Part shown: piece by piece, positions 1 to 64,000 of the stretch
How the letters are laid out: each line of letters begins with the position of its first letter
Numbering within the stretch: position 1 is the stretch's first letter
Assembly (NCBI GenBank): GCA_964016885.1
Contig: OZ024740.1
Span: forward strand, 29,016,001-29,080,000
Length of the DNA: 64,000 nt
From: Eledone cirrhosa
Taxonomy: Eukaryota
Reading direction: 5' to 3'
Program-made: the position numbers and the translations under genes
Notes under the pieces: generated by a model
What the model saw: the letters and a program-made list of their open reading frames with translations, nothing else
Told to the model about the DNA's origin: nothing
Database searches by the model: none

Positions 1-2070
1 TGCCGGTAGCCGATGCCTTCGCTTCCTCGATTGAGAGCGCCCTGGTCTCCAATCGAGCCAGTGACTGCGAGCGGCTGTTCTATTTCGCCCCACTCGCCTT
101 CGGCCTCCCCAGCTCTGGCGCTGACCGGGGCGGCCAGTCAACAGCAACCATCGTCAAGGCCAATCTCTCGTCATTTGGGCGAGCGCCCATTCCAAGCGTA
201 CCCAGGGATTCCACACACCCCACCCTCAGGTACCCTCTATCCTCCACCCCCGAGGCCAGCGCCAAGCGTTTGAGTGACCAGGTAAACGCAAAGCTTATCA
301 TGGGTGATGTCTCGGCCGCACGCAGTCAGAGTTGTTGCCTCAGAGGACACTGTCCTCCAACCCACCGAGGAGATCTTGGCTGTTCTGCGGCTCAAACACC
401 CTGAACCACCCACTGATCTCAGACCCATACCCCCACCCGACCCCCACCTGATCCTTGTGGCTACTGATGCAGATATCATGTCCGCCATCAGGTCCTTCCC
501 ATCTAGCAGCTGCGGAGGTGTTGATGGTCTCCGACCAGGCCACCTCAAGGAGTTGACATCCCCCCTCTCCGCTGAGGCCGGGCGCCGCCTTCTGAGTGCA
601 TTTGTGGCGCTCACCAATAGGCTCATTCATGGTGCCCTCGACCCTTACGCCCGAGGCCTCTTTTTTTCGGCTAGCCTCACCGCTCCCAGGAAGAAAGAGG
701 GTGGCATACGGCCCATTGCTGTGGGCAATGTCTTCCGGAGGCTGGCTGCCAAGGTGATCTGCAAGTCCGTCACACACGAACTGGATGAGGAGTTTAGTCC
801 GGTGCAACTGGGTGTCGGCGTGTCCGGTGGCTGTGAGGGAGCCTCTCATGCAATTAGGCAGTTCTTCAGCATCTGCCCATCGGTACCGGCATCCAGGGAC
901 TCCAGGCACCTCATTGTCAAGCTTGACATAAGGAATGCCTTTAACTCTTTACGCCGGGATCATCTGCTCGAGGCCTGCCTCAGCCGAGCCCCTTCTGCCT
1001 ACCCGCTGGCCTACCTGTCATATGGAGCCCCGAGCATGCTCCTGGCTGCTGATACGGTCATACCCTCGGCTACTGGGGTCCAACAGAGCGACCCTTTGGG
1101 ACCCCTCCTGTTCGCCCTTGGTATTGACCACATCGCCCGGAGTATCACGGCCCCTCTCAACGTTTTGTATCTGATGATGCTACGTTGGGCGGGCCCGTAC
1201 GAACGCTCTGCCAAGACCTTCAATCGGTGATCCCTGCCCTGGCGGGAATCGGCCTCCAGGTCAAGTCGGCCAAGTCGGAGGTGGTGAACGTCAGCCTCGA
1301 TGCTGAGAGACTTGCAGCCTCCGTCTTCGACGTGCGGTCCATTCTCCTCCAGTTTCAGGTGACCCCCAAAGAGGATGTCCTCATCCTCGGGTCACCGATC
1401 CACCCGCCGGCCACCGCTCCACCATTAGGTCCAGGCTTCAACTTCTCCAGACTCTAACGAGCCGACTGGGCTTGATTGACGTCCCCCCCAGCTCTCTTTC
1501 TGCTGAGGAACTGCTTTGCCATGCCGAAGCTCCTCTATACACTCCGCAGCGCTCCATGCTACACCCAGACATCTCTCCTCGCTGACCTCCATACGTGTAT
1601 CCGAGAATCAGCCGAGGGGATATGCAACGTCAAGTTTGACGACATAGGGTGGCAACAGGCCACTTTACCGGTCAGGTATGGCGGCCTAGGCCTCCGGTCC
1701 CCGATCTCACTAGCTTTTCTGGCGTAACTTTCGTCAGTAACCTCGTGCCGCGTCCTCGTCAACAGGGTTCTTCAAAACACAACAGAACCCTCTGTGTTCA
1801 GAGAACGTGAGGCCGCCTATGAGACGTGGGACCGGCTGTGCCTTAGCCCAGTAGACATCCCTCCTCCTTCGCCGCCTGTTGACGTCAAGTCCCCCAAAGC
1901 ACTTGGGATGCCATCCAGTGCAGCCTGGCCTCAGAAAGGCTCACGCGCCAGCTCGACCAGCACCGCCTTGCTTGTTTTCGTGCGGCCTCCAAACCCCACA
2001 GTGGTGCCTGGCTCCATGCTCTGCCCTCCTTCTCCACTGGCACGCAGCTAGACAACCTTGAACCGGCCCT
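1..2070 (+). mobile_element. Degenerate CRE-clade-like non-LTR retrotransposon (RT region, frameshifted), 5' end outside window
   Basis: ORF 304-1230 has GGIRPIAVGNVFRRLAAK, QLGVGVSGGCE, KLDIRNAFNSL, GVQQSDPLGPLLF; frameshift at the Y-L-D-D motif (~1170); continues in 1185-1457 (LGSPI) and 1476-1727 (WQQATLPVRYGGLGLRS); SGAWLHALP-like motif ~2000. Confidence 0.8.
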
Positions 2071-2382
2071 CCGCCATGCCCACATAGGACTTGACCTCCT
2101 GTGGTTCGTTTGGTCGGTTGGAAGTGACCACAGCTTCATAGATTACAGCTGGTGTGTTGCATTGCTGTTGAAGGGGGCAAGCATCAGGCTTACGGCAAGA
2201 GCACCCTGGTGGGGGGTTGCTCCTAGGGCTGCTGGTGATGTGGGCCTTTATGTTCTTAGCTTCAATTATGTTCGAAGCTACAATCTCTAGCTAAGCGGGA
2301 GGCGTTCCTCACCCTGAAAGATCACAAAGTAGACTTTACTTCTAACCCCACATGTAGACTAATAAACCCGGCACGCACAGAT

Positions 2383-2930
2383 ATGGGACTAGTCAGTAAG
2401 GCCATACTTAGAAACATACGTTCGTCCACGAAACTCGCGAGCCACGTATGGTCCCTCAAGGACTCAAGTATAGGCTACTCCATTCAATGGAAAGCTATCA
2501 CTAAGTCCAAGCCATACGCAAGGGGAAATCCGACGTGTGGCTTATGTATTGACGAACGAATAACTATCCTAAAGAGATTACGCAATAGTAATTGCCTAAA
2601 CACGAGAAGTGAATTTTTCACACGTTGTCCACACGTCACCAAACATCTATTGCATAACTGCAAGGCTCCGGAATGATTCTTTGTAATTTTATTTTTAATT
2701 TTATTTTAATTTTATTTTCAACCTAAAACTTTTCGGACTTTCGCAGTTATCTCCCTTACACCTCTCGAACGTAGTCTAGTATTGCCTGTGTGAAGTGACC
2801 GGGTTTCTGCGCATGCGCTTTCGTACGGTTGTCCTTCCTGTTCCTATAGCCATGCACATCCCGAGCTGAAGATCCGCTAAGGTGAAACAATTGTTCTCGG
2901 TATGGTGAACTAACTGTTGAACCACTTATA
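2383..2930 (+). mobile_element. Penelope-like element 3' fragment (GIY-YIG C-terminal region, 3' region and hammerhead-bearing terminus)
   Basis: ORF 2383-2676 STKLASHVWSLK..IQWK..KPY..CGLCIDE..LNTRSE resembles PLE endonuclease C-termini; followed by hammerhead at 2861-2900 and (TA)n. Confidence 0.7.
2861..2900 (+). ncRNA. Minimal type I hammerhead ribozyme (family A)
   Basis: ccgag-CTGAAGA-tccgctaaggt-GAAA-caattg-TT-ctcgg: stem I ccgag/ctcgg, palindromic stem III ACAATTGT. Confidence 0.8.
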
Positions 2931-3555
2931 CACATATATATATATATATATAACGAAGGAAATGTGGTAAGTACATCCATGTACTTTTTACTCCCCTTAT
3001 TCGGACTCTTACTCGCGTGCACCCTTAGCACACGACACAGGATTGCCCCCCCCCCCGGAACATAAATACTGCAACCTGAACTATATTGTAATTCTCCTAT
3101 GTCTTGATCTCTCCATCTTACTCCAACACCACTCTTGTTGGTTTATTTACATGTTTATACCTATATATTGATATGTTTATATATTTATACCTCTGCTGTA
3201 CCAATGTGCTCTTCCACGTATTCCACTTCTATGTATCCATGTATTTCTACTCCTCACATTGGGACCTGTACCCATTAGCACACGACACTAGAATGTCTCC
3301 TCCTGAGAACAAAAATTAAACATTACACGACTATATCCCGTACTCTACATCCCACTAGGATAAATTACAGATCTACATAACACAATTAAGGTTTCTTCAT
3401 AAAAGACTCTATTTAATTAAACCCCGCAACCCAAAACCTCATAGAAATCATTTGAATGTTTAATCTTCAATTTTCTGTTTGTTCAATTCTCAATCTTCTT
3501 ACTCCTTAGTTTTATAATGTTATTCTGAATTCTTTCAACTTCATCCGATAGAGTT

Positions 3556-4566
3556 AAGCAAAATTCTAAAGTTCCAACTTTCTGTCGGACCGTTGGGTGG
3601 GTTTTAGCGGCGGCGCGACCAGCTCCCTGGCGAACGAGCTCACCTGGAGTGCTTGGAAAAATAAATTTCCCCTTCTTTCGGTAAATGAAAATACTCGACG
3701 TGGCTTAGTTCGCCATGAGGCCCGGGGCGCGGCCGGTGTTTTAACCGCCAAATAGTATCTTTAAATTACAGAACAAATCGGAACTATTAGATATATCAAC
3801 CTGAAACTGTTGAGCTTTAAATTTTCTAACCTCTTTAATATGGAATATTGATTATTAATTTTTTAACTTCATCCTATAAGTCTAAACATTGTAACACACT
3901 GACCCCCAATATATTCACCTCTGCTAAGATGCGGGTCCCTGTGAAAATTTTGTCGCGCCACTCCTGGCCCGACTGTGGTGTGACATTAATATCGACCTTC
4001 CTTCCTCTCTCTTTCTATCTTCCTTCTTGTAGCTATCAACCATTACTCTTTTACTTCTCTAAGCAAAATTTTAAAGTTCCAACTTTCTGTCGGACTGTTG
4101 GGTGGGTTTTAATGGCGGCGCGACCAGCTCCCTGGCGAACGAGCTCACCTGCAGTGCTTGGAAAAATAAATTTCCCCCTCTTTCAGTAAATGAAAATACT
4201 CGGCGTAGCTTAATTCGCCATGGGGCCCGGGGCGCGGCCGGTGTTTTAACCGCCACATAGTACCTTTAAATTACAGAACAAATCGGAACTATTATATAAT
4301 TAAATGTTAAACTGTTGAACTTTAAATTTTCTAACCTCTTTAATATTGAATATTGATTATTAATTTTTTTAACTTCATCCTAGAAGTCTAAACACTGTAA
4401 CACACTGACTCCCAATATATTCACCTCTGCTAAGATGCGGGTCCCTGTGTACATTTTCTCGCGCCACTCCTGGCTTGACTGTGGTCTGACAATAATATCG
4501 ACCTTTCTTGCTCTTTCTTTCTATCTTCCTTCTTGTAGCCATCAACCCTTACTTTTCTACTTCTCT
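3556..4566. repeat. Tandem duplication, ~505-bp unit x2
   Basis: aagcaaaatt.taaagttccaactttctgtcgga starts at 3556 and 4061; units colinear with scattered mismatches. Confidence 0.9.
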
Positions 4567-4959
4567 CTTCCCTTCTTTCTCTTCTCCCCTCCTCCTGTTT
4601 TCCTCCCGCAGACTTATCTTCCTTCCCCCTCTTGCTTGCCTATATCTGACCGGTAGTAGTTGCCTTTCTTCTTTTAGCTGACATTAACCCTGGCTTCTCT
4701 TCTTCTTTCTTCCCCCTTCTTCTCTCTCCTTCCTTTCTTTCTTTCTTTCTTTCACCTTGTGTCATGAGATCGAAGTTAACTTATGCTCCCATCCCTTTCT
4801 GTTTTCGTTTATCTGACCGGTAGTAGCATACTATAAATTTTAGCCACGTCACTCCAGGGCGACCGGCTGAGGTTGAAGGAACAGAATAGCGGTCGCCCTC
4901 GGGTCCTCGATTTTCAGCCCCATGGATTTTATCTATTACATTCACGTATTATATTTCGA

Positions 4960-5017
4960 ATACCTGATGATATCACCGGATTCATACGGAACCCGGTCAT
5001 TGAAATGATCATAGTAT
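4960..5017 (+). ncRNA. Type I hammerhead ribozyme (family G) within repeat ~4855-5210
   Basis: atac-CTGATGA-tatc accgg..ccggt catt-GAAA-tgatca-TA-gtat; palindromic stem III ATGATCAT; related rearranged copy at 40411-40705. Confidence 0.7.
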
Positions 5018-5211
5018 AATAAACCTTTCAAGGATTTACACAAATCCAGCCTCCTGTCATTTCATCATAATATTTAACTCCGTAATAGCACCACCAACTA
5101 CAAAAACAAAGACGGTTGAACTGCTTTACGTTGAGTACTCTCTATATTATTGCATTACGATTGACCATACGGAATAGACCAGCTCTATACAGTGGTGAAC
5201 CTCAAACCTGA

Positions 5212-5249
<38 letters not shown>

Positions 5250-5269
5250 GATAGCTGATATTTTTCAGC

Positions 5270-5735
5270 CAGTATTGGCCGAAGCCATGTCTAACTTACT
5301 AGCATCACCTGGCAAAGATTTCCAATCATGATTTGGACACCATAGACCACACAAGTTGAGAGATATTATTTTCTGAGTCATTTCCTGATGTATTGGGATT
5401 ATCTGAGATTTCTTGGAATAATTTCTCCGAAGACATTTTGAATTTAATGGGATCTGTTTCTGTTTTTAAGTGTTTTGGTGAGAGAGCGGGACCAGTTGCG
5501 GTGAAATAATTGTGTGTAATGTTGTTATGAAATGCGAATTTGAATTTCGTTGTGGGCGGATAGCAGAAGGCGCAAGGCTACGGTGTATTTTAAAGAAGAG
5601 GCCAACATCATTTGGGCAAAGCTGATGGAATATTTTCCACATCATACAGATGATGTAGCACTCACGGCGGCGTTGGAAGAGTTGACCCATATAGTCAAGG
5701 CCTCTCATGCCGCTATCCTTTTTTGTGATTGACCT
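5270..5735 (-). mobile_element. CR1/L2/Jockey-group LINE 3' fragment, degenerate
   Basis: Minus-strand LDY..QRRRECYIICMMWKIFHQLCPNDVGLFFK resembles the LQRRRERY C-terminal motif of this LINE group. Confidence 0.55.
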
Positions 5736-5740
5736 TTGAG

Positions 5741-5877
5741 ATGTTGAAGATCCGCATAAGGTGAAACATTTGTTCTCGGTATGGTGAACTAACTGTTGTG
5801 TAACTACTTCTACTAAACTCGCCCCATGGACTGAGTGCTCTACTACTACGCATATAACTCTCCAGTGTTCTACGATT
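5741..5877 (+). mobile_element. Family A hammerhead-type terminal repeat, degenerate core
   Basis: tgaagatccgcataaggtgaaacatttgttctcggtatggtgaactaactgttg matches 2866-2930, 11325-11460 and 61472-61543. Confidence 0.75.
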
Positions 5878-6181
5878 ATATATATATATATATACATTAT
5901 GTATGTTTCCGAGCTGTGTCGGGAGGTCGCCACAATTAAAAAAAAGTGGTCAATGTGGTAGAGTATAAGAAACTTTATTATATATAGAAATGATTTTATA
6001 CAGGACTAGAACTGTTTCATTCGGGAGAAATTATCAGGAAGCCATATATATATATATGTATATATATGTTTTTTCACAAAAAAGTATTCTGTCTCTTATA
6101 TATTCCATGTGCCATTACCAACCTCAATTTTCTCTATAACCTTCGTTTTGTGTAGTAAATTACACTTTTCATATATACTAA

Positions 6182-6979
6182 CCTACGCAAATCCGGAAAA
6201 TAGCACTGGAACAAGACAACACAACTTCAAACTCCAATATAAATGAGGAAATCCTGAAAATCCTAAAAGAGATAAATGGAAAACTCACCATTCTGACAAA
6301 AAAACAGGATATACCCCAAACCACCACACCGACTGACAACCAAATTTATTTAAACGTTCAAAACGTATGCAACTCCATCGAAAAACTTATGAATACCAAC
6401 ACAGAACAGACGACATTGCTCCATATCAAAAACTTTAAAAGGACGCACCAAACAGATAACCCATTTATAAAGCATTTGAACATAACAAGAACTACAACAG
6501 ACACATTTACACCACCAAACCCAACACACACTAACCACAGGCACATCCCCCACCAACACAAACCAAATACGGCCAACTACACCAAAAGAAATACACCCAA
6601 CCACCACAACACAGGTTTCCGTAGAAATGCCCCCTACATAAACCAACGACGAAATAACATAGATCCAACTCACAACACACACACCACATTCCTCAGAAGA
6701 AATCCACCCAGACCACTTGAAATCACAACAGAACTTACCCACAACCACACCAGACATCACCCTCAATCCAACAAAAGACAACCCCCCAACCTCAACACTC
6801 CTTACCACAGAAATAACGCACCCAGACCACATGAACCAACAACAGAACCCTTGCTCATCAACAACCACAACACATACCACCCCACCATCACATTCACCCT
6901 CATGAAACAACAAGCTACAGACCCACACGCAACAGACCAACAAAATATAATCACACACAAAACTACATTCCTTTTTTAG
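6182..6979 (+). CDS. Upstream ORF (ORF1-like; coiled-coil then N/T/H/R/P-rich) of the Penelope-like element, 5' truncated
   Basis: Frame open from 6182 (PTQIRKIALEQ..EEILKILKEINGKLTIL) through the track ORF 6389-6979; same C/A-rich composition as the downstream RT ORF. Confidence 0.5.
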   Translation, partial: PTQIRKIALEQDNTTSNSNINEEILKILKEINGKLTILTKKQDIPQTTTPTDNQIYLNVQNVCNSIEKLMNTNTEQTTLLHIKNFKRTHQTDNPFIKHLNITRTTTDTFTPPNPTHTNHRHIPHQHKPNTANYTKRNTPNHHNTGFRRNAPYINQRRNNIDPTHNTHTTFLRRNPPRPLEITTELTHNHTRHHPQSNKRQPPNLNTPYHRNNAPRPHEPTTEPLLINNHNTYHPTITFTLMKQQATDPHATDQQNIITHKTTFLF

Positions 6980-7007
6980 GGAAAAGTCTGAAATACCAGG
7001 ATACTCG

Positions 7008-9293
7008 ATGCCCCCCCCCCCCCCCCCTCATGAGAAACCCAAAATAATAAACCTCTCAAAGACACCTCTAACCAACACACAAATCAACATTTTAAGTAAG
7101 GGCCTGAAATTTACACCTACACCACGTAAACCAAACTTCCCCGAAATGAAGGATGACATCATGGAATACTGCCGAAAGCTGCGACTAACGGAATTCTTCC
7201 ACAACGACACCAACACTGAAGACGAATCACTGGTTAGAAATAAAAGCAATTTCTGCTCACAAAAGGGAAGAAATAAAGCACTGGACACGTACTGCGAACA
7301 CATCACCAACTTTCCCTATGAAAAAATTACAAATAAACACACGAAATCAAACCTATCTACACACGAATGGGAAGAATTATTCACACTTAGAAACAACCCT
7401 GAGATAACTATCAAAGAAGCCGATAAAGGCAGTACTGTTGTCATTATGAATACGGACTACTATAGGACCCTCGCACTTAACATTTTAGAAAACAACACAT
7501 ACTATGAAAAAACAGAAAACTACAAACACACCAAAACAATGGGGAACCTTTTGACCTTACTGAATAAATACCGCAACAGCTTAACCACAAAAGAGTTTAA
7601 CTATATAAGCCACTTCAAATGCAATACAAGCTCTTTTTACGGCTTACCGAAACTCCACAAATGTAAACCCATAAACGATGCATGTGACACCTCAACCAAC
7701 AATTACATTGAACTAACACCACCAGAAGACCTAAAACTCAGGCCAATTATAGCAGGCCCTACATGTGAAACCCACAGACTTAGCAACTTTCTGGACATCC
7801 TACTGAAACCCTTTCTACAACATATACAGAGCTACATACGAGATGACCTTGACATGCTGAAACACCTCCCTAAAACAGTAAGTGCAAATACAATTCTTGT
7901 CTCCTTTGACGTAATAAACCTCTACACAAACATACCCCACAACTATGGAATAACAGCAGTCCAATACTGGCTTAACACACACCCATCACAAATACCGACA
8001 CGCATCAACAAAGACTTTATCACTGACGGACTCCGCTTTATCCTACAAAATAACTACTTCACATTCAATGGTTCAACATACAGACAAGTATCAGGTACGG
8101 CAATGGGCACGAAAGTAGCACCCACATATGCCAACCTAGTCATGGGATTCCATGAACAACAAATATACAGTCAGTCCCTTCTCTTATTTGGAGACTCTTT
8201 CCACACACACCTCAAAGCCAATTGGAAAAGATATCTAGACGACTGCTTTATCCTATGGCAAGAAGACATGAACTCACTTACTATGTTTAAAAACATGATA
8301 AACAACATAGATAATAACATACAATTCACAATGGAATCCAATCCCAAGGAATTAGCCTTCTTGGATATTCTCATCTCTGTAATAGACGGGAAATTAGATA
8401 CAGATATATTCTATAAACCCACAGATTCCAAGCAATACCTCTTTTTCACATCAAGTCACCCAAAACATACAAAACTTAACATTCCTTACAATTTGGCCAA
8501 ACGTATATGTACCATAGTATCAGATCCACCTAAACGGGAGCAAAGACTAAAGGAACTAAAAGACACCCTTATCTTAAGAGCCTTTCCACTTGAAATAATC
8601 AACAATGGAATAGACAGGGCAAAACACCTAAATCCCCATCAACTTAACAATCCAAAACAGAAAACCACACTCAACACCCTGCCATATGTATCCACTTTCA
8701 ACCCCAGAAATACCGAAATGTTTGATCACCTACACAAAAACCTCCCCATCCTACTTAAAGATGTAAAAATGAAGTCTATTCTTGAAACACACAAGATCCT
8801 TAAAAGTAAAAGACAACCCAAATCACTTAAACGCATTCTCACTGGACCAAATATACCCAAACCAATCCTCAACCCTACAGTTACCAAATGTGGTAGAACA
8901 AACTGTGGAACGTGCCTCTACCTCACTGAAGGACAAACATTTACATTCAAAGATGGCCAAACATTTACAGTAAAAAACAATTTCACCTGCAACTCGGAGA
9001 ACTTGATTTACGCAATAACTTGCGGTGGGTGCAAACACAACTACATAGGACAGACGGGCACCTCATTACGCAAAAGAATGACCATCCACCGCCAACAAAT
9101 CCGGGACGCTAACACAAGAAAAATCCCCTTGAGCAGCCATATTGCGAACTGCGCAGGAATGACACTACCCAACTTTAAAATCTTCCCCTTCTACAAGTGC
9201 TCAGATTCGTTCACACAGCAACAAAGAATAAACAAAGAAAATCTATTCCTCAACAAATTTAAACCAAAACTAAACGGGTTATCACCCCAATAG
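7008..9293 (+). CDS. Penelope-like retroelement polyprotein: reverse transcriptase + GIY-YIG endonuclease, apparently intact
   Basis: IINLS..LSKGLKFTPTP, IKEADKG, FYGLPKLHK, RPIIAG, SFDVINLYTNIP, GTAMGTKVAPTYANL, RYLDD, FLD, YKPTD, CxxxxCxxC linker, NLIYAITC..C..YIGQT..RKRM..H; no internal stops in 761 aa. Confidence 0.95.
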   Translation: MPPPPPPHEKPKIINLSKTPLTNTQINILSKGLKFTPTPRKPNFPEMKDDIMEYCRKLRLTEFFHNDTNTEDESLVRNKSNFCSQKGRNKALDTYCEHITNFPYEKITNKHTKSNLSTHEWEELFTLRNNPEITIKEADKGSTVVIMNTDYYRTLALNILENNTYYEKTENYKHTKTMGNLLTLLNKYRNSLTTKEFNYISHFKCNTSSFYGLPKLHKCKPINDACDTSTNNYIELTPPEDLKLRPIIAGPTCETHRLSNFLDILLKPFLQHIQSYIRDDLDMLKHLPKTVSANTILVSFDVINLYTNIPHNYGITAVQYWLNTHPSQIPTRINKDFITDGLRFILQNNYFTFNGSTYRQVSGTAMGTKVAPTYANLVMGFHEQQIYSQSLLLFGDSFHTHLKANWKRYLDDCFILWQEDMNSLTMFKNMINNIDNNIQFTMESNPKELAFLDILISVIDGKLDTDIFYKPTDSKQYLFFTSSHPKHTKLNIPYNLAKRICTIVSDPPKREQRLKELKDTLILRAFPLEIINNGIDRAKHLNPHQLNNPKQKTTLNTLPYVSTFNPRNTEMFDHLHKNLPILLKDVKMKSILETHKILKSKRQPKSLKRILTGPNIPKPILNPTVTKCGRTNCGTCLYLTEGQTFTFKDGQTFTVKNNFTCNSENLIYAITCGGCKHNYIGQTGTSLRKRMTIHRQQIRDANTRKIPLSSHIANCAGMTLPNFKIFPFYKCSDSFTQQQRINKENLFLNKFKPKLNGLSPQ

Positions 9294-9614
9294 AATTGTC
9301 ATAAAATATAAACACAAATAAGCACGGAGTGACAGATATATGTGTTTGTATGTGTGCATGTATATAATTATCACTACTATTAAAGACCAGAGACCAATTC
9401 TGTAGAATCAGGTTTATTCGTTGACAGACCATGCCTTTGTGTGACCAACACATCCATGTTAAACCCTGCACGTGCACACACATATATCTATATATATATG
9501 CGCACACAGAATTCATCACTGTCGGTTGCGGGGCCCAATCTACATGAAGAACTCAATGTGATCAGAATGACTTGTATTTTAATTTCACTGCCCTAACTTC
9601 TTATATTATGGAAA

Positions 9615-10078
9615 CAATATATGTGTATGTATGTATATATATATATATTTGGAGGCCATTTCTCTGTGTGGTGTATGTATGTGTATATGTGTATGTGTGT
9701 GTGTGTATGTGTGTGCATGTGGATGTATGTATTGTGTGTGCGTGTGTGTGTGTATGTATGTGTGGGTGTGTGTGTATATATATATATGTATGTATATGTG
9801 TGTATATATGTGTAGGTACACATATATATATATATATGTGTGTGTGTGTATGTATGTGTGTATCTGGATGTATGTGTATGTATATATATGTGTGTGTGTA
9901 TATATATATGTGTGTGTATGTGCATATATGTGTGTGTATGTGTGTATGTATATGTAAGTGTGTGTGTATGTATGTGTGTATATGTATATATATATATGTA
10001 TATGTATATATATGTATATATATATATATATATATATGTATATGTATATATGTATATGTATATATGTATATATATATA
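9615..10078. repeat. (TA)n/(TG)n compound microsatellite
   Basis: Direct reading. Confidence 0.95.
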
Positions 10079-10590
10079 ATTAAGTTAAAAGTGTACATCT
10101 ACATATGTATACGGAAATATTAGTATGCATATAAATACACACATGTATACATATGTACATGTACTGAGTTTTTCACTGGACACTTTACTGTGAGTGTCCA
10201 GCTAGTCTGTATGTAACCAAACAGACAAACCGGGTTTTAGAGTCATACGGGTTTTCAAGGAAACACATTTCCTCTATTCTCCAGAGAGTCCAATATTCCT
10301 GTCTGGCTCTCTGGAGAATAGAGGAAATGTGTTTCCTTGAAAACCCGTATGACTCTAAAACCCGGTTTGTCTGTTTGGTTACATACAGACTAGCTGGACA
10401 CTCACAGTAAAGTGTCCAGTGAAAAACTCAGTACATGTACATATGTATACATGTGTGTATTTATATGCATACTAATATTTGCGTATACATATGTAGATGT
10501 ACACTTTTAACTTAATTGTTTAAGCGTCAGTCATACAAAAGTGAGTTAGAAGCGAAACGAAATTTAATTTCGTTTCGTTATTTGTTTTTA
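10078..10590. mobile_element. Fold-back copy of the 469-bp retrozyme-like family D
   Basis: 10078-10287 is the reverse complement of ~10308-10517; sense arm starts at gtc/caatattcc (10288) and matches the 42310-42605 unit; flanked by (TA)n. Confidence 0.9.
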
Positions 10591-10646
10591 TATATATATA
10601 TATATACATATATACATATATATATGTATATATATATATGTATATG

Positions 10647-10679
<33 letters not shown>

Positions 10680-11040
10680 ATGTGTATGTATATGTATATG
10701 TATGTATGTGTGGATGAAGGTATGTGTGTATATATGTGTAAGTGCACTAAATCGCTTTCTATCAATCTCCCCTCTCCTACCGACCACAGGGAGATATATG
10801 TATGTATACTGCTTCCACCCCCTCACTGACCAGCAGCTGGCCATCTGGCCATTGCTAAATCTGACCTTTATAAAATAACCCACACCCCCAAATAACTTCT
10901 CATTCACTACCAGAAAGGCACACAGCAGTCAACTAGCTGCTACCAAGATGAAAACTACTATGAAATTCCACAATGAATTTTATACTTGAATTTTCAAATC
11001 TCAAATTTTAACTCTTCCTATTATTAATTTTTCTTAATAT

Positions 11041-11231
11041 TAATCAACATTTGAAAAGATGGCTTTTGCGGACCCATCGAAACCGGTCATTTTTTATACC
11101 CTTTATTATTTCCTTACCTTATAAAATTATATGTTTTTTCACAAAAAAGTATTCTGTCTCTTATATATTCCATGTGACATTACCAACCTCAATTTTCTCT
11201 GTAACCTTCGTTTTGTGTAGTAAATTACACT

Positions 11232-11240
<9 letters not shown>
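11041..11240 (+). repeat. PLE-type terminal repeat with degenerate hammerhead; 11133-11240 repeats 6068-6175
   Basis: gatgg..ccatc-GAAA-ccgg-TC with decayed 5' core; gttttttcacaaaaaagtattctgtctc..aattacacttttcat occurs at both sites. Confidence 0.65.
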
Positions 11241-11261
<21 letters not shown>

Positions 11262-11262
<1 letters not shown>

Positions 11263-11460
11263 GAAGTGGTTACACAACAGTTAGTTCACCATACCGAGAA
11301 CAGTTGTTTCACCTTAGCGGATTACGAGCTGAGGTTCCGCTAAGGTGAAACAATTGTTCTCGGTATAGTGAACTAACTGCTGTGTAACCACTTCTTCCTA
11401 ACATTTCCCATGGACTGAGTGCTCTACCACCACATATATTACCTTGCAGTGTTCTACCAC
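11262..11460. mobile_element. Fold-back family A hammerhead element in (TA)n
   Basis: Inverted arms meet at ~11323; sense arm cgag-CTGAGGT-tccgctaaggt-GAAA-caattg-TT-ctcgg (11325-11363). Confidence 0.85.
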
Positions 11461-11469
11461 TATATATAT

Positions 11470-11890
<421 letters not shown>

Positions 11891-12625
11891 TCTATATATA
11901 TATGTGTGTATATATATACACATATATGTATACTTAAATTTTTATAGCACAATGAGAATGTTTTCCGTGAACTTAGGGTTTGCAGAGTTGATCATGTAAA
12001 TTCACATAGATGTTTGTAGTTATCACATAAACATATGAATTTTTTTTTAAAAACTAAACATAAGATCATTACTTTTCACACATTATGGATACATGTCTCA
12101 TTCAGGAATACTGATATTTACAATATAGTGGCTGGTTTTTATACATACTAATACCTCTACATTAAAACATAGGGTTTTTATGCCTCGCCTATGTCTGGTT
12201 ACTTTTAATTTTTCTCTCTATATAACAGCTGGTTTCTCTCCTAACCACATATATCTCCCTTACATTAATACTAGAGCTAAATAAATAAATAAATAAATGT
12301 ATCATTGATACGTTTACTCAACGGATGTCCCACTACCTAGTTTTGTATATATATATCTATCTCTATTTCCTCTCTCTATAAATATATATCTCTCTCTGTT
12401 TCTTTACATGAAGTTCTTCTCTTTATCTATCTTTCCATCTCTCTATTTTGTTCCATGCATTTCTTCTTTTTCTTCTTTTTCTTCGTTTTCTGTCTTTCTT
12501 TCCTTTTTTTTCTCTCTTTCTTTCTCTCTGTGTACAATTTTTTCACTGCCAATTCAACTTTTCAAATACAAGTCGATGTTGTACAGTATGTCAAATCTAT
12601 TTATCTATAAAACTGTTTATATTGT

Positions 12626-12689
12626 ATTTTGTCTGAGGAAGGCATAGCATATTGTTAATATGATATCCCTGAAATATATATAATGAAAT
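12626..12689 (+). ncRNA. Type I hammerhead ribozyme (family F)
   Basis: attttgt-CTGAGGA-aggcatagcatattgttaatatgatatccct-GAAA-tatata-TA-atgaaat; near-identical copies at 20168-20231(-), 54403-54466(-), 54600-54663(+). Confidence 0.7.
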
Positions 12690-12754
12690 AAATATGGTTT
12701 TATAAATGTAGTTTCCATTTATTTAATATCGTATATATATATATATATTTATTT

Positions 12755-13073
<319 letters not shown>

Positions 13074-13079
13074 TATGTA

Positions 13080-13318
13080 TTAAAATAACAGATTAAAGTT
13101 TAAGCAAACAATCGCTGCTTTCACCCTTAACGGGATCTGCTGAAACTCAGAAGATCCCGTTAAGGGTGAAAGCACCGATTCTTTGCTTAAACTTTAATCT
13201 GTTATTTTAATAAATATTTGCTCTACGGTTCTTATATATGTGATATATATTTATCCTTATCGAGCCCTCTTTGGATTTTATGAGTTCATTTATTTCGTTT
13301 GGTGTGGTGAGATTTTGA

Positions 13319-13320
<2 letters not shown>
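13080..13320. mobile_element. Fold-back family H element with hammerhead-like motif carrying a CAGAAGA core
   Basis: Arms meet at ~13146; CAGAAGA-tcccgttaagggt-GAAA-gca..tgc-TT-aaac at 13148-13192; copies at 18678-18726(+) and 40833-40881(-). Confidence 0.75.
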
Positions 13321-13349
<29 letters not shown>

Positions 13350-13354
<5 letters not shown>

Positions 13355-15035
13355 TGTTATACTTTGGGAAGGTCATGTTGCCAATAAGAAACACACGCAC
13401 CAGTTGCTTTCACTTCAATTTATTATAATAAATTTATAAATTTAGGAATTTATAAATTTCTGGTTGGTTGGTTGGTTCCACAACCAGATAGTTGTTTATA
13501 TATTGTCAAAGTTCTTTCGTCACACATTCTGTGACCTCTTCAGTGACTGGGGATTCTTTTCTTTGTTTTTATACCTCTCCTTTGTTCTGTCCTACGCCAT
13601 TTTGTTTCCGTGTGTGTGTTGTGTGCTCAGTCTGCGCATGCGCCACATCCGGGTGTCTGTGTGTGTTTATATTTGTTTATTTATTTGTTTACTTACATGT
13701 TATTGGTTGGTTGTTTGTTCTATGTGTGTGTGTGTTTTCATTTTGTCCTTAATTGTAAGTTGTGATGTTGCTGTTCCACTCATATTTTCTATTTAATTTT
13801 GGTTGTAATTCTTTTATGTTTATTGCCTCTGTAATTTGTCTAAACATTGCATCTTTTCTGTGTGTAGATTCTATTTTTATTTCTATGTTCTCTAATTTAC
13901 CCTTGTGTTCTATCTTAGCATGTTGGTAGAGAACAGATGATTCTTTATTATCTTGAAGGTCTCGCCAGTGTTCATTTATCAGTTCCCCTATACTACGAGC
14001 TGTTTCACCTATGTACACTATTTTTTGTTTCTACATTGTCCTTCAGTACATCTTATGCTATACACTACATTTCTAGTTTTACAGTTAATATGGGGGCTTA
14101 TTTTACAGGTTATACATTTCTTATCTATACAGGGGGGTCTTTGGAAAGGGTATGTCTTGCTAATAAGTGTTTTTACGGAGGTACCTGGTCTTTCTACTAT
14201 CTTAATATTGAGCTTATGTTTATCTAGGGCCCTTCTAAATTTGTAAGCTAATTCACCTCTAGGGGTTGTATCGATGAACATTATACTCTGGTATTTATTG
14301 CTAACATACCATGAGTTTATTCTATTAGCCTTATTCCTAGTTCTTTCTATTCTATTCCAAAATTTTCTCCTATACAAGGGGCAGGTCCCATTTGTGTCAT
14401 TATTTACCATTTTTTCCCATTTGGTTCTGGCTCCTCTATACACTCTGATTCTATCTCTCTGATTGTAACCAGAGAACTGCATACGGTGGATGAAGTGTTG
14501 TATGTGTCTCTCTAGTTCTTCGGGGTTGCACATGCGGGACACGTTTCTCATCACCCGTACCAAATCCGCAATCAGTATGTTGATTTTGGTATGGTCCGAA
14601 ACATCCGAGTTTCGGTGGATCAGATGTTTGGAAATAATGGGTTTGGCATGATGGGAATGGAGGATTTGTTTTTTGTTATTAATGGTATCTAACCAGAGCT
14701 CTGTGTCTAGTACAGGTAATCGATGGTTGGGGTGTTTACTTGGGTAGTCTATAGTAACTCTAATACTCTGGTGGATGGAGTTAGCTATTTGCTGGATGCT
14801 TTCCATTGTGTTTTTCTCTAGTTCCTGACTGTTCTCTAGTGGGGGTGTCTTAACTACGATGTTTATATCGTCAACGTAGCGGGAGTACATTATCAGGGTT
14901 AAGGGGTCTTCTAATTGTTCTTTAAGTTTAAGTTTAAGTCTATTGTCCCACCATACCATGAATAAGTTAGCTATGTCGCCTGCAATGCTAACACCAATGG
15001 TGGTTTTCAGTATCTTGTTAGCCTGGCTAAGGCTT
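13350..15035 (-). mobile_element. Penelope-like element, 5' truncated (RT C-terminal half, GIY-YIG, 3' region)
   Basis: ORF 14018-15160: IANLFM..W, YSRYVDD, LPVLD, CxxCxxC, NVVYSIRC; frameshift ~14020 into YIGETARS..EH (13749-14018). Confidence 0.9.
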
Positions 15036-15037
15036 AC

Positions 15038-16422
15038 GATATTTCGTTTCTGAATTTGTTTAGCAAGATACTTTATCTGAAATCGTGTGTTGAAACCGAT
15101 ATTGTTATACTTTGGGAGGGTCATGTTGCCAATAAGAAACACACGCACCAGTTGTTTCACTTCAATTTATTATAATAAATTTATAAATTTAGGAATTTAT
15201 AAATTTCTGGTTCGTTGGTTGGTTCCACACCAGAGTATTAGAGTTACTATAGACTACCCAAGTAAACACCCCAACCATCGATTACCTGTACTAGACACAG
15301 AGCTCTGGTTAGATACCATTAATAACAAAAAACAAATCCTCCATTCCCATTATGCCAAACCCATGACTTCCAAACATCTGATCCATCGGCTGTTTCGGAC
15401 TATACCAAAATCAACATATTGATTGCGGATTTGGTACGGGTGATGAGAAACGTGTCCCGCATGTGCAACCCCGAAGAACTAGAGAGACACATACATCACT
15501 TCATCCACCGTATGCAGTTCTCTGGTTACAATCAGAGAGATAGAATCAGAGTGTATAGAGGAGCCAGAACCAAATGGGAAAAAATGGTAAATAATGACAC
15601 AAATGGGACCTGCCCCTTGTATAGGAGCAAATTTTGGAATAGAATAGAAAGAACTAGGAATAAGGCTAATAGAATAAACTCATGGTATGATAGCAATAAA
15701 TACCAGAGTGTAATGTTCATCGATACAACCCCTAGAGGTGAATTAGCTTACAAATTTAGAAGGGCCCTAGATAAACATGAACTCAATATTAAGATAGTAG
15801 AAAGACCAGGTACCTCCGTAAAAACACTTATTAGCAAGACATACCCTTTTCAAAGAAACTCATGTATAGATAAGAAATGTATAACCTGTAAAATAAGCCC
15901 CCATATTAACTGTAAAACTAGAAATGTAGTGTATAGCATAAGATGTACTGAAGGACAATGTAGAGACAAAAATATAGTGTACATAGGTGAGACAGCCCGT
16001 AGTGTAGGGGAACGGATAAATGAACACTGGCGAGACCTGCAAGATAGTAAAGAATCATCTGTACTCTACCAACATGCTAAAATAGAACATAAGGGTAAAT
16101 TAGAGAACATAGAAATAAAAATAGAATCTACACACAGAAAATAGAATCTACACACAGCGCTCTGTGTCTAGTACAGGTAATCGATGGTTGGGGTGTTTAC
16201 CTGGGTAGTCTATAGTAACTCTAATACTCTGGTGTGGAACCAACCAACCAACCAACCAGAAATTTATAAATTCCTAAATTTATAAATTTATTATAATAAA
16301 TTGAAGTGAAAGAAACTGGTGCGTGTGTTTCTTATTGGCAACATGACCCTCCCAAAGTATAACAATATCGGTTTCAACACACGATTTCAGATAAAGAATC
16401 TTGCTAAACAAATTCAGAAACG

Positions 16423-16425
<3 letters not shown>
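15038..16425 (+). mobile_element. Second, inverted copy of the same PLE family bounded by ~270-bp terminal inverted repeats
   Basis: ORF 15419-16144 duplicates part of 13860-14580 on the opposite strand; 15038-15305 is the reverse complement of ~16157-16425. Confidence 0.85.
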
Positions 16426-16466
<41 letters not shown>

Positions 16467-16640
16467 GAAAAATAGAAAAAAACGTGGAACTATCGTTTAC
16501 TTATAAAAGATATTTATATATATCTTTATATGCATATGCGATAAAATACCAATGATGGTTGGCAAATCACTGATGAGTGACTAATTTTATAATATGTAAC
16601 GCATGTGCAACCACGCAGTATTCCACTTTCTTCCCATCTT

Positions 16641-16672
<32 letters not shown>

Positions 16673-16884
16673 TACGGTTAGCTCTACTCTTTGTTGTATC
16701 CTGTCTCACTCGCTTTACGCGTTTTAATTGTCCTAATAACTTAATTTAGTTATTATTGCACCGACGTGAGGTATATGATTTTTAATGCAATAAAATATCT
16801 ATGATCGTCGGCAAATCACTGATGAGGGACTTATTTTATTACATGTTATCCATGTGCTACCAGCAGTATTTTTCTCCCCATTTT

Positions 16885-16949
<65 letters not shown>

Positions 16950-16953
<4 letters not shown>

Positions 16954-18500
16954 TCCTGTTGAGGGTCTTTTGCCACAAATGACGTCAATGAGATCCCCCT
17001 GTAGTTGTTGGTGTTAGAGAGATCTCCCTTTTTTGGCACTTGGACGATGTTACTGATCCTCCACTGATTCGGGGCAACTCCTTTCTCCAGTACCTGGTTA
17101 CAGAACCCCAGGATGATATCATCAAAATCACACCTCTTCATCGCCTCTGATGCCATTCCATCTTCTCCGTGAGCCTTGCCCTCCTTGATCTTCTTCTTGG
17201 TTCTCTGAAGCTCCTCTCTGGTGAAGGGCTCCTTCTCAATATCCAGTTCTTCAAACAGCCGCGTGATCTCCCAAGTGCTCTGGGCTGTGGAGGCGGCTCT
17301 CCTAGTAGGGTCCTGTGATTGAGAAGAAGCTCAGGGCCAACCAGAACGGCTTCAGAGAGGTAAGATCAACCGTCACATCCCGATGCTGAGGAGGATATTA
17401 GAGCAAAGTGCCTTCCTGCGGTCATGGTTTTCATTGATTTAAGAAGGCCTTCGATTCTGTGGACCGTCACTGCCTGATGAAGGCTTATGGAATCCCCAAG
17501 AAGATAGTTGACCTGATATCACTGCTCTACACCAACACCAAAGCCGAACTCATTACACCTGATGGGATGACAGAGTTTTTTGAGATACTGGCTGGAGTGT
17601 TCCAGGGAGATACATTGGCTCCCTACCTTTTTATCATCGTAGTGGACTATTGTATGCGCCTTGCACTGGAGAAACACCAGAACTCTGGCTTAACTTTAGC
17701 ACCGGCTCAGAGCAGGAGAGTCAAGGCGAAAAAGATACCGGATGCTGAATTTGCCGACGACATAGTTTCGGTGACAAATACAGTGAAGGAGGCAGAGGAT
17801 TTGATGCAGGAGGTTGAGACTATGTCGATGATTGTGGGGCTGAGAATGAATGAGACTAAAACAAAATATCTGGCAGAGAATGTTGAGAAGCCAGAGGGGA
17901 TCACTAATGTAGACGGGAAGACGCTAGAATTGGTTGAGAGCTTCCTGTATTTGGAAGCAAAGATTGGGAATACGGAAGATGAGGTGCTTGAGAGGAAGAG
18001 CAAGGCCTGGGCGGTGTGCCACAGCTTGAGATCGGTGTGGAAGTCAGACCTTCGTAAAGACCTGAAAATTCGCCTCTTCATTGCTGTAGTGGAATCTGTG
18101 CTGCTGTACGGGTCTGAGACTTGGACACTGACCAAGAAACTCACTCAGATGGTAGATGGGTTCTACACGAGAATGCTGAGGATGTCTCTGAACATTAATC
18201 AGTATACACTGAGGATGAAAAACTCAGAGTTGCATAGGAGCCTCCCAAAAGTCAGCTCAAAAGTGACACAGAGGAGATTGAGGTTAGCTTGACATGCTCA
18301 CCGACATCCAGAGTTGACATTGCACTCAGTGCTCCCGTGGGAGCCCCTACATGGACACACTGGAAGAGGAAAACCAAGGTTAACGTATATTGATGCCCTA
18401 AGGACAGACACTGGTCTGTTGGACACAGGACATGGCAGCGATAATGAGGGACAGAGACCGCTGAAGAGAACTCGTCCATGGATCTCGGGAATTTTACCCG
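16950..18500 (+). mobile_element. RTE-clade LINE RT fragment with 5' inversion (16950-17316 minus, 17317-18500 plus)
   Basis: Minus arm: VPKKGDLSNTNNYRGISL; plus arm: KAFDS-like, MKAYGIP, GVFQGDTLAPYLF, EFADD, VLLYGSETWTLT, RRLRLA, GRGKPRLTYID. Confidence 0.85.
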
Positions 18501-18508
18501 CCCTAGAA

Positions 18509-18564
<56 letters not shown>

Positions 18565-18574
18565 ATAAGAAATA

Positions 18575-18745
18575 TATAATAATAATAATTTTAAAGAAAA
18601 AATCCAATGAAGGCTCAATAAGGAAAAATATATATCAAATATATAAGAACCGTAGAGCAAATATTTCAGAAGCGCCCGTTTCAGAAGATCCCGTTAAGGG
18701 TGAAAGCAGCGATTCTTTGCTTAAATTTTAATCTGTTATTTTTAT
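18575..18745. mobile_element. Family H element (CAGAAGA hammerhead-like motif 18678-18726 plus) with inverted downstream segment
   Basis: gttt-CAGAAGA-tcccgttaagggt-GAAA-gca gcgattctt tgc-TT-aaat. Confidence 0.7.
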
Positions 18746-18803
18746 ATATATATATATATATATGTATATTTCGTTTCATTCTATTCCATTTATATATATA
18801 TAA

Positions 18804-18838
<35 letters not shown>

Positions 18839-18933
18839 CACATATATATATACATATATATATGTAAATATATAAATATATATATATATACATACATATA
18901 TATATATAAATATACATATATATATATATACAT

Positions 18934-19023
<90 letters not shown>

Positions 19024-19063
19024 ATACATATATATATACACATATATATATGTAAATATATAA

Positions 19064-19150
<87 letters not shown>

Positions 19151-19185
19151 CACACATATATATATCCGATTCAACCCGGAATAAC

Positions 19186-19237
<52 letters not shown>

Positions 19238-19415
19238 ATATATATATATATAAAATATTTAGCTCTGTAACTTACATGACTTTTTCAATTTTCAACGGAA
19301 TCGTCAATATATATATATAGATATATACATATATATATATATATATCAGTCATAAACATATTTATCTTGTTGTATCCCAACAAATTAAATATAACCTCTA
19401 CATATATATATATAT

Positions 19416-19488
<73 letters not shown>

Positions 19489-19517
19489 TATATATATATA
19501 AATATATATATATCCAT

Positions 19518-19551
<34 letters not shown>

Positions 19552-19973
19552 CAATATATATATATATATATCAGTAAGATACATGTATATTCATTTATTT
19601 ACATGTGTAAAAATATAATATATAATTATATAAGCCCATTTATAACTAACTCTATATCTATATTTGTATGTTCCTATGCGAATGTATCTATCGATATGTA
19701 TATATAAGTATCACATATTTTTGAAGGTATCGATAATTAATCATTGCCCTATATATTTTTATATACATAGGTTTCTATCTGAAGGTATTTATTGACATGT
19801 CTATTTATGAAGGTATTGGTGATTAATCATTGTCCTATTTATACATAGTTTACAATATATTACCTTATAGGAGCAGACGATATATAACTACAGATATAAA
19901 GATATATAAATACGTTATTATCAATATTGAGTTCTACCTCCCTCCTGAATTAACAACATCACTAGATGGTTAC

Positions 19974-20084
<111 letters not shown>

Positions 20085-20089
20085 AATAT

Positions 20090-20123
<34 letters not shown>

Positions 20124-20124
<1 letters not shown>

Positions 20125-20405
20125 CAATATTAAATAAATGGAAAACTATATTTATAAAACCATATTTATTTCATTATATATATTTCGGGGATATCATATT
20201 AACAATATGCTATGCCTTCATCAGACAAAATACAATATAAACAGTTTTATAGATAAATATATTCGACATACCGTAATAAACATCAACTTCATTTGAAGAG
20301 GTTTACGCTAGCAATATTGTAAATATACTCCAAATATTTGTCGAGTGCTTTTATATCAGTTATAAATATTTACTAGTTGTAACCAAACAATTTTAAATAT
20401 AACTT

Positions 20406-20410
<5 letters not shown>
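20124..20410 (-). mobile_element. Family F hammerhead element (hammerhead 20168-20231 minus)
   Basis: Reverse complement reads attttgt-CTGATGA-agg..ccc-GAAA-tatata-TA-atgaaat. Confidence 0.75.
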
Positions 20411-20446
<36 letters not shown>

Positions 20447-20447
20447 T

Positions 20448-20593
<146 letters not shown>

Positions 20594-20801
20594 ATATTTA
20601 TATATATTTATATATATAAATATATATTTATATATATATATATATTTATATATATTTATATATATAAATATATATTTATATATAAATTTATATATATTTA
20701 TATTTATATATGTTTATATATTTTTTATTATAATATATATATATATAATTTATATTATATTTATATATATTTATATATATTTATATATATATATATATAT
20801 A

Positions 20802-20940
20802 TGTTATTCCGGGTTGAATCGGAGGTAACCACAGTAAGTAAGCTACTCAATACATAGCAGAGTTAAAAGTTTAGAAATCATCAGATTCCTGATGATTTCT
20901 AAAGAATGAAACAGATCGACTCCTGTACAATCTCATCTCT
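20802..20940. mobile_element. Family B rearranged element with hammerhead 20884-20932 plus
   Basis: gattc-CTGATGA-tttctaaagaat-GAAA-cag..ctg-TA-caatc preceded by an inverted tail segment. Confidence 0.75.
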
Positions 20941-21184
20941 ATATATATATATATATATTTATAAATATTTATATATAAATATATATTTATATATATTTAT
21001 ATATACATATATATATGTGTGTGTATACAAGCACGTCGCGCACTCACACACAGGCAGACACAGACGCACAGACACACACAGTCATATGTGTCTGTGTGCG
21101 TGCTTTTACGAATGTATATATATATATATATATATGAATATGAATATTTGAACTGTGAATATATATATATATATATATATATGG

Positions 21185-21760
21185 TGGCTGCCAACTCGTT
21201 TTCGAGTACGGCCACTACTTTATATCCATGTAGGAGAACCCCTACCGATGCGCTGAACGAGTGTGACTTTTTAGTCCAGCCAGCGACTTGAAAACTCTGG
21301 TACAAACTACACTTGTGACAATTATTGACACATAGTGCTGGGCCCATGGTACCATATGACGACAAGTGCAGAGAGATCTCCAGATATAAAGCAATGCCTG
21401 TGCCGTGAAGCTTTTATAGTGAGCAAAGGCACTGCACAAAGCCAATCCCACTCTCTTAACCAAGATGATATTTACCAAAAACAAGAACAAGTCAACATCA
21501 TTGGATACCATCAGAGTTGCAGGTGTTACATCAGAGTTTTCCTTCTCCTAGAATTCTGTCTTGACAAAGGCTAAGGGGTCATCTCTCCCGGTTATTTTGC
21601 CCTTTGACAGGTTTTGTTTTTAGTCCTGCAGGATGTCCAAAGTCAGCCTCCTCACCAAGAAACCTTGGTGGGGTTGCCAGTTTAGTCGCCAACGACCCGA
21701 CCATGGGACAGGTTGTACTGAGATACATGTTACCAGTAGCACCAACTGGTGAACTGACAT
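21185..21760 (-). mobile_element. Probable RTE-type 5'UTR-derived non-autonomous repeat
   Basis: Minus strand contains cccttagcctttgtcaag..ctaggagaaggaaaactct, similar to 45170-45215 plus; family assignment by recollection of RTE 5'UTR motifs. Confidence 0.45.
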
Positions 21761-22025
21761 ATATATATATACATACCAATATATATATATATATATACAT
21801 ACCATATATATATATACATACCAATATATATATATATATATATACATACCATATATATATATACATACCAATATATATACATACCAATATAGATATGCAT
21901 GAAGTTATATATATGTAGGTATGTATATGCCTATCTGTATATGTATGTATATGCCTATCTATATATTCATAGGTATATACATACCTATATGTATGTATAT
22001 ATATATACACCCCATAGGTACACAC

Positions 22026-22085
<60 letters not shown>

Positions 22086-22183
22086 GTGTGTACCTATGGG
22101 GTGTATATATATATACATACATATAGGTATGTATATACCTATGAATATATACACATACAAATAGTTATGTATGTTTGTAAGTA

Positions 22184-22240
<57 letters not shown>

Positions 22241-22362
22241 AAGGGATTGTGGTAATGAACTAGATGGACCATAACACTACAGAGTACTCAATACTTAGAG
22301 TAGTAGTGTCCAGAAATAGCCGTCGAAACGGCATGTGCTCTGCCGTCGGGGTCATACTTTTT

Positions 22363-22409
<47 letters not shown>

Positions 22410-22583
22410 GTTATATTTAATTTGTTGGGATACAACAAGCAAAATATGTTTATAACTGATATAAAGCACTCAACAAATTATTGGAGTCAATACACAATAT
22501 ATCAACAAATGTATACTATATTTATAAAACCATATTTATTTCATTATACATTTTTCAAGGGCCACCAAGGCATATATATATAA

Positions 22584-22708
<125 letters not shown>

Positions 22709-23008
22709 AACATACATTCACACATATATATATGTGTATATATATATATATGTATATATATATATAGAGAGAGAGAGTGAGTGAGTGGGAGTGAGAGAGA
22801 GAGAGGGGGAATAAGAGAGATACACATATATATATAGTCATGTATGTAGCTATGTTGTCATGTTATGTGTTCCTGTTAGCTCAGTAAACTCCTGTTTGTT
22901 CTGAGCTCAACTCTTAATTAATTTAAGATATTTTCCTTTGACTTTACACATTTACAAATATGTAAACGTTTAATTATATGTATATATGTATATATGTATA
23001 TATGTATG

Positions 23009-23044
<36 letters not shown>

Positions 23045-23365
23045 TATATATATATATATATTTGTATATGTGTGTGTGTGTGTGTGAATGCGTGTGTATG
23101 TATATACATTTATATATATACATGTAGATTTAGATATATATGTACATATATCTATTTTTATGTTGAAAACTATAAATACACACACGCACACACAAACACG
23201 CATATATATATATATACACATATATATTTACATACATATCGATAGAATATATATAATATATATATATATAGAGAGAGAGATAGAGAGATATATAGATATA
23301 TATACGTATATATATATATATATGTATATACTTATCCTTATGATATATATATATATATATATAGT

Positions 23366-23408
<43 letters not shown>

Positions 23409-23819
23409 GTGGAGAGAGCTAGAAGGAGGTACATAGATAAATAACTACATATGTATGTGTGTATATTTTAATATGTGTGTATGTGTGTACGTTTTGGTAT
23501 GTGTGTCGGTGTGTAAGCAGTACCTCGTCTCCCACATTCCTACGCTCTTTTCAATATCGTCTCAAGAAATTCCACCAGAGTTCTGATTCTGCGCAAGTTT
23601 TCAAATTGAGAATTGTTGCAGACACTGGTAATATTAGAGTGAATACATTAACATATAGGTAGCTGATAACATAGAACAGTATTACCTTATATGGAGCAAA
23701 CATATTCCCATATATGGTGAAACAATATCATATATACATATACAACTGAAAAACAAATTTGGTATGAAATTTTTTTTTTTAATCTATGTATCGCAACCTA
23801 TATAGTAGCTGATTCGAGT

Positions 23820-23877
<58 letters not shown>

Positions 23878-23955
23878 GCATGAATGCATATTAATTTTAC
23901 ATATGTAAATATATATACATATATGCATATATATACATATTCATATGTATACAAT

Positions 23956-23990
<35 letters not shown>

Positions 23991-24019
23991 GTATATGTAA
24001 ATATGTATATATGTCTATG

Positions 24020-24099
<80 letters not shown>

Positions 24100-24418
24100 C
24101 ATAGACATATATACATATATACATATACATATATATATATCCGTGTATATATATATATATATCCGTGTATGTGCATGCATATGTGTAAGTATGTGTATGC
24201 GTTTATTTGGTTCTGTGTGCACCGGAATATTCTTAAATACTTTGAAATATTTATAGATATCTATTATTATACACATGCATATATATAACCACGCAAACAC
24301 ACACACACATACGCACACAAACACACACAACACACACAAACACATAAACACACGCAGATATAAATACATATATGTGTGTAGCTACACATACATATATATA
24401 TATGTATATCTATATATA

Positions 24419-24572
<154 letters not shown>

Positions 24573-24923
24573 TCTATATATATATATATATATAAATATA
24601 TGTGAGTGTGTGCGTCTATGTGTATGTAAACAAATATACATATATACACACATATATATATATACATATATATATATATGTGTGTGTGTATGTATATATG
24701 TATGTATATATTTACATACATACACATACACACACTTATATGTATATACCATATATATATATATAAATATATATATATGTGTGTGTATGTATGTGTTTAT
24801 AATGATGATGAATAACTTTATACATAGATAAAGACAATGCTGAGAGATATAATTATATAAAGTCTATCATACATGAACACCAAGTCACCCAGACATCAGA
24901 CATATATATATATATAACTTTGA

Positions 24924-24990
<67 letters not shown>

Positions 24991-25436
24991 ATATATATAT
25001 AACATATATATGTACATATATATGTATCTATATATGCATATATATATGTATGTACGCACACATACATACATGAATGCAATCATACATACATACAGACATA
25101 CAAGCATGCTTAGATATATGCATAAATTCATGCATACTCGCACACACATATACACAGTGATACTCCCACCAGCCTTCCACACATGTTTATACACACATAG
25201 ATAAATGCATATACATGCATCCCTTTACCGACACAAAAGATGTATATTTAACAAAACATATATAAAACTAACAAGGACGCGGGCCTCGTTGAAACCTTTC
25301 TTTTCTTGTATATATTTATATATGTGTATACATAACTACATATATTGTATCGATAGGACGTTGATACTTGAAATGCATTTATCAATATATAACTGTATAT
25401 ATATCCATATACCATATGCATATTATACATATGAAC

Positions 25437-25596
<160 letters not shown>

Positions 25597-25764
25597 ACGA
25601 GCATATGGATATATATACATTTATATATATATCCATATATATATATATGTATATATATATATATGTGTGTGTGTGTATGTGTGCATGTATGTATGTATAC
25701 ATACATTTATATATGCAAAAGGCAAACAGAAATACCAAAGCAAATAGATATATATATACACATA

Positions 25765-25939
25765 GGAAAATGTTCAAGACCCCGGCGGCAGAGCTCAAGC
25801 CGTTTTGACGTCTATTTCTGAAAATAGTACAGAAATAGCTGTCGGGGTCTTGAACATTTTCCTATTACCCACTCTACTACCCAAAGTATTGAGTACTCTT
25901 GTGCGTTATGGTCCACCTCGTTCCTTACCAGAGTTCCTT

Positions 25940-25945
<6 letters not shown>
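25765..25945. mobile_element. Fold-back family C element (hammerhead 3' half)
   Basis: aggaaaatgttcaagacccc ... ggggtcttgaacattttcct inverted arms; tail attacccactctactacc..atggtccacc. Confidence 0.8.
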
Positions 25946-26036
<91 letters not shown>

Positions 26037-26156
26037 TGTGTGCGTGTATGTGTGTGTGTGTGTGTGTGTGTCGTTAGAAACTTTGGAAGAATTTTAAGTG
26101 TGTACATTGCAACGTATATGATCATAACAACAATAGATCATTATGAACAAATAGAG

Positions 26157-26208
<52 letters not shown>

Positions 26209-26209
<1 letters not shown>

Positions 26210-27039
26210 CAAATAAATTATCGAGAATCGGAATCGCGGCCCACGAAATAACGAAACACAATCTTCGAAATGCGTGGCAAAGGGCTCAATAGTTTGGATA
26301 AACCAGAGCTATAACTATCGTTTAAATACCAACACATAGAGACAATGCTTAAAATCATTCGCACAGCCGAAAAAACGACCAGGAAAATTCGGGTCATACA
26401 AATAATAAATTAATAAATTAATAAATTAAATGAATGAAAAATCTTACCCGGACCCGCTAGAAGGATGTTAAATTCTAGCTTTTTGGGTTTCTGCGGTTCC
26501 TTAATCAATTACCGTCAGCCTACATAAAAAATATATCTGACTTCTGGCAAAGAGATGAACGAGGAAACCACTTTCTCAGCAGGCATTTCGTTCAAAAATA
26601 CAGGGGCACCCGTTACTAAACGCACGTGGGGTCCAGCAAGGGAGGGAACCCCTATATTAGGCAAATGAATTCAGTAGTGTATATATTTGTAAAAATACAA
26701 AATATCACATATCGAATTAGAGTTCTCAACAGACGGGTTTAAATTAACAAGAGCTATTCATCAGTCAATAAGATCAACTAAAAAATCAATAAAATTAACT
26801 GGTCAATAGCTAAAGACTGGAGATAAATACAAATAAATTATCGAGAATCGGAATCTCGGCCCACGAAATAACGAAACACAATCTTCGAAATGCGTGGCAA
26901 AGGGCTCAATAGTTTGGATAAACCAGAGCTATAACTATCGTTTAAATACCAACACATAGAGACAATGCTTAAAATCATTCGCACAGCCGAAAAAACGACC
27001 AGGAAAATTCGGGTCATACAAATAATAAATTAATAAATT

Positions 27040-27041
<2 letters not shown>
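26209..27041. repeat. Partial tandem repeat, 620-bp period (~1.3 units); diverged relative at 61015-61310
   Basis: aaataaattatcgagaatcggaatc at 26211 and 26831; cccggacccgctagaa..gatgttaaa..ctagct shared with ~61250-61290. Confidence 0.85.
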
Positions 27042-27071
<30 letters not shown>

Positions 27072-27074
27072 TAA

Positions 27075-27370
27075 AGTGTTTCCGTAGGAAGGGTAAAGGA
27101 AAGGAGAGTGCTCTATGTAAGCTACAGAGTTATTTTAGTTATGTAATAAACAACATAAGACAATTCTTCCATTTACTCAAGGTTTCACGAAGACGGACGA
27201 GCTCGACACAAACGGAAATCGCTCCTCAGAATGAAGTTTTATTTGACATCCACTTCAAATAAAATTTCATTCTGATGAGCTATTCCAGACGTCTGTGTCG
27301 AGCTCGTCTGTCTTCGTGAAACCTTTCGTAAATGGAATAATTGTCTGATGTTGTTTATTACATAACTAAA
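27075..27370. mobile_element. Fold-back family E element with two inverted hammerheads (27167-27235 minus; 27266-27336 plus)
   Basis: ttcatt-CTGATGA-..cagacg..cgtctg..-GAAA-cc ttt cg-TA-aatgga; mirror copy with CTGAGGA. Confidence 0.8.
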
Positions 27371-27509
27371 TATATATATACCCCCCCCCCCCCTCCGACA
27401 CACACACAAACACATATATATATGTATATATACATCCACCCACACTCAAAGGAAATAGGTTTTTCTTTTTTTCTTTTTAGTGCTTATTAGTATCCAATAT
27501 TATTCATGA

Positions 27510-27705
27510 GGGCAATGGATTGGCAGTATCGGTAGAGGGTCGGACACCATGCTTTGCAGCAAAGAGTTACGGCCCTTTATGGTCTGAGTTCAAATCCCGC
27601 CGAGGTTATCTTTGCCTTTCATCCTTACGGGGTCGATAAAATAAAGTACCAGTAATACACTGGGATACATGCTGGTCTTGTACCAAAAGTAGAAACAAAT
27701 ATTAT
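27510..27705 (+). mobile_element. tRNA-derived SINE (octopod-type)
   Basis: A-box-like tggcagtatcggtagag, B-box gagttcaaatccc, core gccgaggtta.ctttgcctttcatccttacggggtcgataaaataaagtaccagt. Confidence 0.85.
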
Positions 27706-27889
27706 TCATGACTTGGCTGATGTTTTTCCAAATTTGTTCAATACAAAGTCAACGTGTTTGAAAGTGTAACTCTTTGGTTTTATGGTTCTAACATTTAGAC
27801 TTTTTGTCTATTCGCTTCAATGGTAATTTCAGTTAAACTAAAGTTTTTCTAATCACTATATTTTATGTTAGACTCAACAGGAGTGTGAA

Positions 27890-27990
27890 AGTTAAAGCTA
27901 ATCTCGGCAAGATTTGAGCTCAGATTGTAGAGTGATGTAACCCGATGTTATAAATCCGACCCTCTACCGATTCTGCCAATCCACCGCCTT
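27890..27990 (-). mobile_element. tRNA-derived SINE 5' part
   Basis: Reverse complement aggcggtggattggcagaatcggtagaggg..ctgagctcaaatctt. Confidence 0.7.
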
Positions 27991-28204
27991 GTGAAGTACG
28001 AACATTGATAACATTATAGATATCAGTTCATATCTATTTGACATATTAATATTGTTTGCTTAAACTTTTAATCTGTGCTAATATTGGGTGTGTTGTAGAT
28101 TAACCTCAGGTCAACTCTGAGCAGCTCTGTGACCGAAGGCATTAGATTGTAACCGCTAATTAGGTCAAAAGTATCTAATGTGAGATTTTCTTTGTAAATC
28201 CTTG

Positions 28205-28915
28205 GAGTGGCATTTCAGAGAGGTTTTATATACCAGTTATATACTAGGGTCAATGCAATCAACTTACATCTTCCCCCGAATTGCTGGTCTTGTGTCAATG
28301 TCAGAAAAAATTATTGGACAAAATGCTTAGCGGCATATAGTTACGGCCCTTTAGTTCTGACTTCAAATCCTGTCGAGGTTACCTCTGTCTTTTATCCTTA
28401 CGGGTCAATAAAATAAAGTACCAGTAACACACTGGGGTCGATTTAATTGACTTTCCCCGCCTCCAAAATTGTTGGCCTTGTGCCTAATTTAGAAACCATT
28501 ATTGGCAGTATCAGTAGAGGGTCGGACGCCATGCTTTGCAGCATAGAGTTACGGCCCTTTATGATCTGAGTTCAAATTCCGCCGAGGTTAACTTTGCCTT
28601 TCATCCTTACGGGGTCGGTAAAATAAAGTACCAGTAATACACTGGAATAATTGCTGGCCTTGTACCAAAAGTAGAAACAATTATTAATATCAGGCGGTGG
28701 ATTGGCAGTATCTGTAGAGCGTCGAACAACATGCGTCGCGGCATAGAGTTACGGGCCTTTACGTTCTGAGTTCAAATCCCGCCGAGGTTAACTTTGTCTT
28801 TCATCCTTGCGGGGTCCATAAAATAAAGCACCAGTAACGTACTGGGGTCGATTTAATTGACTTTCCCCTCCCACCAAATTACTGGCCTTGTGCCTAAATA
28901 AGAAATCATTATTAT
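28205..28915 (+). mobile_element. Head-to-tail cluster of 3-4 tRNA SINE copies
   Basis: B-box (ga.ttcaaat) and core repeated at ~28360, ~28568 and ~28768. Confidence 0.85.
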
Positions 28916-29039
28916 TTATACCAATCGTATTTTTATCGCGTGTTTATTTCTGTATTAACGAGCACGGCTCTGTGTGTCTTGAGTAAGTGCAGTGTTGTGT
29001 TGGTATTGTTATTTCTATTGTATAGAAAATACTCTTTGT

Positions 29040-30915
29040 TATATGTGTGCAGTGCAAGGAAGTACAAGTTTCTGTATACTGTATATATTTGTAAGTCTTG
29101 AGGATTTTGTTATGTATTTGTCTGTGTTTTTATCATTCCCAGAAGACCTATTATTATAGGGATTGTTTATATTTTTATCATCCACATTCAGTTTATTTCT
29201 ATCTCTACATCTTTATATTTGGATAATTTCTCCATTTACTTATTTGATATATTGTCGTCTGTGGGGATAAATACATCTATTAATTTTTTTTCTTGTTGGT
29301 CTTTGGCTATTAAATATGATCGATTAGCTTTGATCACCCTGTCTGTGTGTATTGGCATATCCCAAAGTATGATTGCTTTGTCATTGTCTCGCACCTGTTC
29401 TGGTGTGTGCTTATAGATCTTTTCTTGTTGGTATTTTGTAGTGTTCTCATAACTTCCAGTGCATGTAAAACCCAAACCTATAATATGTGTGTACATATTC
29501 TTTTTTGGTTACGACTGGACATCCAAGGATAATGTGGCTAACATAACCACCTTCTTCCATATTCCAAAGTCACTCACTGTTCTGCTTCATTGTGTTTTTT
29601 TTTGTTTTTTTTGTTTTTTTAGTTTTCTGGTGAGGAACCTTTGATCTTGTGCTGCAATTAGAAATGTTTCAGTCTCGGATTTTAGTCCAGTTTTCTAAAA
29701 TTTGCTTATCTATTTCCAACCTTTTCAATTTTTTATCTTTTCCGGTTATTGGACATGGAGTGGTTTTTCTTGCAAATATTTTATCATAGCATTCAATTTT
29801 GATTTAAATCTTTTTCACATTTCTGTGCTATTTTTATTTTTCTCACAATTATCCGTCAATTCACCTTCTTTTTTGAATTTGTTGGCTTACTTGAAGACAC
29901 AAAACAATTTTTGTTTCATCCATATGTCATGTCAATTTGTATTAACTTCCCATTAATTTCATTAGATATTTTTGTAGTCGTACCGTGGTTATGTTATAAT
30001 ATTTTTCTAGTTGCCTAAGACCTCTTCCTCCCTCTCTTCCTGGGTGTGTATAATCTTCCTACATCTTATTTGGGGTGGTGTATTCTAATTGCAGTCATTA
30101 TTTTTCAGTGGATTGGCAGTATCGGTAGAGAGTCGGACACCATGCTTTGAAGCATAGAGTTACGTCCCTTTATGATCTGAGTTCAAATCCCGCCGAGGTT
30201 AACTTTGCCTTTCATCCTTACGGGGTCGATAAAATAAAGTACCAGTAATACACTGGGTAATTGCTGGCCTTGTGCCAAAAGTAGAAACAATTATTTTTCA
30301 TACAGTTCAGAAAGTTGAAACCATAACTAATTACTAGATATTGATATTTATTACCTATGCTTTGCATTTAATTCTCTCTTCATTAGTAATCTAATCCACC
30401 ATCTAATCTTTGCTTTTATCTGTGTGTATTGAAGTCGTCATTGATTGTTAAGAATTTGTCTGGGATTAATGTCTGGGATTAATCTAACTCTCTTATCTCA
30501 GTTTCTTTATCTAGCATGATAGAGTTTCTTTTCCTTCATAGTGGATTTGGCACGTTTTTCAAGTCAAAATTTCAAGTCCATTTTCTTTGTAAAACTATGT
30601 ACTGTCTGCAGCAGTGTTTCCAGTTGCCTCTCATCTGCAGCATACAGCTTTCGGTCGTCTATATACAGGGGAAGTTTGATTTCCCTACCATAGCATTTAT
30701 ATCCAAGTCCAACCCTGTTTAGTTTCTTTAATAATGATGTCAATTCTTGACAGAAAGGGAATTGTGGAAGGGTTTCCCCTTGAAATATACCTCTGTTAAT
30801 TGAGATGGGATGCGTTTTTATCTGTAGAACGATTAGCCATCTAATCATGGCACGTATAAAAATGTTTCTATTGTTGACATTACTTTCTTTATGGCTAGTG
30901 TGTTCAGTATCCACG
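29040..30915 (-). pseudogene. Degenerate R4/Dong-like non-LTR element, interrupted by a SINE
   Basis: RGIFQGETL..LYIDDRKLYA..MDLKF (30564-30914); ILWDMPIHTDRVIKANR..LIDV..P (29236-29496). Confidence 0.75.
30107..30295 (+). mobile_element. tRNA-derived SINE nested in the LINE remnant
   Basis: gtggattggcagtatcggtagag..gagttcaaatcccgccgagg..gtagaaacaatt. Confidence 0.85.
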
Positions 30916-31359
30916 TTTCAGGAACACTGCATTCTGGGAATCAATCCAGGCAAGGCTGAAGTTTGATTTTCCTTTTCTACAGTTTTTGTTATGGATTTGT
31001 TGATTAGTATTTGATCTGTATACTTATACTATTGTAGCACCATTTCTGGTCTTCGGGAAACAAGTGGTTTTTCTTTCTAATTACTTGGACATTTTCAGTA
31101 ATATTATTGCAACAACAACAACAATGATAATAACAATGGTTTCTGATTTTAGGCAATGTCCTCTTCGTGGGCGACCCTAAACTCTCCAAGAAGAGCGAGA
31201 CGGAGTTAGATGTACTTGCTAATACTCTTAGTATTTTCAGCAACAATATTTGCATAGTATTTGGTATTTATAAGTGCGGAGTCTTAATGATTAGGAGGGG
31301 CAACTAGAGAAGAGCAGCAAAGGAATCGGGATAACAACAGATGAGATGATAAAGGACAT

Positions 31360-32560
31360 CGACACCGAAGAATGAAATAGGTATTTGGGTGTTCTGGAGA
31401 CATCAAGGACAATAAAATAAAGGAGATGATAAGATCTAAATATATAAGGAGAGTAAAGAAATTACTAAAATCAAATCTAAATTGTATGAATACCATAAGT
31501 GCAGTAAATTCTCGAGCTGTGACTATTATTAGGTAGAATGCGAGAATACTTAAATGGAATGTAAACGAGCAAAAGGAACTGGATAGAAAGACAAGGAAAT
31601 TAATAACTACCTACAGTATGTGTCATAAGAAGGGTGATGTTGATAGACTGTATTTAAAGAGAGCTGAATGTGGGAGAAGTATTATCAACGTGGATGACTG
31701 TGTTTAGATGGAGAAGAGGTGAGAATAAGGAGCCACTGCTTAAGACTTCATTGAAGAAGGAGATTAGAGATCATGGGATGTCACAGAAAGAAGTAACGAC
31801 AAGGTGGAAGAACAACCTGAATGAAAAAGCTCTTCACAGTGTCTTCTTGGAGAAAACAGAATTAAGATATCTGCAAGCGTGGGACTGGTTAAAGAAAGGG
31901 CCCCTTAAGAAGCTACTGGCTACACGGGAGCAAGCTCTTAGAACGAAATGGATGAAACATCATATTCACAAGGTGGAAGCTAGTCTGCACTGTAGGATCT
32001 GTTGAGAGAGTGAAAGGAAACTGTGGCTCACATCGTATCCTACTGTAAACACCTTGCCCAGGCTCATAATATAGGATGGAGGCATGATATCATAGGACAA
32101 ATGATCCACTGGCATTTGTGTAAACTGAATTATTTACCCACCTCTGAGAAGTGGTTTGAGCATAAGCCCGAGTCGGTGATAGAAAATGATCGAGTGAAGG
32201 TGTTATGGGATTTCAGGATACAAACAGATAAAGAATTAGAATACAATACATCTGACTTGGTGGATTTTGACAAGAAAAAAGATCGTCCTTGATTATTTAT
32301 ATACCTTCCCTTTATGACACAAGAGCGCAAGAAAAGGAAAGATGGAAAATTAACCGTTGCCATGATCTAAAGTGGGAATTGAAAAGGATTTGGGATTGTC
32401 ATTGGATCAAGGTCGACCCCACCGCCATAGGAGTACTTTGTACAATCTCGAAGACCTTTCAAAGTTGGCTAAAGAACATTAGCCGAGCCATTGTTTTGGA
32501 ACACTTCAGCAAATACCCTTCCTACATTCTGAAAATCTGAAGCTTCGGATAGCGGCTAGA
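31360..32560 (+). pseudogene. Degenerate R4/Dong-like non-LTR element 3' part
   Basis: REQALRTK..CRIC..HIVSYC, WRHD..HWHLC..WFEHKP..VLWDFRIQTD; several stops and frameshifts. Confidence 0.8.
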
Positions 32561-32869
32561 TCTTCATTTATTCAATTTTTCCAGTTAAATGGCATCAATG
32601 GCTGATATATCAAATTCAAAATAATAAAAGAAATCGTTATTCTACCACATTAAGTGACCACGTAGAATCTCCCTATTGTGTACGTCTAATTACGAGTTAT
32701 GTATGTATGATGCATGTGTGTGTACGATAAATAAAAGTGTACTTTTCTTATATAGATATATATAGATATCTGTGTGTGTGTGTGTGTGTGTGTGTGATCA
32801 CACATACATATATACATTTTTATCAATGGCTTAACTGTTTCACCGATAACTGACGAGGGCAGATACCTG

Positions 32870-34200
32870 GAAATAGATAGGAATATAGAGGAATATATCC
32901 TATGATGGTATCTGTAACAAGAAAGGCGTAACCAGGGAATATTACACCCGATTAAGAAAAATATGGTCATCGGAACTCTCTGCGCACAATAAAACTAACT
33001 GACAACGTTTTCTGTGGCTGTTCTAACAGCAACTTTTGGTATACTAGACTGACAGATAGACGAAATCCGAGCAGTTGATGTTAAACCTGAAAAATCCTAA
33101 ACAACACCGGAAACTTCCACATCAACAATGGCATAGACCGCCTTTACTTGAAACGTAAGCAGTGAGGAAGAGGCCTAACATCAGTCCAAACAGCATTTTA
33201 GTGTCGCATCATACCCCTCCGATAACATTAACAAACCTCGAAGCGTAGGAGACCATCTGTTGGGCAAGTCTGTCTGCATGAGAGAGATAAGATCATGAGA
33301 GTTGGGAAGGAAATCCTTGAAAAATATTCCCTGTGTGATAATCAAAAACTCACACCCAGGGAAGTCGCTCAGCAGTACCACAATGAATCCATAGATGAAA
33401 AACTGCATGCTTATCAGCAAAAAATCATGCATGGTTATGTTGCCAGGGAGTCCAGAGTGAGAGTAATATAGATAAGCAAAGTAGTTTATCTTGGACCAAC
33501 AACCGCTATATTGACTCCCACTTTGAAGGATATACTTTTGTAATCCAAGAAAAGAAAATCAATATAAAATACCTGATTCACGAAAGAGATAGGGATGCTG
33601 GCAAAACACCTAGATGTGACAAGAAATGCAGACTCTGCAGAATTAACATCGAAGCTGTCACCCATGTCATAAGCAGCTGTCCAAAGATGTCATCGCGGTA
33701 CTATCTACCTATGAGGCATGATGTAGCGGCCAAAACACTGTACAATGCAATCCGTAGAAAAGATAGCCCCGATAATAAACACATTAAAAGTTACAGCAAT
33801 GTGGAAGACATACACACACATAATACGAAATTGAAATGGTGGAATGTTCCCGTAAAAACCCCAATAAAATGCAGGCATAATAGACCAGATATAATGATAT
33901 GGAACAGGGAAAAAAGGCATGCACAGTAGTGGAAGTCAGCTGCCCAGCAGATGCCAATATAATATCAAAGGTTAGCTAAAAAGGAGAATATTTATGCAGA
34001 ACTAATGAGAAATCTGCAGATACTCCACCTTAAGTATACCTTCAGATTTATACCTTGATTATTGGGGCACTGGGATATGAACAAATCTTGAGAAGCTGGG
34101 CTTCACAGAAACAGAAAGAACACGGCTAGTTAGGAAATTACAAGTACAATCCATTAATGGAACAGTAAAATATGTAAAACCTTCCAAAGATTCTGCATGT
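32870..34200 (+). pseudogene. Degenerate R4/Dong-like non-LTR element 3' part (different subfamily)
   Basis: CRLC..HVISSC, YYLPMRHD, WWNVP..HNRPDIMIW, VEVSCP. Confidence 0.75.
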
Positions 34201-34865
34201 AATAACTCCATATACATATATACAGATACAAGACATATGCCTAAGCACACATATAACTCAAAACACACATCCACACATACAATAACAAGACATGTATACA
34301 TATATACCTAATTGATGTTGTTTAAATTCCGATGAAAGAGTTTGTGATTATGTTAGAAACCGACTCTCTCTCACTATTGATAAACATTTATAAAATTATA
34401 AAACCAGAAGAACATACATATATTATATTGCATTTATTGAAAGCTGAGTGGTACGGTTCCGATTTTCGGCCGACAGAAACAGAATGCGAATAGCAAAAGA
34501 ATGGAAGAGAAGAAATCGGGTGATACGGAAAGAGAGAGGAGGAAAGAGAAGGAGAGAGACTAAATGAAGGGAGTACAGGGATAACAATAGAAAAAAAAAG
34601 GAAAAGAGAAAGGAAGTGAGGCAGTGTATATATATATATAGATATGATTCCAGTTCCTCTGAGAACTAACAACACACCCAGGAGATGGACATATCTTTGA
34701 ATTGACAGAGTGGAACACATTACAACACCATGTTTACCTGTTTTTTCTACATTAATTCGTACTGCTTGATGGGGTCACAGCCAATAATGGCTGTCACTGA
34801 AATATATATAGCAGAGAATTATAATAAACGAAGCCAACTTTAACATATTTGACTTACTTATTTTA

Positions 34866-35257
<392 letters not shown>

Positions 35258-35319
35258 GTAAGTCAAACATGTTATATATATACTTAGTTATGCAGAGTAA
35301 CAACTAGTAATGAGACATA

Positions 35320-35620
35320 CAGATATATTGGTGCAGCATCTACAAGCTTTAAGGAATGATGGTACATCCATCGCCACTCCTTTAAAAGAGTTGATAAAAT
35401 GTCTAGCACAGCTCTGTCGGAACTGATTTGGACGCTAAAAAATAACAAGTACAAAGCTCCCTTTCTGGGTCAAAATTTCATGTGCTTTGCATTATATAAA
35501 TGAATCTATATCTTCTGGGTGTGACCTCTCTACTACAGAGACTTTGCACATCATGAATAGTAGACACAAAATTATTAATAAACGTGCTGACATATTTAAT
35601 ACTTTTTACATAAAATATAT
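35320..35620 (+). pseudogene. Degenerate PLE GIY-YIG C-terminal fragment
   Basis: tctagcacagctctgtcggaactgatttggacgcta = SSTALSELIWTL, same motif class as 2383-2676. Confidence 0.45.
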
Positions 35621-36139
35621 GACATTCCGCAGAGTATATAGTTAAAACTTCCGTATTTAATATAAAATAGACCATCAAATAATTAATAAACCACATAAAT
35701 ATATAGATACATTGTAACATCACCATTAAAGTATTAATACCTAACATTGAAATCCAAATAAGTAAAATCTAGTCTCGAAATATAAGAAAATTAAATAAGC
35801 AGTATTTCCAAGCCATTCTAATAATCAATCGACAATTCTAGTAACCTGATACCCAAGCCAGCTTCCAATCACCAATGCCAGCATCAATACTGTCTCCCAC
35901 CCATAATAGAACTGCTACAAGAGGAATCTAGCCATATGATTACTGGACGGCAAGGTTAATGACACGTCGGACTAGTAGCATATCAATGGAAAATTATATC
36001 TCGTTGGAAGAGAACGTGTTAGGGGGTTATTATATAACTACATTACATCTTCGAAATATATATAACGAACTAGATAATAAAATGAAGATGTACGAATAAA
36101 ACCGTGTTTCTTGTTTATTATTATTATTATTATTATTAT

Positions 36140-38314
36140 TTGCATTTATCTTGCTTTATGTTTATACGAGTTATCACCAAGTCACAACCAGTGACCTCAA
36201 GAGACAACAAGATCCGCCATGTTCAAGAAAGAACACACATATTCACACATGCATCCTTAGTGTTTAGACTTGTGATGTACTTATATTGACAGGATCTTCC
36301 TTAGTATATGGGCAGTTCCCATTAGTACTATCTTTTGTATTTCTCCTATACGCGGGTTTCCTGGGATTTGCGATAAGTAGTCGTTAGACCCCTTAGGTAT
36401 CATTCCCAGAGCGCCTACAACCACTGGTATTGTTTTAGTTCTCAATTTCCACATTTTTCCAATTTCTATCTCCAGGTCCTTATACTTGCTCAATTTTTCA
36501 AATGTTTTTATAGATACATTCTTGTCTATTGGAACAGACATATCAATTAGCAGGCATACCCTCCTTTGAAAGTCCTTCAATATTATATCAGGTCTATTTG
36601 CATCTATTTTTCGGTCTGTTTGGATGCTAAAGTTCCACAAGATTGAGATGTGATCTTTTTCAAGTATGGGAGGTGGTTGATGCTCCCACCAATTCTTTTG
36701 ATGGGGCAGGTCAAAATGCTTACACATTATCCAATGTATGTATTGTGCAGCTCTGTCATGCCTGTTTAGGTATTCGGTTGGAGCTATAGGACTGCACATT
36801 GAAATTATATGGTCAATGGTCTCTGGTTGTTTTTTGCATACACGGCATAATGGGCTCCACCCATTTTTTATTATGTTGGCTTGGTAATTTTTTGTTGGCA
36901 GACACTGATCTTGTGCGGATATAATCAGTCCTTCAGTCTCCGATTTCAGTCCAGAGGATGCCAACCACTGATGGGTTAAAGTTTTGTCAACATCAGGATT
37001 GTTAGCTCGCTCTGGGTATTTTCCATACAGAGGCTTTTCTTGCCATTTCTTAGCCAGTTTCTGTAGCAGTTCTTTCTTTGCAGTTACTTTTACCTGCTTT
37101 GCTTTTTCTGTGTTTTCCATTTCAGCAGTAAATGGGACTTCTGAAATTTGTAGTCCATTACTGTATCTTTGTGCATCTTTTGTAATGGAATATGATCTTT
37201 TGGTGCTTTCGTGTTTCAAAACGAGTTTGATCATCCAATCATGTGATTCCCTTAGATATGTGGATAATCCAATTGTTGCAGTTTTCAACGCAATGTCTAA
37301 CTGGATTAACCCACGTCCTCCTTCTTTCCTAGGGAGATATATTCTATCTATGTCTGCCTTAGGGTGATGCATTCTGTGCATGGTTAAGAATTTTCGGATT
37401 TTTGTATCGAGCCTACGGATCTCTGTGCTTGACCAGTTGATGACATTGTAACTGTAGGTTACTACTGGTATGGCAAGCGTGTTTATGGCATCGATCCTAT
37501 TCCTTGCATTCAATTCCGTTCTTAAGATTGCTCTGACTCTGCGGTAACATTCCTTCCTTATCCTTTCCCTCATTGTCGAGTGCTTGATTCCGTCTCCTTC
37601 ACAAACACCTAGATATTTGTAAGTTTGTTCTTGATCAAGCTCTCTTATCACGTTCCCCCGATCAAGATTAATGTCTGAACTCTTCAGCAGCTTTCCTCTG
37701 GTGAACGTTGCTTTGGCGCATTTATCCAGTCCAAACTCCATTTTAATGTCATCACTGAACTGCTTCACAGTGGATAATAGCCCTTGCAATTGTTCATCAT
37801 TTTTTGCAAATAGTTTCAGGTCATCCATGTAGAACAGGTGATTAATGGTTTTGTCATAGACTCTATATCCATGTTTTGTTTCATTGAGCATTTTACTTAA
37901 TGGTATAAGTGCGATGCAGAATAAAAGCGGTGATAAAGAGTCACCCTGAAAAATTCCACAATTAATGTTAACTTCTCCAGCTTCCAGTGATTTTGTTTCA
38001 CTATTCAAAAGGAGTGTCGTTCTCCATGTCCTCATACCGAATGACAAAAACCTCCTGATAACGGGGGATATTTTGAAAATCTCTAAACATTTTTCAATCC
38101 AACTGTGTGGCAAACTATCAAATGCTTTTTTATAATCTATCCAAGCAATCGATAGATTTTTGTGTCTATTATGACAATCTTCCAGTATCATTTTGTTAAC
38201 CAGAAGCTGATCCTTACTGCCATATGAGCCTCGTTTACACCCTTTCTGCTCAATGGGAAATAGGTCATTTGTTATCAGGTGGTCATATGTGTATTCAGTT
38301 AGGACTGATGTTAA
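36140..38314 (-). mobile_element. R4/Dong-clade non-LTR retrotransposon, 5' truncated, uninterrupted ORF (RT + CCHC + RLE) flanked by (TAA)n
   Basis: ORF 36281-38191, open upstream to ~38314: WIDYKKAFDS, GIFQGDSLSPLLF, YMDDLKL, YKYLG, EGGRGL, CRVC..ETIDHIISMC, RHD, RPD..D..EKLSKY; (TAA)n at 36115-36140 and 38315-38375. Confidence 0.92.
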
Positions 38315-38315
38315 A

Positions 38316-38384
<69 letters not shown>

Positions 38385-38659
38385 TAAGCAAGTATTACAC
38401 CAAGAGAAATATAAATGAGATCAAGAATTTATTTGCTTTGACATATGTTTCTGTGTCTATTATAATTGTCTACGTATGCTGATTACCATATATTTTGTTC
38501 AATCACATGCAATACTTAATTATTTATCAGACTTCATCAGAGTCAAACTCTCTGGTAAGCAGTTTTCTTGTTTATGCATCATTACTGATATACATAAACG
38601 AAAGCTTATCTACCTGCACCAAACACACGCACTTATATATATATGTATATATATATGTA

Positions 38660-38724
<65 letters not shown>

Positions 38725-38816
38725 GAGGAGTATGTGAGGGAGAAACTTAGAAGTAGAGAGAGACTGATGCATTAGGTGACTGACAGCTGAATACAGAGGT
38801 TGGGAGACAGATACTT

Positions 38817-39240
<424 letters not shown>

Positions 39241-39397
39241 AGTATGGAGAGACACAAGTGAGTATATTTAGATGCAGCAACCGTTAGCAGTAGTTTCAAT
39301 ATATATCAGCTGCACATTGCATGTTGGTTTAGTGCAGTTACAGCATACACCTATAAGGTACATATGTGACAGACGACATATGTATATATATATATAT

Positions 39398-39701
<304 letters not shown>

Positions 39702-39741
39702 GTATGTATGTATATATATATATATATATATATACATATAT

Positions 39742-40098
39742 AAAGAAAAAAAGATGAAATCGAAAATGCAACTGGAGTCTTATTTGAAAAAATATATATA
39801 TTTATTTGGTTCCTTTACCGGTTTCGCAGTTCTTCTGCTTTTCTAAAGTAGAGTTGAGATAGAGGGTGTGTGGTTTTTCTCACATCAGATGTGAGAAAAA
39901 CCACAGACCCTCCATCTCAACTCTACTTTTGAAAAGCAGAAGAACTTCGAAACCAGTAAAGGAACCAAATAAATATATATATATTTTTTTAAATAAGACT
40001 CCAGTTGCATTTTCGATTTCATCTTTTTTTCTTTATACTTTCACTCGTGTAGGACACCTCGGTTATTTTTGAATTTGTAAAAAATACCTCACTTTCTA

Positions 40099-40100
<2 letters not shown>
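39742..40100. mobile_element. Fold-back family K element
   Basis: Arms meet at ~39888 (ctcacatc a gatgtgag); contains a GAAA-ccgg/ccag-TA hammerhead-like 3' half. Confidence 0.8.
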
Positions 40101-40190
<90 letters not shown>

Positions 40191-40339
40191 TGTAATAAAC
40201 AAATATAAGATAATTATTTCATTTACCAGTGGTTTCTTGAAAGCAAACAAAATGAAATTATTATGTTATGTTTGTTGTTTATTACATAATTAATAAGCTC
40301 TGTAACCTACATTGAGCAGTCTTTTTTCCTGGACCTTTC

Positions 40340-40998
<659 letters not shown>

Positions 40999-41109
40999 CA
41001 TACCCTACTATCTCAAGTATCGAGTACTCTTTTGAGTAATGACCTAACCAGTTTCAAATATATATATATATCGAATGTAGCGTATATATATATCGAAAGT
41101 AGCGCTGTC

Positions 41110-41905
41110 TATGAATTCATAGACAACGCTACTTTCATCCATCGTACCAATAAGGAAACGTACTTCATTAACAAATTCCAACCTCTACTTAATGCACTAA
41201 ACTTCGGACTAAACTAAAACTGGAACGAACAATGAACCAAATCCAAATACCTATTTCTCTCTAAAGATGTACCTCCCTCACACCCTACCTAATCCTTTTT
41301 CTTAGATAAATTAAATACCATCCATCATTTCTCTCCCACCTACCTGACCACCCTGAATTACCTCCCCCTACATATCAAATCTCTAAAAAGGAAAATCATA
41401 TCAAGCATAAGACTACCATTTGCCTCCATCATGGATCAACTAAGCACCCTTGCTATATTAACACATTTTGATCTGCTCCTCTTCAAGAACTATGCTTGTA
41501 AATAATATTATTTTTTCTTTCACATTGCCTTATTATGTTCCACATTACGCCCCTTTTTTCTTTTTTCTTTTCACTTCATAAACCTTGTTTGTAAATAACA
41601 TTATTATTTCTTCATAATTTCCTTAACATGTCCAACACCACCATTTTATACCAATACATATTATTATTATCATTTGATAATGCTGAAACTGGTAATAGAC
41701 AATTATTAAATATATAAATAAATAAATAAATGCCATTGTTAATTAATAAATAAATTAACTAAAACCTTAACACTTCACACAAAGTAAAATATTTCGTTTT
41801 AATCATTTTCTAACCCAGAAAAAAGAGAAAAAAATAAAAAAATAAAAAAATAAAAAGGAAAAAAAGATATTTTTCTTCCTAACAATCGTCTTTTTCTCCG
41901 TTACC
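41110..41905 (+). mobile_element. Penelope-like element 3' end
   Basis: FIHRTNKETYFINKFQPLLN resembles the end of the 7008-9293 ORF (RINKENLFLNKFKPKLN); colinear with 61740-62495. Confidence 0.75.
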
Positions 41906-42151
41906 ATGTATATATATATATATATATATATACAATTAAGTTAAAGTGTACATCTACATATGTATACGGAAGTATTAGTATGCATATAAATACACACATG
42001 TATACATATGTACATGTACTGAGTTTTTCACTAGACACTTTACAGTGAGTGTCAGCTAGTCTGTACGTAACCACACAGACGGACCGGGTTTTAGAGTCAT
42101 ACGAGTTTTCGAGGAAACACATTTCCTCTATTCTCCAGAGGGCCAGACAGG

Positions 42152-42196
42152 AATATTGGACTAGTTTCGATGTTATTACATCTCATCAGCAATATT
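42152..42196 (-). ncRNA. Minimal type I hammerhead ribozyme (family D)
   Basis: Reverse complement aatattg-CTGATGA-gatgtaataacatc-GAAA-ctag-TC-caatatt. Confidence 0.9.
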
Positions 42197-42740
42197 TACC
42201 CATCTTCCGGCTTCTCTGGAGAATTGTAAAAGCACATATCGTTATATGCTTTTTCCATGAAAATTAGTAGTGGGTAGACTAATTTGCATACTAGTCCAAT
42301 ATTCCTGTCCAATATTCCTGTCTGGCCCTCTGGAGAATAGAGGAAATGTGTTTCCTTGAAAACTCGTATGACTATAAAACCCGGTCCGTCTGTGTGGTTA
42401 CGTACAGACTAGCTGACACTCACTGTAAAGTGTCTAGTGAAAAACTCAGTACATGTACATATGTATACATGTGTGTATTTATATGCATACTAATACTTCC
42501 GTATACATATGTAGATGTACACTTTAACTTAATTGTTTAAGCGTCAGTCATACAAAAGTGAGTTAGAAGCGAAACGAAATTTAATTTCGTTTCGTTATTT
42601 GTTTTTATCGTTTCCGCTGAACCGGTGCGTACAATGACTCACGTTCTATGCAAATTAGTCTACCCACTACTAATTTTCATGGAAAAAGCATATAACGATA
42701 TGTGCTTTTACAATTCTCCAGAGAAGTCGGAAGATGGGTA

Positions 42741-42785
42741 AATATTGCTGATGAGATGTAATAACATCGAAACTAGTCCAATATT
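42741..42785 (+). ncRNA. Minimal type I hammerhead ribozyme (family D), predicted cleavage after 42778
   Basis: Stem I aatattg/caatatt (7 bp), core CTGATGA, stem II gatgt/acatc, GAAA, palindromic stem III ACTAGT, GUC triplet. Confidence 0.92.
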
Positions 42786-43209
42786 CCTGTCTGGCCCTCT
42801 GGAGAATAGAGGAAATGTGTTTCCTTGAAAACTCGTATGACTCTAAAACCCGGTCCGTCTGTGTGGTTACGTACAGACTAGCTGACACTCACTGTAAAGT
42901 GTCTAGTGAAAAACTCAGTACATGTACATATGTATACATGTGTGTATTTATATGCATACTAATACTTCCGTATACATATGTAGATGTACACTTTAACTTA
43001 ATTGTTTAAGCGTCAGTCATACAAAAGTGAGTTAGAAGCGAAACGAAATTTAATTTCGTTTCGTTATTTGTTTTTATCGTTTCCGCTGAACCGGTGCGTA
43101 CAATGACTCACGTTCTATGCAAATTAGTCTACCCACTACTAATTTTCATGGAAAAAGCATATAACGATATGTGCTTTTACAATTCTCCAGAGAAGTCGGA
43201 AGATGGGTA

Positions 43210-43254
43210 AATATTGCTGATGAGATGTAATAACATCGAAACTAGTCCAATATT
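43210..43254 (+). ncRNA. Minimal type I hammerhead ribozyme (family D), predicted cleavage after 43247
   Basis: Identical to 42741-42785. Confidence 0.92.
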
Positions 43255-43651
43255 CCTGTCTGGCCCTCTGGAGAATAGAGGAAATGTGTTTCCTTGAAAA
43301 CTCGTATGACTCTAAAACCCGGTTCGTCTGTGTGGTTACGTACAGACTAGCTGACACTCACTGTAAAGTGTCTAGTGAAAAACTCAGTACATGTACATAT
43401 GTATACATGTGTGTATTTATATGCATACTAATACTTCCGTATACATATGTAGATGTACACTTTAACTTAATTGTTTAAGCGTCAGTCATACAAAAGTGAG
43501 TTAGAAGCGAAACGAAATTTAATTTCGTTTCGTTATTTGTTTTTATATATATATATATATATATATATAGTTGTCTATAATGGTAGCTAAGGTGCTTCCA
43601 TAGGCGGTATGCCAAAATTAGCACACGATATTCATCACAGTAGAGTGTAGA

Positions 43652-44810
<1,159 letters not shown>

Positions 44811-45124
44811 CACGCCTTCACTCAGTCTATATTTCTTTCACACACACACAAAATATGTTGTCACTTATCTCATGTCTTCGAGGTTTCGCCTGTAGTCGTT
44901 TAATTAGTATACATATGTATATATATATATATGTGAGGATGGTGATTTTTAAAACCCTACAGGACAAAAAACAAAACCTGACAAAGGGCGGAAGAAACCC
45001 ATAAGAGTCAACGGGCATCCAAAGTGTGTAAATACGTATATAGACATGTACATGTGTAAATATGTATGTATATGTGTATATACATGGGTACATGTGTATG
45101 TATATGCGCGAGGACATAGAAATA

Positions 45125-45390
45125 GTCGAGCTGGATACCCAATCGAACGGTTAAATCAGGGGAGTGAAGGACCCCTAGCCTTTGTCAGGGCATTCTTCTA
45201 GGAGAAGGCACCTCAGGAAACTGGGATAACTCCGATATAAAACCTGCGGCTCAGTAGTTACCGATTATGTTGATCTTTTCTTCTTTTCGGGTTATAGCTA
45301 CTGTCGCTCAGAGAGTGAGATTGGCTCAGTGCACAGTCTTTCCTCACCTTAAAAAATATCTTCAAGCACAGGCATTGCACGATAGAATTA
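45125..45390 (+). mobile_element. Probable RTE-type 5'UTR-derived repeat
   Basis: cccctagcctttgtcagggc..ctaggagaagg, similar to the reverse complement of 21540-21580. Confidence 0.45.
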
Positions 45391-45624
45391 ATTAATAATT
45401 ATTAATAATGGTATATCGTGCAATGACCATACTCGATAACGAGGGGGCAGAGAGAGAAAGAGAGAGAGAGAGGGCGATGGGGGCAGAGAGAGAGAGAGAG
45501 AGAGAGCAAGAGGGAAAGTGAGAGAGAGAGAAAGTGAATTGTTGGAAAGAGAGGGGTATGTAGATATATATGTCTATTTATATACCATTCTCTCTCCATA
45601 TATATATAATATATATATATATAT

Positions 45625-46394
45625 ATTTCGTTTCTGAATTTGTTTAGCAAGATTTTTATCTGAAAACGTGTGTTGAAACAGATACTGTTATACTTTGGGA
45701 GGGTCATGTTGCCAATAAGAAACACACACAGCAGTTGCTTTCACTTCAATTTATTATAAATTTAATTTATAAATTTAGGAATTTATAAATTTCCGGTTGG
45801 TTGGTTGGTTCCACAACCAGACGATTGTTCATATATTGTCAAAGTTGTGAGTGTTGTGTGCTTACATCCGGGTGTCTGTGTGTGTTTTTATTTGTTTATT
45901 TATTTGTTTATTTACATGTTACTAGTTAGTTGTTTGTTCTATGTATGTATTTTCATTTTGTCCTCGATTATAAGTTGTGATGTTGCTATTCCATTCATGT
46001 TTTCTATTTAATTTTGGTTGGAGTTCATTTATATTTATTGCCTCTGTGATTTGTCTAAACATTGCGTCTTTTCTGTGTGTAGATTTTATTTTTATCTCTA
46101 TGTTCTCTAATTTGCCCTTATGTTGTATTTTAGCATGTTGGTGGAGTATTGATGAGTCTTTTCTATCTTGGAGTTCTCGCCAGTGTTCATTTAATCGTTC
46201 TCCTATGCTACGAGCTGACTCACCTATGTACATTATATTCTTATTTTTACATTGTCCCTCAGTACATCTTATGCTATATACTATGTTTGTAATTTTACAT
46301 TTAATATGGGGACTTAGCTTACAGATTATGCATTTCCTATCTATACAGGGAGGTCTTTTCAGATAAAGAATCTTGCTAAACAAATTCAGAAACG

Positions 46395-46400
<6 letters not shown>
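45625..46400 (-). mobile_element. Penelope-like 3' fragment with short inverted terminal copy
   Basis: CIICK..NIVYSIRC..YIGESARS..EH in ORF 45922-46551; 46355-46400 inverts 45625-45665; same family as 13350-16425. Confidence 0.85.
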
Positions 46401-46435
<35 letters not shown>

Positions 46436-46504
46436 TATATATATATACACACACACACATATATATATATATACACGCACACATATATATACACACACAC
46501 ATAA

Positions 46505-46690
46505 GTTATCCCGGGCTCGATCGAGGTAACCACAATGAGTAAGGTACTCAATACAAAGCAGAGTATAAATGTTTAATATAGAAAAGCTTCTACAGGATTA
46601 GAACTGTTTCATTCTTGAGAAATCATAAGGAAGCGCTGATGATTTCTCAAGAATGAAACAGTTCTAGTCCCGTAGAAGCTTTTCTACATA
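46505..46690. mobile_element. Fold-back family B element (hammerheads 46586-46634 minus; 46636-46679 plus)
   Basis: CTGATGA-tttctcaagaat-GAAA-cagttctagtcccg-TA-gaagc and mirror copy. Confidence 0.85.
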
Positions 46691-46737
46691 TATATATATA
46701 TATGTGTGTGTTTGTGGGTGTGTGTGTGGGTGGGTGT

Positions 46738-46829
<92 letters not shown>

Positions 46830-47097
46830 GTATGTATATAAGTACGCTTAAATTTGGTGGTTAACCACTGGGTAGAACTGGCCGTTCTGCAATGTTAACC
46901 ACAACGTAATACGAGAAAAGCATTCGACGTTATGCAACTCATCCATCTTTAATGTTGGATCACGTTGGTGGTGCGGAAAACGCAGTAAATGTATTATAAA
47001 GGGAAATAACAGGAAGCCAAAAATGTGGAATTTCCTTAATTATTTATCCCTGCAAACACCATGCACACTTCAGTGGACACGTTGCGTAAGAACCCAG

Positions 47098-47178
<81 letters not shown>

Positions 47179-47209
47179 TATATATATATATATATATATA
47201 CATATATAT

Positions 47210-48872
47210 GAGAGTATTGAATTTGCTTGAAGCATTGTGGAATAATAAGGTAAATTTGTTTAAGTCGTTTGGAAGCCTCGACATTGCAGATTGGTAAATC
47301 TCCGAGTAACAAGATCCGATGATGGAGAGTGAGATATAAGTGGGTGTACGTTGAGATGCGTGGGTGTATAAGACTGTAGCGTGTAGAGGAATGAAGGAAA
47401 GAGCGTCGAGAAAGAGTTACCATGGGAGAGATTTAATTGTCCCTATACATTTCGGATTGACATCCATCAACTGGGGTTTTTTCAGGGGGGGAAGGTTGTC
47501 TGTCGGAAAGGTGCGAAACGTGTCCTCTGCTGTTCGTTGTTTTGAATATCTGAGGTATTCAGCAGAGCGCGCGTGTGCGTGAAATGGGGTCGGTCAGGCA
47601 GAGGTCAGCGGCCGTAGTAGTTCTTTCAATTGTGGGAGTGGGGTGGCGCTAGCTGCCAGTCCATTCTCTGCCTGTTGAGTGAATGTTACTGTGTGTGTCT
47701 GCGTGTGTTGTTGTCTCGCTTGAGTGTGTGTGTGTGTGTGTGCGTGTGTTGTTGCGTTGTTCCTCTGTATTGGCAGTGAAGTATGTTCGTATGGTGGAAT
47801 TATACTGTGTGTGTGTGTGCGTGAGTTGCTGTCTCGCTTGTGTGTGTGTGTGCGTGTGTTGCTGCATCGTTTGTTAACTTAAACCAACCACCTCATTTCG
47901 CTTCTCTCGGATTGGTCGTTTAATTGTGGCCCTAGGCGTTTGATCCAAAGTGCTTCATTGATACGTAACGTGCCGACGTTTCTTTCTGTCGCTAGTATTG
48001 TGAGAATGGGCCTTCCGTCTTTGTTTCCGCATTTGGCTATGTGTTTCCGGAAAGACGAGGCCCTGGTGTTAGTGTGTTCCTTGATCCGGATGTGCAACGG
48101 CCGGATTGTGCTACCTATATAGTATTGGTTGCACTTGTTACATTCTATCTTATACCCGACGTATGTGCGTAGGCAACAGTTCGCATGGCGCATCGGGCAG
48201 TCTCTGAGGGAGCACGCGTCAGTTGATTTCCCGGGTTTCCTGAAGAGACATCTTCGCAGGGAGGGGCCCGAGTGGGCCAGGTGGATGTCGAGGCCCTCCC
48301 TCCGTATAGCCTTGCGGATAGCGTTGGTGGTATTCTCTCCCAGGTGTGGCATTTTAAAGAAGCACTTGCCTTGGGTGCCTCGCTGTCTCTTGTGTCTGGT
48401 GTCTGCTACTCTGTCTGTGAGCGAGGTAGGGTACCCGTTCGTCTCCAGCACCTCGAGGAATCGCTTGGTATGAGTGACACCACTCGCGGGATCACTGCAT
48501 CTGTTTTTTGATTCGCGCGATCTCGTTCGTGATGTATCCTCTTTTGGCACTGTTAGGGAGGGCGGACTTGCAGTGGACGAACAGGTCCCTGCAGGCTGCC
48601 TTTCGGTAGAAGTTGCAGTGGATCCCTCCCTGTTCCGTGATGTTGATTCGGAAGTGGAGGGGGGCAAGTGACCCGTCGTCGTTGGGGTGTTCAACACTGA
48701 AGTCAATGTTCTCTTCCGTGTTGTTGAACGTCTCATAGATTCTGTTCGCCATGTCTTGGGAAGATGTGAGGATGAGGATATCGTCCACGTACCTTGAGAA
48801 AAAGGCGACGGCGTTGGGGTGGCAGGCGTTGAGTGCCTTGCGCTCGAGGTTGTCCATGTAAGAGATAGCTAG

Positions 48873-48875
<3 letters not shown>
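47210..48875 (-). mobile_element. Penelope-like element, 5' truncated (RT C-terminal part + GIY-YIG, frameshifted)
   Basis: LAISYMDNLE..FFSRYVDDILIL..FYRK (48492-48875); YKIECNKCNQYYIGSTIRPLHIRIKEH..EALWIK..PQLN (47879-48470). Confidence 0.85.
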
Positions 48876-48917
<42 letters not shown>

Positions 48918-48920
<3 letters not shown>

Positions 48921-49108
48921 CGAAGGAAATGTGGAAAGGAACCAGGTGGACCATAACGCACCAAAGTACTCAATACTTAAGGTAGTAGAGTGGGTAATAG
49001 GAACAAGTAAGACCCCGACGGCTGAGCTCAAGCCGTTTCGACGGCTAATTCTGTACAGAATTATCCGTCGAAACGGCTTGAGCTCAGCCGTCGGGGTCTT
49101 ACTTGTTC

Positions 49109-49110
<2 letters not shown>
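48918..49110. mobile_element. Fold-back family C element
   Basis: gaccccgacggctgagctcaagccgtttcgacgg.taattctg ta cagaatta.ccgtcgaaacggcttgagctcagccgtcggggtc. Confidence 0.85.
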
Positions 49111-49157
<47 letters not shown>

Positions 49158-49289
49158 TGTATGTGTGTAAGGAGATATGGTCAAACTTTGGCCTTGAATC
49201 CTTTGGTACCGCTTTTGTTTGTGTATGAACATAAATATTATATATGTGGGCGGGGGGTTGTGTATAAATATGCATATACATATATATTA

Positions 49290-49341
<52 letters not shown>

Positions 49342-49390
49342 AACCAGTAAGACCCCGACGGTCGTCAGAATGAAAATTTATTTTTAAAAT

Positions 49391-49463
49391 TTTCATTCTG
49401 ACGACCGAAGTCAGACGTCTGTGTCAGGCTCGTCTGACTTCGTGAAACCTTTGGTAAATGAAA
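49391..49463 (+). ncRNA. Type I hammerhead ribozyme (family E) with long stem II
   Basis: tttcatt-CTGACGA-c cgaagtcagacg..cgtctgacttcg t-GAAA-cc ttt gg-TA-aatgaaa; preceded by a short inverted copy of its 5' end (49361-49378). Confidence 0.88.
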
Positions 49464-49569
49464 TAATTATCTCATGTTGTTTATTACATAAATATATATA
49501 TATATATTTGTTTGTTTCGGACCTGGATGTGTTGGGTCGACGACATTGTCTGTGTTTATGACAGTGCAT

Positions 49570-49920
49570 TTGTGTGTGTGTGTTTGCGTGAGTCTGTGTC
49601 TGTATCTATGTGTGTGTGTGTGACTGTATGTGTGTGCATGTGTTTGTGTCCATCTGTATGTGTGAGTGTGTGTGTGTCTGTGTGCGTGACTGTATGTGTG
49701 TGTGCATGTGTTTGTGTCTGTGCGTTTGTCTGTGTCTGTGAGTGTCTGTTCCTGTGTCTCTGTATGTGCATCCATCTGTATGTGACTGTATGTGTCTATC
49801 TGTATGTGACTGTATGTGTGTCCATCTGTATGTGACTGTATGTGTGTCCATCTATATGTGACTGTATGTGTCCATCTGTATGTGACTCTATGTGTCCATC
49901 TGTATGTGACTGTATGTGAC
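49570..49920. repeat. (TG)-rich microsatellite grading into a ~24-bp minisatellite (tccatctgtatgtgactgtatgtg)
   Basis: Direct reading. Confidence 0.85.
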
Positions 49921-49964
49921 TGGATTTGTCCCATACGCCACAGCAGTTGTTCTGCATAGTTCGA

Positions 49965-50480
49965 CAGGTCGCTTACGCCCGGTCAGTGTACAATTGCGTG
50001 CAAGACGGTTTCAATGTTCTGCTCGCATCTTGGACACGTCTTCTTGGAAGGATCCCTGCCGGGGCGTCCGTGCCTGTAGATATTATCTCGAACGGGTAGA
50101 GCTCCTCGGTAACACTGCCAGGCCAGGGACCTCTGGAAGTTGTCCATAGGTCCCGGGTGGAAAGTTCTACCGAACAGACTGGTGAGCTCGTCGTCTTCGA
50201 CGCCCAGGGTCTCCCCGAGCACGTCATCGCACTTGTAAAGTACTAACCCTCTATAGAATGTCGAAGTGGAGTCTCCACTAATTGCTGTGCCCGCTTGACA
50301 GAGGACTGTGAGCGTCTGGGCGTATTCAATGTGCCAGGCGCCCATCTTCTTCGGTCTTCGCTTGACCCAGGACTACAGCTCCGTCAGCGAGGTAAGTTGT
50401 GGGAAGGCCTGTCTCACAAACGGTGCCCACACCGGTTGGTCGGTGAGGAATATCTGAAGATGCCGTAGCCTATCTACCTC
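49965..50480 (-). pseudogene. Tx1/L1-like LINE C-terminal (zf-RVT-like) fragment
   Basis: LAWQCYRGALPVRD..CPRCEQNIETVLHAIVH. Confidence 0.6.
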
Positions 50481-50488
50481 CCTATCAA

Positions 50489-50543
<55 letters not shown>

Positions 50544-50544
50544 G

Positions 50545-50663
50545 ATAATAATAATGAAATTATTGTGTACAGTGCTCAGGTGCACTACAACTCATCAAAG
50601 GTGCATGTATAGTACATAGAATAATGTACAAATGTCAGGAAAATGAACAGTGTATGAGTCATG

Positions 50664-50720
<57 letters not shown>

Positions 50721-51265
50721 AATATTGTGTACAGTGCCCAGGTGCACCACAACTCATCAAAAAGTGCATGTACAGTACATAGGGCAATGCACAAACATCA
50801 GGAAAATGAACAGTGCACGAGTCATGATACACACATGTGTGCATGTGTATGGACGGGATACATCAGGTGTAGTTTTGGCGTATTTCGGGAAGCATGAGTG
50901 TCTTAAAGGATGCAGTGTCTCGGCAGCTAACAACTGACGCAGGTAGTTTGTTCCATGGAGGCCTTAAAGGATGCAGTCTCTCGACAGCTAACAACTGACG
51001 CAAGCAGTTTGTTCCATGCTTCAGCAACTCTGAGCGTGAAAAAATGTCTACGAAAGTCATGGGAGCTGAGGTGTTTTCTGATTTTGTAGGCATGTCCACG
51101 TGTGTTAGACACATGTAGATCAAAAAGGTGCTCAGGGTTGCAATTGGCGAGATGGTTAATAACTTTGAGGGTGTTTACCAAGTCCATTGCCAGACGTCGG
51201 AGCTTCAATGAATCCATGCCCAGGGAAGCAAGGCGTTCAGAGTATGGTAGGTGTCTGATGGAGGC
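50545..51265 (-). mobile_element. CR1/L2-group LINE 3' end with duplicated 3'UTR and (TTA)n tails
   Basis: [45 protein letters not shown]; UTR block repeated at 50555-50665 and 50718-50830. Confidence 0.8.
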
Positions 51266-51276
51266 TATATATATAT

Positions 51277-51357
<81 letters not shown>

Positions 51358-51361
<4 letters not shown>

Positions 51362-51566
51362 AACCGGTAAGACCCCGACGGCTGAGCTCAAGCCGTTTCG
51401 ACGGCTAATTCTGGACAGACGGCTAATTGAGTCCAGAATTAGCCGTCGAAACGGCTTGAGCTCAGCCGTCGGGGTCTTACCGTTTCCTATTACCCACTCT
51501 ACTACCCCAAGTATTGAGTACTTTGGTGCGTTATGGTCCACCTGGTTCCTTACCACATTTCCTTCG

Positions 51567-51568
<2 letters not shown>
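51358..51568. mobile_element. Fold-back family C element
   Basis: Inverted arms with junction inside the predicted stem II (~51400-51435). Confidence 0.85.
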
Positions 51569-51606
<38 letters not shown>

Positions 51607-51625
51607 GTTTATAGATATATAAAAT

Positions 51626-51692
<67 letters not shown>

Positions 51693-52389
51693 TAGAAGGG
51701 ATATTCAATTTGTTGGTAATTCTACAAATATAAATGTTTATAACTGATTCAGAGCACTCGACAGACTTCTGGAGTAAATATTCAATGATATTAAATAAAT
51801 GGAAACAATATTTATGAAACCACATTTATTCTATTATATATATTTCAAGGGTACCAAAACTTTGGTATGCTAACATCAGATAAAATACAAAGAGTGTTTT
51901 ATAAATTCCATTGGGTATTCAATATATATATATGTGTGTGTGTGTGTGGGTGTGTGGCAGGGCCCCAGCATGGTCTCAGTCGGATGTCTGGAACAGGTAA
52001 ATGAGTAATAGAGTATATATATACTTGACCCCTCTCCATCCATACACACACCGACTTACACCCCACCCATGTACACACCGGTTTCCCTATTACTTGAATA
52101 TGGAACCTCGTTATTCCCCCAATTCTCACATTCACATCCACATCCACACACACACACGTACACCTACACACACACCACCTTCAGCCCCCCCCCCCCCCGC
52201 TCGGACCCCACGTCTCCCCCGCCCCTCTCCACCCCCTTCAATCCACCACCACCCCTACACGCCTCACACCCTTTCACCACTTGCCTCTTTTTATTTTTTT
52301 ACTCACCACCAAAAAGATTCCTTTTCCTTCCGTTTCTCTCCCCCACTCTCCCACACACCCTCGGAACTCTCTTCCTGCCCACTTTTCTC

Positions 52390-52417
52390 CTGATGAAGGG
52401 CTTATGCCCGAAACGTC
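52390..52417 (+). ncRNA. Truncated minimal hammerhead of PLE type (family J)
   Basis: CTGATGA-a gggc ttat gccc-GAAA-cg-TC; 3' strand of stem I absent. Confidence 0.6.
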
Positions 52418-52446
52418 GTCCCCCACCCACTCTCAAGCGTGAAACT

Positions 52447-52635
52447 AATAATTGTTTCTACTTTTGGCACAAGGCCAGCACATACCAGTACATTACTGGT
52501 ACTTTATTTTATCGACCCCGTAAGGATGAAAGGCAAAGTTAACCTCGGCGGGATTTGAACTCAGAATGGCAAGGGCCGTAACTCTATGCGTCAAAGCACG
52601 TCGTTCGACCCTCTACCGATTACTGCCAATCTACA
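52447..52635 (-). mobile_element. tRNA-derived SINE
   Basis: Reverse complement of the 27510-type SINE. Confidence 0.85.
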
Positions 52636-52709
52636 TTTGTACTGCCTCTTCGCTTTCACGTTTTGGGGTTTTCTGTTTACTGTCTCAATTTAAAATATAT
52701 ATATATATA

Positions 52710-53150
52710 TACAATATATTAACAAATGGAAACTATATTTATAAAACCATATTTATTTCATCATACAAATTTCGAGAACACCAAAGCAAATTATGGTGCG
52801 CTTTCATCAAATAAAATATAATATAGATCAGTTTTATAAACAAATATTGACATACCATTAAATAATGCAACCATGTCGGGAGCTTACAACCGAGATGGTT
52901 GCATTCTTTAATGGTATGTCAATATTTGTTTATAAAACTGATCTATATTATGTTTTATGCGATGAAAGCGCACCATAATTTGCTTTGGTGTCCTCGAAAT
53001 ATGTATAATGAAATAAATATGGTTTTATAAATATAGTTTCCATTTGTTAATATATTGTATTTTTACTCCAAAAATTTGTTGAGTGCTTTATATCAGTTAT
53101 AAAAGTATTTGCTTGTTGTATCCCAACAAATTAAATATAACTTCTACATA
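52710..53150. mobile_element. Fold-back family F-related element with decayed hammerheads
   Basis: ~170-bp inverted arms about ~52885; gcgatgaaagcgcacca..tggtgtcctcGAAAtatgtaTAatgaaat. Confidence 0.8.
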
Positions 53151-53167
53151 TATATATATATACATAT

Positions 53168-53357
53168 AGGAAAAAGTATGACCCCAACGGCAGAGCTCAA
53201 GCCGTTTCGACGGCTATTTGAGTTCAGAAATAGCCGTCGAAACTGCTTGAGCTCTACCGTCAGGGTCATACTTTTTCCTATTTCACACTCTACTACCCTA
53301 AGTATTGAGTACTCTGCTGCGTTATGGTCCATCTGGTTCCTTACCACAACTCCTTTG

Positions 53358-53418
<61 letters not shown>

Positions 53419-53523
53419 CGAGTAAGACCCCGACGGCTGAGCTCAAGCCGTTTCGACGGCTAATTCTGGACTGAGTACTTTGGTGTGTTATGGTCCATCT
53501 GGTTCCTTACCACATTTCCTTCG

Positions 53524-53525
<2 letters not shown>
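53168..53525. mobile_element. Two family C elements (fold-back and rearranged) separated by (TA)n
   Basis: gacccc.acggc.gagctcaagccgtttcgacggcta arms and shared tail gagtact..ttatggtccatctggttccttaccaca. Confidence 0.85.
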
Positions 53526-53621
<96 letters not shown>

Positions 53622-53697
53622 ATTAAAATACCGGAGCGTGTTGGAGTTAAACACCCTCTTCGTATTATAGAAATGACAGTAAAAGGTAATATATATA

Positions 53698-53962
53698 TAT
53701 ATAATTGAATAAACAAGAGAGATGAACACTAATATAAACATACATGTGTTCGAATTGTAAGGACTAACATTTGCTAGGGTGAGAAAATACTAACTAAGGT
53801 CTGTTATTTTTCTTAATTTTTCTTAATTTAATATTTAAAGTTAAGTATAACAAACTATATTGCTGTAGTCAGTATTTTTTAACCCTAGCAAATTTTAGTC
53901 CTTACGATTCGAACACATGTATGTTTATATTAGTGTTAATCTCTCTTGTTTATTCAATTATA
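53698..53962. repeat. Fold-back element, ~100-bp inverted arms (family L)
   Basis: ataattgaataaacaagagagat..ttgctagggt versus accctagcaa..atctctcttgtttattcaattat. Confidence 0.8.
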
Positions 53963-54044
53963 TTGTACGGCTCGGAAAAGCTTTTTCCTTGGAGCTATTT
54001 AATTGTAAGGGACTACCCTGAGTTCTTAACTCAATATATATATA

Positions 54045-54238
54045 TAGGAAAAAGTATGACCCCGACGGCAGAGCTCAAGCCATTTCGACGGCTGTTTCTG
54101 GAGTCCAGAAATAGCCGTCGAAACGGCTTGAGCTCTGCCGTCGGAGTCATACTTTTTCCTATTTCCCACTCTACTACCCTAAGTATTGAGTACTCTGCTG
54201 CGTTATGGTCCATCTGGTTCTTTACCACAACTCCTTTG

Positions 54239-54240
<2 letters not shown>
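54045..54240. mobile_element. Fold-back family C element
   Basis: Arms meet at tttctgga g tccagaaa (~54102), the predicted stem II. Confidence 0.85.
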
Positions 54241-54314
<74 letters not shown>

Positions 54315-54357
54315 GTATATATATATTATATATATTCAATATATATATATAGTTATA

Positions 54358-54795
54358 TACAATATTAAATAAATGGAAAACTATATTTATAAAACCATAT
54401 TTATTTCATTATATATATTTCGGGGATATCATATTAACAATATGCTATGCCTTCATCAGACAAAATACAATATAAACAGTTTTATAGATAAATATATTCG
54501 ACATACCGTAATAAACATCATAGAGTGAACCTCTTCAAATGAAGTTGATGTTTATTACGGTATGTCGAATATATTTATCTATAAAACTGTTTATATTGTA
54601 TTTTGTCTGATGAAGGCATAGCATATTGTTAATATGATATCCCCGAAATATATATAATGAAATAAATATGGTTTTATAAATATAGTTTTCCATTTATTTA
54701 ATATTGTAAATATACTCCAAGTATTTGTCGAGTGCTTTTATATCAGTTATAAATATTTACTAGTTGTAACCCAACAATTTTAAATATAACTTTAC
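54358..54795. mobile_element. Fold-back family F element with two inverted hammerheads (54403-54466 minus; 54600-54663 plus)
   Basis: ~160-bp near-perfect inverted arms; attttgt-CTGATGA..GAAA-tatata-TA-atgaaat. Confidence 0.88.
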
Positions 54796-55164
54796 ATATA
54801 TAGTTATATATGTATGTATGTATGTATGCAAAGGTGCTTGCGTGCATGTTTGTGTGTGTATGTGTGTGTGTCTGTGTGTGTACCGAAATACATACACAAC
54901 TTATATACATACACGCATAGAAGCACTGAGACAGACAGACAGACAGAGTGAGAGGCTTACTGAGGTCCAACAGATGTATGACACAGGTAGTAGAGAGAGA
55001 GGGTGGTAGTAGGAGGAGGCGACACAGTGGAGGCTATGCAAATAAGGATGAGACAGAGTGAGGGTGGAGTTAGAGTTTCTCATCATTTACCGCCAGGTGG
55101 CGTTGGTGATACCACTATGGTTTAATAGTGGTAGAAGTTGGAAAGAACAGGTGGAAGTGATAAA

Positions 55165-56550
55165 GTTCGTGGTGGTGGTGGTGGTGGTGGTGGTGGTGGT
55201 GGTGGTATGGTGGTAGTGGTATGGTGGTGGTGGTGGCGGTGGTGGTGGTGCTGGAGGTGGTGGTGTTGGTGGCGGTGGTTGTGGTATGGTGGTAGTGGTA
55301 TGGTGGTGGTGGTGGCGGTGGTGGTGGTGCTGGAGGTGGTGGTGTTGGTGGCGGTGGTGGTGGTGGTGGTGGTGGTGGTAGTGGTGGTGGTGGTGGTGGT
55401 GCTAGTGGTGATGGTGGTAGTGGTGGTGGTGGTGGTGGTGGTGGTGATGGTGGTGGTGGTGATGGTGGTGGTGTTGGTGGTGGTGGTGGTGCTAGTGGTG
55501 GTGGTGGTGGTGGTGGTGGTGGTGGTAGTGGTATGGTGGTGGTATGGTGGTAGTGGTATGGTGGTGGTGGTGGCGGTGGTGGTGGTGCTGGAGGTGGTGG
55601 TGTTGGTGGCGGTGGTGGTGGTGGTGGTGGTAGTGGTATGGTGGTAGTGGTATGGTGGTGGTGGTGGCGGTGGTGGTGGTGCTGGAGGTGGTGGTGTTGG
55701 TGGTGGTGGTGGTGGTGGTGGTAGTGGTATGGTGGTGGTGGTGGTGGCTGTGGTGGTGGTGGTATGGTGGTAGTGGTATGGTGGTGGTGGTGGTGGCGGT
55801 GGTGTGGTAGTGGTGGTGGCGGTGGTGGTGGTGGTGGTGGTGGTAGTGGTATGGTGGTAGTGGTATGGTATGGTGGTGGTGGTGGCGGTGGTGGTGGTGG
55901 TATGGTGGTAGTGGTATGGTGGTGGTGGTGGTGGTGTCGGTGGTGGTGGTGGTGGTGGTGGTGGTGGTAGTGGTATGGTGGTAGTGGTATGGTGGTGGTG
56001 GTGTGGTAGTGGTGGTGGCGGTGGTGGTGGTGGTGGTGGTGGTAGTCGTATGGTGGTAGTGGTATGGTGGTAGTGGTATGGTGGTGGTTGTGGCGGTGGT
56101 GGTGGTGGTAGTGGTATGGTGGTAGTGGTATGGTGGTGATGGTGGTGGTGGTATGGTGGTGGTGGTGGTGGTGTGGTAGTGGTGGTGGCGGTGGTGGTCG
56201 TGGTAGTGGTATGGTGGTAGTGGTATGGTGGTGGTGGTGGTATGGTGGTGGTGGTGGTGGTGGTGTTGGCGGTGGGTGTGTGGTAGTAGTGGTGGCGGTG
56301 GTGGTGTGGTAGTGGTGGTGGCGGTCATGGTAGTAGTATGGTGGTGGTGGTGGTAGTGGTATGGTGGTGGTGGTGGTGTGGTAGTGGGGGTGGGTATGGT
56401 AGTGGTGGTAGTGAGAGTGGCGGTGGTGTGGTAGTGGTATGGTGGTGGTGGTGGTGGTGGTGGTAGTGGTATGGTGGTGGTGGTGGTGGTGGTGGTAGTG
56501 GTATGGCGGTGGTGGTGGTAGTGAGCGTGGTGTGGTAGTGGTGGTGGGCG
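55165..56550. repeat. (GGT)n-derived compound microsatellite
   Basis: Direct reading. Confidence 0.95.
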
Positions 56551-56709
56551 TGACGAGTTATCGTGTTATTACTGTTGCTGTTGTTCGTGGTTGTAGAGGC
56601 GGTGGTGGTAATGATCGTGTAGTTAATAGTATAGCAGTGTTGTTGTTGTGGTGGTGGTGGTAGTGGTGGTGGTGGTTTTACTATTGGTAGGTGAAGTACT
56701 AATAATAGC

Positions 56710-57920
56710 GGTAGTAGTAGTGTCAGTGGTAGTAGTAGTGTTGGTGGTAGTGTTAGTGGTGTTGGTAGTAGTAGTGTCAGTGGTAATAGTAGTGTTGGTG
56801 GTAGTGTTAGAGGTGTTGGTAGTAGTAGTGTCAGTGGTAATAGTAGTGTTGGTGGTAGTGTTAGTGGTGTTGGTAGTAGTAGTGTCAGTGGTAATAGTAG
56901 TGTTGGTGGTAGTGTTAGAGGTGTTGGTAGTAGTAGTGTCAGTGGTAATAGTAGTGTTGGTGGTAGTGTTAGTGGTGTTGGTAGTAGTAGTGTCAGTGGT
57001 AATAGTAGTGTTGGTAGTAGTAGTGTCAGTGGTAATAGTAGTGTTGGTGGTAGTGTTAGTGGTGTTGGTAGTAGTAGTGTCAGTGGTAATAGTAGTGTTG
57101 GTGGTAGTGTTAGAGGTGTTGGTAGTAGTAGTGTCAGTGGTAATAGTAGTGTTGGTGGTAGTGTTAGAGGTGTTGGTAGTAGTAGTGTCAGTGGTAATAG
57201 TAGTGTTGGTAGTAGTAGTGTCAGTGGTAATAGTAGTGTTGGTGGTAGTGTTAGTGGTGTTGGTAGTAGTAGTGTCAGTGGTAATAGTAGTGTTGGTGGT
57301 AGTGTTAGAGGTGTTGGTAGTAGTAGTGTCAGTGGTAATAGTAGTGTTGGTGATTGTGTTAGAGGTGTTGGTAGTAGTAGTGTCAGTGGTAATAGTAGTG
57401 TTGGTGGTAGTGTTAGAGGTGTTGGTAGTAGTAGTATCAGTGGTAATAGTAGTGTTGGTGGTAATAGTAGTGTTGGTGGTAGTGTTAGAGGTGTTGGTAG
57501 TAGTAGTGTTGGCAATAGTAGTGTTGGTGGTAGTGTTAGAGGTGTTGGTAGTAGTAGTGTTGGCAATAGTAGTGTTGGTGGTAGTGTTAGAGGTGTTGGT
57601 AGTAGTAGTATCAGTGGTAATAGTAGTGTCAGTGGTAATAGTAGTGTTGTGATAGTGTTAGAGGTGTTGGTAGTAGTAGTGTCAGTGGTAATAGTAGTGT
57701 TGGTGGTAGTGTTAGTGGTGTTGGTAGTAGTAGTGTTGGCAATAGTAGTGTTAGTGGTAGTGTTAGAGGTGTTAGTAGTAGTAGTGTTGGCAATAGTAGT
57801 GTTGGTGGTAGTGTTAGAGGTGTTGGTAGTAGTAGTGTTGGCAATAATAGTGTTGGTGGTAGTGTTAGAGGTGTTGGTAGTAGTAGTGTTGGCAATAGTA
57901 GTGTTGGTGGTAGTATTAGA
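56710..57920. repeat. Minisatellite, ~54-bp unit built from gtN triplets
   Basis: gtgttagaggtgttggtagtagtagtgtcagtggtaatagtagtgttggtggta repeated. Confidence 0.9.
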
Positions 57921-57921
57921 G

Positions 57922-58055
57922 GATTTAGGCACAAGGCCCGCAATTTGGGAGAGGGGAGAGTCGATTAAGTCGACCCCAGTGAGTGACTGGTACATTATTT
58001 TATTTACCCCGGTGGCATTTGAACTTAGAACGTAAATGGCCCAAACTCTATGCTG
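57922..58055 (-). mobile_element. tRNA-derived SINE fragment
   Basis: ttaggcacaaggcc..aattt..gtcgattaagtcgaccccagt..actggtac..atttgaactt matches the SINE reverse complement. Confidence 0.7.
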
Positions 58056-58529
58056 TAGATCCGTAACTTCTAAAGGAGTCGTAGAGGCACTGTATTGATA
58101 TAGGGTATTTCTTAGGGCTTTTATAAACCAGGCGGAGCCTATCCCCTCTCTAGGCCTCTATATAATATAGTGGGGTGAAAAACTAAAATTATCCCCGCCA
58201 TTATTAGCCAAAAACTTCCTCTGTGTTTAAAATATCAGGGAGAAAACTCCAATAAGATCAGTTGGGTGAAATATAGAAAATATAGAGATTACTCATTGAA
58301 GAAGATCTTGTCTTTACAGCCAACTAATGAATCACGTTTCAGCCTTATTAGAACTCCACAGTGAAGCATTTTCTATTTATTTGATACGACTAAAACTAAT
58401 CAATATTTCCAGATATAGGAGAAATCGGGAATAGTTTACCGCGGAAAACATTATCCAATATTCATTATTAAAACATTAATGTATGACTTGCTTGATATAT
58501 GGCTGTTCTTTCTAGCAAACCTATAGGAT

Positions 58530-58679
58530 ATAGTAGTAGTAGTAGTGGTGGTGGTGGTGGTGGTGGTGGTGGTGGTGGTGGTGGTGGTGGTGGTGGTGGT
58601 TGTGGTGGTGGTGGTAGTGGTGGTGGTGGTGGTGGTGGTAGAGGTGGTGGTGGTGGCGGCGACGACGGCAGCAGTAGTT

Positions 58680-58716
<37 letters not shown>

Positions 58717-58813
58717 CAGTAGTAGTAGTGGTGGTGGTGGTGGTGGTGGTGGTGGTGGTGGTGGTGGTGGTGGTGGTGGTAGAGGTGGGGGTGGTGGCGG
58801 TGCTGACGGCAGC

Positions 58814-58858
<45 letters not shown>

Positions 58859-58969
58859 TGTAGTAGTAGCAGTAGTAGTAGTAGTAGTAGTTGTAGCAGC
58901 AGTAGTAGTAGTTGTAGAAGTAGTAGTAGTAATAGCAGCAGCAGCAAAATCAGCAGTAGTAGTAGCAGC

Positions 58970-59023
<54 letters not shown>

Positions 59024-59045
59024 TGTGGTGGTGATGTTGGTAGTG
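58530..59045. repeat. (GGT)n/(AGT)n trinucleotide repeats
   Basis: Direct reading. Confidence 0.95.
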
Positions 59046-59369
59046 ATGTTAATATTTGTTGTGGAGGTGCCGCAGGCGTGAGTCGTGGTGGTAGGTGCGT
59101 GGTAATTACTATGGTGATGGAGGTTAGAGAGAGAGTGAGAGAGAGGGGGGGGGGTAGAGAGAAAGAAAGAGAGAGAGAGAGTAAGAGAGAGAGAAAGAAA
59201 GAAAAAAGAAAAAAAGAAAGAAAACGGCAACGAATCGAAGAGGAGAACGAAAGAGAAAATAAGAAATAGAGAAAGATAGGGAGAAAGATGTTTAAAATAG
59301 ATGAGGAGAGAGAGAGAAGGAAGTAAAGCTGAGAGAGAGAGAGTAAGGGAGTATCAAGTGTAGCTAGAG

Positions 59370-60295
59370 TAGGGTAGTGGGTTGAGGTAGTGGGTGAGGG
59401 TGTGGGGTGAAATACAGGGGTGGGGTAGTGAGATGGGTGGGGTAGTGGTGTGTGGGTTGGGGTGTGTGAGGTAGAGGGGTCATGTAGTGGGCTGAGTTAG
59501 TGGGGTGAGGTAGAGGGGTGAGGAAGTGGGGGAGGTAGTGGGGGGTAGTGGTGTGAGGAAGTGGGGTGAGGTAGTGGGGTGCGGTAGAGGGGTGAGGGTG
59601 TGTGGGTGGGGTGGGGTGATGAGTGGGGGTGAGAGAGGTAGTGAGGTGGGGAAGTGTGGTGGGTGAGGTAGTGGTGTGGGGGAGTGGGGAGTGATGTAGA
59701 GGGGTGATGTAGTGGGGTGAGGGGTGGAGTTAGGTAGTGGGGTGAGGTAGTGGGGTGAGGTAGAGGGGGAGGTAGTGGGGTGAGGGGTGGAGTTAGGTAG
59801 TGGGGTGAGGTAGTGGGGTGAGGTAGAGGGGTGATGTAGTGGGGTGAGGGGTGGAGTTAGGTAGTGGGGTGAGGTAGTGGGGTGAGGTAGAGGGGGGGGG
59901 TAGTGGGGGGGGGGGGGGTGAGGAATTGGGGTGAGATAGTAGGGTGAGGGAGTGGGGTGAGGTAGTGGGGTGAGAGAGGGGTGAGGTAGTGGGGTGAGGG
60001 AGTGGGGTGAGGTAGAGGGGTGAGATAGTAGGGTGAGGGAGTGGGGTGAGGTAGTGGGGTGAGAGAGGGGTGAGGTAGTGGGGTGAGGGAGTGGGGTGAG
60101 GTAGTAGGGTGAGGTAGTGAGGTGAGAGAGGAGTGATGGAGTGGGGTGGGGTAGTGGGGTGAGGGATTGGGCTGAGGTAGTGGGGTGGGGTAGTGGGGTG
60201 AGGGAGTGGGGGTGAGGTAGTGGGGTGAGGTAGTGGGGTGAGAGAGGAGTGAGGTAGTGGGGTGAGGTAGTAGGGTGAGAGAGTGGGGTGAGGGA
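59370..60295. repeat. G-rich ~13-bp satellite (gaggtagtggggt)
   Basis: Direct reading; dense GGGG tracts. Confidence 0.9.
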
Positions 60296-60452
60296 AAGGG
60301 AAAGGGGAGGGGGTATGGAGGTTACAATTCCTCAGTCTTCCCTGTCACCCACTCCACTATCATTACAAGTCTTACTCTCATCCACCTCCTTTTCATGCTA
60401 CTACTACTACTACTACTACTACTACTGCTGCTGTTACTACTACTACTACTAC

Positions 60453-60484
<32 letters not shown>

Positions 60485-60903
60485 TGAGTAGTAGGAGTAC
60501 AAATGTAACATCCATCAGCATAAAGCAGAAATATGTAGCAGTATCTTTACTGAGAAATTCTAGCTTGGTCTCAACACACACACACACACAGATGCATACA
60601 CACGCACATACACACACATACATACACACACACACTAACACACACATAGACACACACACATACACAGGCATACACACACACACACTAACACACACACAGA
60701 CACACACACACCCACAAACACACACACAGACACACACACAGTAACACCCACACACACACACATTAATACACACACTAACACACCCACACACACACACATA
60801 CACACACTAACACCCACCCACTCACACACGCACACTCACACACACATACACACAGACACACAAGCACACTCACACACATACACGCACAAATGTACATGTG
60901 TGT

Positions 60904-61014
<111 letters not shown>

Positions 61015-61317
61015 GAATAATCGAGTATCGAAAAATCGGCGCACGAGTTCACGATAAACAAAATTCGATATGAGCGGCAGAGGGCTCCATAATTTAGATA
61101 AATCAGAGCTATAACTAACGTTAAAATACCGTCACACATAGAACAAGTCTATAATCAACCGTACGATCGAAAAGTTGCGATCTGGAAGATTCGGGACACT
61201 CAGATAAAAAAATCAATAAATCAATAAATCAAATGAATGTAAAAAGCATACCCGGACCCGCTAGAAAGATGTTAAATCTAGCTTCTTGGGTTTCTGTAAA
61301 TCCTTAAACTGTTCTCA

Positions 61318-62495
<1,178 letters not shown>

Positions 62496-62509
62496 TATAT
62501 ATATATATA

Positions 62510-63830
62510 TTTATTGTTATACTTGGGGAGGGTCATATTGTTGTAATAATATTGCCAGAATTAATAACAGAACACATTGTTTGGTTGGTTTTCGCTTCTG
62601 TATCTTTTATATCAGTTCATTTATTCGGTCCTAAATGTTTACCATTGACTGACCAACGGTCAAAAATACAGATATAATATAGACACAAACACATATATAT
62701 AGTCTAATAAAGTTCTTTCGTTGCACATCTGCAACATCGTCAGTGGTGCTATTGTGTTCCTCCTTTTGTATTGTATATCTACGCCATCTTTATTTAATTT
62801 GTTTATTTATTTATTTATTGATTTTTGTCTTCTCTGCGCATGCGTTTGCGTGTGTGTATAGTGTTTGGTGTGTGTTTTCGCGTTTGGGTGATTGTGTTTT
62901 GGTTATTGTATTCTATCTTAGTTTACTAGTGTGTGTTTATATGTGTTTGTTGTTATTGTGCTTGTGTATATATTTATTTATTTATTTATATTTCTCTTAG
63001 GTCAGTATTGTTTGTTTGGGTGTTGTTATTCCATTCATGTTTTTTGTTTAGCTTTGGCCTTCTAAGTTCAATTTCACTTGCCTCTCTGATTTGCCTATCT
63101 GCTGGGTCATTTCTATGTTTAGATATTATTTTAATTTCTATGTTATCTATGTTACCGTGATGTTGTTGTCTGGGGTGTCCGTATAGTACTGAACCATTTT
63201 TTCGTCCTTTTAGTCCCCCCCCTCCAGTGTTGGTCTATCCTTTCAACTATGCTACGAGCTGTCTCGCCTATGTATGTTGTTGTCATGTTTCTGCAAGTAC
63301 CCTCTGTACATCTTATGCTATAGACTACGTTTCTAGTTTTACAGTTTATCCGGGGGTTTACTTTACATATGATACATTTCCTATTAGTACAGTGGGTTTT
63401 TTTAAAAGGGTATGTTTTGATGATCAGGGATTTTATGGTAGTTCCTGGCTTTTCTACCACCTTAATCTTTAAGTAGGTCTTTGTCAGTGCCTTTCTACAC
63501 TGGTTAACTAATCTCCCTCCTGGGATAGCGTCCACGAACATGACGCTCTGGTTTCACTGGTTGTCGTACCATGAGGTGGCTTTCCCTATCTTATGTTTAG
63601 TCCTATCTTTGCTATTCCATGATTTGCTCCTGTATAATGGGCAAATTCCTTTCATGTCCAGTTCTATGAGGGCCTTATACTTCTCCGTGGCTCCTTCTTA
63701 TACTCTGATTCTGTCTCTTTGGTTGTAGCCAGAGAACTGCACGCGGTTGATGAAGTGTTGGATGTGTCTTTCCATTTCTATTGGGTCGCACATGCGGGAC
63801 ACATTCTTCATCACTCGTACCAATTCTGCA
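62510..63830 (-). mobile_element. Penelope-like element fragment related to the 13350-16425 family
   Basis: ORF 63152-63541 CIICK..NVVYSIRC..YIGETARS; upstream ELVRVMKNVSRMC..QFSGY. Confidence 0.85.
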
Positions 63831-64000
63831 CGCACTATACGCGAAATGAATATAAGCTATAGCGTATATTAACCTCAGTACTAATAAACAAACGTCACTT
63901 ATGATGGATTAAAAAACTTGAAATGCTACTGTCTGGTGATCTCACAGGGCCTACAGTAGGCATGTCAAACTGAGGTTCCACTGAGGGCCACATGGGTCAC

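Follow-up and report, generated by a model that had tools for sequence, protein, structure and literature searches.

Hammerhead ribozymes punctuate a class of animal repeats, the metazoan non-LTR retrozymes, which the accessible parts of the published accounts describe as tandem, AT-rich units that lack coding capacity, carry a single type I hammerhead apiece, fold stably and lie dispersed as monomers to multimers, and for which reliance on Penelope-like elements (PLEs) and circular templates has been proposed (PMC7229834; 10.64898/2026.07.22.740005). Circular RNAs are expressed from retrozymes (Cervera and de la Pena, 2020, PMC7229834); northern blots in the same source place these at 170-400 nt, and published unit sizes range from 51 to 972 bp (10.64898/2026.07.22.740005). 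Reverse transcription of these circles by Penelope-like enzymes is proposed, not shown (PMC7229834; PMC7761336; 10.64898/2026.07.22.740005), and cleavage was seen for only one of nine predicted dimers of frog retrozymes (Li, Clavereau and Pollet, 2026, 10.64898/2026.07.22.740005). Coding PLEs, in the text available, carry an inverted 5' copy together with a tail of 30-40 bp on one end, and target duplications of 8-10 bp are standard among them (PMC8557442; PMC3846280). A purified Penelope-like protein cuts and extends both target strands in vitro, starts at two internal sites bounding the tail and has no need for ribozyme cleavage, unprocessed RNA being its main substrate in the portions of that work at hand (PMC11167929). 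The return of retrozyme RNA to DNA and the tandem-plus-inverted PLE copies with a tail on one end are both unsolved in this literature.

The family of 469-nt units described here from Eledone cirrhosa resembles both kinds of element. It is a further non-LTR retrozyme, of a kind already known, and differs from the metazoan retrozymes with expressed circles in being known from DNA alone; as far as their accessible text goes, the accounts of those retrozymes hold no two-armed inverted insertions, no two fixed ends and no editing marks (PMC7229834; 10.64898/2026.07.22.740005). With endonuclease-positive PLEs it shares, again within the text available, the head-to-head inverted 5' arm, the one-end tail, AT-rich or (TA)n targets, duplications of ~10 bp and a hammerhead that lies upstream of two internal start sites, but it has no ORF, a tail of ~70 nt instead of 30-40, and arms that can hold many whole units (PMC8557442; PMC3846280; PMC11167929). 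A literature search covering papers outside subscription returned, within the listings and text accessible, no account of two-armed retrozymes or of editing marks running through all units, and the supplements of PMC7229834 or 10.64898/2026.07.22.740005 may list such repeats. Our preferred reading, held with modest confidence, is that a Penelope-type enzyme priming from both cut target strands, and likely circling an RNA circle, writes these insertions.

The Array and Its 469-nt Unit

The window analysed is a stretch of 64,000 nt (GCA_964016885.1, contig OZ024740.1, positions 29,016,001 to 29,080,000), and positions are counted from its first letter. The array within 41,906-43,651 is one young copy of a protein-free repeat bearing hammerhead motifs. 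Tandem Repeats Finder reports a period of 469 at 42307-43546 (2.6 copies, 99% matches), adjacent units differ at one site each, and the longest stop-free frame of the unit, whose GC content is 36.7%, spans 84 aa, so that the near-identical non-coding units proposed by a sequence-only reading of this DNA are confirmed. With unit position 1 set at 42779, the base after a predicted cut, the insertion starts beyond a left (TA)n target flank, read from the sequence at 41909-41931, with an inverted arm on the minus strand, which in alignment comprises positions 338-469 followed by 1-227 (41932-42290) and has its outer end at a fixed site, here called B; the stretch 41929-42290 is 99% complementary to the sense array. 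The head-to-head joint (42290-42309, +) holds a 13-nt duplication around the cleavage site and only a partial hammerhead, the sense arm starting with unit positions 463-469, then 1-10, then 467-469 again. Two full sense units follow (42310-42778 and 42779-43247), the second being the only monomer of the locus with a complete hammerhead on both sides. A terminal partial unit (43248-43546, +; positions 1-299) ends at the other fixed site, A, and is bordered by the right (TA)n flank (43547-43569); its last part, the ~70-nt tail between B and A (43474-43546, +), has a TTAWTTGTTT-like motif at both sites.

Type I hammerhead motifs lie at 42741-42785 (+), 43210-43254 (+) and 42152-42196 (-), with predicted cleavage after 42778, 43247 and 42159, respectively. 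Their parts are a 7-bp stem I, CUGAUGA, a 5-bp stem II, GAAA, the palindrome ACUAGU and a GUC site, and among relatives compensatory changes occur in stems I and II of the motif at 42741-42785. Stem III is minimal, as described for Penelope-type motifs. The Rfam model HH9 gives all three motifs 31.8 bits, below its gathering score of 52, while a search with a strict hammerhead pattern matched 3 places in the window and nothing in 100 shuffles. The two sense hammerheads and the ribozyme-bearing inverted arm of the sequence-only reading therefore stand, and its 13-bp stutter is real, at 42294-42322. Rfam microRNA matches fell under their gathering scores and were discarded as AT-repeat noise.

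The unit folds at -155.6 kcal/mol (z = -9.3), with its two ends paired over ~30 nt, and compensatory change was seen in 26 of 139 pairs across 17 units, a count made on related sequences with no null model. Conservation within the unit is highest in the tail (6/83 sites variable vs. 52/262, p = 0.007); for the hammerhead core the comparison was not significant (1/15 vs. 52/262, p = 0.32), leaving selection on the core unsupported. The locus thus combines tandem units, two or more of them in succession with a complete type I hammerhead, non-coding content with GC below 50%, (TA)n flanks rather than LTR-type ones and a stable, conserved monomer fold. Its 469 bp exceed the 170-400 nt of the circles shown on northern blots and sit inside the published range of 51-972 bp, so the unit size, which had been placed at or above the upper end of the range, is unexceptional.

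Distribution in the Genome and the Sister Family

Junctions of one end with TA number 2,383 in the 3.0-Gb genome, a lower bound that puts the family at no fewer than 2,383 insertions, mostly in (TA)n. When the genome was searched with the unit, 39 of 753 candidates were scored and yielded 443 matches; the 45-nt hammerhead motif occurs in 901 exact copies (3,345 for a looser core), and subfamilies are 86 to 100% identical. The window itself holds a second insertion of the family (10078-10591; 96% identical, arms ending at 225 and 299), placed in the TA run of a coding Penelope-like element, and all 25 readable sister sites of this insertion are empty. The young, non-coding, hammerhead-bearing retrozyme family proposed from the sequence is supported by these data, and no coding element is attached to it in the loci examined.

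An origin as terminal repeats broken off a coding Penelope-like element, or as a satellite arising at the DNA level, appears very improbable. An inverted arm, a tail and 8-10-bp duplications are indeed standard in coding PLEs as the available text describes them (PMC8557442; PMC3846280), yet the units here run head to tail and contain no ORF, 40 loci selected solely by their A end include none that leads into an ORF, and the coding element of the window shares no detectable sequence with the unit. A DNA-level satellite is in turn hard to reconcile with dispersed fixed-end insertions, empty sister sites and a strand-skewed mutation spectrum.

A sister family has a unit of ~430 nt with ~66% identity and keeps the hammerhead core with compensated stems; its ends fall at 279 and ~223 in most of the two-armed copies examined. 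Like the 469-nt family it is two-armed, with a tail of ~56 nt, and in many of its copies the cut site reads GUA or GUU and the base of stem II is formed by a U-U pair; examples are L099 (4150-5600), L127 (2560-3900) and L139-L158, out of 3,150 first-look candidates. Hammerhead-like motifs unrelated to the family were also encountered (L036, L037, L044, L057, L108, L112), three of these six loci constituting one family with a long stem II.

Insertion Ends and Target Sites

Ends were examined at 149 loci of the family. Outer ends lie at unit position 293-300 (A; about 299) or 219-232 (B; fixed end at 225-231) and not at the cut site, A and B being internal sites of the unit ~70 nt apart. Wherever both outer ends fall on a fixed site the combination is A+B, in 92 of 92 insertions (71 + 21). 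The 71, whose arms were both recovered by BLAST, belong to a set of 117 loci in which a further 7 have a very short second arm (one doubtful), 34 have one fixed end only and 1 has none, 3 extend past the sequence taken and 1 represents two abutting insertions; 40 of the 117 were chosen by the A end, so that B+B could not show among those. The 21 come from 32 loci all chosen by the A end, and hence blind to B+B, of which 3 others have a short arm, 4 one end and 4 are cut off. Among 79 rows not chosen for their ends, 56 are two-armed, 49 of them A+B and 7 with one end elsewhere, and neither A+A nor simple B+B occurs in these 56. In the locus list L124 was dropped as a duplicate of L123, L102 and L103 were merged, and the short-arm call at L110 is attributed to chance. 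L123 and L124 (G000:C1:55.97 and 55.99 Mb) have an identical layout 17.7 kb apart and constitute a segmental or assembly duplicate.

Flanks are TA-rich on both sides in 42 of 49 two-armed insertions under a strict cut-off, and at 4 of 5 non-TA sites examined the target is duplicated over 9-16 nt, microhomology included. An inverted 5' arm with a tail at one end, an AT-rich target and a duplication of ~10 bp are accordingly all found, and this Penelope-type footprint agrees with the mobilisation by PLEs that the sequence-only reading cites for metazoan retrozymes. The two fixed ends correspond to the Penelope tail and, at the level of sequence, point to both target strands priming reverse transcription; the strict A+B rule would follow if one target strand primed at each site.

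The two arms are uncorrelated in length (medians 563 and 668, rho 0.07). Inner ends are spread evenly over the unit, with 1 of 130 within 3 nt of the cut where ~1.9 are expected, and most head-to-head joints are blunt or have a few bases of microhomology or insertion. With inner ends so rarely near the cut and outer ends at A or B, the cleavage site was rejected as the end of the element; the view that the sense array begins there does not hold, the start in the window being itself inexact. In the twin priming of L1, two target strands prime cDNA and the joined copies give an inversion, the second primer starting at variable sites and the arms having no overlap. Priming by two strands is common to both systems, whereas the 469-nt family has two fixed sites and the whole unit repeated in each arm. 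Microhomology joints at scattered positions are easier to explain by twin priming than by the self-priming on an antisense template that the accessible text proposes (PMC3846280).

Circular or Linear Template

Three genomic features favour a circular template, namely long identical arrays, junctions free of indels and an A>G skew in insertion-wide changes. Among 502 cleavage-site junctions no indel was found at the cut site, the pattern used requiring an intact stem II, so that the 13-nt stutter of the window falls outside the 502. Units of one arm diverge as much as units of different arms, whether the latter are compared in or out of register (0.66-0.67%). Of 67 arrays with at least four copies, five have no difference at all and seven have one; a 12-kb insertion with 17 + 7 full units has no substitution among the compared positions in either arm, and a 9-kb insertion likewise has none. 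The marker haplotype of the 12-kb insertion recurs at six other places, with at most 12 units in one direction. The rolling reverse transcription suggested from the sequence gains support from the uniform arrays, the indel-free junctions and the insertion-wide changes, as far as genomic traces can speak for it.

The same two-site Penelope-type priming could instead act on uncut linear multimers transcribed from existing arrays, the ribozyme being incidental and the uniformity of arrays coming from young uniform sources together with unequal exchange and gene conversion. We regard this as unlikely, though the most serious of the alternatives. The use of unprocessed RNA as main substrate in vitro (PMC11167929, in its available part), the in-register sharing across arms in L041 and L138 and the block duplications of long arrays speak for it, but there is no general in-register signal (0.674% vs. 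0.662%), and the copying of both arms in register from one linear multimer is unsupported as a rule. Moreover, once L124 is dropped, no two separate insertions have both inner breakpoints alike, although most sources would be short and two-armed.

Not all arrays are uniform. In the young insertion L251 (2032-6733; G000:C2:316.97 Mb) the alleles of one arm recur with period 2 and those of the second arm with period 3, the arms being otherwise identical, and L066 alternates with period 2. Dimer and trimer circles left by incomplete cutting could account for this periodicity, as could block duplication, and the pattern of L251 implies that the two arms need not derive from one molecule. Alleles are shared in a nested manner in L039, L041, L068, L243, L253 and L260, and are confined to one arm at position 418 in the insertion of the window, in L062 and in L054. 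In L262 (1265-6306; G000:C744) one arm switches between haplotypes differing at 17 sites, and the switch maps to ~80 nt including the hammerhead cut site. The non-uniform arrays show mixed templates, later turnover, or both; a single monomer circle is likely the main route and not the sole one.

The L262 switch, the 13-nt stutter at the cut site in the window and the pairing of the unit's ends over ~30 nt would also suit a cut linear monomer with its ends held by the long stem I, on which the enzyme jumps the nick, to the same or another monomer, at each turn. Edits would likewise be repeated in every unit on such a template, but the 502 junctions with 0 indels at the cut site and the single inner end out of 130 within 3 nt of it make this improbable in our judgement, and a closed circle is the template we prefer.

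Two very long arrays of more than 35 units were also observed, one at L243 and L261 (G000:C1:127.66-127.68 Mb) and another at L136, L200 and L201 (C1:95.62-95.65 Mb), perhaps longer than 30 kb, both with nested block duplications; these arrays are en route to satellite DNA.

A>G Changes and Possible ADAR Editing

An edit on a monomer circle would be copied into every unit, whereas an edit on a linear multimer would reach one unit. The skew was noticed and first tested on the same 116 loci, where changes found throughout an insertion comprise 49 A>G and 8 T>C of 95, those in single units 44 and 49 of 473, and those in partial sets of units 5 and 7 of 86. On terminal branches of a tree with 127 tips, insertion-wide changes include 42 sense A>G vs. 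11 T>C of 105 (p = 2e-5), or 23 vs. 6 when counted by insertion, while single-unit changes are symmetric (58 vs. 56 of 551) and internal branches have no skew (28 vs. 24). Requiring both arms strictly leaves 16 A>G vs. 8 T>C. In 33 hold-out loci the skew was not significant, with 3 vs. 5 of 15 and 16 vs. 15 of 40, the latter including old-subfamily sites of uncertain polarity, and by a third method 8 vs. 5 of 25 (p = 0.58). The hold-out share of A>G is nevertheless higher among insertion-wide than single-unit changes (8/25 vs. 18/160, p = 0.011), and T>C leans the same way (p = 0.07). Pooled counts, among them the terminal- and internal-branch counts above, vary by method (31 vs. 11; 78 vs. 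52 events; 31 vs. 10 distinct sites). The mutation counts leave out L117, which consists of two abutting insertions, and L244-L263, picked for their A>G alleles or to extend arrays, enter none of the spectra.

The base upstream of the changed adenosines is A or U in 42 of 49 cases, vs. 96 of 145 by composition (p = 0.004), and G in 3 of 49 vs. 26 of 145; depletion of upstream G is known for ADAR from the accessible text of PMC5625713. Paired positions are not enriched among the changed adenosines (16/26 vs. 91/145). As a sole cause of the A>G changes, selection for wobble pairs is unlikely, as C>T keeps pairs too and yet is not enriched (49:8 vs. 44:77). The A>G cluster of L113 is confined genome-wide to the 3 units of that insertion and the cluster of L187 to its 4, spread over both arms. 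Unit positions 339-348, 372, 386 and 423 are recurrent sites of A>G change; the insertion of the window has one at position 372 in all three copies that cover it, an allele with 11 occurrences genome-wide. If the assembly lacks a parent copy, alleles that were inherited could appear private.

For linear multimers, on which edits should hit single units, the strand symmetry of single-unit changes and the presence of private A>G clusters in every unit are adverse, while the weak hold-out for the skew works in their favour.

Search for a Partner Enzyme

A coding Penelope-like element occupies ~6063-11240 (+) of the window, its ORF (6951-9293) holding a reverse transcriptase (Pfam) and, after a CX4CXXC motif, an endonuclease region at the C terminus, an arrangement that would assign it to the Neptune/Nematis type as presented in the available part of PMC8557442. 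The element is very young (at least 104 copies with 99-100% protein identity); its terminal pieces are both direct and inverted, its own two ends lie ~40 nt apart, and it lands in TA. In this one coding family compared, the 3' end shares no detectable sequence with the 469-nt unit (score 24 vs. shuffle means of 26-28), and as partner enzyme it is a candidate only. The unit itself has no ORF with a reverse transcriptase plus GIY-YIG between terminal repeats, as an autonomous PLE would, and 12 variants of hammerhead stem II all led to this family or its sister and to no coding partner.

Near 11050-11100, the coding element contains a hammerhead-like motif with the core UUGAAAA, the same in 5 other copies. 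In this core the C3-G8 pair has possibly been exchanged for U3-A8, and stem I of the motif is weak. Penelope-like ORF fragments of other types (14018-16144, 45922-46572 and 47879-49106, -) and LINE-like reverse transcriptase frames (36281-38428 and 17438-18292) were also noted in the window, labelled by motif with two frames scanned. Near-perfect inverted repeats at 43648-43963 and 39787-39987, with arms of 149 and 100 nt, adjoin TA runs and are possibly minimal two-armed insertions of other elements.

A Model of Insertion and Its Implications

By analogy with known retrozymes, tandem transcripts would be cut by paired hammerheads and closed by a host ligase, and a lone hammerhead with minimal stem III, cutting poorly, may leave a stable monomer circle. 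Some of these circles are likely edited by ADAR, as the A>G skew suggests. The putative enzyme would then nick both strands of a TA-rich target, giving the duplication of ~10 bp, and one strand would start synthesis at site A and the other at B, where the ends are observed. Each copy may run from a fraction of a turn to at least 17 turns before the two are joined by microhomology, as the observed joints suggest. Some templates are probably dimer or trimer circles, and long arrays may later turn over by local duplication. In its full form, with both strands priming at two fixed sites on one closed, ADAR-edited 469-nt RNA in a double rolling-circle reverse transcription, this account is tentative, and we lean slightly against taking all of its parts together.

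The family offers ~2,400 countable events, a rule of one arm per site and a 469-nt substrate with which circle and linear templates could be told apart in vitro. If the A>G marks hold genome-wide, circular RNA would be reverse transcribed in the germ line and its editing fed into DNA. Should double rolling-circle copying of edited RNA prove true, RNA edits would become heritable, strand-skewed mutations founding new subfamilies, and the genome would be a fossil record of single circular RNA molecules.
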